Assembly: GCA_965261345.1 (NCBI GenBank)
Contig: OZ253449.1
Coordinates: 960,001 to 1,024,000 of the forward strand
From: Chloroflexota bacterium
Lineage (GTDB): Bacteria > Chloroflexota > UBA11872 > VXNJ01
Direction: 5' to 3'
DNA length: 64,000 bases
Shown: positions 1 to 64,000 of the stretch, piece by piece
Layout of the letters: the number at the start of each line of letters is the position of its first letter
Numbering within the stretch: the stretch's first letter is position 1
The notes under the pieces: model-generated
Told to the model about the DNA's origin: nothing
The model's input: the letters and a program-made list of their open reading frames with translations, nothing else
Databases searched by the model: none
Program-made: the position numbers and the translations under genes

Positions 1-688
1 CATCGAATTCGCGATGGTTGTGCGGACCGAGAGAATTGAAAATGTCGCCACGCTTGCCAAAACGGTCAAAGGCCGATCCGAAAGCGGCCACCGGTTTGGG
101 TGACCCCATCAGCCAGAGCGTCAGGTCGAGGATGTGCACCCCGATATCAATGAGGGCTCCGCCGCCGTTGACCGCGCGGTTGTGAAACATCCCCCACGAC
201 GGAATTCCGCGACGGCGCAGGTAGTGGGCTCGGGCAAAATAAATTTCCCCTAGATCACCCGATTCGATCTTGGATTTGAGCAGCTTCGCCTGGGGCGACT
301 GGCGGGTTTGGAACTGAACCGATAGCTTCTTGCCGGCAGCCTGGGCAGCGTCGATCATTTCGGTAGCCTCGTGCGCGTTCATGGCCATCGGTTTTTCGCA
401 GAGCACGTGCTTGCCCGCCTGCAATGCATCTATCGCACAGTCGCGATGCTTAAACGGCGGCACGCAGACTGAAACCAGGTCAACCTCGGGGAGCTCCAGC
501 AGCCTGCGATGGTCGTCAAAGGCCCGTGGAATCGAAAATGTGGCGGCCGCGGCCTCGGCGCGCGACCCGACCACATCGGCCACCGCCAGGACTTCCACTT
601 TCTCGCCCAAGGCCTGATATCCGGGAATGTGGCACATTTCGGCGATCCTGCCGGCGCCAATGATGCCGACCCCGATTTTCTCCGGCAA
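1..688 (-). CDS. Gfo/Idh/MocA family oxidoreductase (3' end outside window)
   Basis: Manual translation from TTG at 688: MPEKIGVGIIGAGRIAEMCH..., later HVLCEKPMA and GGALIDIGVH motifs; absent from ORF track because it runs off the edge. Confidence 0.9.
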   Translation of the reverse strand, partial: MPEKIGVGIIGAGRIAEMCHIPGYQALGEKVEVLAVADVVGSRAEAAAATFSIPRAFDDHRRLLELPEVDLVSVCVPPFKHRDCAIDALQAGKHVLCEKPMAMNAHEATEMIDAAQAAGKKLSVQFQTRQSPQAKLLKSKIESGDLGEIYFARAHYLRRRGIPSWGMFHNRAVNGGGALIDIGVHILDLTLWLMGSPKPVAAFGSAFDRFGKRGDIFNSLGPHNHREFD

Positions 689-769
689 TTTCCGATCCTT
701 TAAATTAATGCTTTTTCACAATATATTCAGCCCGGAATGTCCGGCCCGCCGGCAATCATTTTCAATCAA

Positions 770-1549
770 CCCATCGCCGGCAGCATCGCCGACGATTGAC
801 GCCCTGATCGTCGGGGTCGGTCCGGCCGGCAGCCTGGCGTCCTGTTAATTGGCCACCCCGGGGGCACTTGTTGGCGCTACTGGACCGTGCCAAATTCCCT
901 CCTGCGGGGGAGGGATCTCGATTGGCGTAGCTGGGTAATTGCCCTTCCCGCTTCGGCCGGTAATCGATCGAGCCATCTCCGGCACCTAGCTGTTCGGGGT
1001 CGGCGCTGCGAGCGCAACCTATCGGCCAGACACCCCTTTCGCCCACATGGCCGGGCGCTGAATGTTCAACCGTTTCCTGTTGGAAAACGTCGTCGGAGCC
1101 CGTTTTATAAAACGATGATCTCCGCCGGCGATCGAGGTTGGCGGCGAGGATGTTACCAAGCCGGCCGGAACGCGAAAATTTTGGAGAGGACGTTGGCCTG
1201 CGACGATGGCGCAAATGGTCCGGCTGCGCAACCGTCCAGCATACGCTGGCTGCGCCACAAATGGTCGGATTTGAGGCCAACTGTTTCCGCCGGCGGCGGT
1301 TGCCACCCGATTGCGAGCGGACCTGCCGATTCGACCCGGACTTTCCGCGCGGTGGCCACGAATGGGCTTTTGCAAATCGCGGTCACGCCAACTTCGCCGT
1401 GGTGTCCTGGAAGCGCGATGCCCACCGGCTCAAGGCTCAGCCGGCACCGTTTTTTGCTCAACCCGAGCTCGGCTCGGCCACCACTTAAGGCCATAGCGCA
1501 CTCAAAATCCCACGCCGATCCTTGGGCCGGTCAGGAACGCGAAGGGTGA
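770..1549 (+). pseudogene. Degraded geranylgeranyl-reductase-like FAD oxidoreductase
   Basis: IDALIVGVGPAGSLASC then TAA (846-848); LLDRAKFP and CGGGIS in other frames; later DDGANG (GADGANS-like). Boundaries approximate. Confidence 0.65.
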
Positions 1550-1663
1550 ACCCGCCGCCTACGATCTGCACCTTAGGCTTTTAGCAACCTTAAAACTTAA
1601 ATCCCGCCGCCAACAATTTGCAGCACCGACCGGTGCAGCTGGCGGGAATCGAAAGCCCCAGCG

Positions 1664-2542
1664 ATGGCCGATAAATCCCCTGCCCTAGTGTTGATTCACG
1701 TTGACGACCTGGGGATGTCGAAGGCAGCCAATCTGGGCGGTATCGAGGCCATGGAGGGGGCCGCAGGCTCGGGTTCAATCATGGTCCCCTGTCCGGCGGC
1801 CGACGAAATGATCGCAATCGCCCGCGAGCGTAACGATCTGGACCTGGGTTGCCACATCACCCTGAACGCCGAGTTTCCCGACTGGCGCTGGAAGCCGCTG
1901 CTTGGCGATGTGGAATCACTCTGTGACCGGGAGGGATTCATGTATCAGACTGCGCGCGAGACGATCGCCTTGGCCGATCCGGCAGAGGTCAAGCGCGAGA
2001 TGCAGGCCCAGGTCCGCTATCTGCTGGACGCCGGCTTGGCAATTACCCATATCGATGCCCACATGGGGACCGCAAACGACCGAAATTTCTTTGCCGACTA
2101 CGCCGAGTTGGGGATCGAATTTGAATTGCCGGTGCTGCTGCGCCGCCAAACCGCCGAACTTGGCGACTTCTTCAATCTCGAACACGGCTTGCGGTTTAAC
2201 CGCGAGCAATACGAGGCGATCTTAGAGGGCATGATCCGACGCGGCCATCCAGTTTTTGACCGCGCGATTCCCGGTACGCCGTGGTACAACCCGTACGTGG
2301 CGGCCGAACACAACCGGTCGCGGTTGGAGATGTGCGGGCCGGGACTCAACTACATGGCCATCCACTCGGCCTACCCGACCGAACAGCTCAAGGACTTTGC
2401 GCCCGACTGGATGATGCGCGACGCCGAACGCTACCTCTACGCCGCCGGCGGGCCAATCGAAGCCGCAATTGTCGAATTGGGGCTGGAGAGCATCGACTAC
2501 TCAGGCTACCTGGCGGCGGTCAAATCGGCTGCCGGCGCTTGA
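1664..2542 (+). CDS. ChbG/YdjC family carbohydrate deacetylase, copy 1
   Basis: IHVDDLG, GCHITLN, THIDAHMG motifs. Confidence 0.85.
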   Translation: MADKSPALVLIHVDDLGMSKAANLGGIEAMEGAAGSGSIMVPCPAADEMIAIARERNDLDLGCHITLNAEFPDWRWKPLLGDVESLCDREGFMYQTARETIALADPAEVKREMQAQVRYLLDAGLAITHIDAHMGTANDRNFFADYAELGIEFELPVLLRRQTAELGDFFNLEHGLRFNREQYEAILEGMIRRGHPVFDRAIPGTPWYNPYVAAEHNRSRLEMCGPGLNYMAIHSAYPTEQLKDFAPDWMMRDAERYLYAAGGPIEAAIVELGLESIDYSGYLAAVKSAAGA

Positions 2543-2615
2543 AGGACCCTACGACATCGTCAACCGGTGCGAAACCGACCCCGAACACCAAACAATCACA
2601 GCAAAGGTAGAACCA

Positions 2616-3473
2616 GTGGAAAACTACACCGTAATTCATGTCGATGATCTGGGGATGTCGCACGCGGCCAACCGGGGAGGAATCGAGGCAATGGAGGGCG
2701 CCGCCACCTGCGGCTCGATCATGGTCCCCTGTCCCGGATTCGACGAGATCGTCCAGATCGGCCGGGATCGGACCGAACTGGATCTGGGGTGTCACATCAC
2801 CCTGAACGCCGAATTTTTCGGCTTCCGCTGGAAACCGCTCCTAGATGATGTCCCCAGCTTGTGCGATGGCGATGGATTCCTTTGGCGCAAGGCCCGCGAA
2901 ACGATCGCCTTCGCCGATCCGGGCGAGGTCAAGCGCGAGATGCGGGCCCAGCTCGTACGCTTGCTCGATAGCGGCGTGGATGTGACCCACCTCGACGCCC
3001 ACATGGCTACCGCGATGGACAAGGCCTTCTACCGCGACTACGTGGAATTGGGACTTGAATTCGACCTTCCGACGTTGTCCCTGTCCAGTGATTCTGCCGG
3101 TGACATGCTCTCCCAGCACGGACTGCGCGCCGACGCCGACCTGTGCGCCGAATTGGCGAACGCCCTCGGCAGCCGGGGACTTCCAATCTTCGACTTTATC
3201 GAGATCGAGACCCCCTGGTACAACCCCTTTGTGGCCGAGCATCACCATCGCCTGCGGATCGGGCGACTAGCCGGGGGGCGCAACTACTTCATCCTCCATT
3301 CGGCAATGGGTGGCCCAGAGCTCAAGGCGTTCGCCCCCGATTGGATGCAGCGAGATTCCGAACGCTTCCTGTTCGCCCCGGGCGGGGCGCTGGCCGGCGA
3401 ATTTAGCGCCCGCGGCATTACCACCGTCGGGATGCGGCAACTGCGCGATGAGGCCCGCGCCGGGCGCGATTGA
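2616..3473 (+). CDS. ChbG/YdjC family carbohydrate deacetylase, copy 2
   Basis: IHVDDLG, GCHITLN, THLDAHM motifs; GTG start at 2616 after AAGG. Confidence 0.85.
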   Translation: MENYTVIHVDDLGMSHAANRGGIEAMEGAATCGSIMVPCPGFDEIVQIGRDRTELDLGCHITLNAEFFGFRWKPLLDDVPSLCDGDGFLWRKARETIAFADPGEVKREMRAQLVRLLDSGVDVTHLDAHMATAMDKAFYRDYVELGLEFDLPTLSLSSDSAGDMLSQHGLRADADLCAELANALGSRGLPIFDFIEIETPWYNPFVAEHHHRLRIGRLAGGRNYFILHSAMGGPELKAFAPDWMQRDSERFLFAPGGALAGEFSARGITTVGMRQLRDEARAGRD

Positions 3474-3480
3474 CTTTGGC

Positions 3481-3807
3481 TTAGTCGCCGTCGACCGGGC
3501 TGCGGAGGTACTGCGTCGAAAATAATTGGCGGCATTCGGAATCAGGTTCCAAACTTACGCCCAGTTCCCGGGCAAGGCGCCCCGCGATGTCGGCCGCGGC
3601 AAATTGCCCCCACGCCGATTCGAATGAAGCCAGGCAATGGAAATCTATTTCGACGGTGAATTGGGAATCATCACCCAGGCAGCTGTAGGTCCGCGCCGGC
3701 GGCCAGCCCAGGCTGGCAAACTGCTCATTTAGCCAGCAATTGATGCGTTTGCCCGGACGTCCCGGGACGTCCGGCGACAACTTGATCGACCACTGGAAGA
3801 TGATCAA
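3481..3807 (-). CDS. Small hypothetical protein, possibly NIPSNAP-like dimeric alpha/beta barrel
   Basis: 108-aa ORF filling the gap; FTVEIDFHCLASFESAW resembles such domains. Confidence 0.4.
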   Translation of the reverse strand: MIIFQWSIKLSPDVPGRPGKRINCWLNEQFASLGWPPARTYSCLGDDSQFTVEIDFHCLASFESAWGQFAAADIAGRLARELGVSLEPDSECRQLFSTQYLRSPVDGD

Positions 3808-3965
3808 GCTGACGGTCTTGGAATTTGCACGGCGGCCATTTGAAAATTATCTGGCCTCGGCACAGCGATTGGACGGCTGCGACTATATTGGATCTGCTCA
3901 TTGGCCGGGCCGGATGCGGACTCGGCAACCCACGCGGGGAGAAGTGAACCGTTAACGATAGCCGG

Positions 3966-5333
3966 TTGATCGTAATCTCCAATCGGTTGCCGGTTAGGCG
4001 CGACGCCGCCGGGCAATGGATATCCAGTTCCGGCGGGTTGGTCAGCGCGATAGCTCCGGTCCTGCGGCAGCGTGACGGCGGCTGGGTGGGCTGGTCGGGA
4101 ATCCCCGACGACGGACCCTTCGACTTTGAGCACGAGGAACTTGCCCTGCGGGCCGTCCGACTTAGCCAGGACGAGGTCAATGACTATTACTACGGGTTCT
4201 GCAACGGTACGATTTGGCCGCTTTTCCACGACGCCCTGCGCACGCCTGAGTACCACCGCCACTGGTGGCGCCCCTATCACGACGTCAATCAACGGTTTGC
4301 CGAAGCCGCCTCGGGCCTCCTGCGCAGCGGTGATGTCGCCTGGGTGCACGATTACCAACTAAACCTCGTGCCCGGACAGTTGCGGACCTTACGCCCCGAC
4401 GTTGCGATTGGTTTTTATCTTCATATCCCGTTTCCGCCGGTCGATCTGTTTGGCCAATTACCTTGGCGCCGGCAGATGCTGGAGGGAATGCTGGGAGCCG
4501 ATGTGCTGGGATTCCAGACCCGCCGGGCCCGCAATAATTTCGCCGCCGCGGCACGCCTGTACACGTCGGCCGAAGGGTCCAATGTCAGCCTGCGTTGGCA
4601 GGACCGGACGATTTTGCTGGTTGAGGCCCCGATCGCGATCGACTACAAATCTTTCGCCGAGCTGGCCCAGGTCCCCGACGTGGTCAACCGGTCCAAGCGC
4701 CTGCGCGAGATATTTAGCCACAATGCGGCAATCATCCTCGGAGTCGACCGACTCGACTACACCAAGGGAATTGACATCCGGCTGCGGGCGTTCGCCACCC
4801 TGCTGGAGCGATATCCACAGATCGCCGAACGCTGCGTGCTAGTTCAGGTGGCAGTGCCCACCCGCGAACAGGTCGGCGACTACGAGCGCATCCGCGGGCG
4901 GATCGAACGCCTCGTCGGTCAGATAAACGGTCGCTTCGCCCGATTGGGGCGAGTCCCGGTCCACTACCTCTACCGTTCGTTACCGATTGACGAGTTAATT
5001 TCCTATTACCTGGCGGCCGACGTGATGATGGTCACTCCGTTGCGCGACGGAATGAACATGGTCGCGCTTGAATACTGCGCCACCCGCAAGAGCAACACCG
5101 GCGTCCTGGTGCTGTCAGAATTTGCCGGCGCGGCCAATTACCTCCCCGATGCCCTGCTGGTTAACCCGCACGATATCGACGGCCTGGCAGACGCGATGTA
5201 CCGTGCCGTCAGTCTGGGCGAGGATGAACAGATCCGCCGCATGCGGCGGATGCGGCGCCGGGTTCGCACCAAGGACGTATTCGCCTGGGCGCGGCTGAAC
5301 CTGGAAATAATCACCGAACATACCGCCGGCTGA
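3966..5333 (+). CDS. otsA: Trehalose-6-phosphate synthase
   Basis: [41 protein letters not shown] motifs. Confidence 0.95.
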
Positions 5334-5436
5334 TCGCCGTTCGGCCACCTTATCTAAAATTGGCGCCGACGCCATAGACGGCACCGGCATTGATCGCAGC
5401 CGGGTTCGCCGACCTTATCCTGACCGATCTCCCCCA

Positions 5437-5790
5437 ATGCCGACCTACCAGTATTCCTGCGACAGCTGCGGAAACCAGATCGAAGTGCGACAGCGCTTTA
5501 GCGACGACCCGCTGCAAGATTGTCCGGACTGTGAACAATCCAGTTTGCGGCGGGTCATTTTTGCTACCGGAGTGATATTTAAGGGCTCCGGCTGGTACAA
5601 GACCGACAACCGCCGCGACCCTGACAAGACCGAAGCCAAGGCCGAACAGGCCAAGGAAAAAGCGGCCGCCAAGAGCGAATCAGACGGGTCGGAGAAGAAC
5701 GCTGCCGGCAAGGCCGTCACCGGCAAGGCCGAATCCTCCGAAAAGAAAAAACCCGCCAAGGCGCCGGCTGGAGCGGCGGCCGGTGGCTGA
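5437..5790 (+). CDS. FmdB family zinc-ribbon protein
   Basis: MPTYQYSCDSCG...CPDC...FKGSGWYKTD with Lys/Ala-rich tail. Confidence 0.9.
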   Translation: MPTYQYSCDSCGNQIEVRQRFSDDPLQDCPDCEQSSLRRVIFATGVIFKGSGWYKTDNRRDPDKTEAKAEQAKEKAAAKSESDGSEKNAAGKAVTGKAESSEKKKPAKAPAGAAAGG

Positions 5791-5804
5791 AAGTCCCCCC
5801 GGCC

Positions 5805-6275
5805 ATGAAGGCGGTACTACAGCGGGTAACTAAGGCCGAGGTCCGCGTCGACGACCAGGTCGTTGGCGCAATCGGGGCCGGTCTGTTAGTGCTCGTCGGG
5901 GTGGCCCGCGGCGACGCCGACGGCGACGCCGAATGGCTGGCCGAAAAGATCGCGCGGCTGCGAATATTTGAGGTTGACGGAAAATTTTCAACCAGCCTGG
6001 TCGACCGCGCCGGCTCGGTCCTGCTGGTTTCGCAATTTACCTTGTTGGCTTCAACCCACAAGGGACGACGCCCGGGGTTCGCCGCCGCCGCCGACCCACC
6101 GGTTGCACGCCAATTGATTTGCCGGCTGGGCGAGCGATTGAACCGGTACGGTTTAGTTGTTGAATCTGGGCGATTCGGTGCCAAGATGGAAGTTGATCTG
6201 ATAAACGATGGACCGGTCACGATCCTGCTAGATAGCGCCGACCGGGCGGTCGCTCGCCGCGAGGCAGCAAGGTGA
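5805..6275 (+). CDS. dtd: D-aminoacyl-tRNA deacylase
   Basis: MKAVLQRV, SQFTL, NDGPVT motifs. Confidence 0.95.
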   Translation: MKAVLQRVTKAEVRVDDQVVGAIGAGLLVLVGVARGDADGDAEWLAEKIARLRIFEVDGKFSTSLVDRAGSVLLVSQFTLLASTHKGRRPGFAAAADPPVARQLICRLGERLNRYGLVVESGRFGAKMEVDLINDGPVTILLDSADRAVARREAAR

Positions 6276-7774
6276 GAGATCAACCGGGGGCGGTTGGATC
6301 GGTGACCGGAGCGGTTGATTTGGCCCCGGCCGCCTGGGCCGCCAAACGCTTTCTGGAGCAGCAACTGCTGTCGGCTTTTGCCGGCTACGGCTACCAGGGT
6401 ATTGGCGTCCCGCTGCTGGAATACTCCGAACTCTACGAGCGCAAGGCCGGCGCCCGCGTGGTCGCCCAACTGCTGCCGATTCCCGACCACGCCGGAAGGC
6501 AAATCTGCCTGCGGCCGGAATTTACGGCTTCGGTGGTACGGGCCTGGGCCGGCGGCGGCGGCGGCCTGCCGGCCCGCTTGATGTATTCGGGGCCGGCCTT
6601 TAGGCGGCGCGAGCAGAGGTCGGCTCCGCCGGATCAATTCACCGAGACCGGCGCCGAACTTATCGGCGTGCCGGGGCCAATTGGCGACGCCGAGATCATT
6701 TCCATGGCCTGTGCGACCCTTGACCAGGTCGAGGTCTGGGAGCGGCGAATAGTCCTCGGCCACCTAGGGGTCCTAGGCCATTTGTTCTCCGATCTGGGAC
6801 TGTCGCTGCGCGCGCGCACTCTGCTGCTGGAGGGGCTCGCCGACATCCGCCGCCCCGGCGGCGGCATCGCCTCCGCGCGGCGGCGGGCGCTGGACCGCTA
6901 CCGCGGACTGGCCCCTTCCTCACCGAGCGGACCGGCCAGTGGCCTCGACCGCCAACAGCTGGGGGATTTGGCCGATTCGATCTCCGGTGGCATCGCCGGC
7001 TTCGGCGGGGTTCGCAGCCGCGAACAGATCGTCGCCCGATTGGCGACCAAGCTCGAACGCGGCGACGAGAGCGCCCAACTGGAATCGGCATTCGATCTCC
7101 TGGGCAGTCTGAGTCAATGCCGTGGTCCGGTGCGCAAGGCCTTGACCGATACCACCAATCTGCTCGCCCAACGCGGGCTCGCCAGCGGACCGCTGGCCGA
7201 ACTTGCCCAGCTGCTCAATCTGCTAGAGGACGAAGGGTTAGATCTTGGCCCGTTCGAATTCGATCCGGTCCTGGGGCGCGGCCTACAGTACTACACCGGC
7301 CTAGTATTTGAGATTTTTGCCCCGCAGGAGAGTGGTTGGGTGCAAATTTGCGGCGGCGGTCGTTACGACGATCTGTTGGCTGCGATCGCTCCCGCCGGCC
7401 CGGCCCCGGCGGTGGGCTTGAGCTTTCGCATCGAACGCTTGTTGGAGGCCGGGGGCCAGCGCCTGGCCGCAGCCGGGGAGCGCTCGCCCGCCGACGTGAT
7501 AGTGATCGCGCGAGTCGGTTGCGAAGGCGCCGCCCTAGCTTTGGCCAAGAGCCTGCGCAAGTCTTGGCTGCGCACCGTCACGGGAACCGACGACACCGAC
7601 TTGGCGTCCGTGCTCAAAAGAGCCAAAAATCAGTCGATCGCGGTCGCGGTGCGGCAATCGGTTCCGCCCTCCCAATCGGTGACGGTCTGGGACCTGGCGG
7701 GCGGGCGCGAGAACGTCTTGGACCAGCAGGAATTGCCGGCGGCGATTTTTGACATCATCGGCCAGCAAGCGTGA
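6272..7774 (+). CDS. hisZ: HisRS-like ATP phosphoribosyltransferase regulatory subunit
   Basis: LRPEFTA, RGLQYYTGLVFE, GGGRYD motifs; overlaps the hisG start; a divergent hisS is not excluded. Confidence 0.75.
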   Translation: MRDQPGAVGSVTGAVDLAPAAWAAKRFLEQQLLSAFAGYGYQGIGVPLLEYSELYERKAGARVVAQLLPIPDHAGRQICLRPEFTASVVRAWAGGGGGLPARLMYSGPAFRRREQRSAPPDQFTETGAELIGVPGPIGDAEIISMACATLDQVEVWERRIVLGHLGVLGHLFSDLGLSLRARTLLLEGLADIRRPGGGIASARRRALDRYRGLAPSSPSGPASGLDRQQLGDLADSISGGIAGFGGVRSREQIVARLATKLERGDESAQLESAFDLLGSLSQCRGPVRKALTDTTNLLAQRGLASGPLAELAQLLNLLEDEGLDLGPFEFDPVLGRGLQYYTGLVFEIFAPQESGWVQICGGGRYDDLLAAIAPAGPAPAVGLSFRIERLLEAGGQRLAAAGERSPADVIVIARVGCEGAALALAKSLRKSWLRTVTGTDDTDLASVLKRAKNQSIAVAVRQSVPPSQSVTVWDLAGGRENVLDQQELPAAIFDIIGQQA

Positions 7775-8787
7775 ACGGGGCAGAACTGGATTTTTCGCTT
7801 CCCGGAAAGGGCCGGATCGGCGAACAGACCCTGGCCATGCTGGCCGAATGCGGCCTGGCGCTATCGGTTCGCAGCCCGCGCAGTTACTCCGGTTCGATAC
7901 CGGCCCTGCCCGGCCTGGTCGCCCACTTGCAAAGGGCCAGCGACATCGTCGAACAGGTCCGCTCGGGCAACGCCGACATCGGTATAACCGGGCGTGACAT
8001 CCTGGCCGAGTCGGGAGCTGACGAATCGGAAATCATCACTCTGATGGATGACCTGGGTTATTCGCGGGCAAGACTGGTAATCGCCGTTCCGGACGCCTGG
8101 TTCGACGTGGTGGCGATGGCCGATCTGGCCGAAGTCGCGCTCGATCTGCGCATCCAGGGCCGGGCGCTGCGGGTGGCAACATCATTTCCCGCGCTCACCC
8201 GGAAGTTCCTAATTGCCAGCGGCGTGTACAACCTGCGGGTGGTGACCACCTCGGGTAGCGTCGAGGCCGCGCCGGGACTTGGTTCGGCCGACATCATCTG
8301 CGATATCGTCCAGACCGGGTCGGCGCTCTCCCAGAATCGCCTCCGCGCCCTTCCCGACGGGCAGGTCATGCAATCGGCGGCCTGCCTGATCGGCAACACC
8401 GTGGCGCTGCAGGGCAGCGCCCGCAAGCGCCAGATCACCGGTCGCCTGCTTGAATATCTTGAGGCTCACATGGCCGCCGATCAGGCGTATACGATCACTG
8501 CCAACATCTGCGGCGACTCCGAGCGGGCGATTGCCCGTTTCATCCTCGACGATCTCGATTTGGCCGGAATCAAGGGTCCGACCGTGGCCCCCGTGTATGA
8601 CAAAAACGGACAGGGCGGATGGTATGCAATCACCGTAACGATAGCCCGTGACCGATTAGTCGACGCGGTCGCCCATTTGCGGTCGGCCGGCGCGGTCTCG
8701 ATCCTGGCCCGCCGGGTGGATTACGCGTTCGCCGCCTCATGCCGGGCCCAGGTGGCGATGCTGGACAAGCTGGGGGTCGGCGACTGA
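7771..8787 (+). CDS. hisG: ATP phosphoribosyltransferase (long form)
   Basis: PGKGR, DIGITGRD, GSVEAAP, ICDIVQTG motifs plus C-terminal regulatory domain. Confidence 0.93.
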   Translation: MNGAELDFSLPGKGRIGEQTLAMLAECGLALSVRSPRSYSGSIPALPGLVAHLQRASDIVEQVRSGNADIGITGRDILAESGADESEIITLMDDLGYSRARLVIAVPDAWFDVVAMADLAEVALDLRIQGRALRVATSFPALTRKFLIASGVYNLRVVTTSGSVEAAPGLGSADIICDIVQTGSALSQNRLRALPDGQVMQSAACLIGNTVALQGSARKRQITGRLLEYLEAHMAADQAYTITANICGDSERAIARFILDDLDLAGIKGPTVAPVYDKNGQGGWYAITVTIARDRLVDAVAHLRSAGAVSILARRVDYAFAASCRAQVAMLDKLGVGD

Positions 8788-10109
8788 AGGATTTGCCGAT
8801 CGTTTACGGCGCGGCCAAGATCGCCGCTGACCTGCTGCGGCGCCGGCCAATTACCCAGGTCGCGCTAAGCGACGAGCAACAGCGGGTTATGCGGCCGGTT
8901 TTTGGCAGCGATTTGAGCGCTCCGGAATTCGTGTCCCGGGTGTTTGCGGAAATATCCGCCACCGGGCCGGTCGGGCTAAAAAGGATAAGTCGCGCCCTGG
9001 GGATGGCGTTCCCCACCCCGCTGCAAGTTGATCAGCCGCGGATCGCCGCCGCACGGGACGGGCTCAGCCGACAGACCCGCAATGACCTGGAATTGGCGGC
9101 CCGGCGGATCAGGGATTTCTACGAGGCAACCATGCCGACGCTGGAGCCGGTCGGTACTGACAACTGCTACCAGGTAATGAGGCCAGTCGCCGCGGCCGGA
9201 ATCTACGCACCCGGCGGTCGCGCGGCCTACCCCTCATCGCTGCTAATGACGGTCATTCCGGCTTCGGTCGCTGGTGTTGGCAGCATCTTCGTTGCCTCGC
9301 CACCTGGTCCTGACGGAGAAGTTAGCCCGATCGTTTTGGCGGCGGCGGCGCTGGCCGGGATTGAGACCGTGTACGCCTTGGGCGGTGCCCAGGCGATTGC
9401 GGCCATGGCCCTCGGGATTGCGCCGGTGCCGCGCGCCGATGTCGTTTCCGGCCCAGGAAATGCCTTCGTCGTATTGGCCCTGCGGCAAGCGGTCGGGTTG
9501 ACCGGAATAGCAACCCTGCCCGGTCCCACCGAGACGCTGATCATCGCCGACCGGAGCGCCGACCCCGGCCACCTGGCGGCTGACCTGTTGGCCCAAGCCG
9601 AACACGATCCGATGGCCAGCCCGCTGCTGCTGCTCGATTGCCGCGATTTGGCGTTGGCAACCGCCGAGCGGATCTCCCGCCAGCTTGCAACCCTCCCGCG
9701 CCGCGAGATCGCCGCTAGCGCACTTAGCAACAACGGCGGAATCGGGGTGCTGGACGAGTTGGCGGAGGCGGTTGATCTGGCCAATTCCTTCGCTCCCGAG
9801 CACCTCTGCCTGGTCGGCCCGGGGGCCGAGGCACTGGCCGAATCGATCAATTCCGCCGGCGGCGTGTTCGTCGGCGACCAATCGCCCGAAGTACTGGGCG
9901 ACTACCTGGCGGGACCCTCGCATGTGATGCCGGTTGGGGGCACCGCCCGCTACGCCTCGCCGGTCAGCGTTTACGACTTCCTGAAACGGACCAATTATTT
10001 CAAGTTGACGCAACGGCAAGCGCGCGGCCTTGCTCCGGCGGCGGCCCGCCTGGCCGAACTCGAGGGACTTAGCGGCCACGCCCGCGCTGCCCGGCTGCGC
10101 CTTCGCTGA
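8784..10109 (+). CDS. hisD: Histidinol dehydrogenase
   Basis: PGGRAAYPSS, GPGNAFV, QAEHD, APEHL, GDYLAGPSHVMP; start CTG 8784 or TTG 8793. Confidence 0.95.
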   Translation: MKDLPIVYGAAKIAADLLRRRPITQVALSDEQQRVMRPVFGSDLSAPEFVSRVFAEISATGPVGLKRISRALGMAFPTPLQVDQPRIAAARDGLSRQTRNDLELAARRIRDFYEATMPTLEPVGTDNCYQVMRPVAAAGIYAPGGRAAYPSSLLMTVIPASVAGVGSIFVASPPGPDGEVSPIVLAAAALAGIETVYALGGAQAIAAMALGIAPVPRADVVSGPGNAFVVLALRQAVGLTGIATLPGPTETLIIADRSADPGHLAADLLAQAEHDPMASPLLLLDCRDLALATAERISRQLATLPRREIAASALSNNGGIGVLDELAEAVDLANSFAPEHLCLVGPGAEALAESINSAGGVFVGDQSPEVLGDYLAGPSHVMPVGGTARYASPVSVYDFLKRTNYFKLTQRQARGLAPAAARLAELEGLSGHARAARLRLR

Positions 10110-10259
10110 CTCGCTAAGAATGCTCGGTAACCGGAAAATATTGATGCCGGGCCCGGGCGGATTGGATACTTTGCCAGAGTGGTTCTGCGTCTTTTTGTAA
10201 AACCGCAGCGCTGAACCGGTCGGTCATCCACCAAGGACACGGAAGGCAAGCAGGCAACA

Positions 10260-10853
10260 ATGCGCAGCGGCACGGCCGAGCGGGAGACCGCCGAAACCCA
10301 GATCTCGGTCCGGCTCGATATTGACGGGACGGGCGAATGCGACATTGCCAGCGGGATCCGGTTCTTCGATCACATGCTGGCCCAACTTGCCAAGCACGGC
10401 CTTATCGACCTACAACTGCACGCTCGCGGCGACATTGAAATCGATGGTCACCATACCGTCGAAGACTGTGGCATCGTGCTGGGCCGCGCCCTCGCCCAGG
10501 CCCTGGGCGAGCGGACCGGCATCACTCGCATGGGTGACGCCTGCGTTCCGCTCGATGACGCCCTGGCCCAGGTAGTTGTGGATATTTCGGGTCGCGGGTA
10601 CCTGGCGTTCGATGCCAAATTTGACAATCACCGAGTCGGTGACCTCGACACTCAATTAATCCACGAGTTTCTATATGCGCTGGCCATAAATGCCGGATTG
10701 ACCCTGCACGTCAAGCTGCTTGCCGGTCACAATGACCATCACCGGGCCGAGGCGATGTTCAAAGCCTTAGCCCGAGCCCTGCGGCAGGCGATGGACCTCG
10801 ACGCTCGGCGGGCCGGCCAGGTGCCATCGACCAAGGGAACCTTGGCCGACTAA
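10260..10853 (+). CDS. hisB: Imidazoleglycerol-phosphate dehydratase
   Basis: FFDHML, HHTVED, NDHHRAEA, PSTKG motifs. Confidence 0.96.
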   Translation: MRSGTAERETAETQISVRLDIDGTGECDIASGIRFFDHMLAQLAKHGLIDLQLHARGDIEIDGHHTVEDCGIVLGRALAQALGERTGITRMGDACVPLDDALAQVVVDISGRGYLAFDAKFDNHRVGDLDTQLIHEFLYALAINAGLTLHVKLLAGHNDHHRAEAMFKALARALRQAMDLDARRAGQVPSTKGTLAD

Positions 10854-10876
10854 TTACGAACCGCAAGGCAACCCCC

Positions 10877-11716
10877 ATGCTCATCGGACTGCTGCACGCC
10901 TCGCCGGAACACGCCCGTCTTCCCGGCGCTCGCCAAATCGGTGCCGCGTTGACCGCGGCCGGTTACCGTACCTGGAAGGGGCTGGTTAACGAGCTTGGAG
11001 AATGCCAGGACTCGATCTCCGAATCGGACCTACTCATCTGCCTTGGTGGAGATGGGGCCATGCTGCGGGTCGGATTGGCGGCGGCGGCGGCGGCGGTTCC
11101 CTGTCTTGGAATCAACTTCGGGCGATTGGGGTTCTTGACCGAGTTCGAAGCCAGCGATTTCCTCGGGAAAATCTCCACGATCGATTTTTCGGAGGGCTGG
11201 ATCGAAAAGCGGCTGCTGCTGGACTGGTCGCAGATACGCGACGGCCGGTTGGTCGACAGCGGCCGCGCTCTAAATGACGTAGTTGCCGCGCGCGGAGCGG
11301 TCGCCCGGTTGATCGACGTACTGGTGCGCATCGACCAGGTTGAGGTCCTGGGCTACCGCGCCGACGGGATACTGGTGGCAACCCCGACCGGTACAACTGC
11401 CTATTCCATGGCGCTGCACAGTTCGATCGTTCATCCGGCAGCCGAGGTGATCGCGATATCGCCGATTTGTCCATTCCGGGATGCGGCCAATGGCCTGGTG
11501 GTCGACGCCGGCGCGCGCATCGAAATCGAGGTCACCGGGTTTTCCGAAGCCTGGCTCACGATTGATGGGTCCAACCTGCACCGGCTGCACGACGGCGACC
11601 AGGTCGCCTGTCAGCGCAGCAGCCAAACGGTTCAGTTCCTGCGGTTCGGACCGGCCGATTATTTTTATCGCGATTTGGCCGACCGCCTGCAGCTATCGCC
11701 GCCCAAACAAAGCTGA
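10877..11716 (+). CDS. nadK: NAD(+) kinase
   Basis: GGDG, GRLGFL, ALND, DGILVATPTGTTAYS motifs; adjacent to recN. Confidence 0.93.
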   Translation: MLIGLLHASPEHARLPGARQIGAALTAAGYRTWKGLVNELGECQDSISESDLLICLGGDGAMLRVGLAAAAAAVPCLGINFGRLGFLTEFEASDFLGKISTIDFSEGWIEKRLLLDWSQIRDGRLVDSGRALNDVVAARGAVARLIDVLVRIDQVEVLGYRADGILVATPTGTTAYSMALHSSIVHPAAEVIAISPICPFRDAANGLVVDAGARIEIEVTGFSEAWLTIDGSNLHRLHDGDQVACQRSSQTVQFLRFGPADYFYRDLADRLQLSPPKQS

Positions 11717-13440
11717 TGCTCTCCCGCCTCAGGCTGGGCCAATTCGCGCTGGTCGAACACCTTGAGATAGATCTCTGCGGCGGTCTGAACGTGTTTACTG
11801 GCGATACCGGTGCCGGCAAATCGATCATCGTCAATGCGATTGCCCTGCTCGGCGGTTTTCGCGCCGACAGCGGTTGGGTACGCAGCGGATCCGGTTCAGC
11901 TTTCGTCGAAGGCATTTTCGAACTGGAAACCGGTCACCCGGCCTGGGAGCATCTGCGCCCCCTGGGGATAGAGCCCGAATCCGGCGAACTTATCGTTCGG
12001 CGCGAGATATCGATCCACGGCCGCTCCAACATACGCCTAAACGGTCGAACCGTGCCGCTCAGGGAGCTGACCGCGATCGGTCCCCGACTGGTCGAAGTCA
12101 ACGGCCAGAACCAGCAGTTGGAGCTCCTCCAGCCCAGTGCTCAGCGTCGCTATCTGGATCAATTCGGCAATTCCCACCAACTGTTGGCCGCCTACCGCCG
12201 GCAGCTTGCCACGCTAACCCAGCAACAGGCCGAACTGGATCGATTGGGATCTGACAGCGACCAGCGTGCGCGGGAGATCGACCTGCTCACCTACCAGACC
12301 GAGGAGATCTCCGCGGCGGAGCTGGAAATTGGCCAGGACCAGGCGGTGCTAGATGGGTTGGAGGCGCTCAGCAACCAGGAAACACTCAGCGAACTGGCAA
12401 GCGACGCGCTGGAACGGCTCACCGGACCCGGTGGGGCCGGCAATCGGCTGGCGGCAGTAGTCGGGCAACTGCAGCGCCTGGGCCGACTTAGCCCGGGCCA
12501 GACGCACCTGGCCGAGCAGCTGCTGGCGGCCCAGGAAATCGCCGACGGAATCGCAGCTGAGCTGGCCGGGTACCTTGACCAACTTGAAGATGACCCTGCG
12601 CTTTTGGAGGAGCTGACCGCCCGGATGCGGCTCATCGACGACCTAAAGCACAAGTACGGGCCCAACATCAGCGACATCCTCGCCAGCGGCGAAGCGGCGG
12701 CCGAACGGTTGCTCGAACTCTCCCAGGCTGACCGGAAGGTCGGCGAGCTTGACGCCCGGATCGCCGAAAGCACCCAGGAGCTGTCCAAACGGGCCGCCGC
12801 ACTCTCGGACCGGCGCAGGCTCGCAGCGACCGCGCTGGAGGCCAAAGTCACCCAGAACCTGGAGCAACTGGGCCTGGCGCGCGCGCAATTTAAGGTGCAT
12901 CTAAAACAGATCGCCGAGTCGCGCGGCGGGGTCGTCGGTTATTCGTCCTCAGGGGCAGATGCCGTCAATTTTCAACTGGCGGCCAATCCGGGCGAACCGC
13001 CACGGGCGCTCGGTGATGTGGCATCGGGCGGCGAGATTTCGCGGATCATGCTTGCGCTGCGCTGCGCGCTGCTGGATCGGCGTCTGCCGGCGGCGGTCGT
13101 TTTCGACGAGATTGATGCGGGAGTCGGCGCCCGCCGCGGTATGGTCCTCGGATTCAAGCTCTGGCAGCTGGGCCGACAGGGCCAGGTGATTTGCGTTACT
13201 CATCTGCCGCAGATTCCCGCTTTTGCAGGGCGTCATTTTCTGGTGGCCAAATCAGAATCTAAGGGACGTAGCCAGGTCGCCGTGCAGGTCCTTAATGAAC
13301 CCGCCGCGCGGGCGGAGATCGCCGCCATGGTGGGTAGCGCGGGGGCACACGACTCGGTCACCGAAATCCTCCACCGCGCGCGCCAGCTTTGTCGCCAGCA
13401 CACTCTGCCAGAACCGATCGAGCGGGTCGGCTTGGTCTAG
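11716..13440 (+). CDS. recN: DNA repair protein RecN
   Basis: TGDTGAGKS, ASGGEISR, FDEIDAG, VTHLPQ motifs. Confidence 0.95.
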   Translation: MLSRLRLGQFALVEHLEIDLCGGLNVFTGDTGAGKSIIVNAIALLGGFRADSGWVRSGSGSAFVEGIFELETGHPAWEHLRPLGIEPESGELIVRREISIHGRSNIRLNGRTVPLRELTAIGPRLVEVNGQNQQLELLQPSAQRRYLDQFGNSHQLLAAYRRQLATLTQQQAELDRLGSDSDQRAREIDLLTYQTEEISAAELEIGQDQAVLDGLEALSNQETLSELASDALERLTGPGGAGNRLAAVVGQLQRLGRLSPGQTHLAEQLLAAQEIADGIAAELAGYLDQLEDDPALLEELTARMRLIDDLKHKYGPNISDILASGEAAAERLLELSQADRKVGELDARIAESTQELSKRAAALSDRRRLAATALEAKVTQNLEQLGLARAQFKVHLKQIAESRGGVVGYSSSGADAVNFQLAANPGEPPRALGDVASGGEISRIMLALRCALLDRRLPAAVVFDEIDAGVGARRGMVLGFKLWQLGRQGQVICVTHLPQIPAFAGRHFLVAKSESKGRSQVAVQVLNEPAARAEIAAMVGSAGAHDSVTEILHRARQLCRQHTLPEPIERVGLV

Positions 13441-13562
13441 GCCGGAGTTCGGGCCGGACCTGCCATTTGGCACCGAATCGGATTATTCGGCGGCGCCAGC
13501 GGTCAAATCGAGATAGCCCTTAAGGTGAGAATTTGTCCACCAGCAGAGCAGAAAGCACACCA

Positions 13563-14927
13563 ATGCCACAAGGCCCCAACGTCGTTGTGCTCATCGCCGA
13601 CGACCATCGCCACGACTGCCTGGGGAGCGCCGGGCACCGCCAGGTCAAAACCCCGCAGTTGGATCGCCTGGCCAATGCCGGGACGCGGTTTAGCCGGGCC
13701 TACATGCAGGGGTCGACCGCCGGCGCGGTTTGTATGCCTTCGCGGGCCATGCTAATGACCGGGGCGGGGTTGTTCAACGTGTTCGCCGAAGGCCAGGACG
13801 ATCCCGGTTACTACCCGATTCGCGATGATCTCCCGTTGCTGCCCCAGTTGCTGGCCGAGGCCGGATATCAAACCCATGGGATCGGCAAATGGCACAACGG
13901 GCGCGAGAGCTTTACCCGTGGATTCCAGGGCGGGGCCCGGATCATGTTCGGCGGGATGTCCGATCACGATGCGGTTCCGGTCCACGACTTTGACCCCAGC
14001 GGCCTCTACCCGCCCGAGGACTCCTATGAAGCCGAGGGATTCTCATCGGAAATCTGGGCTGAATCGGCGGTCGAATTCATCAATACCCGGGACCGCCAGC
14101 GGCCGTTCTTCCTGTATGTGGCATTTACCGCGCCGCACGACCCCCGCACCCCGCCGCCGTCCTGGCGCGAGATGTATCCGCCTGCGGAGATCGAGCTGCC
14201 CGGCAACTTTGCCAAGGCCCATCAATTTGATCTGGGGATCCAGGATATCCGCGACGAGCACCTGGCCGATCAGCCGCGGCGCGAGTTTGAGGTGCAGCGC
14301 CACATTGCCGAGTACTACGGGATGATCTCGCACCTGGACCACTGCGTTGGACAGATCCTTGACGCAATCAACAGCCAGGGACTGGCGGAAGAGACGATCA
14401 CCGTCTATACCGCCGATCACGGCCTCTCGGTCGGGCAGCACGGACTTTTAGGCAAACAGAATCTCTACGACCACAGCATGCGGGTCCCACTGATCATGCG
14501 CGGGCCCGGCATCGCCCAAGGGTCCACCTGCCCAAGTCTTTGCTACCAACACGATTTGAACCCCACATTGCTCGAACTTGCCGGCGCACCGGTCCCCGAG
14601 CACTGCGATTTCACAAGCTTGGCGGCGGCGCTACGCGACCCCACGGCAATCGTTCACCAAAAGGTCTTTGCCTCCATGCAACTGGAGCGCAGCCCTAACC
14701 CGGAAATCCCGCACCTGCGGATGATTCGGCGCGGCGACCACAAATTGATCCGGACGGCTCACTCCGGGATCGAGCACTGGCAACTCTTCAATCTTGTCCG
14801 CGATCCGCTGGAAACCCAGAATCTGGCCGATCAACCGACCTGGTCTAAGGAATTTGCTAGCTTGCGGCAAGAACTGGCTGCATCCCTGGTTGATGCCGGC
14901 GATCCGCTGGCCCTATCACCCGGCTAA
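13563..14927 (+). CDS. Cys-type sulfatase
   Basis: IADD, CMPSRA, GKWH, APHDP, ADHG motifs. Confidence 0.92.
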   Translation: MPQGPNVVVLIADDHRHDCLGSAGHRQVKTPQLDRLANAGTRFSRAYMQGSTAGAVCMPSRAMLMTGAGLFNVFAEGQDDPGYYPIRDDLPLLPQLLAEAGYQTHGIGKWHNGRESFTRGFQGGARIMFGGMSDHDAVPVHDFDPSGLYPPEDSYEAEGFSSEIWAESAVEFINTRDRQRPFFLYVAFTAPHDPRTPPPSWREMYPPAEIELPGNFAKAHQFDLGIQDIRDEHLADQPRREFEVQRHIAEYYGMISHLDHCVGQILDAINSQGLAEETITVYTADHGLSVGQHGLLGKQNLYDHSMRVPLIMRGPGIAQGSTCPSLCYQHDLNPTLLELAGAPVPEHCDFTSLAAALRDPTAIVHQKVFASMQLERSPNPEIPHLRMIRRGDHKLIRTAHSGIEHWQLFNLVRDPLETQNLADQPTWSKEFASLRQELAASLVDAGDPLALSPG

Positions 14928-14982
14928 TTCGCCGGACCGGCGAGGGCCGAACTAGACTCGAAAACGTTGGCGGCATGGCACG

Positions 14983-16335
14983 GTGGGGGACTGGCTGGCG
15001 CAATCGGCTCCTTACCCAGAACGCGGCTCAGCGCTTTTCGATCTCATCGACCGAACGGCTGGGCGGGCGCGCTTAATCGCGATGGTCGCCGGCCTTCCGA
15101 CGACCATCGCGGCGATGCTGGCCGCGGGCGGTCTGGCTGCCGCCCTGGCCCGAAGCGGTCCGTCCTGGTTGGCCCCGTTAACGATCGGACTTGGCATCGT
15201 GGGGCCAACCGCCTGGCTGTGGTACAAAACCCGGCAGAAACCGGCCGTTATCGATCTGGCCCGACGGTTGGACCGGGCCAACCAGACAAACGAACTGCTC
15301 TCGTCGGCGATTGCCGCCCGCAACGCAAGTTCAACGATGCTCCCGGAGGTCCGGCGGCAGGCCGAACTTGCCGCCCGACAGCTGCCGGCGTCCTCAATCG
15401 GACACCTGCGTCCCGCCCCCGCCGGCGGCGCCGGCCTGGGCGCCGCTTTGGTCCTTTTCGGGTTGCTAACCAGCCTGCAAGTGGACCCCGGCAGATCCGC
15501 TGCCCCCACCCCGGCCCCGTCGAACTCGAGTCCGCTGGCAACCGATGTGTTGCCCAACCAGAAGGACCAGATGCGGTCGGCGGCTCAGCAGCTGCGCACG
15601 GCGCTCGATCCATACGCCCTTGAGCGGGCCGAAACACTCGGCCGGATCGCCGAAACCCTGGTCGACGAACCAATTACCCGCAGCGCCGGGCGGGCGCTGG
15701 CGGGCGGCGACCTTGACGCCGCCAGCGCAGAGTTGGCAAAGCTCGCCGACGCCATCGGCGAACTCAACCCCAGCGAGCGCGCCGCCCTGCAAGCAGCCCT
15801 GGCCAGCGCCAGCGCCAGCGCCGGGTCCGATCCACTGCTTACGCAACCGTTGCTATCCGCCATCGAAGGGCTAGAGCAGCACCGACTGGGATCGGCCGCG
15901 GCCGGACTGGACGAGCTGGCTGCGGCCCTAACCGGCGCCGCCCAGCAAATGGCCGCCCAGGAATCATTGCAATCGCGACTGCAGGACCTAGATGACCAGC
16001 TCAATCTAAGCGACCCGGTCGCCGCCCCGGGCGGCGACCCGACCACTGGCGGGCGGGCCCCCGGTTCCGGTCCCGGCCTGGCCGCCCCGGGCGTTGGTTC
16101 GATCGTCCGGATTTCGGCCGCTGGAGTGTTGGAGATCGTGCCCCTGGCGGCAGAATCCGAACCGGCAAGAATCGAGCGCCGGCAACTGCAGCCCGGGATC
16201 GAGAAGCAGCCGGACCGCAATCCGTCGGCCGGAGTGTTCGGGTTCGCCCAGCCAGGACCGGCGCCGCGCAGCCCCAATTCGCCGGAAGAGCGCGCTTTGC
16301 TGCAGTCCTACTATGCGGATCCAGATGCAACCTAG
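14983..16335 (+). CDS. Membrane-anchored helical hypothetical protein heading the MoxR operon
   Basis: N-terminal TM segments, Ala/Leu/Gln helical region, overlaps the MoxR start. Confidence 0.7.
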   Translation: MGDWLAQSAPYPERGSALFDLIDRTAGRARLIAMVAGLPTTIAAMLAAGGLAAALARSGPSWLAPLTIGLGIVGPTAWLWYKTRQKPAVIDLARRLDRANQTNELLSSAIAARNASSTMLPEVRRQAELAARQLPASSIGHLRPAPAGGAGLGAALVLFGLLTSLQVDPGRSAAPTPAPSNSSPLATDVLPNQKDQMRSAAQQLRTALDPYALERAETLGRIAETLVDEPITRSAGRALAGGDLDAASAELAKLADAIGELNPSERAALQAALASASASAGSDPLLTQPLLSAIEGLEQHRLGSAAAGLDELAAALTGAAQQMAAQESLQSRLQDLDDQLNLSDPVAAPGGDPTTGGRAPGSGPGLAAPGVGSIVRISAAGVLEIVPLAAESEPARIERRQLQPGIEKQPDRNPSAGVFGFAQPGPAPRSPNSPEERALLQSYYADPDAT

Positions 16336-17320
16336 CGATCACTCGGCCCAGGCGGCAATCCTGGCGGTCGGCGAGTTGATCGGCGTCCTGCGATCCCAGA
16401 TCGCGCGCGCGCTAGTGGGCCAACAACGGGTCGTCGACCAGGTGCTGATCGCCCTGCTCTGCGGCGGACACTGCCTGCTGGAAGGGGCCCCGGGGCTGGG
16501 CAAGACATTGTTGGTGCGGGCTTTGGCACAGAGCCTTGAACTCGACTTTGCGCGGGTGCAATTTACCCCCGACCTGATGCCGGCCGATATAACCGGTACC
16601 AATTTCGTGCGTGAAAACGCCGCCGGCCAGATCTATTTCAACTTTGAACACGGCCCCCTGTTTGCCGAGGTGCTGCTAGCCGACGAGATCAACCGGGCCA
16701 CTCCACGAACTCAATCGGCCCTGCTTGAAGCAATGGCCGAGGGCTCGGTTACCGTCGGTTCGCAGACTCACCCGCTGCCCGACTGCTTCTTCGTTTTGGC
16801 CACCCAGAACCCGATCGAGATGGAGGGGACCTATCCACTGCCCGAGGCGCAATTGGACCGATTTTTCTTCAAGATTCAGGTGGACATGCCGACCGGGGAC
16901 CAGATCCTGGAGATCCTCGAACGTACAACCAGCAACCACGACCTGGTTCTGCGGCCGGTGGCTAACCGGCAGGACGTTGCCCGCTGCCAGCGGATTGTGC
17001 GCTCGGTGGTCTTGGCCCCGCACGTTGCCGGGTACGCCGTCGACCTGGTTACCGCAACCCATCCCGGAACGGATGCCCCATCAATTACCAACCGTTTTGT
17101 TCGCTATGGCGCCTCGCCGCGTGGCGCCCAGGCGCTGGTGCTGGCCGCCAAGGTGGCCGCCCTACTGGATGGTCGTCCACAGGTATCGTTCGAGGATGTT
17201 CGGACCCATCTCAAACCGGCCCTGCGGCACCGTCTGGTGCTCGGGTTCGAGGCCGAGGCCGAGGGGGTGGACGGCGATCAAATCCTCGATGAGATCGCCA
17301 TGGCCACCCGCCCCCGCTGA
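16325..17320 (+). CDS. moxR: MoxR family AAA+ ATPase
   Basis: GAPGLGKT, QFTPDLMPAD, ADEINRA, ATQNPIEMEGTYPLPEAQLDRF. Confidence 0.95.
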   Translation: MQPSDHSAQAAILAVGELIGVLRSQIARALVGQQRVVDQVLIALLCGGHCLLEGAPGLGKTLLVRALAQSLELDFARVQFTPDLMPADITGTNFVRENAAGQIYFNFEHGPLFAEVLLADEINRATPRTQSALLEAMAEGSVTVGSQTHPLPDCFFVLATQNPIEMEGTYPLPEAQLDRFFFKIQVDMPTGDQILEILERTTSNHDLVLRPVANRQDVARCQRIVRSVVLAPHVAGYAVDLVTATHPGTDAPSITNRFVRYGASPRGAQALVLAAKVAALLDGRPQVSFEDVRTHLKPALRHRLVLGFEAEAEGVDGDQILDEIAMATRPR

Positions 17321-17334
17321 TCTAGGGCGGGGCG

Positions 17335-18213
17335 ATGGCAGCCACTGACCGCGCGGGCGGCCTGCCGCTGGGACTGCTTGTCCAGCTCGAAAACATCAAT
17401 ATCGTCAGCCGGCGGCGCCACGACAACACCCGACAGGGCAGTCGGGCATCCCGCCTGATGGGATCCTCGATCGAGTTCTCCGGTTACCGCGGATACGTCC
17501 CTGGCGATGACTGGCGCCACCTGGACTGGAACATCTACGCCCGTTCGCGGCAACTCCAAATCAAGCTGCGCGAAGCCGAGGAGGCGCTGCTGGTCTGGAT
17601 GCTTATTGACGCGAGCGGCTCGATGGCCAAAAAACTGGTCTATTTGCGCCAGATCGCCCTGGCCCTGGCCCACGTTGCCCTAACCGGTGGCGACCAGGTG
17701 CGCCTGGTCGGCATCCAGGATGGTCGCGCCACTCCGCTGTTAGAGCTCTTCGGGCGCGAACCGCTCTCTACGCTGGAGCGCAGATTGGCCGAAGTTACCG
17801 CCGGCGGCGAAACCGATCTGGCGCGCGCCGCCGCACAACTTCGGACCCGAGGAGGTCCGCACGGAGTCTGCTGCCTGATCTCGGACCTCCAAGATAAAGA
17901 CAGTCGCAGGGCCGTGGCCGAATTGGCCGAAGCCGGCCACGAGGTCTGGGTCCTCCATTTACTTGATAGGGCCGACCGCGATCCCAACGTGCCCGACGCG
18001 GCGGTGCTAATCGACGCCGAAACCGGATCCCGGTTGACTCTTGACGGATCGCGCGACCCGCTGGTGGCCTATCGTGCCAATCTGGCCCTTTGGGCCACCC
18101 AGCTGGAACGCTACTGCCGGCAAATCGGCGTCCACTACGTCCAACTCGATTGCGAGCGAGGTCCCTCGGTGGCCATCCTCGGGACGCTGCGGCGGGCGGG
18201 GCTGTTGCGGTGA
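17335..18213 (+). CDS. DUF58 domain protein
   Basis: EFSGYRGYVPGDDWRHLDW, IDASGSM, LISD motifs. Confidence 0.9.
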   Translation: MAATDRAGGLPLGLLVQLENINIVSRRRHDNTRQGSRASRLMGSSIEFSGYRGYVPGDDWRHLDWNIYARSRQLQIKLREAEEALLVWMLIDASGSMAKKLVYLRQIALALAHVALTGGDQVRLVGIQDGRATPLLELFGREPLSTLERRLAEVTAGGETDLARAAAQLRTRGGPHGVCCLISDLQDKDSRRAVAELAEAGHEVWVLHLLDRADRDPNVPDAAVLIDAETGSRLTLDGSRDPLVAYRANLALWATQLERYCRQIGVHYVQLDCERGPSVAILGTLRRAGLLR

Positions 18214-20009
18214 CCCTGTTGGCGTCCGGGGCGCTGGCCTGGTTGCTGCTGGCGATCCTGTTTTGGGTCCTGCATCGCCTGCGCCCACCTTTGCCGCAGA
18301 TCGTGGTGCCCTCATTGCGGCCCTACTTGATGCCCGATCCAGGCGGCCGGAGAGGTTTTTGGGAATGGCTGCGACGTCACCTGTCGCTTATCTTGCAGTT
18401 GATCTGTCTGACGGCGTTGGCGCTAGCCCTGGCGCGACCGCAGTTATTAATTGGGCCGGATATGCGGCAATTGGTGGTAAGCGTGGTCCAACCAGGGCTC
18501 GATCCCACTCCGCTCGCCGATGCCCTCGCCGCCTGGCCAAACGCCCGCCACGCCCTGGTTCTGGCCCAGCCACATCCACGGATCCAACTCGGCGACGCCA
18601 GTCCCGGACAGATCCTCGACACCCTGGCCGAGATTCCTCCCGCAAATGGTGGCGGCGATCTGGCGGCGGCCCTGACCGCCGCGGCGGGTTTAATGTCCGC
18701 CCATCAAAACACCCACGGCCTAGTGCTTGCCCGTGCTGCCGACCAACTGGTGCAAACCTCCGATCAGCACTGGCAGGTGCTCTCTCCGGCGGTCCCGCTC
18801 CGTCCCCAGATCGACCGGTTAAATTCCCGACTGGCCGGGGACGGACGCGCCTTCGTTTTTTATGAGGTTGCCGGACCGCCGGGGGCAGGTTATGAAATCC
18901 TGCTCGAGGCGCAACCCTGGCCAACCGTTCCGCCGCCGGCTCGGGTTGGAGCGACCGTCAGCTCGATAGCGTCGGGACAATTTCCCGAGTCAATGGTGGT
19001 GCGCGGCATTGTCGCTGCCGGGTCGCCGGCCGACCAGCAGCGGCTCTGGTTGCGCAGCCCGCTCCTTTCGGAACCGGCTCAGGCTGTGATCGGTCCCTTG
19101 ACCGAATTGCCGCACGGCCGGGTTTACATCGATGCCGCAACCCCCGAACCCTGGCAGCGGGCGGCCGAGGCGGCTGGTCACACCTTAGCCGATGGCCCCG
19201 ATGATGATTTTGAAATAGCACTTTACGTTGGCCGACTCCCCGAGCGGCTGCCCGCCGCCGGCATCGTCCTAATCGACCCACCCGAGGACGCCAACCTGCT
19301 TGAGCGCGGCGAGCTGGCAAACGATCTGGCATTGGCAAATCCGGCCAACCGCCTTCTTTCCGACCTGCCGTTGGCAGCCATGGGCGGTCCCTTTCGGCCG
19401 CTGCAGGCCCCGCCCGGGACAGACAGTGCGGCCCTGGCCAGCACCGGTTCGCTGCTGTGGCAGGGACGCCTGGCCGACCGCGAGGTTGTGGCGATGGCAA
19501 TTGATCCGGCAACGGCATTGGCTGGGCAGAGCGCCTTTCCAACCCTGGTTCAACGATTGCTAGCGCAAGTCGACCCGCTGGATCCGCTTCAACCCGGCGT
19601 GATCGCCCGGGTTGTGGCGCCGGGTACCTTGCGCCCCCACCCGGAAGCCGACCTTCTGGTCGTCGTCGACCCGGGCGGGGCGATCACGCAGACCCACCGA
19701 TTGAATCCGGCGCATTCCCTCACTCCGGACGCGATCGAATTGCGATCGGCCGGACAACGCCTCACCTGGACGCCTCAACGGATCGGGCTTCACTGGATGA
19801 TCCAATCCAGTGATGGCCAGCAGATCTCCCGAACGCCAATTTGGGTGCAGAACGGCAGTCCGGGATACCTGAGCGGATCCGGCGGCGGCGCCCTCGCTCT
19901 TGCCGGCGGAGGCCAAACGGCGGCGGCCTGGCCTTGGCTGGCGTTCCTCGCGCTTGCCGGGTTGATCGCCGAATGGACCTGGTTTCATCGCCGGCGGGCT
20001 GCCTTCTGA
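18210..20009 (+). CDS. BatA-like N-terminal domain membrane protein with degenerate VWA
   Basis: N-terminal LH..R..VPS and LALALARP; C-terminal TM ending AEW..RRR; GTGA overlap with upstream gene. Confidence 0.75.
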   Translation: MTLLASGALAWLLLAILFWVLHRLRPPLPQIVVPSLRPYLMPDPGGRRGFWEWLRRHLSLILQLICLTALALALARPQLLIGPDMRQLVVSVVQPGLDPTPLADALAAWPNARHALVLAQPHPRIQLGDASPGQILDTLAEIPPANGGGDLAAALTAAAGLMSAHQNTHGLVLARAADQLVQTSDQHWQVLSPAVPLRPQIDRLNSRLAGDGRAFVFYEVAGPPGAGYEILLEAQPWPTVPPPARVGATVSSIASGQFPESMVVRGIVAAGSPADQQRLWLRSPLLSEPAQAVIGPLTELPHGRVYIDAATPEPWQRAAEAAGHTLADGPDDDFEIALYVGRLPERLPAAGIVLIDPPEDANLLERGELANDLALANPANRLLSDLPLAAMGGPFRPLQAPPGTDSAALASTGSLLWQGRLADREVVAMAIDPATALAGQSAFPTLVQRLLAQVDPLDPLQPGVIARVVAPGTLRPHPEADLLVVVDPGGAITQTHRLNPAHSLTPDAIELRSAGQRLTWTPQRIGLHWMIQSSDGQQISRTPIWVQNGSPGYLSGSGGGALALAGGGQTAAAWPWLAFLALAGLIAEWTWFHRRRAAF

Positions 20010-22540
20010 TGCCATTCGAATCGGGGATCGGACTGTGCGGCGGAGCCGTTTCAATCGGGCTAATGGTTCTGGCGGCGATCGCCGCCGGGGCGGTCGTTGC
20101 CGGCACCTTGAAAAGTCGCAGTCATCTGGGAACGGTGCGGCTCTGGGCGGCATCCGGGGTCAGGATCATGGCGGTCCTGGCGGTCCTCCTAGCCCTTGAC
20201 CGCGGCCTTTGCAACTACCCGGACAATCAGTCCGCGACGATTGCCCTTGACAGGTCCGAAAGCGTGCAATTGGCCACCCAGTTCGCCGCCTCCCAGTGGG
20301 CCGGCCAGCTGGCCGGACAAGGACTGGCCGACACATCTTTCGGATTCGGCCGACAGGGCACCAACCTGGGCGCCGCTATCGGCGGCGGCAGCGCCATAGC
20401 CGGTAACCGGGAGCTGTACCTCGCAAGCGACGGAGCCCACAACCTCGGCGACTGGGAAGCTGGGCTGGTCGCGGCCGAAGCCAGCGGGACGCGGATCAAT
20501 ATCGCCCCGGCGGAGCGGCTGGGCGAGGCCGATTCGGCGGTGGTCTCGGTGTCACACCGCCAGCAGGTAGCCGCCGGTAGGAAGTTTTTGCTATCGGTCG
20601 GACTCTGGGCACCCAACGCCCGGTCAGCCGAAGTGCGAATCTGGATCGGCAACCAATTGGCGGCCGGCGGAACGGTTGAGCTGGAACCCGGCCTCTCCGA
20701 GTTCTCGGCCAACCTGGTTGCTCCTCTGCAACCGGTCCCGATTCCGGTGACCGTCGAATTGCATGATCAGCGCTCCACTCAAACCCAGAACGACGTACTC
20801 AGCTCGGTGCTGGAGGTATACGAAGCAGCGCCGGTGCTGCTGGTCGGTTCTGCGCCGGCACTATTGAATGCGTTCTCGCAAATCGGCCAGGCGGTCCAAA
20901 CAACCGCGCCCGAGCAGCTCCCTCGGGCCGCGAGCGGTCTGGCCGGGTACAGTGCGGTGGTGCTCAGCGACATTTCCGCCGACGCCCTTGACCGGGCCCA
21001 AATTGCCGCGCTCGATGCGGCGGTAGCCGATGGCGGGTTGGGATTGGCGGTGCTGGGCGGCCCCAATGCGTTTGCGGCCGGCGGATATGCCCGGTCCCCC
21101 TTGAATTCCCTGCTCCCGCTTGATTCAGACCCCTGGCGCGAGCAGGAATCGGCCCAGATCGCCCTGCTGCTGCTGGTTGACCGCTCGACGTCGATGGCCC
21201 TGGGCGGGGAGAGCAACTCCAAGCTGGCACTCGCCCGCGAGGCGGCAATCGCCGCACTCGACCTTTTGGAAAACGGTGATCAACTTTCAGTGGTCGCCTT
21301 CAACGCTGAGCCGGTCTCCATCGTTGCGCCGACCACCCTGGAGGCCGATACCGATCGAGCGGCGCTGACCGACCAGATCGCCGCGCTGGTCGCCGATGGA
21401 ACCACCGACCTGTTCCGGGCGCTCGACTATGCCCGCCGGCAACTGGCCGACCAACCGGCCCAGATCCGCCATATCATCTTGATCACCGACGGCCAGGCGC
21501 ACTACGGCCGGTTCGGCGCGCTGGTGCGGGCGGCACGCAACGATGGCATTTCGATTTCGACCATCGCGGTCGGCGCCGACGCGGACCTGGAATTGCTCTC
21601 ATCGCTGGCCACCAATGCCGGCGGACGCCACTACGTGGCCGCCGATTCCGGCCGGATTCCGGCGATCTTGACTCAGGAGGCACTGCTGGCGAAGAATTTT
21701 GTAACGGTCAGCAATCCGATGCAACCACGCCTACTGGCCCCCAGCGCCCTATTTGCGCTAATCGAGCCGGGGGCGGCGCTGCCCTGGCTGCAGGGCTACA
21801 TCCGCACCCGCGCGCGCCCCCAGGCACAGGTGGTCCTGGCAGCAAACGATGGCGATCCCATCCTGGCCCACTGGCTCTATGGCCAGGGTTCGGTAGTGGC
21901 CTGGGCCAGCGACCTGTCCGGAGTGTGGTCGGCGGAATGGACCGCCTGGGACCAGTTTCCAGCGTTTTCCGAGTCGCTGCTGGCGCAGTTGGTGCGCGGC
22001 CCTCCGCCCGGGCATAGCTTCCAGATCGCCGCCCATGCCGGCACCGCCCAAATAACCCTGCAGACCGGTGATGGCGACAGTTTCGGACCGTCCACCAAAC
22101 TTTCCCTCGAACTGGCCGGACCTGACGGATCGCGGCAGGTCGACCTGACCGCCCAGGCGCCCGGCGTCTATCGCGGCACGGCCGCTATCGGCCCAGGCGC
22201 CTGGGCCTACCGGTTGTCGGACGGAGACACCGACCGGGGGAGTGGAATGCTGGCCATTCCCTACCGCGCCGAATTGCGTCCCGATCCGGCGGGGGCGGCG
22301 CGCCTGGAGCGGGCGGCGCATCTTAGCGGGGGGCGCAACGTCGGCCGCATTAATACACCCGGCAGCCGGATTTTTAACGACGGCGCCGATTGGCTCGCGC
22401 TGGCGATCCTGCTCCTGGCGGGCGACACCATCGTGCGCCGTCTGCGGGTGGGGCCGCGGGTGGCCGCCCGGCAACTGCGCGCACAGTTGCGATCTATTCT
22501 TGGAGCCTTAAGGCCAAGAACTCTCGGCCCGATCCGCTAA
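20009..22540 (+). CDS. VWA domain membrane protein with GATase-like domain
   Basis: ALDRSES and LVDRSTSM MIDAS motifs, LITDG, GGLGLAVLGG, WLYGQGSVVAWASD. Confidence 0.85.
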   Translation: MPFESGIGLCGGAVSIGLMVLAAIAAGAVVAGTLKSRSHLGTVRLWAASGVRIMAVLAVLLALDRGLCNYPDNQSATIALDRSESVQLATQFAASQWAGQLAGQGLADTSFGFGRQGTNLGAAIGGGSAIAGNRELYLASDGAHNLGDWEAGLVAAEASGTRINIAPAERLGEADSAVVSVSHRQQVAAGRKFLLSVGLWAPNARSAEVRIWIGNQLAAGGTVELEPGLSEFSANLVAPLQPVPIPVTVELHDQRSTQTQNDVLSSVLEVYEAAPVLLVGSAPALLNAFSQIGQAVQTTAPEQLPRAASGLAGYSAVVLSDISADALDRAQIAALDAAVADGGLGLAVLGGPNAFAAGGYARSPLNSLLPLDSDPWREQESAQIALLLLVDRSTSMALGGESNSKLALAREAAIAALDLLENGDQLSVVAFNAEPVSIVAPTTLEADTDRAALTDQIAALVADGTTDLFRALDYARRQLADQPAQIRHIILITDGQAHYGRFGALVRAARNDGISISTIAVGADADLELLSSLATNAGGRHYVAADSGRIPAILTQEALLAKNFVTVSNPMQPRLLAPSALFALIEPGAALPWLQGYIRTRARPQAQVVLAANDGDPILAHWLYGQGSVVAWASDLSGVWSAEWTAWDQFPAFSESLLAQLVRGPPPGHSFQIAAHAGTAQITLQTGDGDSFGPSTKLSLELAGPDGSRQVDLTAQAPGVYRGTAAIGPGAWAYRLSDGDTDRGSGMLAIPYRAELRPDPAGAARLERAAHLSGGRNVGRINTPGSRIFNDGADWLALAILLLAGDTIVRRLRVGPRVAARQLRAQLRSILGALRPRTLGPIR

Positions 22541-22571
22541 ATGGACCACGGATCCGATCACACTTTGACAT

Positions 22572-23984
22572 ATGGATTACCTCGGCGACATCGCATTCTG
22601 TTTTGAGCGCGCCGGCCACCCGATCTACCTGGTGGGCGGGTCTGTCCGTGATCGATTGTTGGGCCGCCGCAGCTCCGACCTTGACCTGACGACCCCGGCC
22701 CGGCCCGGCCAGATCAGCGAGCTGCTCCGGCAGGCGGGAGCCGCCAACATCATCGACATCGGTTCGGCGTTCGGTACGATCATGGGCGTTTTTGGCGATC
22801 AGCAAGTCGATGTGACCACCTTTCGGGCCGAATGGTACCCAGATGAGCGATCGCGTCACCCGCATGTCCAATTCGGCGAAGATCTGCGGTCCGACCTGCA
22901 GCGCCGTGACTTTACGATCAACGCGATCGCCCAGGACATCTCCACCGGGAAAATAATCGATCCGTTCGATGGAGTTGGCGACCTGGCGCGCCGACGGATC
23001 CGCGCGGTCGGCTGTGCCCCGGCGCGGTTTCGCGAGGATCCACTGCGGATGATGCGGGCGGTCCGGCTGTCCGTCCAGCTGGGAATGCGAATTGACGATC
23101 CCACGCGCGCCGCGATCGTCGAACAGGCCGGCCGCCTGCAATTTGTTTCGGCCGAGCGCGTTTGCGCCGAGCTGTGTAAGATATTGCTCGCGTCCGACCC
23201 CGGCGGCGGCGTTGACGAATTGATCGACCTCGGGTTGTGTCGATTCATAATTCCCGAGCTGCTCGATTTGCGCCGGACCGACAACGCCGAGGCGTCCCGC
23301 CAAAAGGACGTCCTGGCGCACACCCTCAGGGTGCTTGCCGGAGTTCGTGCGCACCTGCCGTTGCGCCTGGCGGCGCTGCTGCACGATATCGGCAAACCAT
23401 CTACCCGCAGCATCCGTGACGGCAAGGTTCATTTTTTCCGCCATGAGCTGGTCGGGGCGCGGCTCGCGCGCAAGATCCTGAACCGATTGCGCTTTGACCG
23501 CGCCACCATTGAGCAAGTCTGTGAACTGGTGGGCCTACATATGCGATCGAACCTCTACGCCCCGGATTGGACCGATGGCGCGGTGCGCCGCTACATGCGC
23601 GAGGTGGGCGATCATCGTCCCCTGCTGCTAGATCTTTCGCGGGCCGACATTACCAGCTATCGGCACAGCAAGATATCAAACGGCCTAAAGCGGGTCGGGG
23701 AGCTGGCGGCCCGCTGCGAGCGGCTGGGAGCCGCCGGGGCGGTGGCTAAGATGGCGAGCCCCCTGGACGGAGATGACCTGATGAAATTGCTGAACCGCCC
23801 GCCGGGCCCCTGGATCCGGCCGATCAAGGATTACCTCTTGGAGCTGGTCATTGATGGCCGACTCGACCAGCAAGACCTGGACGCGGCACGTACGATAGCC
23901 CGCCGCCTGGCATCCGAAGGCTTGGGCGCCGACCTCTCTGAATCGTTACCACGAGCCCGGCCGGAATCCCCGGGGAGCCGCTAG
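22572..23984 (+). CDS. cca: CCA tRNA nucleotidyltransferase with HD domain
   Basis: VGGSVRD, DLD, RRDFTINA, EDPLRMMR, LLHDIGK motifs. Confidence 0.9.
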   Translation: MDYLGDIAFCFERAGHPIYLVGGSVRDRLLGRRSSDLDLTTPARPGQISELLRQAGAANIIDIGSAFGTIMGVFGDQQVDVTTFRAEWYPDERSRHPHVQFGEDLRSDLQRRDFTINAIAQDISTGKIIDPFDGVGDLARRRIRAVGCAPARFREDPLRMMRAVRLSVQLGMRIDDPTRAAIVEQAGRLQFVSAERVCAELCKILLASDPGGGVDELIDLGLCRFIIPELLDLRRTDNAEASRQKDVLAHTLRVLAGVRAHLPLRLAALLHDIGKPSTRSIRDGKVHFFRHELVGARLARKILNRLRFDRATIEQVCELVGLHMRSNLYAPDWTDGAVRRYMREVGDHRPLLLDLSRADITSYRHSKISNGLKRVGELAARCERLGAAGAVAKMASPLDGDDLMKLLNRPPGPWIRPIKDYLLELVIDGRLDQQDLDAARTIARRLASEGLGADLSESLPRARPESPGSR

Positions 23985-24190
23985 TGTTGCGCTTCGACCA
24001 GGGTCAAAACCCTCCGCCCTCGCACCAGCGGACATCGCTGCTTTCATGCCTGGGAACGATAGCCGCGGTAATCGGCGGGTTCATATTCATGGGGGCGCTG
24101 GCCGTCGGGGTGGCCTTTCTGCTCGGCCTTTTCGATGGTGGGCCCGAACCGGCCCAATCACTGGCCGCATATTCCATCCACTGGGTCTGA
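23984..24190 (+). CDS. Small single-TM hypothetical protein
   Basis: GTG overlaps the upstream stop; one long hydrophobic segment. Confidence 0.5.
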   Translation: MLRFDQGQNPPPSHQRTSLLSCLGTIAAVIGGFIFMGALAVGVAFLLGLFDGGPEPAQSLAAYSIHWV

Positions 24191-24219
24191 TCGGCGAGCG
24201 GCCGGCCCGACCACCGGCG

Positions 24220-25281
24220 TTAGCTTGGGGACAGCTTGGCGCGGGACCGATGGCGGTCCATTCCAAGCTCGATCAACCGCGCCAGTAGATCCGGGTAGGA
24301 CAGTCCGGAGTCCGACCACAGCTTGGGGTACATGCTTATCGGGGTGAATCCGGGCATGGTGTTGACCTCGGAAATAAAGAGCCGGTCGCTGGGCTGTTCG
24401 AGCAGGAAGTCAACCCGCGCCAAACCGGCAAGGTCCAGTTCGCGATAAGTCCGAAGCGCCGCCCGGACCAACTCGGCGGCGGTTTCGTCGGACAGATCGG
24501 CCGGTGCCTTGGTACGCGAGCCCGCATCCGCATATTTGGCCTCGTAATCATAAAAGTCGCGTCCGGGAAATACCTCGCCCACCGCCGAGGCGCGTGGATC
24601 GTCGTTGCCCAGGATCGCGACCTCAAGTTCACGCGGGTTCTGCACCGCGCGTTCGCAGATCACCCGGTCGTCGAACTCAAAAGCGGCTTCTATGGCACCG
24701 ACCAAGCCGGGCGCGTCAATGACCTTGGAAACTCCAACCGATGAGCCCATGTTGGCCGGCTTTACGAACTGCGGCAGCCCCAATGCCCCGATCAATTCAG
24801 CGGTGACCGCCGTACCCCGCATGCGCCATTGTCGGGCCCGCAGCAGCGACCAGTCGGGGGTTCGTAATCCGCACCGGGCAAAGACCGATTTCATGACCGC
24901 TTTGTCCATCCCGGCGGCCGATCCCAGGACGCCCGACCCGACGAACGGGACCCCGGCCATCTCCAGCAGCCCCTGGATTGTTCCATCCTCGCCATAGGGG
25001 CCATGGAGCACCGGAAAAACAATATCGGCCCGATCCAGTAACGCCAGCAACGGCTCGATATCGGGCCGCGCGGAAGATGATTTGGAGGTGCCCGCACCCT
25101 GCCGCAGCTGATCAGGGCTACAGGGGAACTTCCAATTGCCCAGGCGGTCGATGCCTACCGGGACAACCTCATATCCGGGGCGCGCCAGGCCGGCGAGCAC
25201 CGATTCGGCCGAGAGGATCGAGATGTCATGTTCGCCGGATCGCCCGCCGAAAACAACCGCCACCCGAATCGGGTCGTTCAA
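24220..25281 (-). CDS. ddl: D-alanine--D-alanine ligase
   Basis: [35 protein letters not shown]. Confidence 0.96.
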
Positions 25282-25808
25282 GTTATCCCGAGCGAGGAGC
25301 TGGTGTAGAGCGAGTCGAGGGTCAGCTCAAATTCGCTAAAGCGCGCGCTTGCGCCCTCCTCCCGGTCGAGCACGCACAGACAGCGTTCTAGGTGGACCCC
25401 AAAGCGGCGCAGGCGACCGGCGGCGGTGAGCGCCTGCTGTCCGCTGGTTACCACATCTTCGATCAACAGGACCCGTTGGCCAGCGGCAACCGTACCCTCA
25501 AAATAACGGGCCGTCCCATAGGCTTTGGCGTTCTTGCGAATGATCACGAAGGGCAAATCGGCCTGCAGCGACATGGCCGCCACAATGGCCACCGCGCCCA
25601 GTTCCGGGGCCGCTAGGACCTCGGTTCCGGTGGGGATGCGTTCAACCAGCAATTGGGCCACCGGGCCGAGTAGGCCCGGTTTTGTGGCAAAAAGGTATTT
25701 GTCAAAGTAATAGCTGGAGCGACGGCCCGAACTGAGTACGAATTCACCACGCAATAGGGCCGTGGCGGTAAGTTTTTGGCCCAGGGCTTCCAATTCGCCA
25801 GCTGCCAC
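25278..25808 (-). CDS. pyrE: Orotate phosphoribosyltransferase
   Basis: [29 protein letters not shown]. Confidence 0.93.
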
Positions 25809-25956
25809 CGGTTGTTCCTTAACTGGTCATGTCGCGTAGGGAATTTTGCGCGCTGCGCCGGCCGGCCGGCCGGCATTGCCCGCAGATCGGCAGCGGGTGG
25901 GCCGTCCGGTCCCTTCGGTGAGCTTTTGCGAGCGGAGCGCGCCTATAATTTTTCGC

Positions 25957-27060
25957 TTGTACGAATTTTGGGTTTGTGCGCAACCGGACCAACTCCCGAC
26001 CAGGACTGGAAGCAGCTCCATCGCCGGCCTGATTCGCACCCCCGCCGTCTTAAAAGTCGCAAAACGGACGGGGTCGCTCGGTATTCCGTTGGGCATCGCT
26101 GCGTCGGCCTTCCTGCTCGCCGGCTGCGGCGAATTGCCCCAGACCATCATGGACCCGGCGGGGAGCAACGCCCGCCAGACCCTGGACCTCTTCATCATCG
26201 TCCTAATTGGCGCCGCGATCATTCTGGTCGGGGTCGAGGGATGGATCATCTACGCCATGGTGGCCTACCGGCGGCGCAAAGGTAACGATGCAATTCCCCG
26301 CCAGGTCCACGGCAACAAGACCCTCGAGGTCATCTGGACGGCGATTCCGGCGGCGATAGTAATCGCCCTGGCGGTCCTGACCATCCGCACGATCTCGATT
26401 CAGGCGGCCGAACCGGCGCCCGACGCACTGCGGGTAAGCGTCTATGGCAATCAGTGGTGGTGGGAATTTGAATATCCCGAACAGGGAATAACCACTGCCA
26501 ACGAGATCTACCTGGTAGTGGACCGCGAGGTGGCCCTTACCCTGCACTCTAACGATGTAATCCACGGGTTCTGGATCCCCAAGCTGTCGGGCAAGATGGA
26601 CGTGGTTCCGGGACGGGTAAACGGCTTCAAATTCACGCCCGAGATCGAGGGTGTCTACGAAGGCCAATGCACCGAATTTTGCGGCTGGGCGCATACCGAC
26701 ATGCGGGTCAAGACACACGTGGTCTCGCAGGCTGAATTTGATGAATGGACAGCAATTCAGCGGACCGAACCCAGCGCCGAGGCGCAGGAATCAGAAGGGG
26801 CGCGGCTGATGGTCTCCAAGACCTGCAACGCCTGCCATGCGGTCCGCGGGACGATCCTGCAAGGCCAGGTTGGTCCGGAGTTGACCGCGTTCGGGGTGCG
26901 CACCGTGATTGGGTCTAACCTGATTGAGAACACGCCGCAAAATTTGCGAGCCTGGATAAAGGACCCCGCACAAATCAAACCCGGAGTACTCATGCCCACG
27001 CTTGGTTTGACGGATGCTGAGACCGACGCGATAGCCACGTTCCTGGAGGGTTTGCGCTAG
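25957..27060 (+). CDS. ctaC: Cytochrome c oxidase subunit II with fused cytochrome c (caa3 type); start uncertain
   Basis: Lipobox LLAGC, QWWW, DVIH, CuA motif CTEFCGWAHTDM, heme c motif CNACH. Confidence 0.93.
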   Translation: MYEFWVCAQPDQLPTRTGSSSIAGLIRTPAVLKVAKRTGSLGIPLGIAASAFLLAGCGELPQTIMDPAGSNARQTLDLFIIVLIGAAIILVGVEGWIIYAMVAYRRRKGNDAIPRQVHGNKTLEVIWTAIPAAIVIALAVLTIRTISIQAAEPAPDALRVSVYGNQWWWEFEYPEQGITTANEIYLVVDREVALTLHSNDVIHGFWIPKLSGKMDVVPGRVNGFKFTPEIEGVYEGQCTEFCGWAHTDMRVKTHVVSQAEFDEWTAIQRTEPSAEAQESEGARLMVSKTCNACHAVRGTILQGQVGPELTAFGVRTVIGSNLIENTPQNLRAWIKDPAQIKPGVLMPTLGLTDAETDAIATFLEGLR

Positions 27061-28953
27061 ATGGCGGTCCTCTCCGGAATTCGCCCCGGCGCAGCCCACA
27101 GCGCCCCCGCCGAGCTGCCGAGCGAGCAGTACGGCATCTGGTCGTGGATTACCACCGTCGACCACAAACGCATCGCCAAGCTCTATCTGTTTACGGCGAT
27201 GGCCTTTTCGCTAGTTGGCGGCGGGTTGGCGCTGGCCATGCGCACCCAGCTGGCCGTCCCTGAAAACGACCTGCTTGACGGCGGGACTTTCAACCAGTTC
27301 TTTACGATGCACGGCCTGATCATGATCTTCCTGGTGATCATGCCCATCAACTCGGCCTTTTTCAATTTCCTGATTCCGCTGCAGATTGGAGCCCGCGATG
27401 TTGCCTTCCCGCGCCTGAATGCCCTCTCCTACTGGATATTCCTGTTCGGCGGAATCCTTTTCAACCTCTCCTGGTTCACCGGAGGGGCGGCCGATACCGG
27501 CTGGTTCGCCTACCCGCCACTGTCCGACGACCAGTATTCGGCCACCAACGGCATGAATTACTACCTGGTCGGGTTGGGTGTGCTGGGAACCTCGTCGATC
27601 ATGGCCGGAGTCAATTTCATCGTCACGGTGCTAAACATGCGCGCCCCGGGAATGACCTTCACGCGCCTGCCGATCTTTACCTGGATGTCGCTGGTCACCC
27701 AGTTCCTGCTGGTATTTGCCCTGCCGCCGCTGACGGTTGCCTTCATCCTGCTGCTGTTTGACCGCACCGTCGGCACGACGTTCTTTCAGGCATCAACGCC
27801 GGGCGGCGATCCGATCCTCTGGCAGCATATGTTCTGGTTCTTCGGACATCCCGAGGTCTACATCCTGATCCTGCCGGCGATGGGGATGATTTCCGACGTG
27901 ATCCCGGTCTTTGCCCGCAAACCGATATTTGGTTACACCGCGATCGTTTTCTCCGGCATTTCGATCGGATTCCTGGGGTTTACGGTCTGGGCCCACCACA
28001 TGTTCGCGGTCGGCATGGGGCCCATCGCCAACAGTGTCTTTGCCGCGTTGACGATGCTGATCGCAATCCCGACCGGGGTAAAGGTCCTCAATTGGTCGGC
28101 GACCCTGTGGCGGGCCTCGATCAACATCACAACTCCGATGCTCTTTGCGGTTGGGTTTGTGGCGATGTTTACCATCGGCGGCCTATCGGGGATGATGCAC
28201 GCCGCAGTGCCGGTGGACCAGCAGCACACCGACACGTACTTCATCGTCGCCCATTTCCACTACGTCCTGTTCGGAGGCTCGATTATGGGGATCATGGCCG
28301 GTATCTATTTCTGGTGGCCGAAGATGTTCGGTCGACCGCTCAGTGAAAAGTTGGGCGTCTGGCACTTTGCCCTGACCATGATCGGCTTCAATTTGACTTT
28401 CGGACCGATGCACATTGCGGGCAACGACGGGATGCCGCGGCGGGTTTACACCTTCCCGGCCGACTTCGGATGGGAACTGTGGAACATGCTCTCCACCATC
28501 GGCGCGTACCTGACCGCGATTGCAGCGATCCTCTTTGCCTACATGATCATTAAGAATCTGACCCAGAAGGGCGAACCCGAGGCGGACCCGTGGGACGGTC
28601 ACACCCTGGAATGGTCGCTTCCGACTCCGGTCCCGGTCTACAACTTCGCCTCGATTCCACGGGTATTCTCCAACCGTCCATTCTGGGATGCCAAGCACCC
28701 CGAATCCATGGAGATCCATACGGAAAGCGATCAGACCCTCGGCAATGGACATTCAACCGCCGCCGCCCTGCCGCCACTGTATGGCCCGCCCGACGAGCAC
28801 ATCCACATGCCGCCGCCGTCCTATTGGCCGATCATATTGGCGCTCGGGCTGGTGACCTTCGGCTTGGGCGTAATCTACTTCCTGCCGCTCTCCGCCTTTG
28901 GCGTACTGGTGGTGGTGGGATCGATCTTCGGCTGGTCCAAAGAACCGGTATAG
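27061..28953 (+). CDS. ctaD: Cytochrome c oxidase subunit I (A1 type)
   Basis: DHKRI, GHPEVY, WAHH, HFH, GMPRR. Confidence 0.97.
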   Translation: MAVLSGIRPGAAHSAPAELPSEQYGIWSWITTVDHKRIAKLYLFTAMAFSLVGGGLALAMRTQLAVPENDLLDGGTFNQFFTMHGLIMIFLVIMPINSAFFNFLIPLQIGARDVAFPRLNALSYWIFLFGGILFNLSWFTGGAADTGWFAYPPLSDDQYSATNGMNYYLVGLGVLGTSSIMAGVNFIVTVLNMRAPGMTFTRLPIFTWMSLVTQFLLVFALPPLTVAFILLLFDRTVGTTFFQASTPGGDPILWQHMFWFFGHPEVYILILPAMGMISDVIPVFARKPIFGYTAIVFSGISIGFLGFTVWAHHMFAVGMGPIANSVFAALTMLIAIPTGVKVLNWSATLWRASINITTPMLFAVGFVAMFTIGGLSGMMHAAVPVDQQHTDTYFIVAHFHYVLFGGSIMGIMAGIYFWWPKMFGRPLSEKLGVWHFALTMIGFNLTFGPMHIAGNDGMPRRVYTFPADFGWELWNMLSTIGAYLTAIAAILFAYMIIKNLTQKGEPEADPWDGHTLEWSLPTPVPVYNFASIPRVFSNRPFWDAKHPESMEIHTESDQTLGNGHSTAAALPPLYGPPDEHIHMPPPSYWPIILALGLVTFGLGVIYFLPLSAFGVLVVVGSIFGWSKEPV

Positions 28954-28972
28954 GCCTTTCCAAAAATCCGCA

Positions 28973-29635
28973 ATGGCAGCTGAAACCCACTCGCCCGCCC
29001 ACCCGCCAACCAGCCTCGGGCAGGATATGCGCAAGCTCGGCATGTGGACATTCATCGGATCGGAATCGCTCTTCTTTGCGACCCTGATCGCCAACTTTTT
29101 CATCTGGCGGGGAAGCGGTGAAGGTGGGTTGGGGGCCCACCACCTGGACATTAACTTGACCGGTGTGGGCGCCTTCGTGCTGCTGATGTCCTCGCTGACG
29201 ATGGTCTTGGCTTTGCGCGGTCTGCGCGCCGGCAATTCCATCAGTTACCGGAACTACATACTGGCCACCGCCGCGCTCGGCAGCGTATTCCTCGGAATCC
29301 AGGTCTACGAATTCACCCACTTCGGACTTGAGGGCCTGGGGATGACCTCGAGCATGTTCGGAGCGGCTTTTTTCATCCTTACCGGATTCCACGGCGCGCA
29401 CGTATTCTTCGGGGTCGTCTGGCTGATCTCATTGCTCGTATTCAAAGTCGGCGAAAACGCCCGCCAGCCGCTCCAGTACACAGTTGGCGTCGAGGAGGAA
29501 CTGCCAGCCGCGCCCGACGCCGGAAGCGATGGCGGATCCTACGTCTCAGTTGAGCTGTGCGGACTCTACTGGCACTTCGTTGACCTGGTATGGGTCTTCA
29601 TTTTCACCCTGATTTACCTGCTTCCGGCACCCTGA
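28973..29635 (+). CDS. ctaE: Cytochrome c oxidase subunit III
   Basis: FIGSE, TGFHGAHV, YWHFVDLVW. Confidence 0.95.
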   Translation: MAAETHSPAHPPTSLGQDMRKLGMWTFIGSESLFFATLIANFFIWRGSGEGGLGAHHLDINLTGVGAFVLLMSSLTMVLALRGLRAGNSISYRNYILATAALGSVFLGIQVYEFTHFGLEGLGMTSSMFGAAFFILTGFHGAHVFFGVVWLISLLVFKVGENARQPLQYTVGVEEELPAAPDAGSDGGSYVSVELCGLYWHFVDLVWVFIFTLIYLLPAP

Positions 29636-30006
29636 TGCAAGCCGATATAAGGTCGGAAATCGCCGCCGAGCGAAGGCGGGTGGTCGAGCACGCGCGGGCC
29701 GCGGTCGACCATCACAACAAACACCACCCCAACTACGTGGTCGTGGCAATCTGGCTGTTTATCATCACCGCCCTTGAGGTCGGCGTCATCTTTCTGCCGA
29801 TCGCCCTGTGGCCGATCGTAATCGCACTTTTCGTGCTCATGACCCTAAAGGCGCTCGGCGTGCTGGGCTACTATATGCACCTTTTCTCCGACGCCAAGAT
29901 CTTCTCGCTGCTGATGGGTGGCGGGCTGACCGTGGCGATCGCCCTGCTCGTTTCATTCGGCGCCCTCTTCGGCGTTCTGCCAGGGATGACTTCGCCGCTT
30001 CTCTAA
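29635..30006 (+). CDS. ctaF: Cytochrome c oxidase subunit IV
   Basis: Three TM segments, YYMHL motif, last gene of the operon. Confidence 0.85.
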   Translation: MQADIRSEIAAERRRVVEHARAAVDHHNKHHPNYVVVAIWLFIITALEVGVIFLPIALWPIVIALFVLMTLKALGVLGYYMHLFSDAKIFSLLMGGGLTVAIALLVSFGALFGVLPGMTSPLL

Positions 30007-30027
30007 GGTTCCGGACGGCGCTGCCCT

Positions 30028-30414
30028 TCAGATCTGGTACCCGGTCAGGTCCTCAGCGCTCTGGATTGCCAGGTCGGCCAGGGTCGTATTGCGCAGCGCC
30101 GCCATGGCCGCGGCCTCCGCCCGCTCGATACCAATGCAACCGCCGCCCGGCGGCTCCATGCCCAACTCCAGCAAGATCTGGTCGAGGGTCACTCCGGTCG
30201 AGGCAACCGCCAGTTGGTAGCCGCCGTTGGCGCCACGCCGACTGCGCACCAGCCCGGCGCGCGTGAGTGAAGCCAGGACCTGCCCTAGGATGCTCAGCGG
30301 CACACCCTTGCGCTCGGCGATATCCTGGGCGCGAACGTAGGTGCGGGCATCGCGCTGGGCCAGGTCGACTAGCGCGGCCACTCCGTAACGCACATGGGAG
30401 TTAATCGCAAACAA
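30028..30414 (-). CDS. Rrf2 family transcriptional regulator (only one Cys)
   Basis: GLVRSRRGANGGYQLA winged-helix motif. Confidence 0.9.
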   Translation of the reverse strand: MFAINSHVRYGVAALVDLAQRDARTYVRAQDIAERKGVPLSILGQVLASLTRAGLVRSRRGANGGYQLAVASTGVTLDQILLELGMEPPGGGCIGIERAEAAAMAALRNTTLADLAIQSAEDLTGYQI

Positions 30415-30503
30415 TTTACGCCAATCCTTACCGTTCCAGTAAAGAATACGTCCAATCCGGCGGTGACCAGCAATTGGCGACAGCGGCCACGGGCATTTCG
30501 CCC

Positions 30504-31445
30504 CTAGCTTCCGGGAACGACGATGGCCTTCAAAAATCCCGGCGCGTGGTCTCTAAGCGCCTCAAATCCATCGGCGACCTTATCTAGCGGGAGCCTGTGG
30601 GTAATGATCTTGCCCATCGGAAAAACGCCGCGCCCCAACGCGGCCAGGGCGCGGGCGTAGTCGGCCGGCTGGTCGGACGAATAACCAGGGTGAACCGAAT
30701 GGGCGATCAGGCCCTTGAACGCGAAATTGCGCAGGTTGTAGACATCGTCGAGCTGGTGGTAGCCGGCCATTATCAGGCGCCCGCGCCCGCGCCGCAGCAG
30801 GTCGGCCGCCAACCGCAGGCCTGCGGGCTTGCCCACGATTTCAATTACCACATCGGCCCCGCGGCCGGTGATGTTGAGAACCTCATTGATGGGATCTGCA
30901 ACGGTCACGTGGGTGGCGCCAATTTCCAGCGCCAGCTGGCGGCGTTCAGGGATCGGGTCGACGGCGATCAGCGAACCCAACCCGGAATTCTTGAGGGCGG
31001 CAATCGTCAGCAGGCCCATCGCCCCGCAACCGACCACCACCACGTGGTCGCCAAATAGCGGCGAGGCGGCGCGGGCAATGTTGGCGACGCAGAAAAGCGG
31101 TTCGCCCAGGGCATGGGCAAGTTCGACGGTGGACGGAACCTTGAACACCTTGTCGACGCTAGCGACCGTGTAGGTGGCAAACGCCTGCGAGATTGCCCCG
31201 GTAACCCGATCGCCTTCCCTGAGCCCGGTAACGCCAGCACCCAGCGCGGCCACCGTGCCGACCCCTTCGTGCCCCAAAAAAGCCGGTTTGTCGACCGGGC
31301 GCTGGCCGGTGTAAACCGGCAGTTCCGAGCTGCAAATCCCGCAGGCGGCAACCTCGACTAAAACCTCGCCCAGCCCCGGCGCCAGTTCGACGTCGATCAG
31401 CTCAAACCGTTTGGGCTCCACCAACCCGGCCCGTGTACTCTGCAT
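30504..31445 (-). CDS. Zinc-binding MDR family dehydrogenase
   Basis: CGICSSE, GHEG, GCGAMG. Confidence 0.9.
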   Translation of the reverse strand: MQSTRAGLVEPKRFELIDVELAPGLGEVLVEVAACGICSSELPVYTGQRPVDKPAFLGHEGVGTVAALGAGVTGLREGDRVTGAISQAFATYTVASVDKVFKVPSTVELAHALGEPLFCVANIARAASPLFGDHVVVVGCGAMGLLTIAALKNSGLGSLIAVDPIPERRQLALEIGATHVTVADPINEVLNITGRGADVVIEIVGKPAGLRLAADLLRRGRGRLIMAGYHQLDDVYNLRNFAFKGLIAHSVHPGYSSDQPADYARALAALGRGVFPMGKIITHRLPLDKVADGFEALRDHAPGFLKAIVVPGS

Positions 31446-32050
31446 GACCACATCCCTTTGCAACTTAGCAAATGAATTCATGTGTATCGGCACCCGGGTT
31501 GGCAGGGCTCGGAATACCCAATCAGCATCCGGCCCGCCCTTACCTCCCAGGGGTCCCGTTTGTCAGTATGCCGCCGATCGGCGCGGCCGGCCGGGAGGTG
31601 GCCGTTGTTTGGCAGATTCGGTCCGGCGGCGCGCCCAATAGCATTGGCGGGAGCCTGCAACCCGGCCAACCGGCACTTGCAGGTTCCGGCGAGAAAGCAA
31701 CAATCTAGCAATTCCGGCCAACCCCCCAAGACCATGCCCGACCAGTCAGTCAAAATCGAAACCGCGCTCGAGCGAAAAAGTAGATCGATGAAATGTGTCG
31801 GCCCCGAACGCGACGGCCGCGATCATCCGTGCTATTTGGATGCCGCCTGCGTCCGGCCGCACCTGCCGGGCGACAACACGATCGCGATTTCCAGCCCTTG
31901 GATCGCAATTGGCTGCGAACTGTTCAATGACTGCCCCGAAACCCTTACCGACCGGCGGCCCGCGCGGGATGGACATTTTTGGGCGGTTGTCCGGGGCGGG
32001 TCCGTGCAGATCTTTTCAGCCACCTTCGGCAGCTAGGTCGCTCCGGGGCG

Positions 32051-33442
32051 ATGCACCCCCTCATCGATTCCAGCGATACCATCGCCGCCATTGCCACCGC
32101 CCCGGGGCCGGGGGCGATCGGCGTCGTGCGAGCCTCGGGCCCGCGGGCCCTGGCCGCCGCCGCCCGGGTTTTTTCCAGCCTCCACGGTGAACCGATCATC
32201 CACCGTCGGGTCGCTCTGGGTAATCTGATCGATCCCACCGACGGGGTGGTTTTCGACGAGGCCCTGCTCACGTTTTTTCAGGGACCTAATTCCTACACCC
32301 GGCAGGACTTGATTGAGATCTCCTGTCACGGCGGGCCGGCCGCGGTAAACGCCTGCCTGCGCGCCCTGCTCACGGCCGGTTGCCGGATTGCTCAACCGGG
32401 CGAATTCACCCTGCGGGCATTCATGAATGGGCGAATCGACCTGGCCCGCGCCGAAGCGGTTGCCGATATGGTTTCGGCCCCCAACGACCTCTCGCTCAAG
32501 GCCGCACGGCTACAGCTTTCGGGCGCCCTTTCCGCGAGCGTTTCATCGGTGCGTGGCCGGCTGGTAGACCTCCGGGCCCAGCTCGAGGCCGAGATCGACT
32601 TCGCCGAGGACGATGTACCGCCGATGCCCTCCGATCGGGTCGGGTCGGTGCTTGCCGACGCGCAAGCAACGATCGCGGCGGCCCTTACCGGATCGGGTGC
32701 CGGGCAACTCCTGCGCAGCGGACTGCGGATCGCTCTGGTCGGGGCGCCCAATGCCGGCAAGTCCTCCACCCTAAACCAGCTGCTGGGGCGCGACCGGGCA
32801 ATAGTTACCGCGGTACCCGGAACGACCCGTGACCTGCTTGAGGAATCCCTGCTGATTGACGGTTTGGCGGTGGTGCTGACCGATACCGCCGGGGTCCGGT
32901 CCACCGATGACGCGATCGAGGTTGAGGGAATCGAACGCACCAAGCGAGCCCTTGCCGAGGCCGATCTGGCGTTGCTGATCGTCGATGCGGCAAAACCCCC
33001 CAGTCCCGCCGATCATGCGGCGGCGGATCTGATCGCCCAGACCGGCATTCCGGGCCTGGTGCTGCTTAACAAGTCCGATCTGGGGCTCTGCTGGCAGGAT
33101 GCCGACCGGGAACGGATCGGGATTACCCCGCAGGTTGCATTTTCAGCGGTGACCGGCCGCGGATCGGGCGCGCTGAAGACCGAGCTCTCCAGGCTCGTCG
33201 GCACCGGTCGTTTGCGGTCTAACAACCTTCCGCAGACCACCAACCTGAGGCACATCGAGGCCTTGGAGTTGGCGGCCGCCGAAGTGGCCGGGGCCCAGGG
33301 CGCGCTGGATCGGGGTCTGCCGGGCGATTTTGTCTGTATCGGTCTGGCCGGGGCGATATCGGCCCTTGGCCAGATAACCGGGCAGGACGCCGGGGAAGAC
33401 TTGCTGGATGCGATTTTTTCAAAATTCTGCATCGGAAAGTAG
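32051..33442 (+). CDS. mnmE: tRNA modification GTPase
   Basis: GAPNAGKS, GTTRD, DTAG, NKSD, C-terminal FCIGK. Confidence 0.97.
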   Translation: MHPLIDSSDTIAAIATAPGPGAIGVVRASGPRALAAAARVFSSLHGEPIIHRRVALGNLIDPTDGVVFDEALLTFFQGPNSYTRQDLIEISCHGGPAAVNACLRALLTAGCRIAQPGEFTLRAFMNGRIDLARAEAVADMVSAPNDLSLKAARLQLSGALSASVSSVRGRLVDLRAQLEAEIDFAEDDVPPMPSDRVGSVLADAQATIAAALTGSGAGQLLRSGLRIALVGAPNAGKSSTLNQLLGRDRAIVTAVPGTTRDLLEESLLIDGLAVVLTDTAGVRSTDDAIEVEGIERTKRALAEADLALLIVDAAKPPSPADHAAADLIAQTGIPGLVLLNKSDLGLCWQDADRERIGITPQVAFSAVTGRGSGALKTELSRLVGTGRLRSNNLPQTTNLRHIEALELAAAEVAGAQGALDRGLPGDFVCIGLAGAISALGQITGQDAGEDLLDAIFSKFCIGK

Positions 33443-33593
33443 GTCCCGTTGCCGCTTCCCGGACCGGCCGGCGGTGAAGCCAAACTGGGAGGTCGAACCC
33501 CAGGTCGGCAATCCACCTGCCCGCAATCGTGACCGAGCCGACAGCGGGTAGGGTCCGCAACGCAAACACTTGCTAATCGAAGGAGAAGTGGCA

Positions 33594-34757
33594 ATGAAGA
33601 TCTCCGATCTGCGGATCTGGGTGGTCCGACCGGATCCCGGCGGGCGAACCTTCGTGTTCTTCCGGATCGATACCGACGCGGGGGTTTCCGGGGTCGGTGA
33701 GGCCACCAGTTCCGGCGGGGGTGGGAGCATCGTGGTGGGACAGATGGCACGATTGCTGGCCAACTCGACACTCTCGGTCGACTTTAGGGATTCAATCCTG
33801 GGGCTCGACCCGCTAAACATCGAGCTGATCTGGCACCACCTGTACCGGCGGTTCACCGGCGGCGGCGGGTTCGGCGGGTTCGTAACGACCCTTCTTAGCG
33901 GAATCGACATCGCCCTCTGGGACATTAAGGGCAAGGTGGAAGATAAGCCGATATTCAGGCTGCAGGGCGGACCGATCTGGGACGAGATTCCGCTCTATAC
34001 CCACGTGCGCCCAGGAGATCCCGAACGGGCCGCCCGTCAGGCCGCCGAGTTGGCCAGGCAGGGGTTCTTAGCGCTCAAGACCGATCCGTTCCTCCCGGCG
34101 ATGGGCAAACATCACCGGCGCTACTTGCGGGGGGAAATCCCGGCGGCGGCCGAGGCCCGGGGCATCGAGACCATCGCCGCGATCCGCCAGGCGGTCGGGC
34201 CCGAGGTGGAAATACTTGTCGATGCCCACGGCAACTTCAACGTCCCAACCGCGATCCGTCTGGCCAAGGCACTTGAACCCTACAAGATCGGGTGGTTCGA
34301 GGAACCGGTCCAACCCAACAGCAACGACGCCCTGCGGGCGGTCCGCGATGCGGTGGATGTGCCCTTGTGTGTTGGTGAACGGCTCTACCACCGCTGGGAT
34401 TTCGTGCCAATCCTTAGGGACCGCCTCGCCCAATACCTGATGCCCGACGTACTCTGGTGCGGAGGAATTAGCGAGCTGCGCAAGATCGCCAATCTAGCCG
34501 AAGCGTTTTACGTTCCGGTAAGCCCGCATGGCGCGAGCGGGCCGATCAATATCCTCGCCGGCGCCCACGCGATGATGACCGTGCCAAATTTCTACAAACT
34601 CGAAATTGGAAATATTGAGCCCGACCACCACAACCGGTTCATCAACCACCCGCTCGACATTCGGGACGGAGTGCTTTACCTGTCGGAACGACCCGGGCTA
34701 GGCGTCGAGCTAGACGAGGGGTTCCTGGACGCCCATCCCGATCCTGATTGGCGCTAG
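33594..34757 (+). CDS. Mandelate racemase/enolase superfamily acid-sugar dehydratase-like enzyme
   Basis: DIALWDIKGK, VDAH, WFEEP, GERL, PGLGVE. Confidence 0.9.
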   Translation: MKISDLRIWVVRPDPGGRTFVFFRIDTDAGVSGVGEATSSGGGGSIVVGQMARLLANSTLSVDFRDSILGLDPLNIELIWHHLYRRFTGGGGFGGFVTTLLSGIDIALWDIKGKVEDKPIFRLQGGPIWDEIPLYTHVRPGDPERAARQAAELARQGFLALKTDPFLPAMGKHHRRYLRGEIPAAAEARGIETIAAIRQAVGPEVEILVDAHGNFNVPTAIRLAKALEPYKIGWFEEPVQPNSNDALRAVRDAVDVPLCVGERLYHRWDFVPILRDRLAQYLMPDVLWCGGISELRKIANLAEAFYVPVSPHGASGPINILAGAHAMMTVPNFYKLEIGNIEPDHHNRFINHPLDIRDGVLYLSERPGLGVELDEGFLDAHPDPDWR

Positions 34758-34817
34758 CGCGCTGGCGGGCGTCCGCCGCACGTCAAATTTCGATCCTGCC
34801 GCAAAGCGGCCGCGATA

Positions 34818-36794
34818 TCAGGGCGCCTCGCCGGCGGCGACCGGATGGTCCGGATCGGCGCCGGCCTTAATGGTCGCCGCATAGGCAATGAACATCCAAA
34901 CTGCGGCCGCCAGCGCCGGCTCGGAGTAGAAATTGTCAATCGCTCCGTGGACGAGCCCGGCCGCCAGCGCCGCCAGGATCGAAAAATCGACGACCCGCAG
35001 TGCACGGGGGCGCCCTTTGGCGTCGGCCAGCAATCGGCCCGCCGCACGGAAAATGAGCAGCGCCAACAGCAGCAGGCCAGCCAATCCAAACGAAAGCCAA
35101 GCATCAAGGATCAGGTTGTGGGGGTGGGCAAGATTGGGCTCGCGCCACATTGCCGGATCGACGTATTCGGGTAAGTGGTAGAGGAAATTGTCCGGTCCCA
35201 CCCCAAGTACCAAGTTGTCCTTGGCCATCAGCATTGCCGCCCTCCAGAGGCTCACCCGCACCGCGATTGACTCGCCGCCCCAACCGAGCATTGCCGCCCC
35301 TCCCAATACTCCGGCGAGGCCTCCTGCAGCCAGCAGCGGCCAGAACTTGCTGGGTCGCCAATGCGCCCACAGCGGGAACCTCCAGTCCAGGGTGGCTAAT
35401 CCCGCCGTCGCGCCGATCAGTCCACCCCGCGAAAGAGTGGCGGCCAGGGTCAGGGCCACTAACGCAGTGGCGACGGCCAGGGCTCGCCGCCGCCAGGTGA
35501 CAGTTGTGATGATAAAGGCCGCAACCAGGATCGGTAACCCGCGTTCAAGTACGAAAGCCAGGGAATTGGGCGAGCTCCAAATCCCCTGCAGTCGTCGCAC
35601 TGACGACCCGGCCAACAGGTCCAAACCCCCATCGACCAGGGCATGAAGACCCGCGATCGCCGCGGCCGCGGCGATCGCCCAGGCCAGCATCACCCTGCGG
35701 CGACCGCTTATGTAGGTCGACAACAAAATAAACATCCAAACCGGTTCGGCCACCAGCAGCCGAAAACCACGCCAAGCAAGCCGCGAATATTCGGCCGTCG
35801 CCGTGGCAACAATCGCCGCCGCTACGAAAAGGGCGACCGCCGCCAGCCAGCCTTTGGGGATGCCCAATTCAATCCGATCCAACCAGGCCGCCCGCAAAGC
35901 CCAGGCACCGGTTAGCGCCAGCAGGCCGAGTTCGCCGGGATTGAGTTGCAGGGTTGCAAGCGGCGCCGCCGACGGCGCCAGCAGAAAACCGGCGGCCGCG
36001 ACCGTTGCCAGGGCCCAGGGCGCCAGAGCCCCGACGGCAGCCAACGCCACCAACCCACCCAGGCGAACCCAAAGTAGCGGATCACCGGTTCCCTGGCTGG
36101 GCATCGTCGCAATTAGCGCCAGCAGAATCGCCGTTACCAATAACGCCCGCCAGTCGTCTAAACGCCAGCGATCAATAAACCCGCGCCAACCAAGCGCCCC
36201 GACCAAATAACCCAGCGGGGCGAGCACCGTCAACGCGATCCCGGCCGCCAATCCAGCAAGCCCTAGCCCTTGCGGCCAGCGCGGCGGTTCATCTCCGGCC
36301 AGGGCGGCGCCCAACCGGACCAACTGACCGATCGACGCGTCGTTTCCCCGTCCGGCCACCTCCAGGGTCAGGGTGTGTGGCCCGTCGGGCAGCGATGATG
36401 CGATCGGGATGGTCACAAATCCGGGCGACGGGTCGTACAGATCGATACGGGTTTGGCCGCTTGGCAATTTATCGGCTAAATCTGCGCGCGCGTCGGACCC
36501 GTCGATCCACACCCGGAGATATCCTCCGCTGGGGCCGCGATAGGTTGCCAGATCAATGCGGCTGCCCTCAAAACGCAGTTCGGCTCGGGCGCCGGCCTGG
36601 CCGCTGTAACGGAACTGACCATCGCCGGCGGCGGCGGTTGCCCAAGGGCCGGAAAAAGACCATCCGGGCCCGGCGACAGGGAGTCCGTAAAGTGCGTTGG
36701 CGCGCGGTGCGATCGTCTCCCGCCAGGTAAATAGATAGGCGAATGCGACTATTACCGCCAACACCCCCAGTGCTGCCAGCAAGGCAGACCGCAC
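34818..36794 (-). CDS. O-antigen ligase family membrane protein with N-terminal beta-rich domain; start approximate
   Basis: Many TM segments; SSPN, TLSRGG, GVGPDNF, HPHN motifs. Confidence 0.82.
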   Translation of the reverse strand: MRSALLAALGVLAVIVAFAYLFTWRETIAPRANALYGLPVAGPGWSFSGPWATAAAGDGQFRYSGQAGARAELRFEGSRIDLATYRGPSGGYLRVWIDGSDARADLADKLPSGQTRIDLYDPSPGFVTIPIASSLPDGPHTLTLEVAGRGNDASIGQLVRLGAALAGDEPPRWPQGLGLAGLAAGIALTVLAPLGYLVGALGWRGFIDRWRLDDWRALLVTAILLALIATMPSQGTGDPLLWVRLGGLVALAAVGALAPWALATVAAAGFLLAPSAAPLATLQLNPGELGLLALTGAWALRAAWLDRIELGIPKGWLAAVALFVAAAIVATATAEYSRLAWRGFRLLVAEPVWMFILLSTYISGRRRVMLAWAIAAAAAIAGLHALVDGGLDLLAGSSVRRLQGIWSSPNSLAFVLERGLPILVAAFIITTVTWRRRALAVATALVALTLAATLSRGGLIGATAGLATLDWRFPLWAHWRPSKFWPLLAAGGLAGVLGGAAMLGWGGESIAVRVSLWRAAMLMAKDNLVLGVGPDNFLYHLPEYVDPAMWREPNLAHPHNLILDAWLSFGLAGLLLLALLIFRAAGRLLADAKGRPRALRVVDFSILAALAAGLVHGAIDNFYSEPALAAAVWMFIAYAATIKAGADPDHPVAAGEAP

Positions 36795-36835
36795 CGGCGA
36801 GGGAGTAGGGGCGGCAAAGGGACGGTTAGCGGACG

Positions 36836-37693
36836 TTAGAGGCCGATCTGGGCGGAGAGATATTCCAGGCTGGCCCCGACCGCGATTGCCGGGTCCAGCG
36901 GCGAGTAGTCCTGCTCGATGACCAGCCACCCGTCATAGTCGTTTTCGCCGAGCATGGCTACGATCTCACCGATCGGACATTCGCCCTGCCCCAACGGAGT
37001 GAAAACCCCGTCCCGGGTCGCCTGCCGAAAACTGGCACCGGCGTCAAGCGAATCCTCCAGTATCTGGGCATCTACGTCCTTGAGGTGAACGTATTCGATT
37101 CGGTCCAAATTGCCTTTAAAAAACGAAATCGGATCGATCCCACTGTAGAGGAGTTGTCCGGTATCGGGAGCCAATGCGACGGTTTGCGGATCGGTGCGGG
37201 CGATCAGCAGATCGCATTCCTCCTCGGTTTCAACGTAGGTGCCGGCGTGGGGGTGGAATGCCAGGCGCAATCCGAATTCGTGGGCCAGCATTTCTCCGGC
37301 CAGCGAGAGGCCTTCACCAAGGAAGCCCCATTGCCAATCCGACAGTCCGTCGGCGCGGCCTTCGGGGAAATGCCCGGCGGTCGCGAAGCGGTGGGGAGAA
37401 CCCGATTGGGCCGCGACGACGAATTCGGCCTCGCAGTCAGCGTAACGCTCGCCAATCTGGCGCAGGCCGTCAAACTCGCGATCGCGCCAGGCCGAATCGA
37501 ACCAGTTGGCGGCATAATATCCGCCGCTTAACCTCATTCCAGCATCGGCGAGCAGCCGTGCGAACAAGTTGGCCCGGTTTGAGTATTCGCGCATTCCCTC
37601 GACCCCGGCAAATCCAAGCTCGGCGAGGATCTCAACGATTTCCGTGTAGGGAGCCTCGCGCGGCCAAAGCATGGGGTTCACGGCAATTTGCAA
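36836..37693 (-). CDS. Sugar-phosphate isomerase/epimerase (IolE-like TIM barrel)
   Basis: FHPHAGTYVET, PDTGQ, VHLKD, WLVIEQD. Confidence 0.85.
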   Translation of the reverse strand: MQIAVNPMLWPREAPYTEIVEILAELGFAGVEGMREYSNRANLFARLLADAGMRLSGGYYAANWFDSAWRDREFDGLRQIGERYADCEAEFVVAAQSGSPHRFATAGHFPEGRADGLSDWQWGFLGEGLSLAGEMLAHEFGLRLAFHPHAGTYVETEEECDLLIARTDPQTVALAPDTGQLLYSGIDPISFFKGNLDRIEYVHLKDVDAQILEDSLDAGASFRQATRDGVFTPLGQGECPIGEIVAMLGENDYDGWLVIEQDYSPLDPAIAVGASLEYLSAQIGL

Positions 37694-37721
37694 GGGGGGA
37701 TCCGCCGCTAAAGACTAGATC

Positions 37722-37880
37722 TCAAGAGATAAAAGCGGGCAGCAACAGGCCGATTACCATCGTCAACGCCACCAGCAGGCTTATGCCATACCAGACGACC
37801 TTGATGTTTAGTACCCGGCGGCGGAGGCGGCGGAGCCGCAACCACTTGGGCGGTTGGTTACCAACTTGTTTTGAGGCCAT
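37722..37880 (-). CDS. Small basic single-TM protein
   Basis: 52 aa, Arg-rich then one TM; in line with neighbouring genes. Confidence 0.55.
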   Translation of the reverse strand: MASKQVGNQPPKWLRLRRLRRRVLNIKVVWYGISLLVALTMVIGLLLPAFIS

Positions 37881-37890
37881 CGGTTCCCGA

Positions 37891-39288
37891 TCAGCTGGGA
37901 GAGGAAGACTGCGCGTAGCCGCCGGATTCGGCAACCGCGAGCGGGCGCTGCCGTTTGGGGGTCATCGATAACAACAAAAATCCAGCTGCCCCGGACACCA
38001 ACGACCCACCCAATATTCCCAGCTTGGCGATTTCGAGCAGGGCGGGCTCGGTGAACGCCAGCTGGGCGATAAAAAGCGACATCGTAAACCCGATTCCAGC
38101 CAAGAGCCCGATTCCGGCGAACTGTCGCCAGGCAACTCCGTAGGGAGCGGTTGCCAATCCCGATTTGATCGCCGCCAGCGAACCGATCAGGATCCCTGCC
38201 GGCTTACCCAGAATCAATCCCAGTGCGATCCCTAATGGAATGGAACCCAGTCCTCCACCCGTGGGGAGGACCAATTCAACCCCGGCATTGGCAAACGCAA
38301 ACGCCGGCACGATCATATAGGTGCTCCAAGGATGGTAGGCGTGTTCGAGCTTTTGCAAGGGTGTGCGCGATTCCTCTACGGCATGCTCGAGTTTTTGCAG
38401 GGATTGTTGCTGATCCCGACTGGTCAACACCGAGCGCCCCATCTTTGTTTCGCGCTCAAATACGCGCAGCGCATCGCGCGCCCCGGCCAGGAAGCTGTCG
38501 GGGGCGATACGGATGCTCGACGGGATCGTCATCGCCGCCAGCACCCCGGCCACGGTGGCGTGGACCCCGGATAGTTCGAGCGCGTACCACATTGGAATCG
38601 CCAAAAGTAGATAGGCCAGACCCAGGCGAATGTTTAAGAACCAGAGCACCCACATCATCGCCCAAAAAAGCGTCGCCCACCCGAGCGCGGCCAGATCAAA
38701 ATCCGCCGTGTAAAAGACCGCGATGACCAAGACCGCACCGAGGTCGTCGACGATCGCTACGGCGACCAGAAACACCTTAAGCGAGGACGGTACGCGCCGC
38801 CCCAAGACGGCCAGAATCCCAACCGCGAAGGCTATGTCGGTCGCCATCGGTATGCCCCAACCGGCAGATCCGGGCCCTTCGGCGTTGAGTCCGGCATAAA
38901 TCAACGCCGGAACCAGCATCCCGCCGATCGCGGCCGCGATCGGCAACATCGCCCGCCTTGGACTACGCAGTTCGCCTACCGCGAATTCGCGCTTGATTTC
39001 AAGGCCCACGACAAAGAAGAAGATTGCCATCAGGCCGTCGTTGATCCAAAAGTGCAGCGGCTCGGAAAATCCGAACTGGCCCACCATGATCCCGATTTCG
39101 GTTTCCAGGATCTCAAAGTAGGAGTGCGCCCATCGCGAGTTGGCCCAGATAAGGGCGATCAACGCGGCGATCACCAGCAAAATCCCGCCGGATGCCTCAC
39201 GCCGGGCGAAGCGATAGAAGGAGCCGGCAACACGGTCTATCGCGACCGGCCGGATGGCGGGCTGGAGGCCCGAAACGAAGCGTCTCAC
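37891..39288 (-). CDS. nhaA: Na+/H+ antiporter NhaA
   Basis: WINDGLM, GLEIKRE, ATDIAF, AIVDD, GIGFTMSLFI. Confidence 0.96.
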   Translation of the reverse strand: MRRFVSGLQPAIRPVAIDRVAGSFYRFARREASGGILLVIAALIALIWANSRWAHSYFEILETEIGIMVGQFGFSEPLHFWINDGLMAIFFFVVGLEIKREFAVGELRSPRRAMLPIAAAIGGMLVPALIYAGLNAEGPGSAGWGIPMATDIAFAVGILAVLGRRVPSSLKVFLVAVAIVDDLGAVLVIAVFYTADFDLAALGWATLFWAMMWVLWFLNIRLGLAYLLLAIPMWYALELSGVHATVAGVLAAMTIPSSIRIAPDSFLAGARDALRVFERETKMGRSVLTSRDQQQSLQKLEHAVEESRTPLQKLEHAYHPWSTYMIVPAFAFANAGVELVLPTGGGLGSIPLGIALGLILGKPAGILIGSLAAIKSGLATAPYGVAWRQFAGIGLLAGIGFTMSLFIAQLAFTEPALLEIAKLGILGGSLVSGAAGFLLLSMTPKRQRPLAVAESGGYAQSSSPS

Positions 39289-39445
39289 CGCTTGGGTTCG
39301 CCCACGATTGCGAGGTCGATCGCGGCGAAACGGATCACGAATGATGGAACAGGCATTTGTGCCCATTTTCCCAAAGCGCAGCGCACCGTCATAATCGGGA
39401 CGCACTCAGCTTGCAAAATTCAGTCAAAGGGATCGATTTTCCCAA

Positions 39446-40354
39446 GTGGCCCAATCGGTTGAAACCACGCGATTCGGACCGCGTAAACCGCCCTGGCTCA
39501 AGGTGCGACTGCCGCTTCCTTCGCAGAGTGAACCACTGCTTAAGACTGTACGCCGCTACGGACTCGAAACCGTATGCCGCGAAGCCCGCTGTCCCAACGC
39601 TATGGATTGTCACGCCCGGGGAACTGCCACATTCATGATCCTGGGTTCGATCTGCACACGTGCCTGCCGATTTTGCGCGGTCACATCGGGCCGACCCGAA
39701 CCGGTCGACCCTCTCGAACCCGCCCGCCTGGCCCTGGCGGTGGCCGAGCTGGGCTTAAAACACTGCGTTATCACCTCGGTTGACCGAGACGATTTAAACG
39801 ACTTCGGGGCCGAGCATTTTGCATCCTGCATCCGGGCCGTCCGCCGCGCCTGCCCTGAAACCAAGATCGAGGTGCTAACCCCGGACTTTCAGGGTAGACC
39901 CGAATCTATCGCTGTGGTCGTAGATGCCCGGCCGGACGTCTACAACCACAACCTGGAGACCGTGCCGCGGCTCTCGCCGCGAATTCGCCCGCGCGCCAAA
40001 TACGAGGTTTCACTGGATCTGCTGGAAGAGGTAAAGCGCCTTGACCCGCAGATGACGACGAAGTCCGGGATCATGGTCGGATTGGGCGAGAAGACCGATG
40101 AGGTTGCCGCGGTAATGGCTGATATGCGGGCTCACCAAATCGACATCCTCACGATAGGTCAGTACCTTAGGCCCTCTCCGGCACACGCCCCAGTCGAACG
40201 TTATGTGCACCCCGATGAATTCGACGCCTGGTCCGTGCTGGGGAAGCGCCTGGGGTTTCGGCACGCATTCTGTGGCCCGTTGGTGCGAAGTTCGTTTCAC
40301 GCTGGCGAGGTTTACCAGCAGGCCGGCGGCGGGCAATCCGGGCCGGTGCACTAG
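39446..40354 (+). CDS. lipA: Lipoyl synthase
   Basis: CX4CX5C (CREARCPNAMDC), CTRACRFC, RSSF. Confidence 0.97.
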   Translation: MAQSVETTRFGPRKPPWLKVRLPLPSQSEPLLKTVRRYGLETVCREARCPNAMDCHARGTATFMILGSICTRACRFCAVTSGRPEPVDPLEPARLALAVAELGLKHCVITSVDRDDLNDFGAEHFASCIRAVRRACPETKIEVLTPDFQGRPESIAVVVDARPDVYNHNLETVPRLSPRIRPRAKYEVSLDLLEEVKRLDPQMTTKSGIMVGLGEKTDEVAAVMADMRAHQIDILTIGQYLRPSPAHAPVERYVHPDEFDAWSVLGKRLGFRHAFCGPLVRSSFHAGEVYQQAGGGQSGPVH

Positions 40355-40392
40355 CCCCGACCCGACAACATCGGCCCAGACCGACGGGATTG

Positions 40393-41388
40393 TTAAACGA
40401 CGAACTCGCGCACCGGTCGCGATTGGCGTTTCCCCAACGGCACCGGCGTTTCGATCATGATCGATTCGTTCTCAGGCAGCGGAGTTTGACCCAATTGTTT
40501 GCCGATTGTTACCACGCTCTTTAACCCTTTAAGTTTTTCGGCGCCAGCCAGCGCGGTGGCATCGCCGCCGAAATATTCAAACCAGGGCAGGCCGGCATCG
40601 GCGTAGTGTCGGGCGGTCGGCGGGTGGGTTGGAGGCCGCTCCCCGGTAATTGCCCGCCATTGGGCGGAATTGGCAACGGTGATAAAGCAGCGACTGGCGC
40701 GGCGCTGGTCCCAGGCATCCAGGCCGTACTCGTCGTCGTAGATTTCCTGGCGCATCCGCCCGCCGGGGGCCATTCCCATCTCGCCAATCGGCGCCGCGTA
40801 CACGGCCATATCCGGCAATGCTTGGTGGACAAGGTGTTCGCCGAACAACTCCTCGTAACGCTCGCGTTTCATAGGGTAGGCAACGATCTGTAAACCGCCG
40901 TTTTCGGCCTTGCCGGTCAACTGCTCCTCAGCTGAATAACCGGACCCCAGCGGCATTGCCACGAACTGGCGGATTACGCCTTTTTCAACGCAGTAGCCAT
41001 CAAGCCAGGGCTGATCGGGCACTACCACGTAGTCCTGCGGATCACGATTTAGGTGATCGGCCCATTGATCTCCGGAGACTGCGCAGATCTTGCCAGTGGC
41101 GATCTTGACGGCGAAAGGATAGTCGCCGGGCGATGAGAAATTTATCCACATCGCCTCGGCCTGATGCATCGGCATGACAACCCCACCGCGCCGGACCCAG
41201 GACCGCGGCAACCGTTGCCCGTAGTCGTCAAGGTGCCGCAATGGAAAGCTCCCCAGGCCGGGCGGCAGATAGTGATCCTCCCCATCATCGGGGATGCGCA
41301 GGGTGCGCTGAAATTCGATTGAACAGGACGCCTGTTCATGCACATCGGGGTAGCTTAATGTCAGCTCGTTATTTCTCAGGGTGATCAT
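40393..41388 (-). CDS. Conserved hypothetical protein
   Basis: 331 aa, SD AAGGAG; FQRTLRIPDD, LPPGLG, WLDG, RQFVAMPLG blocks. Confidence 0.8.
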   Translation of the reverse strand: MITLRNNELTLSYPDVHEQASCSIEFQRTLRIPDDGEDHYLPPGLGSFPLRHLDDYGQRLPRSWVRRGGVVMPMHQAEAMWINFSSPGDYPFAVKIATGKICAVSGDQWADHLNRDPQDYVVVPDQPWLDGYCVEKGVIRQFVAMPLGSGYSAEEQLTGKAENGGLQIVAYPMKRERYEELFGEHLVHQALPDMAVYAAPIGEMGMAPGGRMRQEIYDDEYGLDAWDQRRASRCFITVANSAQWRAITGERPPTHPPTARHYADAGLPWFEYFGGDATALAGAEKLKGLKSVVTIGKQLGQTPLPENESIMIETPVPLGKRQSRPVREFVV

Positions 41389-41407
41389 CGTCGGTTCTCC
41401 TTGTCGA

Positions 41408-41761
41408 TTACCAATCGCCTTCACGCACCTGGCGCACCACCCGCAGGATGGCGTGATCGGGGGCGGCCTTCAGTTCACGGATCAGATCCGCGAACAACCT
41501 GGGGCGGCGGCGGATGATTTGCTGCAGCTCCGCCGAGACTTTGCCGGCCAGCGCCAGATATACGTCCGGATCTGCGCCCAGTTCGTCGGCCAACCGCAGG
41601 GCCGTAGCCTCCGACGGGGGAGGAACTTCGCCGCGCTCGATCTTGCTAAGGTAAGCGGGTTCGATTCCGACCCGGATTGCCACTTGCCGCAACGAATAGC
41701 GCCGGTCCTGGCTGCGCAGGGTCTCGCGCAACTCGCGGGTGGTTTGTCCAAAGTGCGTCAT
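41408..41761 (-). CDS. XRE-family HTH regulator
   Basis: SLRQVAIRVGIEPAYLSKIERG. Confidence 0.9.
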   Translation of the reverse strand: MTHFGQTTRELRETLRSQDRRYSLRQVAIRVGIEPAYLSKIERGEVPPPSEATALRLADELGADPDVYLALAGKVSAELQQIIRRRPRLFADLIRELKAAPDHAILRVVRQVREGDW

Positions 41762-42013
41762 ATGTCATATATAGTACACATTTTTAAACGAGTCGCGGAG
41801 TCCTCCCGGGCGGCATTCGCTCCGATTTCCCTTTGCCGATCGCTGGCCGGCGACAAATACCGTCAAACAATGCCACGAGCGCTGTTGCGGCAACCTGAGG
41901 CCGTCCCGGAAAAAACTCCAGGCAAAAATCGGCCCGCAAACTTAAGCTAGTTGAAGGCGGGGCGAATGGTCCTGTCCTGTAGGGCCTCAAAGCATGAGAG
42001 CAAAAGGCGGCCG

Positions 42014-43039
42014 ATGAGCATTAATCGCTCCGACCTGATCGACGCGAATTCGAATCTGCGCGGGCGCGACCGACGCATTCTGCCGGGCCGCGATCAGGTA
42101 TTGAAGATGTACCGCCTGATGATGACGATTCGACGCTTCGAGGAAACCGCCGAGGAGATGTTTCTGCAGGCCCGAATGCGGGGAGCGTTGCATTTCTACA
42201 TCGGCGAGGAAGCCTCAGGAGTAGGCGTATGCTCGGCCCTGCTCGACAGCGACTACATCACGTCGACCCACCGCGGTCATGGTCACTGTATTGCCAAGGG
42301 CGGCCGCCTGGACAAGATGATGGCCGAACTGTTTGGCCGCGCCACCGGCTACTGCGGAGGCAAGGGTGGGTCGATGCACATTGCTGACTTAGACATAGGG
42401 ATTTTGGGCGCCAACGGAATCGTCGGCGCCGGCATACCGATTGCGGCCGGGGCCGGACTCGGATCCAAGCTCCGCGGCGAAGACGCGGTGACCGTCAGCT
42501 TCTTTGGCGATGGGGCCGGACCGACCGGGGCATTCCATGAGGGCGTAAATTTCGCCTCGGCGCAAAAGCTCCCGGTCGTTTTCGTATGCGAGAACAACCA
42601 ATACGGGATGGCCACCCGCTCCGACCAGGCCAACGCCGGTCCCAGCATCGCCGGTCGCGGCGACGCCTACGGAATTCCCGGTGTGGTTGTGGACGGACAG
42701 GACGTCATCTCTGTCTACGAAGCAGCATCCGAGGCGGTCGCACGGGCCCGAGCCGGGGCCGGGCCAACGCTGATCGAATCATTTACCTATAGGTACAAGG
42801 GCCACACCGTCCACGACATGGCCGGCTACCGGTCCAAGGAAGAGCTCGAAGAGTGGATGCAACGCGATCCGATATTTCGCTTCCGCCACGAGCTGATCGA
42901 ATATGCCGCCTTGGACGAGGCCGAATTTGAAGCCATTGACGCCGAGGTCGAGGCCGAAGTGTCCAATTCAGTCGAATTTGCCGAAAGCAGTCCATTCCCG
43001 GATGTTTCGACGATCGAAGAAGACGTTTACGCGAGCTAG
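42014..43039 (+). CDS. TPP-dependent dehydrogenase E1 alpha (pyruvate/acetoin type)
   Basis: STHRGHGH, GGSMH, GDG..ENNQY, TYRYKGH. Confidence 0.93.
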   Translation: MSINRSDLIDANSNLRGRDRRILPGRDQVLKMYRLMMTIRRFEETAEEMFLQARMRGALHFYIGEEASGVGVCSALLDSDYITSTHRGHGHCIAKGGRLDKMMAELFGRATGYCGGKGGSMHIADLDIGILGANGIVGAGIPIAAGAGLGSKLRGEDAVTVSFFGDGAGPTGAFHEGVNFASAQKLPVVFVCENNQYGMATRSDQANAGPSIAGRGDAYGIPGVVVDGQDVISVYEAASEAVARARAGAGPTLIESFTYRYKGHTVHDMAGYRSKEELEEWMQRDPIFRFRHELIEYAALDEAEFEAIDAEVEAEVSNSVEFAESSPFPDVSTIEEDVYAS

Positions 43040-43044
43040 TCCCA

Positions 43045-44070
43045 ATGACAATGACCCAAATTGCAAGTGCCGATCCAGCGGTGGCCGCCGACCGCCAGAT
43101 CTATTTCAATCAGGCGCTAAACGAAGCACTCGACGAAGAATTGGCCCGCGATCCACGAGTCTTTTTATTGGGCGAGGAGATAGGCGTCTGGGGCGGGGCC
43201 TACAAGGTAACCGCCGACCTGCTGGAAAGATACGGTCCGCTCAGGATCGTGGACACCCCGATATCTGAAGCGCTAATCGCCGGGGCCGCGGTGGGCGCGG
43301 CAATTACCGGATCACGGCCGGTGGCCGAGTTCATGTACCAGGACTTTATGGGCATCGCGATGGACCAGATCGTCAACCAGGCGGCCAAAAACCGCTATAT
43401 GTTCGGCGGCAAGGCAACCCTCCCGATCGTCTATCGCGCATCGACCGGGGCCGGAGTGGGCAATGCCGCCCAGCACACCCAGAGCCTGGAAGCATGGTTC
43501 GCCCACGTCCCGGGCCTAAAGGTCGTCTGCCCGTCCAACCCATCCGACGCCAAAGGCTTACTCAAATCGGCAATTCGCGACGATAACGTGGTGTGCTTCT
43601 TTGAGCACAAAGCCCTCTACTCAATGCGCGGCCCGGTCCCTGCCGGTGAACACCTGGTCCCTCTGGGCAAAGCCCATGTCGTCCGCAGGGGCGATGCGGC
43701 CACGATCGTTACCTATTCCCGCCAAGTCAATTTCGCGCTGCAGGCCGCCGAACAACTGTCTGATGATGGCATCGAGGTGGAGGTAATCGACCTGCGAACG
43801 CTGTACCCGTTCGACGCCGAGACAATCATCGAGTCAGTGCAAAAGACCAATCGCGCAATGGTGCTTCACGAAGCGGTTCGGTTCGGTGGATTTGGCGGTG
43901 AGATTACCGCCCAGATCCAGGAAAAGGCCTTTGATTGGCTGGACGCCCCGATCAAGCGGTTGGGCGCCAAGCACTCGCCGGTTCCGTTCGCAGAGACGCT
44001 TGAAATGGAATCTTTCCCAAGCGTTGCAATGATCGTGGCCGGGGTCCGCGAATTGATCGCAGGGACTTGA
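43045..44070 (+). CDS. Dehydrogenase E1 beta
   Basis: DTPISE, AQHTQSLE, EVIDLRTL. Confidence 0.93.
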   Translation: MTMTQIASADPAVAADRQIYFNQALNEALDEELARDPRVFLLGEEIGVWGGAYKVTADLLERYGPLRIVDTPISEALIAGAAVGAAITGSRPVAEFMYQDFMGIAMDQIVNQAAKNRYMFGGKATLPIVYRASTGAGVGNAAQHTQSLEAWFAHVPGLKVVCPSNPSDAKGLLKSAIRDDNVVCFFEHKALYSMRGPVPAGEHLVPLGKAHVVRRGDAATIVTYSRQVNFALQAAEQLSDDGIEVEVIDLRTLYPFDAETIIESVQKTNRAMVLHEAVRFGGFGGEITAQIQEKAFDWLDAPIKRLGAKHSPVPFAETLEMESFPSVAMIVAGVRELIAGT

Positions 44071-45284
44071 TGGCTACTCCGATCTTGATGCCCCTGATGG
44101 GCATCACCATGGAAGAGGGCATTATCACCCGCTGGTTGGTCGATGATGGCGCCAGCGTGGCCAAAGGCGACGTCGTGCTTGAATTTGAGACTGACAAAAT
44201 CAACGCCGAGGTCGAGGCGCCCGCCGACGGAATTGTGCGGGGAATAACCGCCCTTGCGGGCGAGGCGGTCAAGGTGCAGGGAGTTTGCGCCTGGGTGCTG
44301 GCCGAAGGAGAGCAGCTCCCGAGCGGGATTGCCCCGGTGGCCGATGCGCCGACGCCTGCGACCGCCCCAGCTGAGGCGGTACCATCCCCGGTCTCAACGG
44401 TACCGGCGCCGGTCGCGACCGCTCGCACCGGGCGGTTGTTTGCCTCGCCCTTGGCCCGCCGTATCGCCCGCGACAACCGCATTGACCTTACCGCAATATC
44501 CGGCTCGGGACCGAGCGGGCGAATCGTCGCCGACGATGTGAGGGCAAATATCGTCCGGGCTCCGGCGGACGTCATCCACCCACCGCAACCGGCGATGGTT
44601 CATTCGACCGCGTTGACCGGGCGCCGCAAGGTTATTGCCGAGCGGATGATGACCAGCCTGCAGCAAACGGCCCAGGTGACCCTCAATAGTGAAGTCGACG
44701 CCGGCGAGCTGGTCTCCCTGCGCGCCAAACTGGCCAACCAACACCAGGCCGCACTGGGATTTCGGATTTCATATAACGACCTGTTGGTCCGGATTTGCGC
44801 TCGGGCTCTGCTCGAACACCCGCACATGCAATCGCAGCTGGTTGGCGGCGAACTCACTTCTCCGGCGACGGTCAATATCGGTTTGGCAATCGATGCGCCT
44901 GACGGCCTGGTAGTTCCCAATGTCAAGGATCTCGGCAGCCAGCAGCTGCTCGAGATCGCCAAGGCCTACCGCGAACTTATCGAGACCGCCCAGGCCGGGA
45001 CCCTCAATCTTGAACAGGTCACCGGCGGGACTTTTACGATTTCCAATCTGGGGGCAATGGGTGTGGACAATTTCACCCCGGTTTTGAATCCGCCGGAAGC
45101 GGCGATCCTGGGGGTCGGCCGAATCCTGCAAAAACCAGTCGTTGCCGATGACGGGGCATTGGCGTCGGGAACCCGCCTAGCACTTTCGCTAACTTTTGAC
45201 CACCGCCTAAATGACGGTGCGGCGGCGGCCCGCTTTCTCCAGCGCATCGTCGGACTGATCGAGCAACCTTACCTGCTCATTTAA
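44070..45284 (+). CDS. Dihydrolipoamide acyltransferase E2
   Basis: Lipoyl motif ETDK, ASPLARRIA, GSGPSGRI, DHRLNDG. Confidence 0.94.
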   Translation: MATPILMPLMGITMEEGIITRWLVDDGASVAKGDVVLEFETDKINAEVEAPADGIVRGITALAGEAVKVQGVCAWVLAEGEQLPSGIAPVADAPTPATAPAEAVPSPVSTVPAPVATARTGRLFASPLARRIARDNRIDLTAISGSGPSGRIVADDVRANIVRAPADVIHPPQPAMVHSTALTGRRKVIAERMMTSLQQTAQVTLNSEVDAGELVSLRAKLANQHQAALGFRISYNDLLVRICARALLEHPHMQSQLVGGELTSPATVNIGLAIDAPDGLVVPNVKDLGSQQLLEIAKAYRELIETAQAGTLNLEQVTGGTFTISNLGAMGVDNFTPVLNPPEAAILGVGRILQKPVVADDGALASGTRLALSLTFDHRLNDGAAAARFLQRIVGLIEQPYLLI

Positions 45285-45414
45285 CCCGTCCGGCGTGCGA
45301 TCGCCAACTTGCCGGCGCGGGAACGCGGGCAATCGGAATTACACTGTTGGCAATCTACGAGTAACCGTTTAAGCGGTCACCACATTCTGGGAATCCGGTT
45401 GAGGAGCAGTTGAG

Positions 45415-46800
45415 ATGGCATCAGATGTATGGACGATGGATCGGCGAAGCCTGTCCTCCAACACCGGTTTTGTACCGCAGACGCTAACGCTGTTCGAAGC
45501 GGCAGGGTTTGAAAAGTTGATCAAGCCTGGCGATGTTGTAGCCATCAAGCTGCACTGTGGCGAATGGAACAATTCCGCCTATCTGCGCCCGGTTTACGCG
45601 CGTGCGGTGGCCGATGAGGTCAAACGCCTGGGTGGCCGCCCCTTCGTGTGCGACACAACCACCATGACCTACGGTCCGAGAGCGGCGCGGGTGATTGCCC
45701 CGGACCTGATGTACACCGCCGAGCGCAACGGCTATTCGTCGGCGACGCTGGGATGCCCGTTCCTCTCGGCCGACGGCTTCAACGGCACCGACGACATTCG
45801 CATACCGCTGCCCGAGGGGTACATCCTCAACGAGGCCTACGTCGCCAAGGCGATCGCTCTGGCAGACGTGCTGATCGCACTCACCCACTTTAAAGGTCAC
45901 CCGATGGGCGTGATCGGCGGGGCAATTAAGAACCTTGGCATCGGTTGCCAGTCCAAGCGCGGCAAATACAACGTTCACCAGGGCGGACACCCGGACTTTG
46001 GATTTGGCGGCCTGGCCGAATGGCATCCCGAAAACGTGACCGAGGGGTTCAAAGACATGGTCCCGGGGATCTGTATCCACGAGGCATATTCGCGCAACAA
46101 CGGCAGCGTCGAATGGCACCCGGAAAAATGCCTTTCTTGTCTTGGGTGTTACGGCACGATGGTGTCGATGGGAGCCTGGACCGCCACCGAAGACAATTCA
46201 CGGGCCTTCAATGCCGCCTGCGCCGACGCCTGCCTGGCGGTCATGAAGGCACTGGATGGAAACGTTGCCTTCCTAAACCTTGGGCTCGACGTTTCGCCCA
46301 AATGTGACTGCCTCGACCATGCCGACCTGCCGGTTACGCCGCACATTGGCGTATTTGCCGGCTACGATCCGGTGGCGCTCGACACCGCGTGCCTGGATAA
46401 GGTGGTCGAGCTGCCGGGGATGCCCGGATCGGCCGCCGAGGATTTCGGGGTTGACGGTGCGGGCGACCGCAAGCTGACAATGGCCGGTTCGATGATTCCC
46501 GGAATCTCCGAGGAAATCCAACTAAACACCGGGGTCAAGAACGGGCTCGGCACCAAAGAATACAACCTGATCCAGGTTGAAGAATCCGACGACGCCGCGC
46601 GTTACGGTTTTTACGACCAACGTCTCGTTGGCGAACGCTACCGCTCCATCTACGCGAAAGAAAATCCATTCCCGGCCGAACGGCACGGCGGGCACGGATT
46701 CGATCGCAAACGTCGCGACGAAGTGGACCTTGACGCCGTGGCTGGCCCGATGGTAACTGAACCATCCGTTCACGCGCACCATCACCACCGGCACGGATAA
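45415..46800 (+). CDS. DUF362 Fe-S protein with His-rich tail
   Basis: VAIKLHCGE, THFKGH, KNLGIGC, CLSCLGC, CDC, DPVALD. Confidence 0.85.
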   Translation: MASDVWTMDRRSLSSNTGFVPQTLTLFEAAGFEKLIKPGDVVAIKLHCGEWNNSAYLRPVYARAVADEVKRLGGRPFVCDTTTMTYGPRAARVIAPDLMYTAERNGYSSATLGCPFLSADGFNGTDDIRIPLPEGYILNEAYVAKAIALADVLIALTHFKGHPMGVIGGAIKNLGIGCQSKRGKYNVHQGGHPDFGFGGLAEWHPENVTEGFKDMVPGICIHEAYSRNNGSVEWHPEKCLSCLGCYGTMVSMGAWTATEDNSRAFNAACADACLAVMKALDGNVAFLNLGLDVSPKCDCLDHADLPVTPHIGVFAGYDPVALDTACLDKVVELPGMPGSAAEDFGVDGAGDRKLTMAGSMIPGISEEIQLNTGVKNGLGTKEYNLIQVEESDDAARYGFYDQRLVGERYRSIYAKENPFPAERHGGHGFDRKRRDEVDLDAVAGPMVTEPSVHAHHHHRHG

Positions 46801-46839
46801 TCTGCGACTGAGCCCAATAGATAAGGACGAAGATCATCG

Positions 46840-47148
46840 ATGATCCCAAGAGGAGTTCAACAGCTTAGCGAAGCGGCCAAAATCGCCGGCGATTTGGCAA
46901 GTTCCAACGTCGATCAGGCGCTGATTGAGCGGCTTTCGCGCCTAAAAGCTGCGCTTGAGAAAATTGCGGGCGCTCCCCTGGCCCGAAGCGGCTTGGCAGT
47001 ACCGCTGACGGCCCCGATTAACCGCAACGCCAAGAAGCTCCAGCAATGTAGCGGTGACAGCTTCAGCGCCGCCCTGGACTCCCTCGAAAAGGTTGTGGCC
47101 AATTTCGAAAAACGGGCCGGTGGCGCTGGCAACATCGCCATTACCTAA
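46840..47148 (+). CDS. Hypothetical protein
   Basis: 102-aa ORF between the DUF362 gene and the terminator. Confidence 0.6.
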   Translation: MIPRGVQQLSEAAKIAGDLASSNVDQALIERLSRLKAALEKIAGAPLARSGLAVPLTAPINRNAKKLQQCSGDSFSAALDSLEKVVANFEKRAGGAGNIAIT

Positions 47149-47181
47149 ACGGCGGTCGGCAGTCGTAACCAAGCGGACCCG

Positions 47182-47220
47182 AAACCGCCCGTGCCTTTCG
47201 GCACGGGCGGTTTTTCCTTT
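47182..47220 (+). terminator. Intrinsic terminator
   Basis: AAACCGCCCGTGCC-TTTC-GGCACGGGCGGTTT perfect stem plus T-rich tail. Confidence 0.85.
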
Positions 47221-47321
47221 CGTCCGACATCCAATTTCGCCATTGGCACGCCTCCCCCACCCCTCCCCTTTTTTTCGACACCCCGGACCACACCCCACCC
47301 CAATCACCGTCAAGAGCTCCC

Positions 47322-47356
47322 TTGGGGACCCCTCGTTAAACGTATATAATTGCGGG
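47322..47356 (+). promoter_or_regulatory. Sigma70-type rRNA promoter
   Basis: TTGGGG-17 bp-TATAAT (47345-47350) then GC-rich discriminator. Confidence 0.7.
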
Positions 47357-47547
47357 CTCTTGCGAACAAGTCTGGCCTTTCATTTGGTTCCGCTTTTTTC
47401 AGAGCAGAACCTTCGACAACTGAAGAGCAGCCGAATTGATAAATTTTCTCAATGTCAATTCATAGCGAATTAGGTCTGCAGAGTTTCAGGATGTAAAAGC
47501 GCTTCATTTAAATTGTTTAAACATCCTCGGAGACGAGGATTTTTTCT

Positions 47548-49048
<1,501 letters not shown>

Positions 49049-49217
49049 AGTGCTTGGCAGAAATGCCGGGCGATCCCAGTCAAGCTTCCTAAACTCTGTT
49101 TCAACGCTTAATTTGCTAACGAAGCGTAAATGAAATTGACGCACATTGGGATTTGATATCTCGGCTGCTACTTCAGATGTCGAAGGTTTGACCCTTTACA
49201 AGTGAATATGGATGTGC

Positions 49218-49495
49218 CGAGCCGGTCGGGTTGTCGCGCTTAGCGCGAGGAAAGTCCGCACTCCGCAGGGCAGGATAGCGGGTAACGCCCGTCCGCCGTG
49301 AGGCGAGGACCAGTGGAACAGAGACCAATGCCGGATAATGCCGGAGTGAAAAGGCCAAACTCTATTCGGAGCAAGCCCAAGCAGGGATGATGACGCGGCC
49401 CGCCGAGTCCCAGGTAGGGTGCAAGGAATCATCGGGTAACCGGTGATCAAGATAGATGGCAACCGATTACAGAATGCGGCTTATAGACCGGCTCG
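49218..49495 (+). ncRNA. rnpB: RNase P RNA, compact form
   Basis: P1 CGAGCCGGTC/GACCGGCTCG; GAGGAAAGTCC; ACAGAGA; GTGAAA; GGAGCAAG; ACAGAATGCGGCTTA. Confidence 0.97.
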
Positions 49496-49513
49496 AATAA
49501 TCCATATTCAGCA

Positions 49514-49588
49514 TGCGGGGTGGAGCAGTGGCAGCTCGTCGGGCTCATAACCCGGAGGTCGTCGGTTCGAATCCGACCCCCGCAACCA
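49514..49588 (+). tRNA. tRNA-Met(CAT), initiator type
   Basis: Cloverleaf, GGG/CCC anticodon stem, A11-U24, encoded CCA. Confidence 0.95.
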
Positions 49589-49930
49589 ATAGTGAACGTT
49601 TCTCGCTTAGCATCCTCTAAGCGATGAATCGTAACTGAAATACGCGCGTTCGCAAATCGATCGCTAACAACGAGCATTCGCCTTTTTAAGTGCCTCCATC
49701 GGGTGCCCGCTTCGATCAAAATTACGGGCCAAACAGGCAGTGGATACGGCGAGCATTCGGATTTCCAATCGCTAACATAAACAGGATGCGCAGCGTGCAG
49801 TTCCAAATATTGGGTTTGTGCGATTTAGCCGCAATTGTTTCTCATCGAAGCGCTGATCGATTCGAGCGCACCTGGGTTGATACGCCAGGCGTACGTTGGA
49901 CGATCCGCAATACAGAAATGTTGGTATGTA

Positions 49931-51055
49931 ATGGGCTCTGATTTCAGCAGCGAAATCGAGCTCCAATCCGGCTTGACCTCCAACGCCGAAAAGAGCGTTT
50001 CGCCCAAAGAATTGCCCGACGGGCAGTGTGATCTTGGCAAACGAATCGACCCAGCTAACAAGCGGCTGCTCAACTGCCTGCGGGTTGATGTCAACCAGCT
50101 GATCCCGCTCAAATACCGGTGGGCCTGGGAGCATTACCTTAACGGGTGCGCCAACCACTGGATGCCCAATGAGGTTTCGATGCAACGGGACATTGAACTG
50201 TGGCGGTCCGATCGCCTAAGCGATGCTGAACGCTTGGTAATCAAGCGAAATTTGGGATTTTTCAGCACCGGCGAGTCGCTGGTCGGCAACAACATCGTGC
50301 TCTCGATCTTTAAGCACATCACCAATTCCGAAGCTCGTCAATACCTGTTAAGGCAGGCATTCGAAGAAGCGCTGCATACCCACTCATTCGTTCACATAGT
50401 GGATTCACTCGGGCTCGATTCGCGCGAGGTATTCAACATGTACCGCGAGGTCGACTCAATCCAGGGTAAAGACGACTTTGTGATGAGCCTTACTCAGGAT
50501 GTGATGGATCCGACATTTAGCACCGATTCGCCCTCCGGCATTCAGCGCTTCATAAAGAACCTGGTCGGCTTCTATGTGGTGATGGAGGGGATCTTCTTCT
50601 ATTCAGGTTTCGTAATGATCCTCTCGTTTCATCGCCGAAACCAGATGACCGGTGTCGGCGAGCAGTTCCAGTACATCATGCGTGATGAAACGATCCACCT
50701 AAATTTCGGGATAGATCTTATAAACACCATCCATGAGGAAAACCCCGAAGCGTGGACGGGTGAACTCGAGAAGGAAATCATCGAGTTGATCAAGGAAGCG
50801 GTGGAGTACGAAGTGGCCTACGCCCACGATTGCCTTCCCTCTGGCGTGCTGGGCCTCAATGCCGACCTGTTCCGCGATTATGTCGAGCACATTGCCGACC
50901 GCCGACTAGAGCGAATCGGCCTCCCGGCCCAATTTGGATCGAAGAATCCATTCCCCTGGATGAGCGAAGTTGTCGACATCCCCAAAGAGAAGAATTTCTT
51001 CGAGACGCGGGTGACCGAATATTCGAGCGCCGGAACGTTGTCCTGGGACGAATGA
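49931..51055 (+). CDS. nrdB: Ribonucleotide reductase beta subunit, class Ic (R2c)
   Basis: [46 protein letters not shown]. Confidence 0.93.
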
Positions 51056-51228
51056 CCTGCTAGATAAGTTGATGTTTGCCCCCGGGTGTATATTTGGGTT
51101 GAAGTGGATGCGATAGAAGTTGGGGGTAGCGATGCAGAAATTACATGCCAGGTTGCATCGATGGCAAGTTGACTGGTTAGCGCCTTCTGGTCGATTTATC
51201 AGCTAGAAGGCGTACACCATCGAACTTT

Positions 51229-51261
51229 CGGGGGTCTCCCCTAGCCGGGAAACCCCCGTTT
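51229..51261. terminator. Possible terminator hairpin
   Basis: CGGGGGTCTCCC...GGGAAACCCCCG followed by TTT. Confidence 0.45.
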
Positions 51262-51334
51262 GACGTATCGGAATGGTTCTCGACTCTAGACTTTTGCACG
51301 TTGACCTGATCGATTCCAAAGCAACGAGCCGCAT

Positions 51335-52414
51335 ATGCGTTTAGGCATTTTTTCAATGCCGTTACATCCTCCTGAAAAACCGCTCGCCCAGGCTTTCGCG
51401 GAGGATCTTGCTTGGTTTTCCGAACTGGAGGATAAAGGGTTCGGCGAGACCTGGGCCGGTGAACACATCACCAGCCAGTGGGAGAACTACCCCGCCGTAG
51501 ATCTTTTTCTTGCCTCCCTGGCGCGTGAAACCACGACCATGCGGCTTGGTACCGGGGTAGCGCTGTTGCCATTACACAATCCGGCCGAGGTCGCGTTGCG
51601 GATCGCTTTTTTGGACCACCTGTCCAACGGGAGGGTCAATTTCGGAGTCGGGCCCGGGGGGCTGACAACCGACAAGCCATTCCTAAATGTGGAGGTAGAA
51701 AGAGACGTTTACCTTGACCGCTTCCGTGAATCGCTTGACACGATCATCAAGATCTGGACCCGGCAAGCCCCGTACACGATCGAGGGCAAATACTGGCGGG
51801 TGGACCTTCCGGAAATCTCGCGCGATATCGGGTTGGGTTGGGCGATGCCGCCCCTGCAAAAACCACATCCCCCGATCATGATCCCGGGAGTTTCATATCG
51901 ATCATCGAGTTTGCGCGTGGCCGGTAGGCGCGGGTTGCGCTGCCTTAGCACCAATTTCCTGCCCAACAGTGCGCTGGACGCGCACTGGGCGGAGTATTCG
52001 CAAGGTGCCAGGGATGCCGGAGTGGAGCCGGACCCGGATAAGTGGGGAATCACGCGCGACATCTTTGTGGCCGACAGCGATGCCGAGGCCGAGGACTTCA
52101 TGCTCAATCACGGTCCGGCGGCGGCCTACGATCGCTACATGTTTGATTTGACCAAGCGGTCTGGCAACTTCCACCCCTTCAAGGGTGCCGATCTAGATCG
52201 TCCGGATTCGGACATCACCGCCAAATTCCTCTACGACAACACGTGGATTGCCGGCAGCCCGCAGACGGTGGCCGAAAAAATCAACACAATCCGTGATCAG
52301 GCTGCCCCGTTTGGCGACCTTGTCATGATTGCCCACGACATTACCGACTTTGCTCCCTGGCGCCACTCGGTTGACCTACTGGTCAATGAGGTGCTGCCGA
52401 TGATTGAGCGATAG
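51335..52414 (+). CDS. LLM-class (luciferase-like) flavin-dependent oxidoreductase
   Basis: WAGEH, RLGTGV, LDHLSNGR, PLQKPHPP, IAGSPQTV. Confidence 0.92.
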   Translation: MRLGIFSMPLHPPEKPLAQAFAEDLAWFSELEDKGFGETWAGEHITSQWENYPAVDLFLASLARETTTMRLGTGVALLPLHNPAEVALRIAFLDHLSNGRVNFGVGPGGLTTDKPFLNVEVERDVYLDRFRESLDTIIKIWTRQAPYTIEGKYWRVDLPEISRDIGLGWAMPPLQKPHPPIMIPGVSYRSSSLRVAGRRGLRCLSTNFLPNSALDAHWAEYSQGARDAGVEPDPDKWGITRDIFVADSDAEAEDFMLNHGPAAAYDRYMFDLTKRSGNFHPFKGADLDRPDSDITAKFLYDNTWIAGSPQTVAEKINTIRDQAAPFGDLVMIAHDITDFAPWRHSVDLLVNEVLPMIER

Positions 52415-52779
52415 TTTCCGCGGGCAGCAATGGTTGGATCCTGCAGCCGCGGATCCCAATTATTCGAGTGCATACAGATTTGGGTTCGTGCGCCGCGCGG
52501 CGCCCAGTCCCGGTTCGGAAGCGGCTGAAGGCACGGGATCTACTAACTTCCAAACTAATGAGCGGTGGCAACGACTGTTGCAGTCCAAACGCACCCGCGA
52601 GCGGTTTGACCTTGCCGGCCAAAGACCGGGCGATGCGAAAATCTTCAGGTGTCCCCGCTCATGAGGGCAAACCTAGTCGGGCGACCCCGCTAACCGCTCC
52701 GGTCGGCGGTGCCAAAAATCGAAGCTGGCTGTAAGAGGGCAACGATTACAACCGTCAACCACGGCTGCTGTGCCTGAAT

Positions 52780-53310
52780 ATGGAGAACCCACGAATGCCA
52801 TCTGTCAACATTCGTCCGGGCAGCGCGGGCGGTGCGCTTGGGTTGAGCGCTTTTGCGCTCGTGGTCGCGCTGATCGCGCTGGTGGTCTCCATCCTCGCTC
52901 TCACGCAACCGCCTCAGCCTGTGGATGCCAGTTCTGGGTCGGCCGAATACGCAAAGGTTTTCATCGACCGGGCGATTGGGTACTACGATGCCAACGGGCG
53001 CGATGCCACTATCGACTACTACAACTCCCTAGATAGCGTCAATGGCCAGTGGTACGTTTTCATCATTGACGAAAACGACATTATGATCGCCCACCCCTTG
53101 CGCAAGGACCGCATTGGCACCACTAAAGCCGACCGAATAGATTCAACCGGGTACGACTATGGCACCGAAATGGCTGCCACCACCGATGAAGGTCAGTGGG
53201 TCAGCTACAACTTCAAAAATCCGGCCACCGGTATCGACGGCCTAAAACACACATGGCTCAAACGCCATGGCGGTTTGCTTTTCGGGTCAGGCTGGTGGGA
53301 GAGCGGCTAA
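52780..53310 (+). CDS. Membrane-anchored single Cache domain protein
   Basis: TM helix then WYVFIID, IAHP, QWVSY.FKNPATG...KHTW, FGSGW. Confidence 0.8.
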   Translation: MENPRMPSVNIRPGSAGGALGLSAFALVVALIALVVSILALTQPPQPVDASSGSAEYAKVFIDRAIGYYDANGRDATIDYYNSLDSVNGQWYVFIIDENDIMIAHPLRKDRIGTTKADRIDSTGYDYGTEMAATTDEGQWVSYNFKNPATGIDGLKHTWLKRHGGLLFGSGWWESG

Positions 53311-53550
53311 ACACCCTCGGCCCCTAAATACCGGAGCTCCGCGCAGTTTTGGTGGCCCAATCTGCAAATGCAGTCATCTGCCCGAACGCCGTGGGTTCTC
53401 TGGGTGCTGCGGCCTGCATTTGAAGGTTCCAAGGACTTTTGTCATATCGATTCGAGTTCGGGCCGGTACCGCGTTCCCAATCCGGGCGCATGCTCGCCGG
53501 CTGGCTTGCAACACGCCAGGCCGACGGCACCCGTCCATGGACCGCGAGTC

Positions 53551-53958
53551 TTATTTGCTCGCGAACTGCCACCAGTGGCAACCGGTTACGCCCACCACGA
53601 TCGGCAACAGGGTATCTACGAATACCCAGACGAGGCCGTCGGGCTCGGTGTTCGGTGATAGGTTTGAGAACCAGTTGTAAAAGAACGTCAAAAACAGGAT
53701 TGCCGAAGCGTAGAAGAGCAAATTTGCACTCCAGTACTTCGTGGCCGCAGTCGAGTCGGCGTCAAATTGCCGGATCGCCAAGTAATTGGACGCGATGGTA
53801 ATCACCAAGGCCACCGCCATGAACCAGTTGAGGACTTCCCAAACCGCAAATGGTTCGTCGCCGCCTGGGTGGTACAAAGGGGTGGCAATGAAATTGATGG
53901 CGACCACGGCCGCCACAACTACCAGATATATCGCTATCAGCCTGCTAACAATTGCCAC
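53551..53958 (-). CDS. Four-TM hypothetical membrane protein
   Basis: GTG start with AAGGGG SD; four hydrophobic segments. Confidence 0.7.
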   Translation of the reverse strand: MAIVSRLIAIYLVVVAAVVAINFIATPLYHPGGDEPFAVWEVLNWFMAVALVITIASNYLAIRQFDADSTAATKYWSANLLFYASAILFLTFFYNWFSNLSPNTEPDGLVWVFVDTLLPIVVGVTGCHWWQFASK

Positions 53959-54342
53959 TTCTAACCCCTTATCCCCAAGGCGAACTACCAAACGGTGACG
54001 AAGAATGCAGCGATGTACGGATGCCGCATCGACCATGTATTCGGCAATGATAATCCGCATCCAGTGCAAGGCCTGCAGGCCGGCTGGATTCGCTCGAGAC
54101 GACTTGTATCTTGAACCTAAACTCGCTGCGGCAGATTACGCCCTCAAACAATGCCTGTTAAAAATCCGCCCATCGATTTCTGATCCAAAATTCGACCCGG
54201 TCGCCGGTTCGGCCCAGTTTTCGACCAGGATCCGCCGATCAAATTTGTCAACTCAACATCCCGACTCGGCAAGTTTCCTACCTGAACTCGAAATTCCCGT
54301 CGCGAAGTCGGTCATCGATCGGGCAGCCCGATCAATTCGATC

Positions 54343-55083
54343 GTGAACCGGAGGCAGGCGTTCTCGCGGCGCCCTGGGGCAACCCCAAAATGGGCACGCC
54401 CGCGATCGGTGGTGGTGAATATTTCGATTCTGCTGGCCTTGGCCTTCGGTTCCTGTGCGCCCACTCTCTCCGAGGTTGACGTGGCGGTGAAGGTGGACTC
54501 GGAGAAAACTGCAGCGCCGGTCGCGGTGGCAGAGCCATCCGGTCCACCAGCGTCGGCCGGGCCTGCGACCGCCGATTCAATTGACCCTGAAGTTGCATCA
54601 TCCATCAACATCAACCAGGATGTTGCCGATCGCTCGCTAATTCAACTAATCGATCCACTGGACGAACCAGAGTTCTACTGCGTTGACGTGCCCGGATTCG
54701 GCTCGAACCTGCATCTGGGTGCGGCCCTAATGGCGCACACCTGCAAACCCGGGGCTGACGATGAAATATTTGCGGTCAACCAGCCACACGCCGGCAACCT
54801 GTATATGCCCGCCTATGACCGCTGCCTCCAGGCCGATTCGACGCATGATCCCGTCAACATCTACCTTAGGGCCTGCTCCGGCGATTCACTTCAACGCTTT
54901 ACCCTCACCCCTGCCGGGGCGATTCGATTGACTGTCCACGATCTTTGCCTAGCGCTTTCGCCCGGTGACGGAGAGCCTACCGGCGGCCCCAGCCACCTGC
55001 GTCGCGGGCTGGCTCTGCAGCATTGTGGAGAAGCTGACCCCTCCCTAGCGCGTTGGAAATTTCCCGGTCCGGAGCCCAATTGA
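54343..55083 (+). CDS. Putative lipoprotein with ricin-B-lectin-like domain
   Basis: LAFGSC lipobox-like motif; CVDV, CLQA..C...QRF, CLAL Cys repeats; start uncertain. Confidence 0.65.
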   Translation: MNRRQAFSRRPGATPKWARPRSVVVNISILLALAFGSCAPTLSEVDVAVKVDSEKTAAPVAVAEPSGPPASAGPATADSIDPEVASSININQDVADRSLIQLIDPLDEPEFYCVDVPGFGSNLHLGAALMAHTCKPGADDEIFAVNQPHAGNLYMPAYDRCLQADSTHDPVNIYLRACSGDSLQRFTLTPAGAIRLTVHDLCLALSPGDGEPTGGPSHLRRGLALQHCGEADPSLARWKFPGPEPN

Positions 55084-55812
55084 CTTTTCGTCGGCCGGCT
55101 CGAACTGCTCGGTCAATTTCACCGTCGATGAGAAATAGGCGAGCGGGGCTGAAAAGCTCTGCTGTATCGTGGTCGGGATTCTCAGATTAGATCTCGCTTC
55201 AAATCAACAATCGATTCCGCACGGTTAAATCGCGTCGGTCAGAAGAGTGCTCTTGGTCCATTACCTTGCGATCAGCTATCGGGATGCAATCTTTGGCAAT
55301 GATTGGGCCAAAGTTGGCGATCCAATGCCGTCCACCGAGTGCCCAGTACCGCTTTTTGGCGGAAAGGGGCCCCGGTCCGGTATCCCGCAATGGGGTCGCC
55401 GCGCCGCGGCCGTCCACCACGGTGCCAGCCCTGGTTCGTTCAATCAGCATCAGCTTGGAGGGCCAGCCGGAATAGAAAATCCCGAGCGTTGGCGCAGTGT
55501 TTTCAGCGGCGTCGCATCACCGGTTGACACTATTTTCGATCGAGGCGAATCCTCACAAACGGCCCGCTCGATGGCCATCCACCGCACGGACCGCGTGATC
55601 GTTTCATGCTCCGGAGCCGTGCCGGCCCTGCGCCGGCGGATTGGCCTCTCCGCTGTGCTGACTGGGGCCAAATTCTGGGCCAGGGGACGCCAAGAAGTCA
55701 ACCAACCCGCACCGCCATGTTTAAAGCGGCATGGAGACGGGACCATTGGCACTCGCGGTCGCAGGCGTTTGTTGAATCTGCAGTTAACGGAAGGTTGGCC
55801 AAGTGCGAAAGG

Positions 55813-57078
55813 TCAAGAATCGTTTGCAATGCTCCATAGCACGTCGGTTAGGACACGCGCGCCGGCGATCAGATGGTCAGGTTCGACCCATTCGGATTCG
55901 TTGTGGCTTATTCCGCCACGGCACGGCACAAAAATCATGCCGCTGTCGCACTGATAGTGGAGTTGTCGCGCGTCGTGACCCGCAGCGGAATAGACGTCAC
56001 ACCATCCGAGGCCCAGGCGCTCTGCAGCATCGCCGATACGCTGGCGCACCCGGGAGGGAAAGTCGAGCGAAGGGGCGCCGGCAATTTCGCGCACATCAAG
56101 TGCGCACGGCCCCTTCTCACGCGCGCAGCAGCTGGTGATGGCGTTACCAAGATCGGCGAGAACCTTATTGTCCGGATGGCGCAAATCGATGGAGAAGTAG
56201 GCTTGCTCCGGTACCACGGACGGAGCGTTGGGACTTACACGAAGCAAGCCGACGGTAAACATCACATCATCAGGTTCGGCCGTCAGGCCGGCCAGCGCGT
56301 TGATCATGCGCGCCGCCGCAAGAACCGCATCTTTGCGCACTGCGCGCGGCGTCGTACCGGCGTGAGAAGCTTCACCGGTTACGGTGACCCGGAATCGTCG
56401 ACTTCCCTGTATTCCAGATACGACCCCGATTGGCAGTCCGTCCCGTTCGAGGATCGGCCCCTGTTCGATGTGGGCCTCGATGAAGACGTGAACCGGAAAT
56501 CCGAGCGGTCCGGATGCGACTCCGGCATCGGCCGCCAGTGCGCGCGCAACCGCGTCCCGTACGACGACGCCGTTTGCGTCGGCCACGGCGAGGATATCGT
56601 CCAATGGGCGTTGGCCGGTAAAGGCCTCCGACCCCATCATGCCCGGGGAGAACCGGGAACCTTCCTCGTTCATCCAGACCACAACCTCGATCGATCGCCG
56701 CGGCCGCTCTCCGCATGCCGCCACTGCCGTGACCGCCTCGAGCGCCGCCAGCACACCGAAGGAACCGTCGAACTTGCCGCCGGTCGGTTGCGAATCGATG
56801 TGCGACCCGGAAAGCACCGGCGGGGCGCCGGCATCCCGGCCTTCCAGACGAAAGAACAGATTGGCAAGCGAGTCGTGGCGGGCTGTCAGACCCGCAGCTT
56901 TGGCCCAGGCCACGAGCGTTGCGCGTGCTGCGATTTCCTCGTCCGAGAATGCCTGGCGGTTTACACCGCCCGCCGGTGTCGCACCATACTCGGCCAGCTT
57001 CAGGTGGCGATCCCATAGGCGCTGTGGGTCGACGTGACGCGAAGGCAGATCCGCCGAACGGAAACCCGCCTGGATCAT
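55813..57078 (-). CDS. Zn-dependent M20 amidohydrolase (N-carbamoylase/allantoate amidohydrolase-like)
   Basis: GSHIDSQPTGGKFDG, NEEGSRF, EAHIEQG, AGHDA, GISH. Confidence 0.93.
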   Translation of the reverse strand: MIQAGFRSADLPSRHVDPQRLWDRHLKLAEYGATPAGGVNRQAFSDEEIAARATLVAWAKAAGLTARHDSLANLFFRLEGRDAGAPPVLSGSHIDSQPTGGKFDGSFGVLAALEAVTAVAACGERPRRSIEVVVWMNEEGSRFSPGMMGSEAFTGQRPLDDILAVADANGVVVRDAVARALAADAGVASGPLGFPVHVFIEAHIEQGPILERDGLPIGVVSGIQGSRRFRVTVTGEASHAGTTPRAVRKDAVLAAARMINALAGLTAEPDDVMFTVGLLRVSPNAPSVVPEQAYFSIDLRHPDNKVLADLGNAITSCCAREKGPCALDVREIAGAPSLDFPSRVRQRIGDAAERLGLGWCDVYSAAGHDARQLHYQCDSGMIFVPCRGGISHNESEWVEPDHLIAGARVLTDVLWSIANDS

Positions 57079-57953
57079 GTCGTTCTCATGATTTGACCGG
57101 GATCGGCGCGCGGATCTCGGTCGCCCCAGCGACCCAACTCGATCGACGCCCAGAAATCTGCAAGCAGCTTGTTGAAGAACTCTGGCTCCTCGAGATTGAT
57201 GGTGTGACCGCATCTGGGCAAGACTGCGAGTCCGGACGCAGAAATCGTGCGTTTTAGAAAAATACCCGGCTGCAGACAGTGATCATCCTCGTCGCCACTA
57301 ATGATGAGGGTTGGAGCCGAGATCGCTTTGAGCTCGTTTTCGAGGTCGTACAGCGAAGGCCGCCGGGCCTGAACTCCGCGCATGGTGTTGGCCGCCCCTT
57401 GCTCCGAATGCCTGGCCAACCGCTCAGCGAAAATGCGCCAGCCCCGAGGATCTTTTCGCTGGAATTGCACCCGTGACGCCCCCTCAGCATAGATGGGGGC
57501 AAATTCGACCGCGCCATTTTCAAATCCGTTTGCAACCTGCTCCGAGACGTCTCGGAAGTAGTTCTCGAATGCTTTCTCGGCACCGTAGCCAGTTCCGGCC
57601 ACGGCCAGCGAGCGCACCTTTTCGGGCTGGCGCATAGCCGCATGCAAAACGGCAAAGCCACCCATGGAATGGCCAACTAGATGCGCTGAGTCGATTCCGG
57701 CTGCTTGCATGACCGCAAAGATATCGTCGGCCGCACGGGCCTGGGAGTAAGCCTTCACATCCTCGGGGACATCGGAGGGTGGATATCCGCGAGCCGCGAA
57801 GGTGATGCATCGATAGCGGCGACTAAAAGCGGCGATTTGCGGCTCCCAGCTCCAAAAGCTGCCGGCAAATTCGTGCACGAAAAGCACCGCTGCACCTTCG
57901 CCCGCAGCTTCGTAGTAAAGCTGGATTCCGTCATCAGTTTTCGCAAACGGCAT
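57075..57953 (-). CDS. Alpha/beta hydrolase
   Basis: VHEFAG, GHSMG, GDED, GHTINLEEP. Confidence 0.9.
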   Translation of the reverse strand: MPFAKTDDGIQLYYEAAGEGAAVLFVHEFAGSFWSWEPQIAAFSRRYRCITFAARGYPPSDVPEDVKAYSQARAADDIFAVMQAAGIDSAHLVGHSMGGFAVLHAAMRQPEKVRSLAVAGTGYGAEKAFENYFRDVSEQVANGFENGAVEFAPIYAEGASRVQFQRKDPRGWRIFAERLARHSEQGAANTMRGVQARRPSLYDLENELKAISAPTLIISGDEDDHCLQPGIFLKRTISASGLAVLPRCGHTINLEEPEFFNKLLADFWASIELGRWGDRDPRADPGQIMRTT

Positions 57954-57963
57954 GGTGAAGTTC

Positions 57964-58752
57964 CTAAATGATCGAATTGCGCGAGCTGATTCCGCCATCC
58001 ACCGTCACGACCGTCCCAGACGTGTAGCCGGAGCGATCCGACGCGAGGAAGACGATCAAATCAACGACCTCGCGTACGGTGGCCGGTCGTCCGAGCGGAT
58101 AGTTTTGAAGAAGCTCAGGATATCTTTCCTCGTCACCGAAAAGGTCTAAGGCACGGCGCCTGAGCAGCTTGAAGATACGGTCCGTATCGACAGGTCCCGG
58201 ATTTACACCCACAACCCGAATCCCGTCATCGATGCTCCGCCCACCGATCGCGCGGGTGAACGCCATAAGGCTTGCATTGCCGGTAGTTCCGGCGACGTAA
58301 GCAGCATCGTAGATCTGGCCCGCGTTGCCAATGTTGTTGACAATCACGCCGGCGCCACGTTCACGCATGATCGGATAGATCCTGCGGGTGAGGTTGATAT
58401 AACCGAAAACCTTCAGATCCCAGCCATCGCGCCATGCCGCATCGTCGACGGAATCCAAGCTACCGCCCGGAATACTGCCGGCGTTGTTGACCAATATGTG
58501 AACGTAGCCAACGTCAGCAACAAGTTGGTCAATTGCGCCGGTTCCAGTCAGATCGACTGGGTAAATCTCCGCGGCGATGCCAAACCTTTTGGCGAGCCTC
58601 TTTTGCACATCCTTGAGGCGCTTCTCGTTGCGCGCCACAAGATGGAGGTTGACACCTTCCTCTGCAAAGGCTTCTGCAAGCCCTTCGCCGATGCCTTGCG
58701 ACGCCCCAGTGATGAGCGCCCATTTCCCTGACAGATGAAGATCCAATATCAT
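57964..58752 (-). CDS. Short-chain dehydrogenase/reductase (atypical active site)
   Basis: TGASQGIG, NNAG, VNPG, VDGG; YVAGTTGN instead of YxxxK. Confidence 0.9.
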   Translation of the reverse strand: MILDLHLSGKWALITGASQGIGEGLAEAFAEEGVNLHLVARNEKRLKDVQKRLAKRFGIAAEIYPVDLTGTGAIDQLVADVGYVHILVNNAGSIPGGSLDSVDDAAWRDGWDLKVFGYINLTRRIYPIMRERGAGVIVNNIGNAGQIYDAAYVAGTTGNASLMAFTRAIGGRSIDDGIRVVGVNPGPVDTDRIFKLLRRRALDLFGDEERYPELLQNYPLGRPATVREVVDLIVFLASDRSGYTSGTVVTVDGGISSRNSII

Positions 58753-58921
58753 CCCCTTTTCTGTTTTGCCGGTCCGGTTGTCCCTCGTTAGAACAACACG
58801 CCCGCAGCATCCTGGCTGCGGCATTGTTGAACTGCCTCATCCAGCTGGTCGCAAAAATCTGCCATCCAGCTGCTGGGAACCGTTGTGCTTACCTTTATGA
58901 ACCGCCCGCCGACGCGCGCAG
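58677..58921. repeat. 245-bp direct repeat, copy 1
   Basis: Matches 59264-59508 by eye (CAAGCCCTTC...GCGCGCAG). Confidence 0.93.
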
Positions 58922-59263
58922 CTCCGCGACGAGCTCCTGGACCGCGAGATATTCTTCACCCTCGAAGAAGCCAGGGTGATGCTGGAGCGCTTCCGGATCG
59001 ACTACAACACCGTGCGCCCGCACTCGGCGCTCGGCTACCTGGCGCCCCTGGAAGCGATCGAGGCGGCGGCGTGATGGATCAACTTCCGGTTGCAATCCGG
59101 CTGCTGCTGGCCGGCCTCATCGACGGCCCGGCGTCCGTCTTCGTGGGTGCTACGGGCGGCCGCAATATCAGCTTCGCCGCCAGCTCTCCTGCAGGAGAGC
59201 TGGCGGCACCCTCCCACAAGACAATGTCTCAAACCACCTGGTACCAAAACCGGGGACCTGCCA
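58922..59263 (+). mobile_element. 3' fragment of an IS3-family element
   Basis: LRDELLDREIFFTLEEAR...YNTVRPHSALGY (stop at 59074); right end TGGTACCAAAACCGGGGACCTGCCA ending in CA. Confidence 0.88.
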
Positions 59264-59508
59264 CAAGCCCTTCGCCGATGCCTTGCGACGCCCCAGTGAT
59301 GAGCGCCCATTTCCCTGACAGATGAAGATCCAATATCATCCCCTTTTCTGTTTTGCCGGTCCGGTTGTCCCTCGTTAGAACAACACGCCCGCAGCATCCT
59401 GGCTGCGGCATTGTTGAACTGCCTCATCCAGCTGGTCGCAAAAATCTGCCATCCAGCTGCTGGGAACCGTTGTGCTTACCTTTATGAACCGCCCGCCGAC
59501 GCGCGCAG
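59264..59508. repeat. 245-bp direct repeat, copy 2
   Basis: Matches 58677-58921; holds a truncated SDR 5' end and the aminotransferase 3' end. Confidence 0.93.
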
Positions 59509-60553
59509 TGTGATAACTCCCTTGACGAATTAGTATGTTGCGTTCAAGGTAGTACTCACAGAGACGTTCGGGCACGACCGATGCTCCGCTAACGTCGATG
59601 GCAACGAAGTTCCCGTTCGACGGATAAACGACGACTTCAAGGCCCGGAATGGCATCGGTCGCGGCCTTGATGGATGCCTGGTTGACAAGCTGGGCCTGCT
59701 GAACAGCGGGGAACCACTCCGACTTGTGATCCAACCCCGCAAGGGCGGCGCGTTGCGCCAACACCGATGTTCCCAAATTGTTGGGCGGAGCCGCCGCCAG
59801 CTGTCCGATCAGCTTTGGCGCTGCCACCAGAGCGCCAAGCCTCAGACCCGCTATCCCAAGCCATTTTGAAAAACTGTAAGTGGTTATCGTGCCCTCGGGG
59901 TAATACGGCGCGGCGAGCGTATGTTCCCGAGCAAAATGGCAATATGTGCAGTCGTGGATCAGCGTTATGCCGGCCGCGCGAGCCAATCTGGCAATCTCGA
60001 CAATTTCCGCGTGAGTCTGTACCGAACCGAGCGGATTGCTCGGATCAACTAGATATAGCAGTCTGGTCCGAGATGTGATCGCCTCGCGGAGTTGATCGGG
60101 ACGAAGCCGAAAGCCGGCAGCTTTGTCATAGATGGGGAGCTCTATGACCCGGGCGCCACCACTGGTCGCAAACCGCCGCGGCCACAACCAGCCCGGATCG
60201 GACACAAGGATCTCCTCGCCCGGCCCGATGAGGGTTCGGCAGGCATGGTAGAGGCCTTCAATTGCACCGTCGGTGACCAAAACCGAAAAAGTCGCATCCA
60301 GGCCAAGATCGCGCAAGATTGCCCGGCGCAACGCCTCAAAGCCGAGTGGCGGGGCGTATACATGGATTTCGCCGGAATCGATACTCTCGATCATGGCCGC
60401 GCGAACAGCCGGATGAGGCCTGGCATGGTTGGTGTTTTGCCCAAGCCACTTCAATCCATTCCGTGCGAACAATCCATCGAAATGAAGATTGCGCTGCTCG
60501 ATCAGGGTGTCTTCCGACGAATTTGGTTTGGACACGCCAACCGATCGATTCAT
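59375..60553 (-). CDS. PLP-dependent class I/II aminotransferase
   Basis: PSNPLG, HDCTY, SFSKWLGIAGLRLG. Confidence 0.9.
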   Translation of the reverse strand: MNRSVGVSKPNSSEDTLIEQRNLHFDGLFARNGLKWLGQNTNHARPHPAVRAAMIESIDSGEIHVYAPPLGFEALRRAILRDLGLDATFSVLVTDGAIEGLYHACRTLIGPGEEILVSDPGWLWPRRFATSGGARVIELPIYDKAAGFRLRPDQLREAITSRTRLLYLVDPSNPLGSVQTHAEIVEIARLARAAGITLIHDCTYCHFAREHTLAAPYYPEGTITTYSFSKWLGIAGLRLGALVAAPKLIGQLAAAPPNNLGTSVLAQRAALAGLDHKSEWFPAVQQAQLVNQASIKAATDAIPGLEVVVYPSNGNFVAIDVSGASVVPERLCEYYLERNILIRQGSYHTARVGGRFIKVSTTVPSSWMADFCDQLDEAVQQCRSQDAAGVLF

Positions 60554-60560
60554 CTAGTTC

Positions 60561-60608
60561 GCATACAAAATACGAGATCTTGTATGCAATATTGTATTAA
60601 TTGCATGC
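60561..60608. promoter_or_regulatory. Putative GntR operator in the divergent promoter
   Basis: Inverted repeat GCATACAA (60561) / TTGTATGC (60580) plus TTGTAT and TTGCAT boxes in AT-rich DNA. Confidence 0.6.
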
Positions 60609-60671
60609 TTAGATCAAGATTGTTGTGCCCCGTGCAGACGATATGCAGGGTAAATGATTTGTGATTTGTCA

Positions 60672-61397
60672 ATGAGTAATCTGATTCGCGTCGATGACGA
60701 GTTTCCGGCCGAGAGTTCGCCAATTGATGGGCGAGGGGGCATTCAGCGGGCCGCAACTCTTGCACATCAATTACGCAACGAGCTCGAATCGGACATTCTG
60801 GAAGGACGGCTCAAACCCGGTACCCGCCTGGACGAAGCCGGTTTGTCCCGACGCTTTCAGGTTTCGCGCACCCCGGTCCGCGAAGCCCTCAAGGAGTTGG
60901 CCTCATCCGGGCTGATCAAAAATCGGCCAAGGCAGGGAGCCATCGTTTCCACCCTAACGGTGAGCGAGATCATAGAACTCTATGAGGTAATGGCGGAAAT
61001 CGAGGCCTTCGCCGCCCGACTCGCCGCGCGGCGAATGACCGACAAAGACAGAGAGTCGATCACGGAAGCGCACCTAGTCTGTCGCGCCGCCGCTGTGGAA
61101 GGGGACGCGGAGACGTTTTTCAGGCTCAATCAAGCTTTTCACCGGACAGTCCACCTTGCAAGCCACAATTCAATCCTTGCCAAAGAGGCCATTGCGCTCA
61201 ATCTTCGGCTGCTGCCCTATCGTCGTTTCATCACGTTTCGCCCGGGTCGCATCGCCGAATCGATCGGCGAACACGACGGCATCTTGGACGCATTGTTGCG
61301 CCGCGACGAAGAAGAAGTTTGCCGACGCATGCGCGATCACCTTCAGATCTTGGCCGACGACACCCTCATGCTCGCGAGCGTGCAACCGCAAGCGTAA
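60672..61397 (+). CDS. GntR family (FCD) regulator
   Basis: VSRTPVREAL; FCD motifs N..FH and EH..I. Confidence 0.93.
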   Translation: MSNLIRVDDEFPAESSPIDGRGGIQRAATLAHQLRNELESDILEGRLKPGTRLDEAGLSRRFQVSRTPVREALKELASSGLIKNRPRQGAIVSTLTVSEIIELYEVMAEIEAFAARLAARRMTDKDRESITEAHLVCRAAAVEGDAETFFRLNQAFHRTVHLASHNSILAKEAIALNLRLLPYRRFITFRPGRIAESIGEHDGILDALLRRDEEEVCRRMRDHLQILADDTLMLASVQPQA

Positions 61398-62086
61398 TGC
61401 CAACCACCGGTGAATTCGAACCAAGAGGATTGATGCGAGTCGCTTAGGTATCTCGCGTAACGAGAGCGCCGATGTGGCAGAGGAATTGCACCACCGGTGC
61501 TTTCTGGCCCATTCAAGCGGCCGTAGGATGCGGCGATGAGGCAGGATACGACGACGGTCTGCCCCGGTAGGAGCGCGACCGCGCTTAAGGCCATTGACCA
61601 ACCTCGCCGGATCAGCGAAAACAGCTCGTCGGCATTCGTTTACGCGATCGCGCAAACCGACTCGAAGCCAAAGGGGCAGGTCACCGCGGGTTCGCCAGTT
61701 CACCCCCGGACCGCTGCGCAAGATCGAGCTGTGGCACCAGAACTGCAAGCAGTAAAACGTCTCAAAACGGTCAACTTTTGGCGATTTAAGAATCGGCGCG
61801 GCGCTCCCGCAAAGGTTTGACCCGCCATCGCCGTATCCAGGGCCTCGGCTATCCCGCCTTCGCCATCATCTACTACGATTTCGACCACGCAAGTATTGGG
61901 TGCAGGAGAAAGGCCGGGCGACCGGCCATTCGCAAACCTCACTTAGCGCGCAAGGAGCCCGCGCATCAATGTCAATCTGATTGATTAAGGGCTTCCGATT
62001 GAAAAACTAGCGCGCAGGTCCAATTAATCGGTACGACGTTCACAATTGGGGAACGATTGGCCGCACATATTAGGGAATAGAGCCAA

Positions 62087-63997
62087 GTGGAGCCCGCTTT
62101 AACCAAGTCCGGGGACGTGGTTGTAGACACCAGCAATAGTCCGAACGCAAAACTGCGTCCGGTTCCGATTTCGCAAATAACCGTCGGCGACGGCTTCTGG
62201 CGACACTGGCGTGAGGTCGTACGCAACGTCTCGCTGGAACGACAGATTGAACACTGCCAGGCCACCGGTCGGATCGACAACTTGCGTCGCGCCTCGGGCC
62301 GCTCCCAGATCCCGAACTATCAAGGGATTTTCTTCAACGACTCCGACGTGTATAAGTTGCTTGAAGCGGCGTGCTTCGGCCTGATTGAAGGCGTGTCCGA
62401 ATCGGTTTCAGAATGGATCGATTCAGTCATCGACGAGATCGCCGCCGCCCAGTGCGACGACGGGTACATAAATTCGTACTTTTCGCTTGAACGCGCCGAT
62501 ATGCGGTATACCGACCTGTGCAACCTGCACGAACTCTATTGCATGGGGCACTTGATCCAAGCCGGAATTGCCCACCGCCGGGCCACCGGGTCAGACCGAC
62601 TCTTTAATGTCGCGGTTCGCGCAGCCGATCACATCTGCCAGGTCTTTGGCCCCGGACGGTTGGAGCTAACCGATGGTCACGAGGAGATTGAACTGGCGCT
62701 GGCCGAACTTGCCCGCGAAACCAGCGACCAAAAATACCTGGAGCAAGCGCTTTTCTTTTTGGAAATGCGCGGCCAAACCCCTTCACGCATGAATGGTGAA
62801 CCCCGATTCCGCGACCGTGCCTACTATCAGGATCACCTGCCGGTGCGCGATCAACATGAGGCCTGGGGCCATGCGGTACGGCTTACCTATCTGGCATCGG
62901 CGATGACTGACATCGCCCTGGAGCGCGAAGATGCAGGGATGCAGGAAGCGTCGATCAAGTTATGGGAGAACGCCTACGGGCGAAAAGCCTACTTGACCGG
63001 AGCTCTGGGGGCACGCTACGACGGCGAGGCGTTCGGGGCTGAATTTGAGTTGCCCAACGAGCGCGCTTACGCCGAGACCTGCGCGGCCATCGGCGGCGTA
63101 TTTTGGAGTTTTCGTCTGCTGTGCCTCACCGGAGGGGCGCGCTATGCCGATGCGATCGAGACCCAACTGTTTAACAGCATCGTTTCCGGTCTCGCGCACG
63201 ACGGAACCAGCTATTTCTACATGAATCCACTCAGTTCGCGAGGCGAATATAAACGCGATGAGTGGTTCGCCTGCTCCTGTTGTCCCCCGAACGTGGCCCG
63301 CTTGTTGCTGAGCCTGCCGGGATATTGCTATTCCACTTCCGATGACGGGCTATGGGTCCATCAATTCCTTGCCGGGAAGGTGACGGCTGGTGGATTTTCA
63401 CTGGAAGTCGAGACCGACTACCCGTGGTCGGGCAAGGTCGCAATCACCATCCAGGATGCCCCGGCAGCGTCGGCAAGCCTCCGGGTGCGAATACCAAATT
63501 GGGCCGCGGGCGCCAGCGCCCGCCTGGGCGGGAAGGAGTTGGCGGCCGAACCCGGAGAGTACCTCAAGTTAGATCGCAGCTTCAAGGTCGGCGAACGGAT
63601 CGAACTGGAATTGCCGATGCCAGTGCGAATGGTTCACGCCAATCCCCGAATAAACGACAACATCGGCCGGGTGGCGCTAGCCCGCGGCCCCCTGGTCTAC
63701 TGCTTGGAGATGAACAACTCGGAAGCGGCCCACGCCTATGACCTGGCGATCGCCAAGGATCCGCAGCCAGCCGCCGAATACTCCAAATCGCCGGTTGGCA
63801 GTTCGGTCATCGTCCGCGCCCGCGGAGCCCAGCTGGCCCCCTTAAGCGGGTTGGATTCATCGCTTTATGGCGATTCCCCGGCCGAGCGCGAGGCGATCGC
63901 GGCACGCGAGCTGGTCGCGATCCCGTACTTTGCCTGGGGCAACCGCGGCCCCAGCTCGATGCAGGTGTGGATCCCGCAACTTCAAAACGGTTTGTAG
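62087..63997 (+). CDS. GH127 beta-L-arabinofuranosidase-like glycoside hydrolase
   Basis: DSDVYK, HELYCMGH, GHAVR, YAETCA, CSCCPPN, IPYFAWGNR. Confidence 0.92.
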   Translation: MEPALTKSGDVVVDTSNSPNAKLRPVPISQITVGDGFWRHWREVVRNVSLERQIEHCQATGRIDNLRRASGRSQIPNYQGIFFNDSDVYKLLEAACFGLIEGVSESVSEWIDSVIDEIAAAQCDDGYINSYFSLERADMRYTDLCNLHELYCMGHLIQAGIAHRRATGSDRLFNVAVRAADHICQVFGPGRLELTDGHEEIELALAELARETSDQKYLEQALFFLEMRGQTPSRMNGEPRFRDRAYYQDHLPVRDQHEAWGHAVRLTYLASAMTDIALEREDAGMQEASIKLWENAYGRKAYLTGALGARYDGEAFGAEFELPNERAYAETCAAIGGVFWSFRLLCLTGGARYADAIETQLFNSIVSGLAHDGTSYFYMNPLSSRGEYKRDEWFACSCCPPNVARLLLSLPGYCYSTSDDGLWVHQFLAGKVTAGGFSLEVETDYPWSGKVAITIQDAPAASASLRVRIPNWAAGASARLGGKELAAEPGEYLKLDRSFKVGERIELELPMPVRMVHANPRINDNIGRVALARGPLVYCLEMNNSEAAHAYDLAIAKDPQPAAEYSKSPVGSSVIVRARGAQLAPLSGLDSSLYGDSPAEREAIAARELVAIPYFAWGNRGPSSMQVWIPQLQNGL

Positions 63998-64000
63998 ATC

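What the first reader, a model, noticed from the sequence alone, without database searches (positions are those of the whole stretch)
49203..49588. RNase P RNA tethered to its own substrate
Seen: the tRNA 5' end (49514) lies 18 nt after P1. A perfect 11-bp flanking stem, TGAATATGGAT (49203-49213) / ATCCATATTCA (49500-49510), clamps the ribozyme and ends 3 nt before the tRNA. Known: RNase P cuts at tRNA +1, engineered ribozyme-pre-tRNA conjugates self-cleave, and rnpB-tRNA cotranscripts occur in some cyanobacteria and yeast mitochondria. Inference: RNase P releases its own 3' end, possibly in cis or as autoregulation, while the stem sequesters most of the leader.
Basis: partly seen in the sequence, partly recalled or inferred. 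Interest (0 to 1): 0.75.

Follow-up and report, generated by a model that had tools for sequence, protein, structure and literature searches.

The report
RNase P RNA inside 16S operon
In this Chloroflexota bacterium and its whole class the gene for the tRNA-cutting ribozyme RNase P sits directly behind the 16S rRNA gene and a few bases in front of the initiator tRNA gene, so the enzyme most likely trims its own RNA when it cuts that tRNA free.

Summary
A type A RNase P RNA lies at 49218-49499. A perfect 11-bp stem (49203-49213 / 49500-49510) brackets it. A tRNA-Met(CAT) starts at 49514, 18 nt after P1.

The 16S rRNA (47548-49042) lies directly upstream. Its ~27-bp processing stem ends at 49188, 14 nt before the clamp. 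The 23S gene is about 361 kb away. The tRNA is the only initiator-type tRNA in the genome.

The order 16S - rnpB - tRNA-Met holds across a whole Chloroflexota class and one family outside it. Of 52 loci, 48 have a 16S end upstream. In 42 the first downstream tRNA is tRNA-Met, and in 23 it starts within 25 nt of P1. One relative has rnpB inside the 16S-23S spacer. None of 58 loci from other Chloroflexota families shows this order.

The clamp is specific to one genus, and one species shows compensatory changes. Families that lack it have either a promoter-like box or only a short P1 extension.

Best reading: this is a stable-RNA operon. RNase P, acting in trans, cuts at tRNA +1 and so makes its own RNA's 3' end. 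The clamp is a processing and end-protection stem. Cleavage in cis is unsupported but not excluded. No transcript data could be obtained.

The parts
47407..47434 (+). 5' arm of the 16S rRNA processing stem
   Evidence: pair I2: 47408-47425 with 49171-49188, 18 nt, 94% complementary. One search gives a duplex of about 27 bp, dG -47.9 kcal/mol, spanning 47400-47435 / 49160-49195. The same stem, with changed letters on both arms, is seen in genus g3.
47548..49042 (+). 16S rRNA; the only match in the genome, and unlinked from the 23S
   Evidence: RF00177, 1515 bits, model 1-1533; one match in G000; the only 23S match is at G000:C1:642962-646043 on the minus strand, about 361 kb away.
49161..49188 (+). 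3' arm of the 16S processing stem
   Evidence: A related motif (ACTNCTTCAGNTGT...) stands in front of rnpB in other families of the class, read by eye.
49189..49202 (+). 14-nt single-stranded linker between the 16S stem and the clamp
   Evidence: Read from the sequence. It is too short to hold a terminator plus a promoter. No promoter-like or plus-strand terminator-like site was found here.
49203..49213 (+). 5' arm of the 11-bp clamp (TGAATATGGAT)
49214..49217 (+). 5' side (GTGC) of the 4x4 internal loop between clamp and P1
49218..49499 (+). RNase P RNA, bacterial type A, reduced form (282 nt). P1 is 49218-49227 / 49486-49495. The last 4 nt (AATA, 49496-49499) are the 3' side of the internal loop.
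   Evidence: 192.3 bits; 43 model positions in the P13/P14 region are missing; the only match in the genome.
49500..49510 (+). 3' arm of the clamp (ATCCATATTCA); it also forms leader positions -14 to -4 of the tRNA
49511..49513 (+). 3-nt unpaired leader (GCA); the predicted RNase P cut is between 49513 and 49514
   Evidence: The cut site is inferred from the universal role of RNase P at tRNA +1.
49514..49588 (+). Initiator-type tRNA-Met(CAT) with encoded CCA and a U1-A72 pair; the only tRNA of this type in the genome
   Evidence: 3 tRNAs with anticodon CAT among 49 tRNA/tmRNA genes; only this one has GGG/CCC in the anticodon stem and A11:U24, read from the printed sequences.
49590..49637 (+). 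Hairpin in the tRNA trailer with no U tract. Sequence conservation with congeners ends at the tRNA 3' end.
   Evidence: the fold, and the trailers of 6 g1 genomes, which are unrelated to each other.

Best explanation
The window holds a stable-RNA operon that reads: promoter - 16S rRNA - RNase P RNA - initiator-type tRNA. The RNase P RNA takes the place that spacer tRNAs hold in ordinary rRNA operons.

Proposed pathway:
1. One long precursor is transcribed. This is inferred.
2. The 16S rRNA is released through its ~27-bp processing stem. RNase III is encoded in the genome.
3. The leftover 5' tail in front of rnpB is trimmed 5' to 3' until it meets the closed helix. RNase J and RNase Y are encoded; RNase E/G was not found.
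4. Mature RNase P holoenzyme, acting in trans, cuts between 49513 and 49514. That single cut makes the 5' end of the initiator tRNA. It also makes the 3' end of a new RNase P RNA, which then ends in the clamp plus a 3-nt tail.

The 11-bp clamp is a genus-specific outward extension of P1. It closes the ribozyme domain off from the 16S and tRNA flanks. It marks and protects both ends and may itself be a double-strand RNase site. It is not needed for the tether, because sister genera keep the tRNA 7-11 nt from P1 with no clamp.

Shown here: the anatomy, its conservation, and the presence of the enzyme genes. Inferred: cotranscription, the order of the cuts, and which nuclease makes each cut.
For: Anatomy:
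- 16S, rnpB and tRNA lie on one strand with gaps of 175 and 14 nt between the annotated features.
- The 3' arm of the 16S stem ends 14 nt before the clamp.
- The promoter scan found 0 promoter-like sites, and no plus-strand terminator-like site between 48633 and 50500.
- In a mini-precursor fold the 16S stem, the clamp plus P1 and the cloverleaf all coexist.

Enzymes and copy number:
- One match each in the genome for rnpB, 16S and 23S.
- rnpA, RNase III, RNase J and RNase Y are present. RNase E/G was not found.
- This is the sole initiator-type tRNA.

Conservation:
- All 30 rnpB loci from the order have the 16S 3' end 152-411 nt upstream. Rfam confirmed the 16S in 19 of the 20 loci given to it.
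- Over 52 loci from 7 families, 48 have a 16S-end motif upstream and 43 have it within 450 nt.
- In 42 of the 52 the first downstream tRNA is tRNA-Met. It lies within 150 nt of P1 in 36 and within 25 nt in 23.
- In L139 the order is 16S - rnpB - tRNA-Met - 23S.
- Control: of 60 rnpB loci from 39 other families of the phylum, only the 2 from f7 share the order. The other 58 have no 16S-end motif, and 55 of them have no tRNA nearby.
- A scan of one genome for each of 185,579 species for an rnpB 3' end followed by the initiator-tRNA 5' end gave 15 true cases among 81 listed matches. All 15 are in records titled Chloroflexota or Chloroflexi.
- All 5 metagenome hits have the same build.

The clamp:
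- It is present in 6 of 6 g1 genomes. Of all cells, 90.9% are paired, and 4 of 11 pairs changed on both sides. Controls with the partner slid by 1-3 columns gave 19-40% paired.
- Long flanking helices that continue P1 also occur in family f2.
- Promoter-like boxes right before rnpB occur in f3 (10 of 12 consensus positions), f6 (8 of 12, in 5 of 5 loci) and f7 (9 of 12, in 2 of 2 loci). No locus in f1, f2 or f4 reaches 8 of 12. This fits a role for flanking helices where rnpB must be cut out of a 16S transcript.

Precedents:
- In S. aureus a read-through transcript into rnpB is trimmed by RNase J up to P1, which protects the end (PMC3937233, passages).
- The yeast mitochondrial unit tRNAfMet-RPM1-tRNAPro is processed at its tRNAs (PMC3866640, passages).
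- The M. maripaludis rrnC operon contains rnpB (PMC10515664, passages).
Against: - No transcript data. The look-up of sequencing runs could not be reached in 7 tries, so cotranscription, the ends and the order of cuts remain inferences.
- The promoter scan only knows sigma-70 consensus sites. It also found no promoter upstream of the 16S, which must have one, so its silence is weak evidence.
- Genera g2-g4 and family f4 have neither a clamp nor a promoter-like box. The link between flanking helix and lack of an own promoter is therefore only partial.
- All compensatory changes in the clamp come from one species (G002), so they count as one lineage. G002 also carries a mismatch, and 3 of 6 genomes lose the outermost pair.
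- Leader positions -4 to -14 are base-paired. From what is known of bacterial RNase P protein binding to single-stranded leaders (recalled), this should slow cleavage. The clamp may therefore hinder rather than help the proposed cut.
- In families g5, g7 and f5 the tRNA-Met is far away, absent from the fetched flank, or replaced by tRNA-Glu. The tether is therefore not obligatory.
Confidence: 0.7

Rival explanations
1. Natural self-cleaving conjugate. The newly made RNase P RNA folds and cuts the tRNA attached to its own 3' end in cis. It frees itself without needing a pre-existing enzyme. The clamp acts as a switch that must open first.
For: The tether is very short and old: 7-24 nt from P1 to tRNA +1 in 23 of 52 loci across 5 families. 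That looks like more than convenience. Engineered RNase P RNA-pre-tRNA conjugates do self-cleave (PMC2475606, passages, which cites Frank, Harris and Pace 1994). By my own arithmetic, 18 nt of linker could span the length of P1 if the clamp were open.
Against: - With the clamp closed, the scissile bond lies 3 nt beyond a stack of about 25 layers (P1, the 4x4 loop and 11 bp; roughly 70 A). That stack points away from P4, so the site cannot reach its own active centre. This is my own arithmetic; the place of the active site is recalled, not taken from a call.
- The conjugates that work are tethered at L15 with spacers of 3-5 nt. Conjugates tethered at the 3' end of two archaeal RNase P RNAs, with spacers of 25 and 50 nt, gave no cis cleavage.
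- In relatives with 7-11 nt linkers, P1 itself (10-14 bp) is about as long as the stretched linker.
- Cells always inherit mature enzyme, so there is no need for cis cleavage.
Confidence: 0.1
2. The clamp, stacked on P1, is a double-strand RNase site like the stems around rRNAs. RNase III or Mini-III cuts both arms and releases the RNase P RNA with both ends already made. RNase P later only removes a short leftover leader from the tRNA.
For: - The clamp sits right after a true rRNA processing stem in the same transcript.
- Clamp plus P1 give a helix of about 25 layers with an internal loop, which is the shape of known RNase III substrates (the shape is recalled).
- RNase III is encoded.
- Family f2 has long GC-rich flanking helices of -20 to -50 kcal/mol around rnpB.
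- No own promoter-like box is found in f1 and f2.
Against: - An 11-bp helix alone is short for RNase III.
- Genera g2-g4 and family f4 make do without any such stem.
- A cut in the 3' arm would still leave the tRNA with a leader that RNase P must remove, so this differs from the main reading only in which cut comes first.
- There are no data on cleavage sites.
Confidence: 0.15
3. There is no RNA tether. rnpB and/or the tRNA have their own start sites, with the tRNA promoter lying inside the 3' part of rnpB. The adjacency is then only a gene-order relic, and the inverted repeat is a DNA-level feature such as a protein binding site or a scar of insertion.
For: - Relatives in f3, f6 and f7 do have promoter-like boxes in front of rnpB, so independent transcription of rnpB from the 16S does occur in the class.
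- Both clamp arms are AT-rich and contain hexamers that look weakly like -10 boxes (GAATAT, CATATT; read).
- The consensus scan is blind to unusual promoters.
Against: - The best promoter-like score before rnpB in the window is 6 of 12, and the wider scan found none.
- The hexamers that look like -10 boxes are not kept in congeners, while the base pairing is kept.
- The 3' arm of the 16S stem, which must be transcribed, ends 14 nt before the clamp.
- In f7 and f6 the promoter-like box precedes rnpB, not the tRNA, and the tRNA follows 7-8 nt after P1. There too the two RNAs share a transcript.
Confidence: 0.05

Closest known systems
Yeast mitochondrial tRNAfMet-RPM1-tRNAPro transcription unit
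   Same: An RNase P RNA gene is cotranscribed with tRNAs, one of them the initiator tRNA. It is released by cuts at the tRNA ends, so RNase P takes part in maturing its own RNA (PMC3866640, passages; PMC3790967, passages).
   Different: The yeast case is an organelle with a highly reduced AU-rich RNA. The initiator tRNA is upstream and tRNAPro is downstream. The unit has two promoters, RNase Z and exonucleases also act on it, and it is not part of an rRNA operon. Here we have a free-living bacterium, a type A RNA, the initiator tRNA 7-24 nt downstream of P1, and the 16S rRNA upstream.
Methanococcus maripaludis rrnC operon (16S-tRNAAla-23S-5S-rnpB)
   Same: rnpB is a member of an rRNA operon and must be cut out of the polycistronic precursor. 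A terminal stem at the mature ends is proposed to guide or block the nucleases (PMC10515664, passages).
   Different: The Methanococcus case is an archaeon. Its rnpB lies after the 5S rRNA, not after the 16S. It is released at an A/U-rich motif by an unknown endonuclease, and no tRNA is fused to its 3' end.
Engineered self-cleaving pre-tRNA-RNase P RNA conjugates
   Same: Ribozyme and substrate are in one RNA chain.
   Different: The working designs tether the tRNA next to the active site (L15, spacers of 3-5 nt). Conjugates tethered at the 3' end of archaeal RNAs did not self-cleave (PMC2475606, passages). Here the tether is at the outer end of P1, and in the window it lies beyond a further 11-bp helix.
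Staphylococcus aureus SA1279-rnpB read-through transcript
   Same: RNase P RNA is made from a longer transcript. Its 5' end is trimmed by RNase J up to P1, which protects the end (PMC3937233, passages). The window's genome encodes RNase J and RNase Y and shows no RNase E/G.
   Different: In S. aureus the upstream gene codes for a protein, an own start site also exists, and no tRNA follows.
Spacer tRNA genes (tRNA-Ile, tRNA-Ala) of ordinary bacterial 16S-23S operons
   Same: A small stable RNA rides in the rRNA transcript behind the 16S processing stem and is freed by RNase P. In the relative L139, rnpB and tRNA-Met lie between the 16S and the 23S.
   Different: The passenger here is the ribozyme itself plus the initiator tRNA. 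In the window's genome the 23S has moved about 361 kb away.

Membership tests
Bacterial RNase P RNA, type A (Rfam RF00010) | Score above the curated gathering threshold over the full model | tested here: met
   192.3 bits against 100, model positions 1-367, E = 1.2e-60.
Bacterial RNase P RNA, type A (Rfam RF00010) | Conserved P4 strands (GGAAAGUCC ... ACAGAA-N-GGCUUA) and a P1 that closes the molecule | tested here: met
   The alignment shows GAGGAAAGUCCG at the 5' side and ACAGAAUGCGGCUUA at the 3' side. P1 is 10 bp; in the genus 6 pairs never vary and 3 vary on one side only.
Bacterial RNase P RNA, type A (Rfam RF00010) | Full set of type A helices, including P13/P14 | tested here: not met
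   43 model positions between P12 and P10/11 are absent, and P3 and P12 are short. The RNA is a reduced type A form. The naming of the missing helices as P13/P14 is from my reading of the model and was not separately tested.
Bacterial RNase P RNA, type A (Rfam RF00010) | Protein partner RnpA encoded in the genome | tested here: met
   PF00825 match of 66.1 bits (cut-off 22.3) at G000:C1:892778-893086.
Bacterial initiator tRNA (tRNA-fMet) | Anticodon CAT with three consecutive G:C pairs in the anticodon stem | tested here: met
   CGGGCUCAUAACCCG. The other two CAT tRNAs of the genome lack this.
Bacterial initiator tRNA (tRNA-fMet) | No Watson-Crick pair at positions 1:72 | tested here: not met
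   The window, the rest of genus g1 and family f4 have U1-A72, which is a weak pair. Orthologues at the same place in g2-g4, f3 and f6 have C1xA72, and f7 has C1xU72. I therefore call it initiator-type, not a proven fMet acceptor.
Bacterial initiator tRNA (tRNA-fMet) | A11:U24 in the D stem | tested here: met
   Read from the sequence printed (GGAG...CUCG). That this feature defines initiators is recalled.
rRNA operon with passenger RNA genes | The passenger lies on the same strand behind the 16S processing stem, with no terminator or promoter between | tested here: met
   the stem's 3' arm ends at 49188, the clamp starts at 49203, and no consensus sites were found.
rRNA operon with passenger RNA genes | One precursor transcript spans the rRNA and the passenger | not testable with these tools
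   The look-up of sequencing runs was unreachable, so read laying was never used.
rRNA operon with passenger RNA genes | The passenger lies between the 16S and the 23S | tested here: not met
   In the window's genome the 23S is about 361 kb away. The feature is met in the relative L139 (family f3), which has 16S - rnpB - tRNA-Met - 23S.
Self-cleaving ribozyme-substrate conjugate (works like the engineered ones) | The tether brings the scissile bond to the ribozyme's own active site | tested here: inconclusive
   This rests only on arithmetic from the secondary structure. It is out of reach with the clamp closed, and possible or borderline with the clamp open or in relatives with 7-11 nt linkers. 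No three-dimensional model was made.
Self-cleaving ribozyme-substrate conjugate (works like the engineered ones) | Concentration-independent cleavage | not testable with these tools
   This needs an in vitro assay.

The most novel reading that the evidence does not exclude
The fusion of ribozyme and initiator tRNA is itself functional. Either the nascent RNase P RNA cuts its own tRNA in cis, which would make it a natural self-processing ribozyme-substrate chimera kept for the age of a bacterial class. Or the uncut chimera acts as a gate. In that case the cell's only initiator tRNA, and each new RNase P RNA, become usable only where active RNase P already exists. Ribosome (16S) output, RNase P output and the capacity to start translation would then be locked in a 1:1:1 feedback loop, with the genus-specific clamp tuning how fast the gate opens.
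Probability: 0.12. Interest if true: 0.85.

Novelty: new variant of a known kind. Interest (0 to 1): 0.6.

Why it matters
RNase P RNA genes in bacteria are treated as free-standing genes. Here the ribozyme rides in the 16S rRNA transcript and is fused to the one initiator tRNA. This holds through a whole class of Chloroflexota.

If the reading is right, three core parts of the translation apparatus are made from one promoter, and RNase P finishes its own RNA.

That gives a natural system, not an engineered one, in which to ask three questions:
- Can a ribozyme tethered at P1 act in cis?
- How are RNase P RNA ends defined?
- Why do unlinked 16S genes keep passengers?

It also matters for annotation. 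Spacers of 175-1000 nt behind 16S genes in these lineages are not empty, and one relative has an unusually long 16S-23S spacer because it holds rnpB.

My searches found no report of a bacterial rnpB inside an rRNA operon. Those searches cover only open-access full texts. Supplements were closed.

Tried and rejected
**Expression data.** The look-up of sequencing runs was asked seven times for window:49060-49760 and never answered. There is therefore no evidence on expression either way.

**More clamp variants.** A metagenome scan with a pattern specific to genus g1 found 0 stretches. The allowed second scan used a class-wide pattern and found 5 stretches. None of them was of the g1 type. The covariation sample therefore stayed at 6 genomes.

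**Clamp as a class-wide feature: rejected.** Duplex searches between the flanks gave only -2.6 to -8.4 kcal/mol in g2-g4, f4 and the short-gap f6 loci.

**A conserved -10 box in the clamp arms: rejected.** The hexamers change in congeners while the pairing stays.

**Long duplexfold runs between the 16S leader and the spacer.** These over-predict pairing. I use only the core stem from them.

**A terminator after the tRNA.** There is a hairpin without a U tract in the window. It is not conserved in congeners. One g2 relative has a hairpin followed by a T run. This was left open.

**Literature.**
- PMC55890 is not held.
- PMC10941002, PMC2885270 and bioRxiv 10.1101/705046 (passages) said nothing on the genomic context of rnpB.
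- Kikuchi et al. 1993 and Reiter et al. 2010 are recalled only and were not seen.

**Selection of loci.**
- Of 127 non-class genomes with an rnpB match, I chose 60, taking 1-5 per family by hand. The other 67 were not looked at.
It is counted only in the tally.
- Of the 106 stretches, only 80 loci were listed and examined.
Full report
**What is there.**
- Rfam finds a bacterial type A RNase P RNA at 49218-49499 (192.3 bits, gathering score 100, full model). It finds a tRNA at 49514-49585.
- ARAGORN calls tRNA-Met(CAT) at 49514-49588 with an encoded CCA.
- P1 is 49218-49227 paired with 49486-49495, so 18 nt lie between P1 and tRNA +1.
- The perfect 11-bp inverted repeat 49203-49213 / 49500-49510 is the longest in the region. 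It is separated from P1 by a 4x4 internal loop.
- A run this long arose in 2 of 20000 shuffles of the two flanks. No shuffle out of 2000 reached its duplex energy.
- The minimum-energy fold of 49195-49595 holds the clamp, P1 and the cloverleaf together.

- The same Rfam scan shows the 16S rRNA at 47548-49042, directly upstream on the same strand.
- The second-longest inverted repeat of the region brackets the 16S (pair I2). Refined, it is a stem of about 27 bp, 47407-47434 with 49161-49188, at -47.9 kcal/mol. The same stem with changed letters on both arms is present in genus g3. This is the usual processing stem of a 16S rRNA.
- Its 3' arm must be transcribed, and it ends 14 nt before the clamp.
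- The consensus scan finds no promoter-like site in 46500-50500. It finds no plus-strand terminator-like site between 48633 and 50500.
- The genome is one contig of 2.39 Mb, 95% complete. It has one match each for rnpB, 16S and 23S, and the 23S lies about 361 kb away on the other strand.
- Of 49 tRNA and tmRNA genes, three have anticodon CAT. Only the one behind rnpB has the GGG/CCC anticodon stem and A11:U24 of initiator tRNAs.
- Position 1:72 of that tRNA is U-A rather than the usual mismatch, so I call it initiator-type.
- rnpA, RNase III, RNase J and RNase Y are encoded. RNase E/G was not found.

**Relatives within the order.**
- RF00010 matched in 35 of 41 genomes of the order.
- All 30 loci fetched have the 16S 3' end 152-411 nt upstream of rnpB. 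Rfam confirmed the 16S in 19 of the 20 loci given to it; the 20th locus has only 206 nt of upstream sequence.
- ARAGORN found tRNA-Met in 27 of the 30 loci.

**Relatives within the class.**
- In the class (84 genomes of at least 85% completeness, 6 families, 76 with a match) I fetched 20 further loci.
- Of these, 14 have a 16S by Rfam, 13 have tRNA-Met downstream, 6 (all family f5) have tRNA-Glu, and 1 has none.
- In L139 (family f3) the order is 16S - rnpB - tRNA-Met - 23S. There the ribozyme gene lies inside the 16S-23S spacer.

**Pooled counts, with two loci of family f7 from another class (52 loci).**
- 48 have a 16S-end motif upstream, 43 of them within 450 nt.
- tRNA-Met is the first downstream tRNA in 42.
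- It lies within 150 nt of P1 in 36 and within 25 nt in 23.
- The gap from P1 to tRNA +1 is 18-19 nt in g1, 9-10 in g2-g4, 11 in f4, 24 in f3, 8 in three of five f6 loci, and 7 in f7.

**Controls outside the clade.**
- In a sample of the phylum (151 genomes, 143 with a match) I fetched 60 loci. I chose them by hand from 39 families outside the class.
- Only the two f7 loci share the order.
- The other 58 have no 16S-end motif in up to 1800 nt upstream. Of these, 55 have no tRNA in the fetched flanks. The other 3 carry divergent rnpB genes inside clusters of other tRNAs.
- I scanned one genome for each of 185,579 species for the rnpB 3' motif followed within 15-45 nt by the initiator-tRNA 5' end. 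The scan gave 106 stretches, of which 80 loci (81 matches) were listed.
- Fifteen of the 81 are true rnpB ends, and all 15 are in records titled Chloroflexota or Chloroflexi. The remaining 66 lack the rnpB motifs and are chance matches.
- A class-wide pattern in metagenome contigs gave 5 stretches. All 5 have the P4 motif at the right distance, and 4 have a 16S end upstream.

**The clamp.**
- It is present in all 6 genomes of genus g1, in four versions.
- Counted on the alignment, 90.9% of cells pair. Four of 11 pairs change on both sides and one changes to G.U. With the partner slid by 1-3 columns only 19-40% of cells pair. No shuffle out of 500 reached the observed values.
- All four double changes come from one species, which also has one mismatch. 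Three genomes lose the outermost pair. The evidence is therefore real but thin.
- Outside g1 there is no such stem where the gap is short.
- Family f2 has long GC-rich helices that continue P1 (-20 to -50 kcal/mol).
- Promoter-like boxes ending 7-9 nt before rnpB occur in f3 (10 of 12 consensus positions, TATAAT). They also occur in f6 (8 of 12 in 5 of 5 loci, TATACT) and f7 (9 of 12 in 2 of 2 loci, TTGACC-17-TACACT or TAGACT).
- No locus of f1, f2 or f4 reaches 8 of 12, and the window scores 6.
- So rnpB seems to have its own start in some families. In others, including the window's, it seems to depend on the 16S transcript. Flanking helices are found only in the second group, though not in all of it.

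**How it most likely works.** Steps marked as inferred are not shown by any search.
1. A single transcript runs from the 16S promoter through rnpB and the tRNA (inferred).
2. The 16S is released at its stem (inferred; RNase III is present).
3. The 5' tail before rnpB is trimmed by a 5'-to-3' exonuclease until it meets the closed helix. This is inferred from the S. aureus case, where RNase J trims a read-through transcript up to P1 (PMC3937233, passages).
4. RNase P holoenzyme cuts at 49513/49514. It must do so for the tRNA to work. The same cut leaves the new RNase P RNA ending in the clamp plus GCA (inferred).

The clamp closes the ribozyme off from its flanks and shields both ends. It may also be a double-strand RNase site.

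**Cis or trans.**
- With the clamp closed, the cut site sits 3 nt beyond about 25 stacked layers leading away from P4. It is out of reach of its own active site. This is my arithmetic, and the position of the active site is recalled.
- With the clamp open, or in relatives with linkers of 7-11 nt, reach is possible to borderline.
- Working engineered conjugates are tethered at L15. Conjugates tethered at the 3' end of archaeal RNAs failed (PMC2475606, passages).
- I therefore give cis cleavage about 0.1.

**Compared with what is known.**
- RNase P RNA cotranscribed with tRNAs, and matured with the help of RNase P, is known from yeast mitochondria (PMC3866640 and PMC3790967, passages).
- rnpB inside an rRNA operon is known from the archaeon M. 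maripaludis, where it lies after the 5S (PMC10515664, passages).
- Six full-text searches found no report of a bacterial rnpB in an rRNA operon or fused to the initiator tRNA. These searches cover open-access texts only, and supplements were closed.
- I rate it a new variant of a known kind. It is interesting to RNase P and rRNA-processing specialists because it is old and conserved and can be tested directly.

**Limits.**
- No expression data could be obtained: the run finder was unreachable seven times.
- Family and genus labels are the tool's anonymous codes.
- The organism is known only as a Chloroflexota MAG lineage, from record titles.

Noticed in passing
window 47880-47900: The 16S rRNA departs from the near-universal sequence at the 341-357 primer site (CCUACGGGGUUUAGCAUGAAGG against the model's CCUACGGGaGGCAGCaGugggG). 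The 5' partner strand near 47596-47606 is changed too (alignment). Standard V3-V4 primers might miss this lineage.
   Followed up: no
window 49514 and 49585; loci: Position 1:72 of the initiator-type tRNA is U-A in genus g1 and family f4. It is C x A in g2-g4, f3 and f6, and C x U in f7. The usual initiator mismatch has thus become a weak pair in two lineages.
   Followed up: partly
window 49218-49499: The RNase P RNA is small (282 nt). Forty-three model positions (the P13/P14 region) are missing, and P3 and P12 are short. Lengths in the class are 282-413 nt, against 350-470 nt in most other Chloroflexota families sampled.
   Followed up: partly
L158 (G054:C192, 2194-nt contig): Two rnpB matches in tandem (173.5 and 116.7 bits) lie between the 16S end and tRNA-Met. 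This could be a real duplication or an assembly artefact on a short contig.
   Followed up: no
L195 (f41), L202 (f21), L204 (f49): Three other Chloroflexota families have divergent, low-scoring rnpB genes without the usual P4 motif string. These genes sit inside clusters of tRNA genes (Leu, Ala, Gly, Phe, Gln; Ala, Ala, Leu / Val, Glu; Val, Leu), with gaps of 32-46 nt. It is a second, independent kind of rnpB-tRNA linkage.
   Followed up: no
L159, L160 (family f7): Here rnpB, behind a good promoter-like site (TTGACC-17-TACACT or TAGACT), leads a tRNA operon of Met-Val-Tyr(-Asp). tRNA-Met follows 7 nt after P1, and the 16S end lies about 412 nt upstream.
   Followed up: partly
L150, L151 (family f6): In two of five f6 loci the rnpB-tRNA gap has grown to 59-61 nt. 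It holds one or two local hairpins (sequences), while the other three loci keep 8 nt.
   Followed up: no
window 45415-46800 and 49835-51055: The flanking genes are a DUF362 protein upstream and a ribonucleotide reductase small chain downstream. The sequence after the tRNA is not conserved among congeners, so the conserved block ends at the tRNA.
   Followed up: partly

What the first reader, a model, noticed from the sequence alone, without database searches (positions are those of the whole stretch)
49218..49495. Minimal 278-nt RNase P RNA lacking P13, P14 and P19
Manual folding: tiny P3 (CGCGC-TTA-GCGCG) and P12 (CCGG-ATAATG-CCGG). GTGAAA runs directly into GGCCAAACTC, so P13/P14 are absent; there is no P19 and no P10.1. 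P6, P15-P17 with the L15 GGU, and P18 (ATCATCGG-GTAA-CCGGTGAT) are retained. Known: bacterial type A RNAs are typically about 350-400 nt, and type C (Thermomicrobium) loses P13/14 but also P6/16/17 and gains P10.1. Inference: an intermediate or separate reduced subtype near the lower size limit.
Basis: partly seen in the sequence, partly recalled or inferred. Interest (0 to 1): 0.7.

Follow-up and report, generated by a model that had tools for sequence, protein, structure and literature searches.

The report
Minimal RNase P RNA lacking P13/P14
This is a real but unusually small (278-nt) bacterial RNase P ribozyme gene that lacks two peripheral helices; the same stripped-down form is the norm in its whole Chloroflexota lineage, and the gene sits between the 16S rRNA and the initiator tRNA genes.

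Summary
Window 49218-49495(+) is a full-length bacterial type A RNase P RNA (Rfam RF00010, 192.3 bits, E 1.2e-60). It is the only rnpB in a one-contig 2.39-Mb genome that also encodes an ordinary 114-aa RnpA and no HARP. P13/P14 are absent: 43 model positions align to 0 nt. P3 (3-5 bp) and P12 (4 bp) are tiny, and there is no P19, P10.1 or P15.1. P4, P6, P15-P17 with the L15 GGU, and P18 are kept. The fold is backed by covariation in 33 relatives (96.4% of cells paired, 48 of 81 pairs compensatory).

It is not a one-off. All six families of its class and several other Chloroflexota lineages lack P13/P14, while other members of the phylum keep them. Bacterial RNAs without P13/P14 are already in print (type C; CPR). 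So this is the small end of a clade-wide reduced variant, not a new class.

The more unusual point is gene order. 16S rRNA, rnpB and initiator tRNA lie in tandem on one strand, conserved across the class, with complementary flanks around P1. Co-transcription and self-made 3'-end processing are inferred, not shown.

The parts
47548..49042 (+). 16S rRNA gene, full length, 175 nt upstream of rnpB on the same strand. The only 23S found is about 360 kb away on the other strand.
   Evidence: RF00177, 1515.3 bits, model 1-1533. 23S at G000:C1:642962-646043(-).
49204..49213 (+). 5' arm (GAAUAUGGAU) of a 10-bp helix that flanks P1. It is a candidate processing stem.
   Evidence: Read from the sequence. 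Present in the MFE fold of 49190-49525, z -3.46. Relatives keep complementary flanks with different sequence.
49218..49495 (+). RNase P RNA (rnpB), 278 nt from the first to the last nucleotide of P1.
   Evidence: RF00010, 192.3 bits, E 1.2e-60. Single copy in the genome. Covariation.
49237..49247 (+). Minimal P3: 3 bp with a 5-nt loop. The alternative is 5 bp with a UUA loop, starting at 49235.
49252..49260 (+). 5' strand of P4 with the bulged U (49255). It pairs with 49475-49482.
   Evidence: 8 pairs, 100% paired in 33 sequences, one of them covarying (GC 27, CG 6).
49331..49344 (+). Minimal P12: CCGG-AUAAUG-CCGG.
   Evidence: 84.8% of cells paired on the MAFFT alignment.
49346..49362 (+). 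GUGAAA (J12/13 of type A) running directly into the 3' strands of P11 and P10. This is where P13/P14 are missing.
   Evidence: Model gap of 43 positions against 0 nt. The same junction occurs in 33 of 33 aligned relatives.
49375..49420 (+). P15-P16-P17 with the L15 GGU (49413-49415). The loop of P17 forms P6 (49398-49401) with 49268-49271.
   Evidence: P15 100%, P16 96.4%, P6 97.0% of cells paired; P6 covaries GC to AU.
49428..49447 (+). P18: 8 bp capped by a GUAA (GNRA) tetraloop.
   Evidence: 8 of 8 pairs show changes on both sides.
49500..49509 (+). 3' arm (AUCCAUAUUC) of the flanking helix.
49514..49588 (+). tRNA-Met (CAU) of initiator type, with GGG/CCC in the anticodon stem and an encoded CCA. 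It starts 18 nt after the last nucleotide of P1.
   Evidence: ARAGORN and RF00005 at 67.5 bits. Of the three CAU tRNAs in the genome it is the one with the initiator features (that these features mark initiators is my knowledge).

Best explanation
The element is the organism's one working RNase P RNA. It is a type A ribozyme whose catalytic domain is complete: P1-P5, P15-P18, the P4 and P6 pseudoknots and the L15 GGU that pairs with the tRNA 3'-CCA. Its specificity domain is cut down to P7-P12 without the P13/P14 layer.

It most likely works as other bacterial RNase P enzymes do. [quoted passage not shown] The L18-P8, L8-P4 and L9-P1 contacts (all loops present) hold the two domains together.

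The P13/P14-less form was inherited, not invented here. It is shared by the whole class and by several other Chloroflexota lineages. Genus g1 is the small extreme because P3, P9 and P12 are also minimal.

The gene lies in a stable-RNA cluster: 16S rRNA, rnpB, initiator tRNA. I infer that it is transcribed with its neighbours, released through the helix formed by its flanks, and that RNase P itself sets the 3' boundary by cutting at the 5' end of the adjacent tRNA.

Shown: identity, architecture, conservation, single copy, gene order. Inferred: activity, co-transcription, processing route.
For: Identity and architecture:
- RF00010 over the full model, 192.3 bits.
- Covariation in 33 sequences: 96.4% of cells paired, 48 of 81 pairs compensatory, 0 of 500 shuffles as high, 32.5-42.6% when slid.

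Sole enzyme:
- One rnpB in a one-contig genome rated 95% complete.
- One rnpA (114 aa, PF00825 positions 5-108 of 109) in an rpmH-rnpA-yidD-yidC row.
- No PIN_5/HARP match and no type B match at E <= 10.
- 31 of 48 tRNA genes encode CCA, which fits the retained GGU.

Clade-wide:
- Rfam spans of 282-300 nt in f1, 310-346 in f2, 298-299 in f4, 304 in f3, 325-331 in f6 and 332-413 in f5.
- The direct GUGAAA-to-P11 junction occurs in 33 of 33 aligned RNAs, in the families sampled (f7, f15, f37, f48 and others), and in at least 120 Chloroflexota-titled records.

Gene order:
- 16S lies upstream on the same strand in 19 of 20 class loci. The twentieth (L009) is cut by its contig end.
- tRNA-Met(CAU) lies downstream in 24 of the 25 f1-f4, f6 and f7 loci scanned: within about 130 nt in 21, 1.0-1.2 kb away in L013, L026 and L031, and not found in L012.
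- In f3 the order is 16S-rnpB-tRNA-23S; in f7 it is 16S-5S-rnpB-4 tRNAs.
- The flanks pair in relatives with different sequences. RNase III is encoded.

Expression hint:
- Contigs of four RNA libraries from two studies cover 49205-49493, 49207-49543, 49232-49460 and 49287-49444 at 1-10 differences.
Against: - No activity, structure probing or end mapping exists for this RNA.
- The RNA-library evidence is assembled contigs only. They cannot show ends, strand or level, and DNA carry-over is not excluded. The one contig that runs into the tRNA has 30 nt there, one short of the tool's 31-nt bridging rule.
- The simple promoter scan found no sigma-70-like site anywhere in 47000-50200. It therefore neither supports nor excludes a separate rnpB promoter.
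- In archaea, loss of P13/P14 goes with extra proteins that bind the S-domain. No such compensator was looked for beyond RnpA, whose size is ordinary.
- In family f5, 16S is adjacent in only 2 of 5 loci and the downstream tRNA is Glu. In twelve more distant Chloroflexota loci (five titled Limnocylindria, -ales or -us) the P13/P14-less rnpB has no 16S or tRNA beside it in the stretch held. The linkage is therefore not tied to the reduced structure.
- The single-sequence MFE fold recovers only part of the comparative structure.
Confidence: 0.8

Rival explanations
1. It belongs to the described Chloroflexi type C (Thermomicrobium type) and needs no new label.
For: - The phylum is the same: every one of the 80 pattern-scan rows shown is a Chloroflexota lineage by its title.
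- Table 3 of PMC2858038 gives type C as lacking P13, P14 and P19 while keeping P6, P16, P17 and P18. This RNA shows exactly that pattern.
Against: - The same table lists P10.1 and P15.1 as present in type C.
- Here only 3 nt lie between the 5' strands of P10 and P11, and P15/P16 are joined by plain 5-nt internal-loop strands.
- P Finder lists type C RNAs of 350 and 365 nt.
- I could not obtain a named Thermomicrobium sequence or the original description, so no direct alignment was made.
Confidence: 0.15
2. It is a separate, newly arisen reduced subtype peculiar to this organism or genus.
For: Genus g1 has the shortest RNAs seen, with Rfam spans of 282-283 nt. P3 and P12 are at their minimum there.
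Against: - The defining loss (P13/P14) is shared by all six families of the class, by f7, and by Limnocylindria-titled and Thermoflexus-titled records.
- Lengths run continuously from 282 to 413 nt. The differences lie only in the variable helices P3, P9, P12 and P19.
Confidence: 0.03
3. It is a decaying or non-essential RNA, and tRNA 5' ends are made by another enzyme.
For: It lacks a structural layer that supports the S-domain in studied type A RNAs (PMC8457005, passage seen).
Against: - Every universally conserved segment is intact and covaries.
- rnpA is present. No HARP/PIN_5 match and no second rnpB.
- RNA-library contigs cover it.
Confidence: 0.02

Closest known systems
Bacterial type A RNase P RNA (Rfam RF00010; E. 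coli and Thermotoga maritima types)
   Same: It is the best-matching family and aligns over the full model. P1-P12, P15-P18, the P4 and P6 pseudoknots, the L15 GGU, the GNRA loops L9 and L18 and the partner protein RnpA are all present.
   Different: There is no P13/P14 layer, and P3 and P12 are reduced to 3-5 and 4 bp. It is 278 nt, against an average of 374 nt for A-type RNAs (PMC7191817) or a typical 340-420 nt (PMC4919922). Its score of 192 bits compares with roughly 270-330 bits for P13/P14-bearing RNAs of the same phylum.
Type C RNase P RNA (Thermomicrobium roseum, Sphaerobacter)
   Same: It is from Chloroflexota. It lacks P13, P14 and P19 and keeps P6, P16, P17 and P18 (PMC2858038 Table 3).
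   Different: Type C is listed with P10.1 and P15.1 and measures 350-365 nt. Neither helix is present here.
Archaeal type A RNase P RNA (Rfam RF00373)
   Same: The S-domain lacks P13/P14 (PMC4919922). The archaeal model aligns over its full length (1-288) at 101.7 bits, above its gathering score of 84. Only 4 of the 14 control genomes pass that cut-off; the output does not say which, and four of those listed are archaea.
   Different: This RNA keeps P18 and the bacterial consensus, scores far higher on the bacterial model (192.3 bits), and has a bacterial RnpA rather than the multi-protein archaeal set.
Reduced RNase P RNAs of CPR bacteria (Lui et al. 2021, PMC8172020)
   Same: These are bacterial RNAs described as often missing P13 and P14. 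The authors call this 'not unusual' (passage seen).
   Different: The CPR RNAs often also lack P16/P17, P18 or the CCA-binding motif and fall below Rfam thresholds. This one keeps all of these and scores well above the threshold.
Mycoplasma minimal RNase P RNAs (type B)
   Same: Similar size. A 288-nt type B gene is listed for Mycoplasma conjunctivae (PMC7191817). M. fermentans at 276 nt is recalled, because the paper was not held.
   Different: Those are type B (P10.1, P5.1, P15.1; no P6, P16 or P17). M. fermentans lacks P12 (PMC8172020). The type B model finds nothing in this genome.
rnpB inside an rRNA operon: Methanococcus maripaludis rrnC (16S-tRNAAla-23S-5S-rnpB)
   Same: The RNase P RNA is encoded in an rRNA operon and released from the polycistronic precursor. 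A terminal stem was proposed to guide end formation (PMC10515664, passages seen).
   Different: That case is an archaeon, with rnpB at the operon's 3' end after 5S. Here rnpB directly follows 16S and precedes the initiator tRNA. In one family (f3) it lies inside the 16S-23S spacer. My searches found no bacterial case in print.

Membership tests
Bacterial RNase P RNA, type A (RF00010) | Score above the curated threshold over the full covariance model | tested here: met
   192.3 bits against a gathering score of 100, model 1-367, E 1.2e-60.
Bacterial RNase P RNA, type A (RF00010) | Catalytic core: P4 pseudoknot with bulged U, J3/4 GAGGAAAG, J18/2 and J2/4 consensus | tested here: met
   P4 has 8 pairs, 100% paired in 33 sequences. 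The conserved stretches align with posterior-probability marks of 9 or '*'.
Bacterial RNase P RNA, type A (RF00010) | P6/P15/P16/P17 module with the L15 GGU | tested here: met
   GGU at 49413-49415.
Bacterial RNase P RNA, type A (RF00010) | P13/P14 in the S-domain (used to tell type A from type B in PMC1874661) | tested here: not met
   43 model positions align to 0 nt. The same holds in 33 of 33 relatives. It is therefore a P13/P14-less variant of the family, not a canonical member.
Bacterial RNase P RNA, type A (RF00010) | Catalytic activity on pre-tRNA with RnpA | not testable with these tools
   Needs a bench assay. The rnpA gene is present.
Type C (Thermomicrobium type) | Loss of P13/P14 with P6, P16, P17 and P18 kept | tested here: met
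   Definition taken from PMC2858038 Table 3.
Type C (Thermomicrobium type) | Presence of P10.1 | tested here: not met
   Only 3 nt (CCA, 49310-49312) lie between the 5' strands of P10 and P11.
Type C (Thermomicrobium type) | Presence of P15.1 | tested here: not met
   P15 and P16 are joined by 5-nt strands only.
Type B (RF00011) | Match to the type B covariance model | tested here: not met
   No match at E <= 10 in the whole genome; 24 candidates were scored.
Archaeal RNase P RNA (RF00373) | Score above the curated threshold | tested here: met
   101.7 bits against 84. The bacterial model scores 90 bits more, and within the Rfam clan the bacterial match is the one kept.
Archaeal RNase P RNA (RF00373) | Absence of P18, and archaeal protein partners | tested here: not met
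   P18 is present and covaries. The partner is a bacterial RnpA. Archaeal proteins were not searched for.

The most novel reading that the evidence does not exclude
A whole class of Chloroflexota runs on a naturally minimal bacterial RNase P whose S-domain has the archaeal layout (no P13/P14) but which has only the single bacterial protein. Its RNA is made as part of the 16S rRNA transcript. It is excised through a stem formed by its flanks and trimmed at its 3' side by RNase P itself when the enzyme cuts the adjoining initiator tRNA. This would couple production of the ribozyme, the small ribosomal subunit RNA and the initiator tRNA in one unit.
Probability: 0.4. Interest if true: 0.55.

Novelty: new variant of a known kind. 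Interest (0 to 1): 0.38.

Why it matters
If the 278-nt RNA is active with RnpA alone, it gives RNase P biochemists a natural minimal type A scaffold. It would show how far the specificity domain can be pared down in a bacterium without the extra proteins that archaea use. It comes with graded natural relatives (278 to about 410 nt) and P13/P14-bearing cousins in the same phylum for comparison.

For annotation, RNAs lacking P13/P14 score about 100 bits lower than canonical ones, and some Chloroflexota RNase P RNAs fall below the Rfam threshold.

The conserved 16S-rnpB-initiator tRNA order adds a bacterial example to the one archaeal rRNA operon known to carry rnpB. It offers a simple system to ask how a ribozyme is cut out of an rRNA precursor.

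Tried and rejected
- The primary descriptions of type C (Haas & Brown 1998) and of the M. fermentans RNA (Siegel et al. 1996) are not held. Type C features come second-hand from PMC2858038. The 276-nt figure is recalled. Supplementary files were not consulted.
- The promoter/terminator scan of 47000-50200 found 0 promoter-like sites (1.7 expected from shuffles) and 4 terminator-like sites (3.8 expected). It is uninformative.
- Read laying: no RNA-library contig covers 49072-49173 (the 16S-rnpB spacer) or 49616-49800. Contig data cannot be read as absence, so this says nothing about co-transcription with 16S.
- The single-sequence MFE fold (z -2.35) recovers P1, P8, P12, P16 and P18 but not P2, the P5/P7 strands or the pseudoknots. 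It was not used as evidence for the structure.
The pattern was written from this lineage's own sequences. It gives a lower bound within Chloroflexota and says nothing about other phyla.
- Of 18 pattern-scan loci given to Rfam, 17 gave an RF00010 match above threshold; L163 gave none.
- My regex check for P13/P14 parsed 24 of 30 top-scoring phylum loci, and all 24 have both helices. Six were not parsed and are left unclassified.
- I did not build a covariance model of my own (a model of this length would likely exceed the calibration limit), did not build a tree, and did not map ancestral states.
- RnpA was examined for an extension that might compensate for the missing helices. None was found: 114 aa, covering the profile end to end.

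Full report
**What is at the coordinates**

An Rfam scan of the whole window gives three adjacent matches on the + strand:
- 16S rRNA at 47548-49042 (1515.3 bits).
- RNaseP_bact_a (RF00010) at 49218-49499: 192.3 bits against a gathering score of 100, E 1.2e-60, model positions 1-367.
- A tRNA at 49514-49585. ARAGORN calls it tRNA-Met(CAU), 49514-49588.

The RNase P alignment places no nucleotides opposite the 43 model positions that lie between the conserved GUGAAA and the 3' strand of P11. That stretch is P13/P14. It also deletes 12 positions at P19.

**Secondary structure**

I wrote out the helices from the Rfam alignment and the sequence:
- P1 (11 bp) and P2 (7 bp).
- P3 (3 bp).
- P4 (8 bp with bulged U49255).
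- P5, P6 (GGGC/GCCC) and P7.
- P8 and P9 (GUGA loop).
- P10/P11 and P12 (CCGG-AUAAUG-CCGG).
- P15, P16 and P17.
- P18 (8 bp, GUAA loop).

The L15 GGU is at 49413-49415. There is no room for P10.1 (3 nt between the 5' strands of P10 and P11) or for P15.1.

I tested this structure on an alignment of 33 RNAs from seven families:
- 96.4% of 2658 cells are standard pairs, against 32.5-42.6% when the 3' partners are slid by 1-3 columns.
- 48 of 81 pairs have changes on both sides.
- None of 500 shuffles reaches the observed value on any of the five measures.
- The weakest helices are P17 (two isolated pairs, 42% and 73% paired) and P12 (84.8%). Both lie in poorly aligned variable regions.

The 3-bp register is possible in 15 of 15. 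The 3-bp register is also the one homologous to the long P3 of families f2, f5 and f6 and to a 3-bp P3 with a UUCG loop in f7. It leaves the invariant C18-G pair of P2 intact.

**Is it the working enzyme?**

The window lies in a one-contig genome of 2,393,548 bases, rated 95.4% complete. The evidence that this is the sole RNase P:
- One RF00010 match in the whole genome.
- No match to the type B model at E <= 10.
- No PIN_5 family match. That HARP belongs to this family is recalled.
- One rnpA. The rnpA reading frame from its internal ATG is 114 aa and covers Pfam Ribonuclease_P positions 5-108 of 109. It sits in an rpmH-rnpA-yidD-yidC row, so the protein has no extension.
- 31 of 48 tRNA genes encode CCA, in keeping with the retained GGU.

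The archaeal model RF00373 aligns to the same RNA over its full length at 101.7 bits, above its own threshold of 84. Only 4 of the 14 control genomes reach that level. This is a numerical expression of the archaeal-like S-domain. The bacterial model still wins by 90 bits.

**How widespread is the form?**

Rfam spans, which include 4 nt beyond P1, by family:

| Family | Span (nt) |
|---|---|
| f1 | 282-300 |
| f2 | 310-346 |
| f3 | 304 |
| f4 | 298-299 |
| f6 | 325-331 |
| f5 | 332-413 |

- Among 41 relatives, 35 have a match. In the class, 76 of 84 genomes have a match.
- All 33 aligned RNAs run GUGAAA(A/C)G straight into the P11 3' strand. The length differences sit in P3, P9, P12 and, in two f5 RNAs, P19.
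- In a sample of 151 genomes of the phylum, 143 have a match. This tally includes the unpublished G111 as one row.
- The 30 best-scoring phylum loci are 348-415 nt. In the 24 that my regex could parse, P13 (GG..GGUAAGAGC..CC) and P14 are present, with 58-60 nt where the window has 16.
- Other families lack P13/P14 like the window. These are f7 (286-297 nt, same architecture), f15 (which also appears to lack P18), f37, f48 and a group of about 290-320 nt. Four low-scoring families keep P13/P14 but diverge in the P4 region.
All 80 rows shown are Chloroflexota by their titles, which read Chloroflexi/Chloroflexota/Chloroflexia, Limnocylindria/Limnocylindrales/Limnocylindrus, Anaerolinea(ceae) or Thermoflexus hugenholtzii MAGs.
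- A Thermoflexus-titled record carries the 413-nt f5 form, and a Limnocylindrus-titled record the f48 form.

The loss is therefore old and shared, and genus g1 is the short extreme.

**What is in print**

- Type C (Thermomicrobium) is tabulated as lacking P13, P14 and P19, keeping P6, P16, P17 and P18, and having P10.1 and P15.1 (PMC2858038, passages and Table 3 seen).
- P Finder lists type C genes of 350 and 365 nt and a mean A-type length of 374 nt (PMC7191817, passages).
- Archaeal type A RNAs lack P13/P14 and P18 (PMC4919922, passage).
- P13/P14 and P18 form the smaller helical layer that stabilises the stretched type A fold (PMC8457005, passage).
- I found no paper joining RNase P with Chloroflexota or Thermoflexus beyond these.
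- The original type C paper could not be read.

**Surroundings**

The 16S gene ends 175 nt before rnpB. The tRNA starts 18 nt after P1. The only 23S is about 360 kb away on the other strand. Protein genes on either side are unrelated: a 2-oxoacid dehydrogenase E2 and a DUF362 protein upstream, and a ribonucleotide reductase small chain and a luciferase-like monooxygenase downstream.

The order 16S-rnpB-tRNA on one strand recurs widely:
- 16S is upstream in 19 of 20 class loci scanned. The twentieth is cut off 206 nt upstream of rnpB by its contig end.
- The downstream tRNA is Met(CAU) in 24 of the 25 f1-f4, f6 and f7 loci scanned. It lies within about 130 nt in 21 of them and 1.0-1.2 kb away in L013, L026 and L031. 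None was found in L012.
- In f3 the row continues into 23S, so rnpB and the tRNA lie inside the 16S-23S spacer.
- In f7 a 5S gene stands between 16S and rnpB, and four tRNAs follow.
- In f5 the downstream tRNA is Glu in 5 of 5 loci, and 16S is adjacent in 2 of 5.
- In twelve more distant Chloroflexota loci (L103, L105, L106, L107, L109, L112, L117, L122, L123, L139, L144, L175; five of them titled Limnocylindria, -ales or -us) rnpB has neither neighbour in the stretch held, which in some reaches only a few hundred bases to one side.

The tRNA has the initiator hallmarks, GGG/CCC in the anticodon stem and close likeness to the E. coli initiator (my knowledge). It is the only such gene among the three CAU tRNAs of the genome.

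**Flanking helix and expression**

GAAUAUGGAU (49204-49213) and AUCCAUAUUC (49500-49509) are perfectly complementary and extend P1 after a 4-nt gap on each side. Relatives have complementary flanks of different sequence: UUGAGAU/AUCUCAA in G002, AGCGU/ACGCU abutting P1 in g8, and GCCGC/GCGGC in g7. An RNase III homologue is encoded.

In four metatranscriptome runs from two studies, assembled contigs of a near-identical relative cover 49205-49493, 49207-49543, 49232-49460 and 49287-49444. These are contigs, so they show presence in RNA libraries but not ends, strand or a single transcript.

An archaeal precedent exists for rnpB in an rRNA operon: Methanococcus maripaludis rrnC, 16S-tRNAAla-23S-5S-rnpB, with a terminal stem proposed to guide processing (PMC10515664, passages). 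Two searches found no bacterial case.

**Verdict**

This is a functional-looking, clade-wide, P13/P14-less variant of type A. It is closest to type C but lacks type C's extra helices, and it sits at the small end of a continuum. The structural reduction is only moderately surprising given type C and the CPR RNAs. The conserved placement between 16S rRNA and the initiator tRNA is the less expected feature, and it remains to be tested at the RNA level.

Noticed in passing
window 47548-49588; loci L003-L037, L223-L230: 16S rRNA, rnpB and tRNA-Met(CAU) lie in tandem on one strand. The order is conserved in families f1-f4, f6 and f7. The 23S of this genome is about 360 kb away, so the 16S is unlinked from 23S but linked to rnpB.
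   Followed up: yes
L228 (G041, family f3) 1-2539: In this relative the order is 16S, rnpB, tRNA-Met, 23S. rnpB therefore sits inside the 16S-23S spacer.
   Followed up: partly
L229 and L230 (G100 and G088, family f7): The order here is 16S, 5S, rnpB, then tRNA-Met, Val, Tyr and Asp. The tRNA-Met starts only 7 nt after the last nucleotide of P1.
   Followed up: partly
window 49514 and 49585: In genus g1 the initiator-type tRNA begins with U, which can pair with A72. Relatives in other genera have the usual C1 opposite A72.
   Followed up: no
window 47870-47905 and about 47993: The 16S rRNA departs from the bacterial consensus in the normally invariant stretch around E. coli positions 340-360 (CCUACGGGGUUUAGCAUGAAGGAAU). 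It also lacks a 17-nt hairpin tip in the V3 region (alignment). Common 341F-type primers would mismatch (my knowledge).
   Followed up: no
G054:C192:1190-1486 and 1577-1891: One relative (family f2) has two RF00010 matches 90 nt apart on the same strand of one contig (116.7 and 173.5 bits). This may be a tandem duplicate or an assembly artefact.
   Followed up: no
L096, L098, L099, L100 (families f21, f41, f16, f49): Some Chloroflexota RNase P RNAs keep P13/P14 but have GAGGAACUUCC in place of GAGGAAAGUCC at P4. They score only 64-117 bits, many below the Rfam threshold. Family f32 gives only partial matches to model positions 111-207. This agrees with the partial Bcheck predictions for Roseiflexus and Chloroflexus (PMC2996960).
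   Followed up: no
window 47523-47540: A 7-bp hairpin followed by a T-run lies 8 nt before the 16S 5' end. Its role (terminator of the upstream gene or leader structure) is unknown.
   Followed up: no
L032 1946-2034 and L037 1949-2040 (minus strand): ARAGORN calls long 'tRNA-Arg(tct)' and 'tRNA-Pyl(cta)' genes that overlap the 3' end of 16S and the 16S-rnpB spacer in family f4. Rfam's tRNA model does not match there, so they are probably false calls.
   Followed up: no
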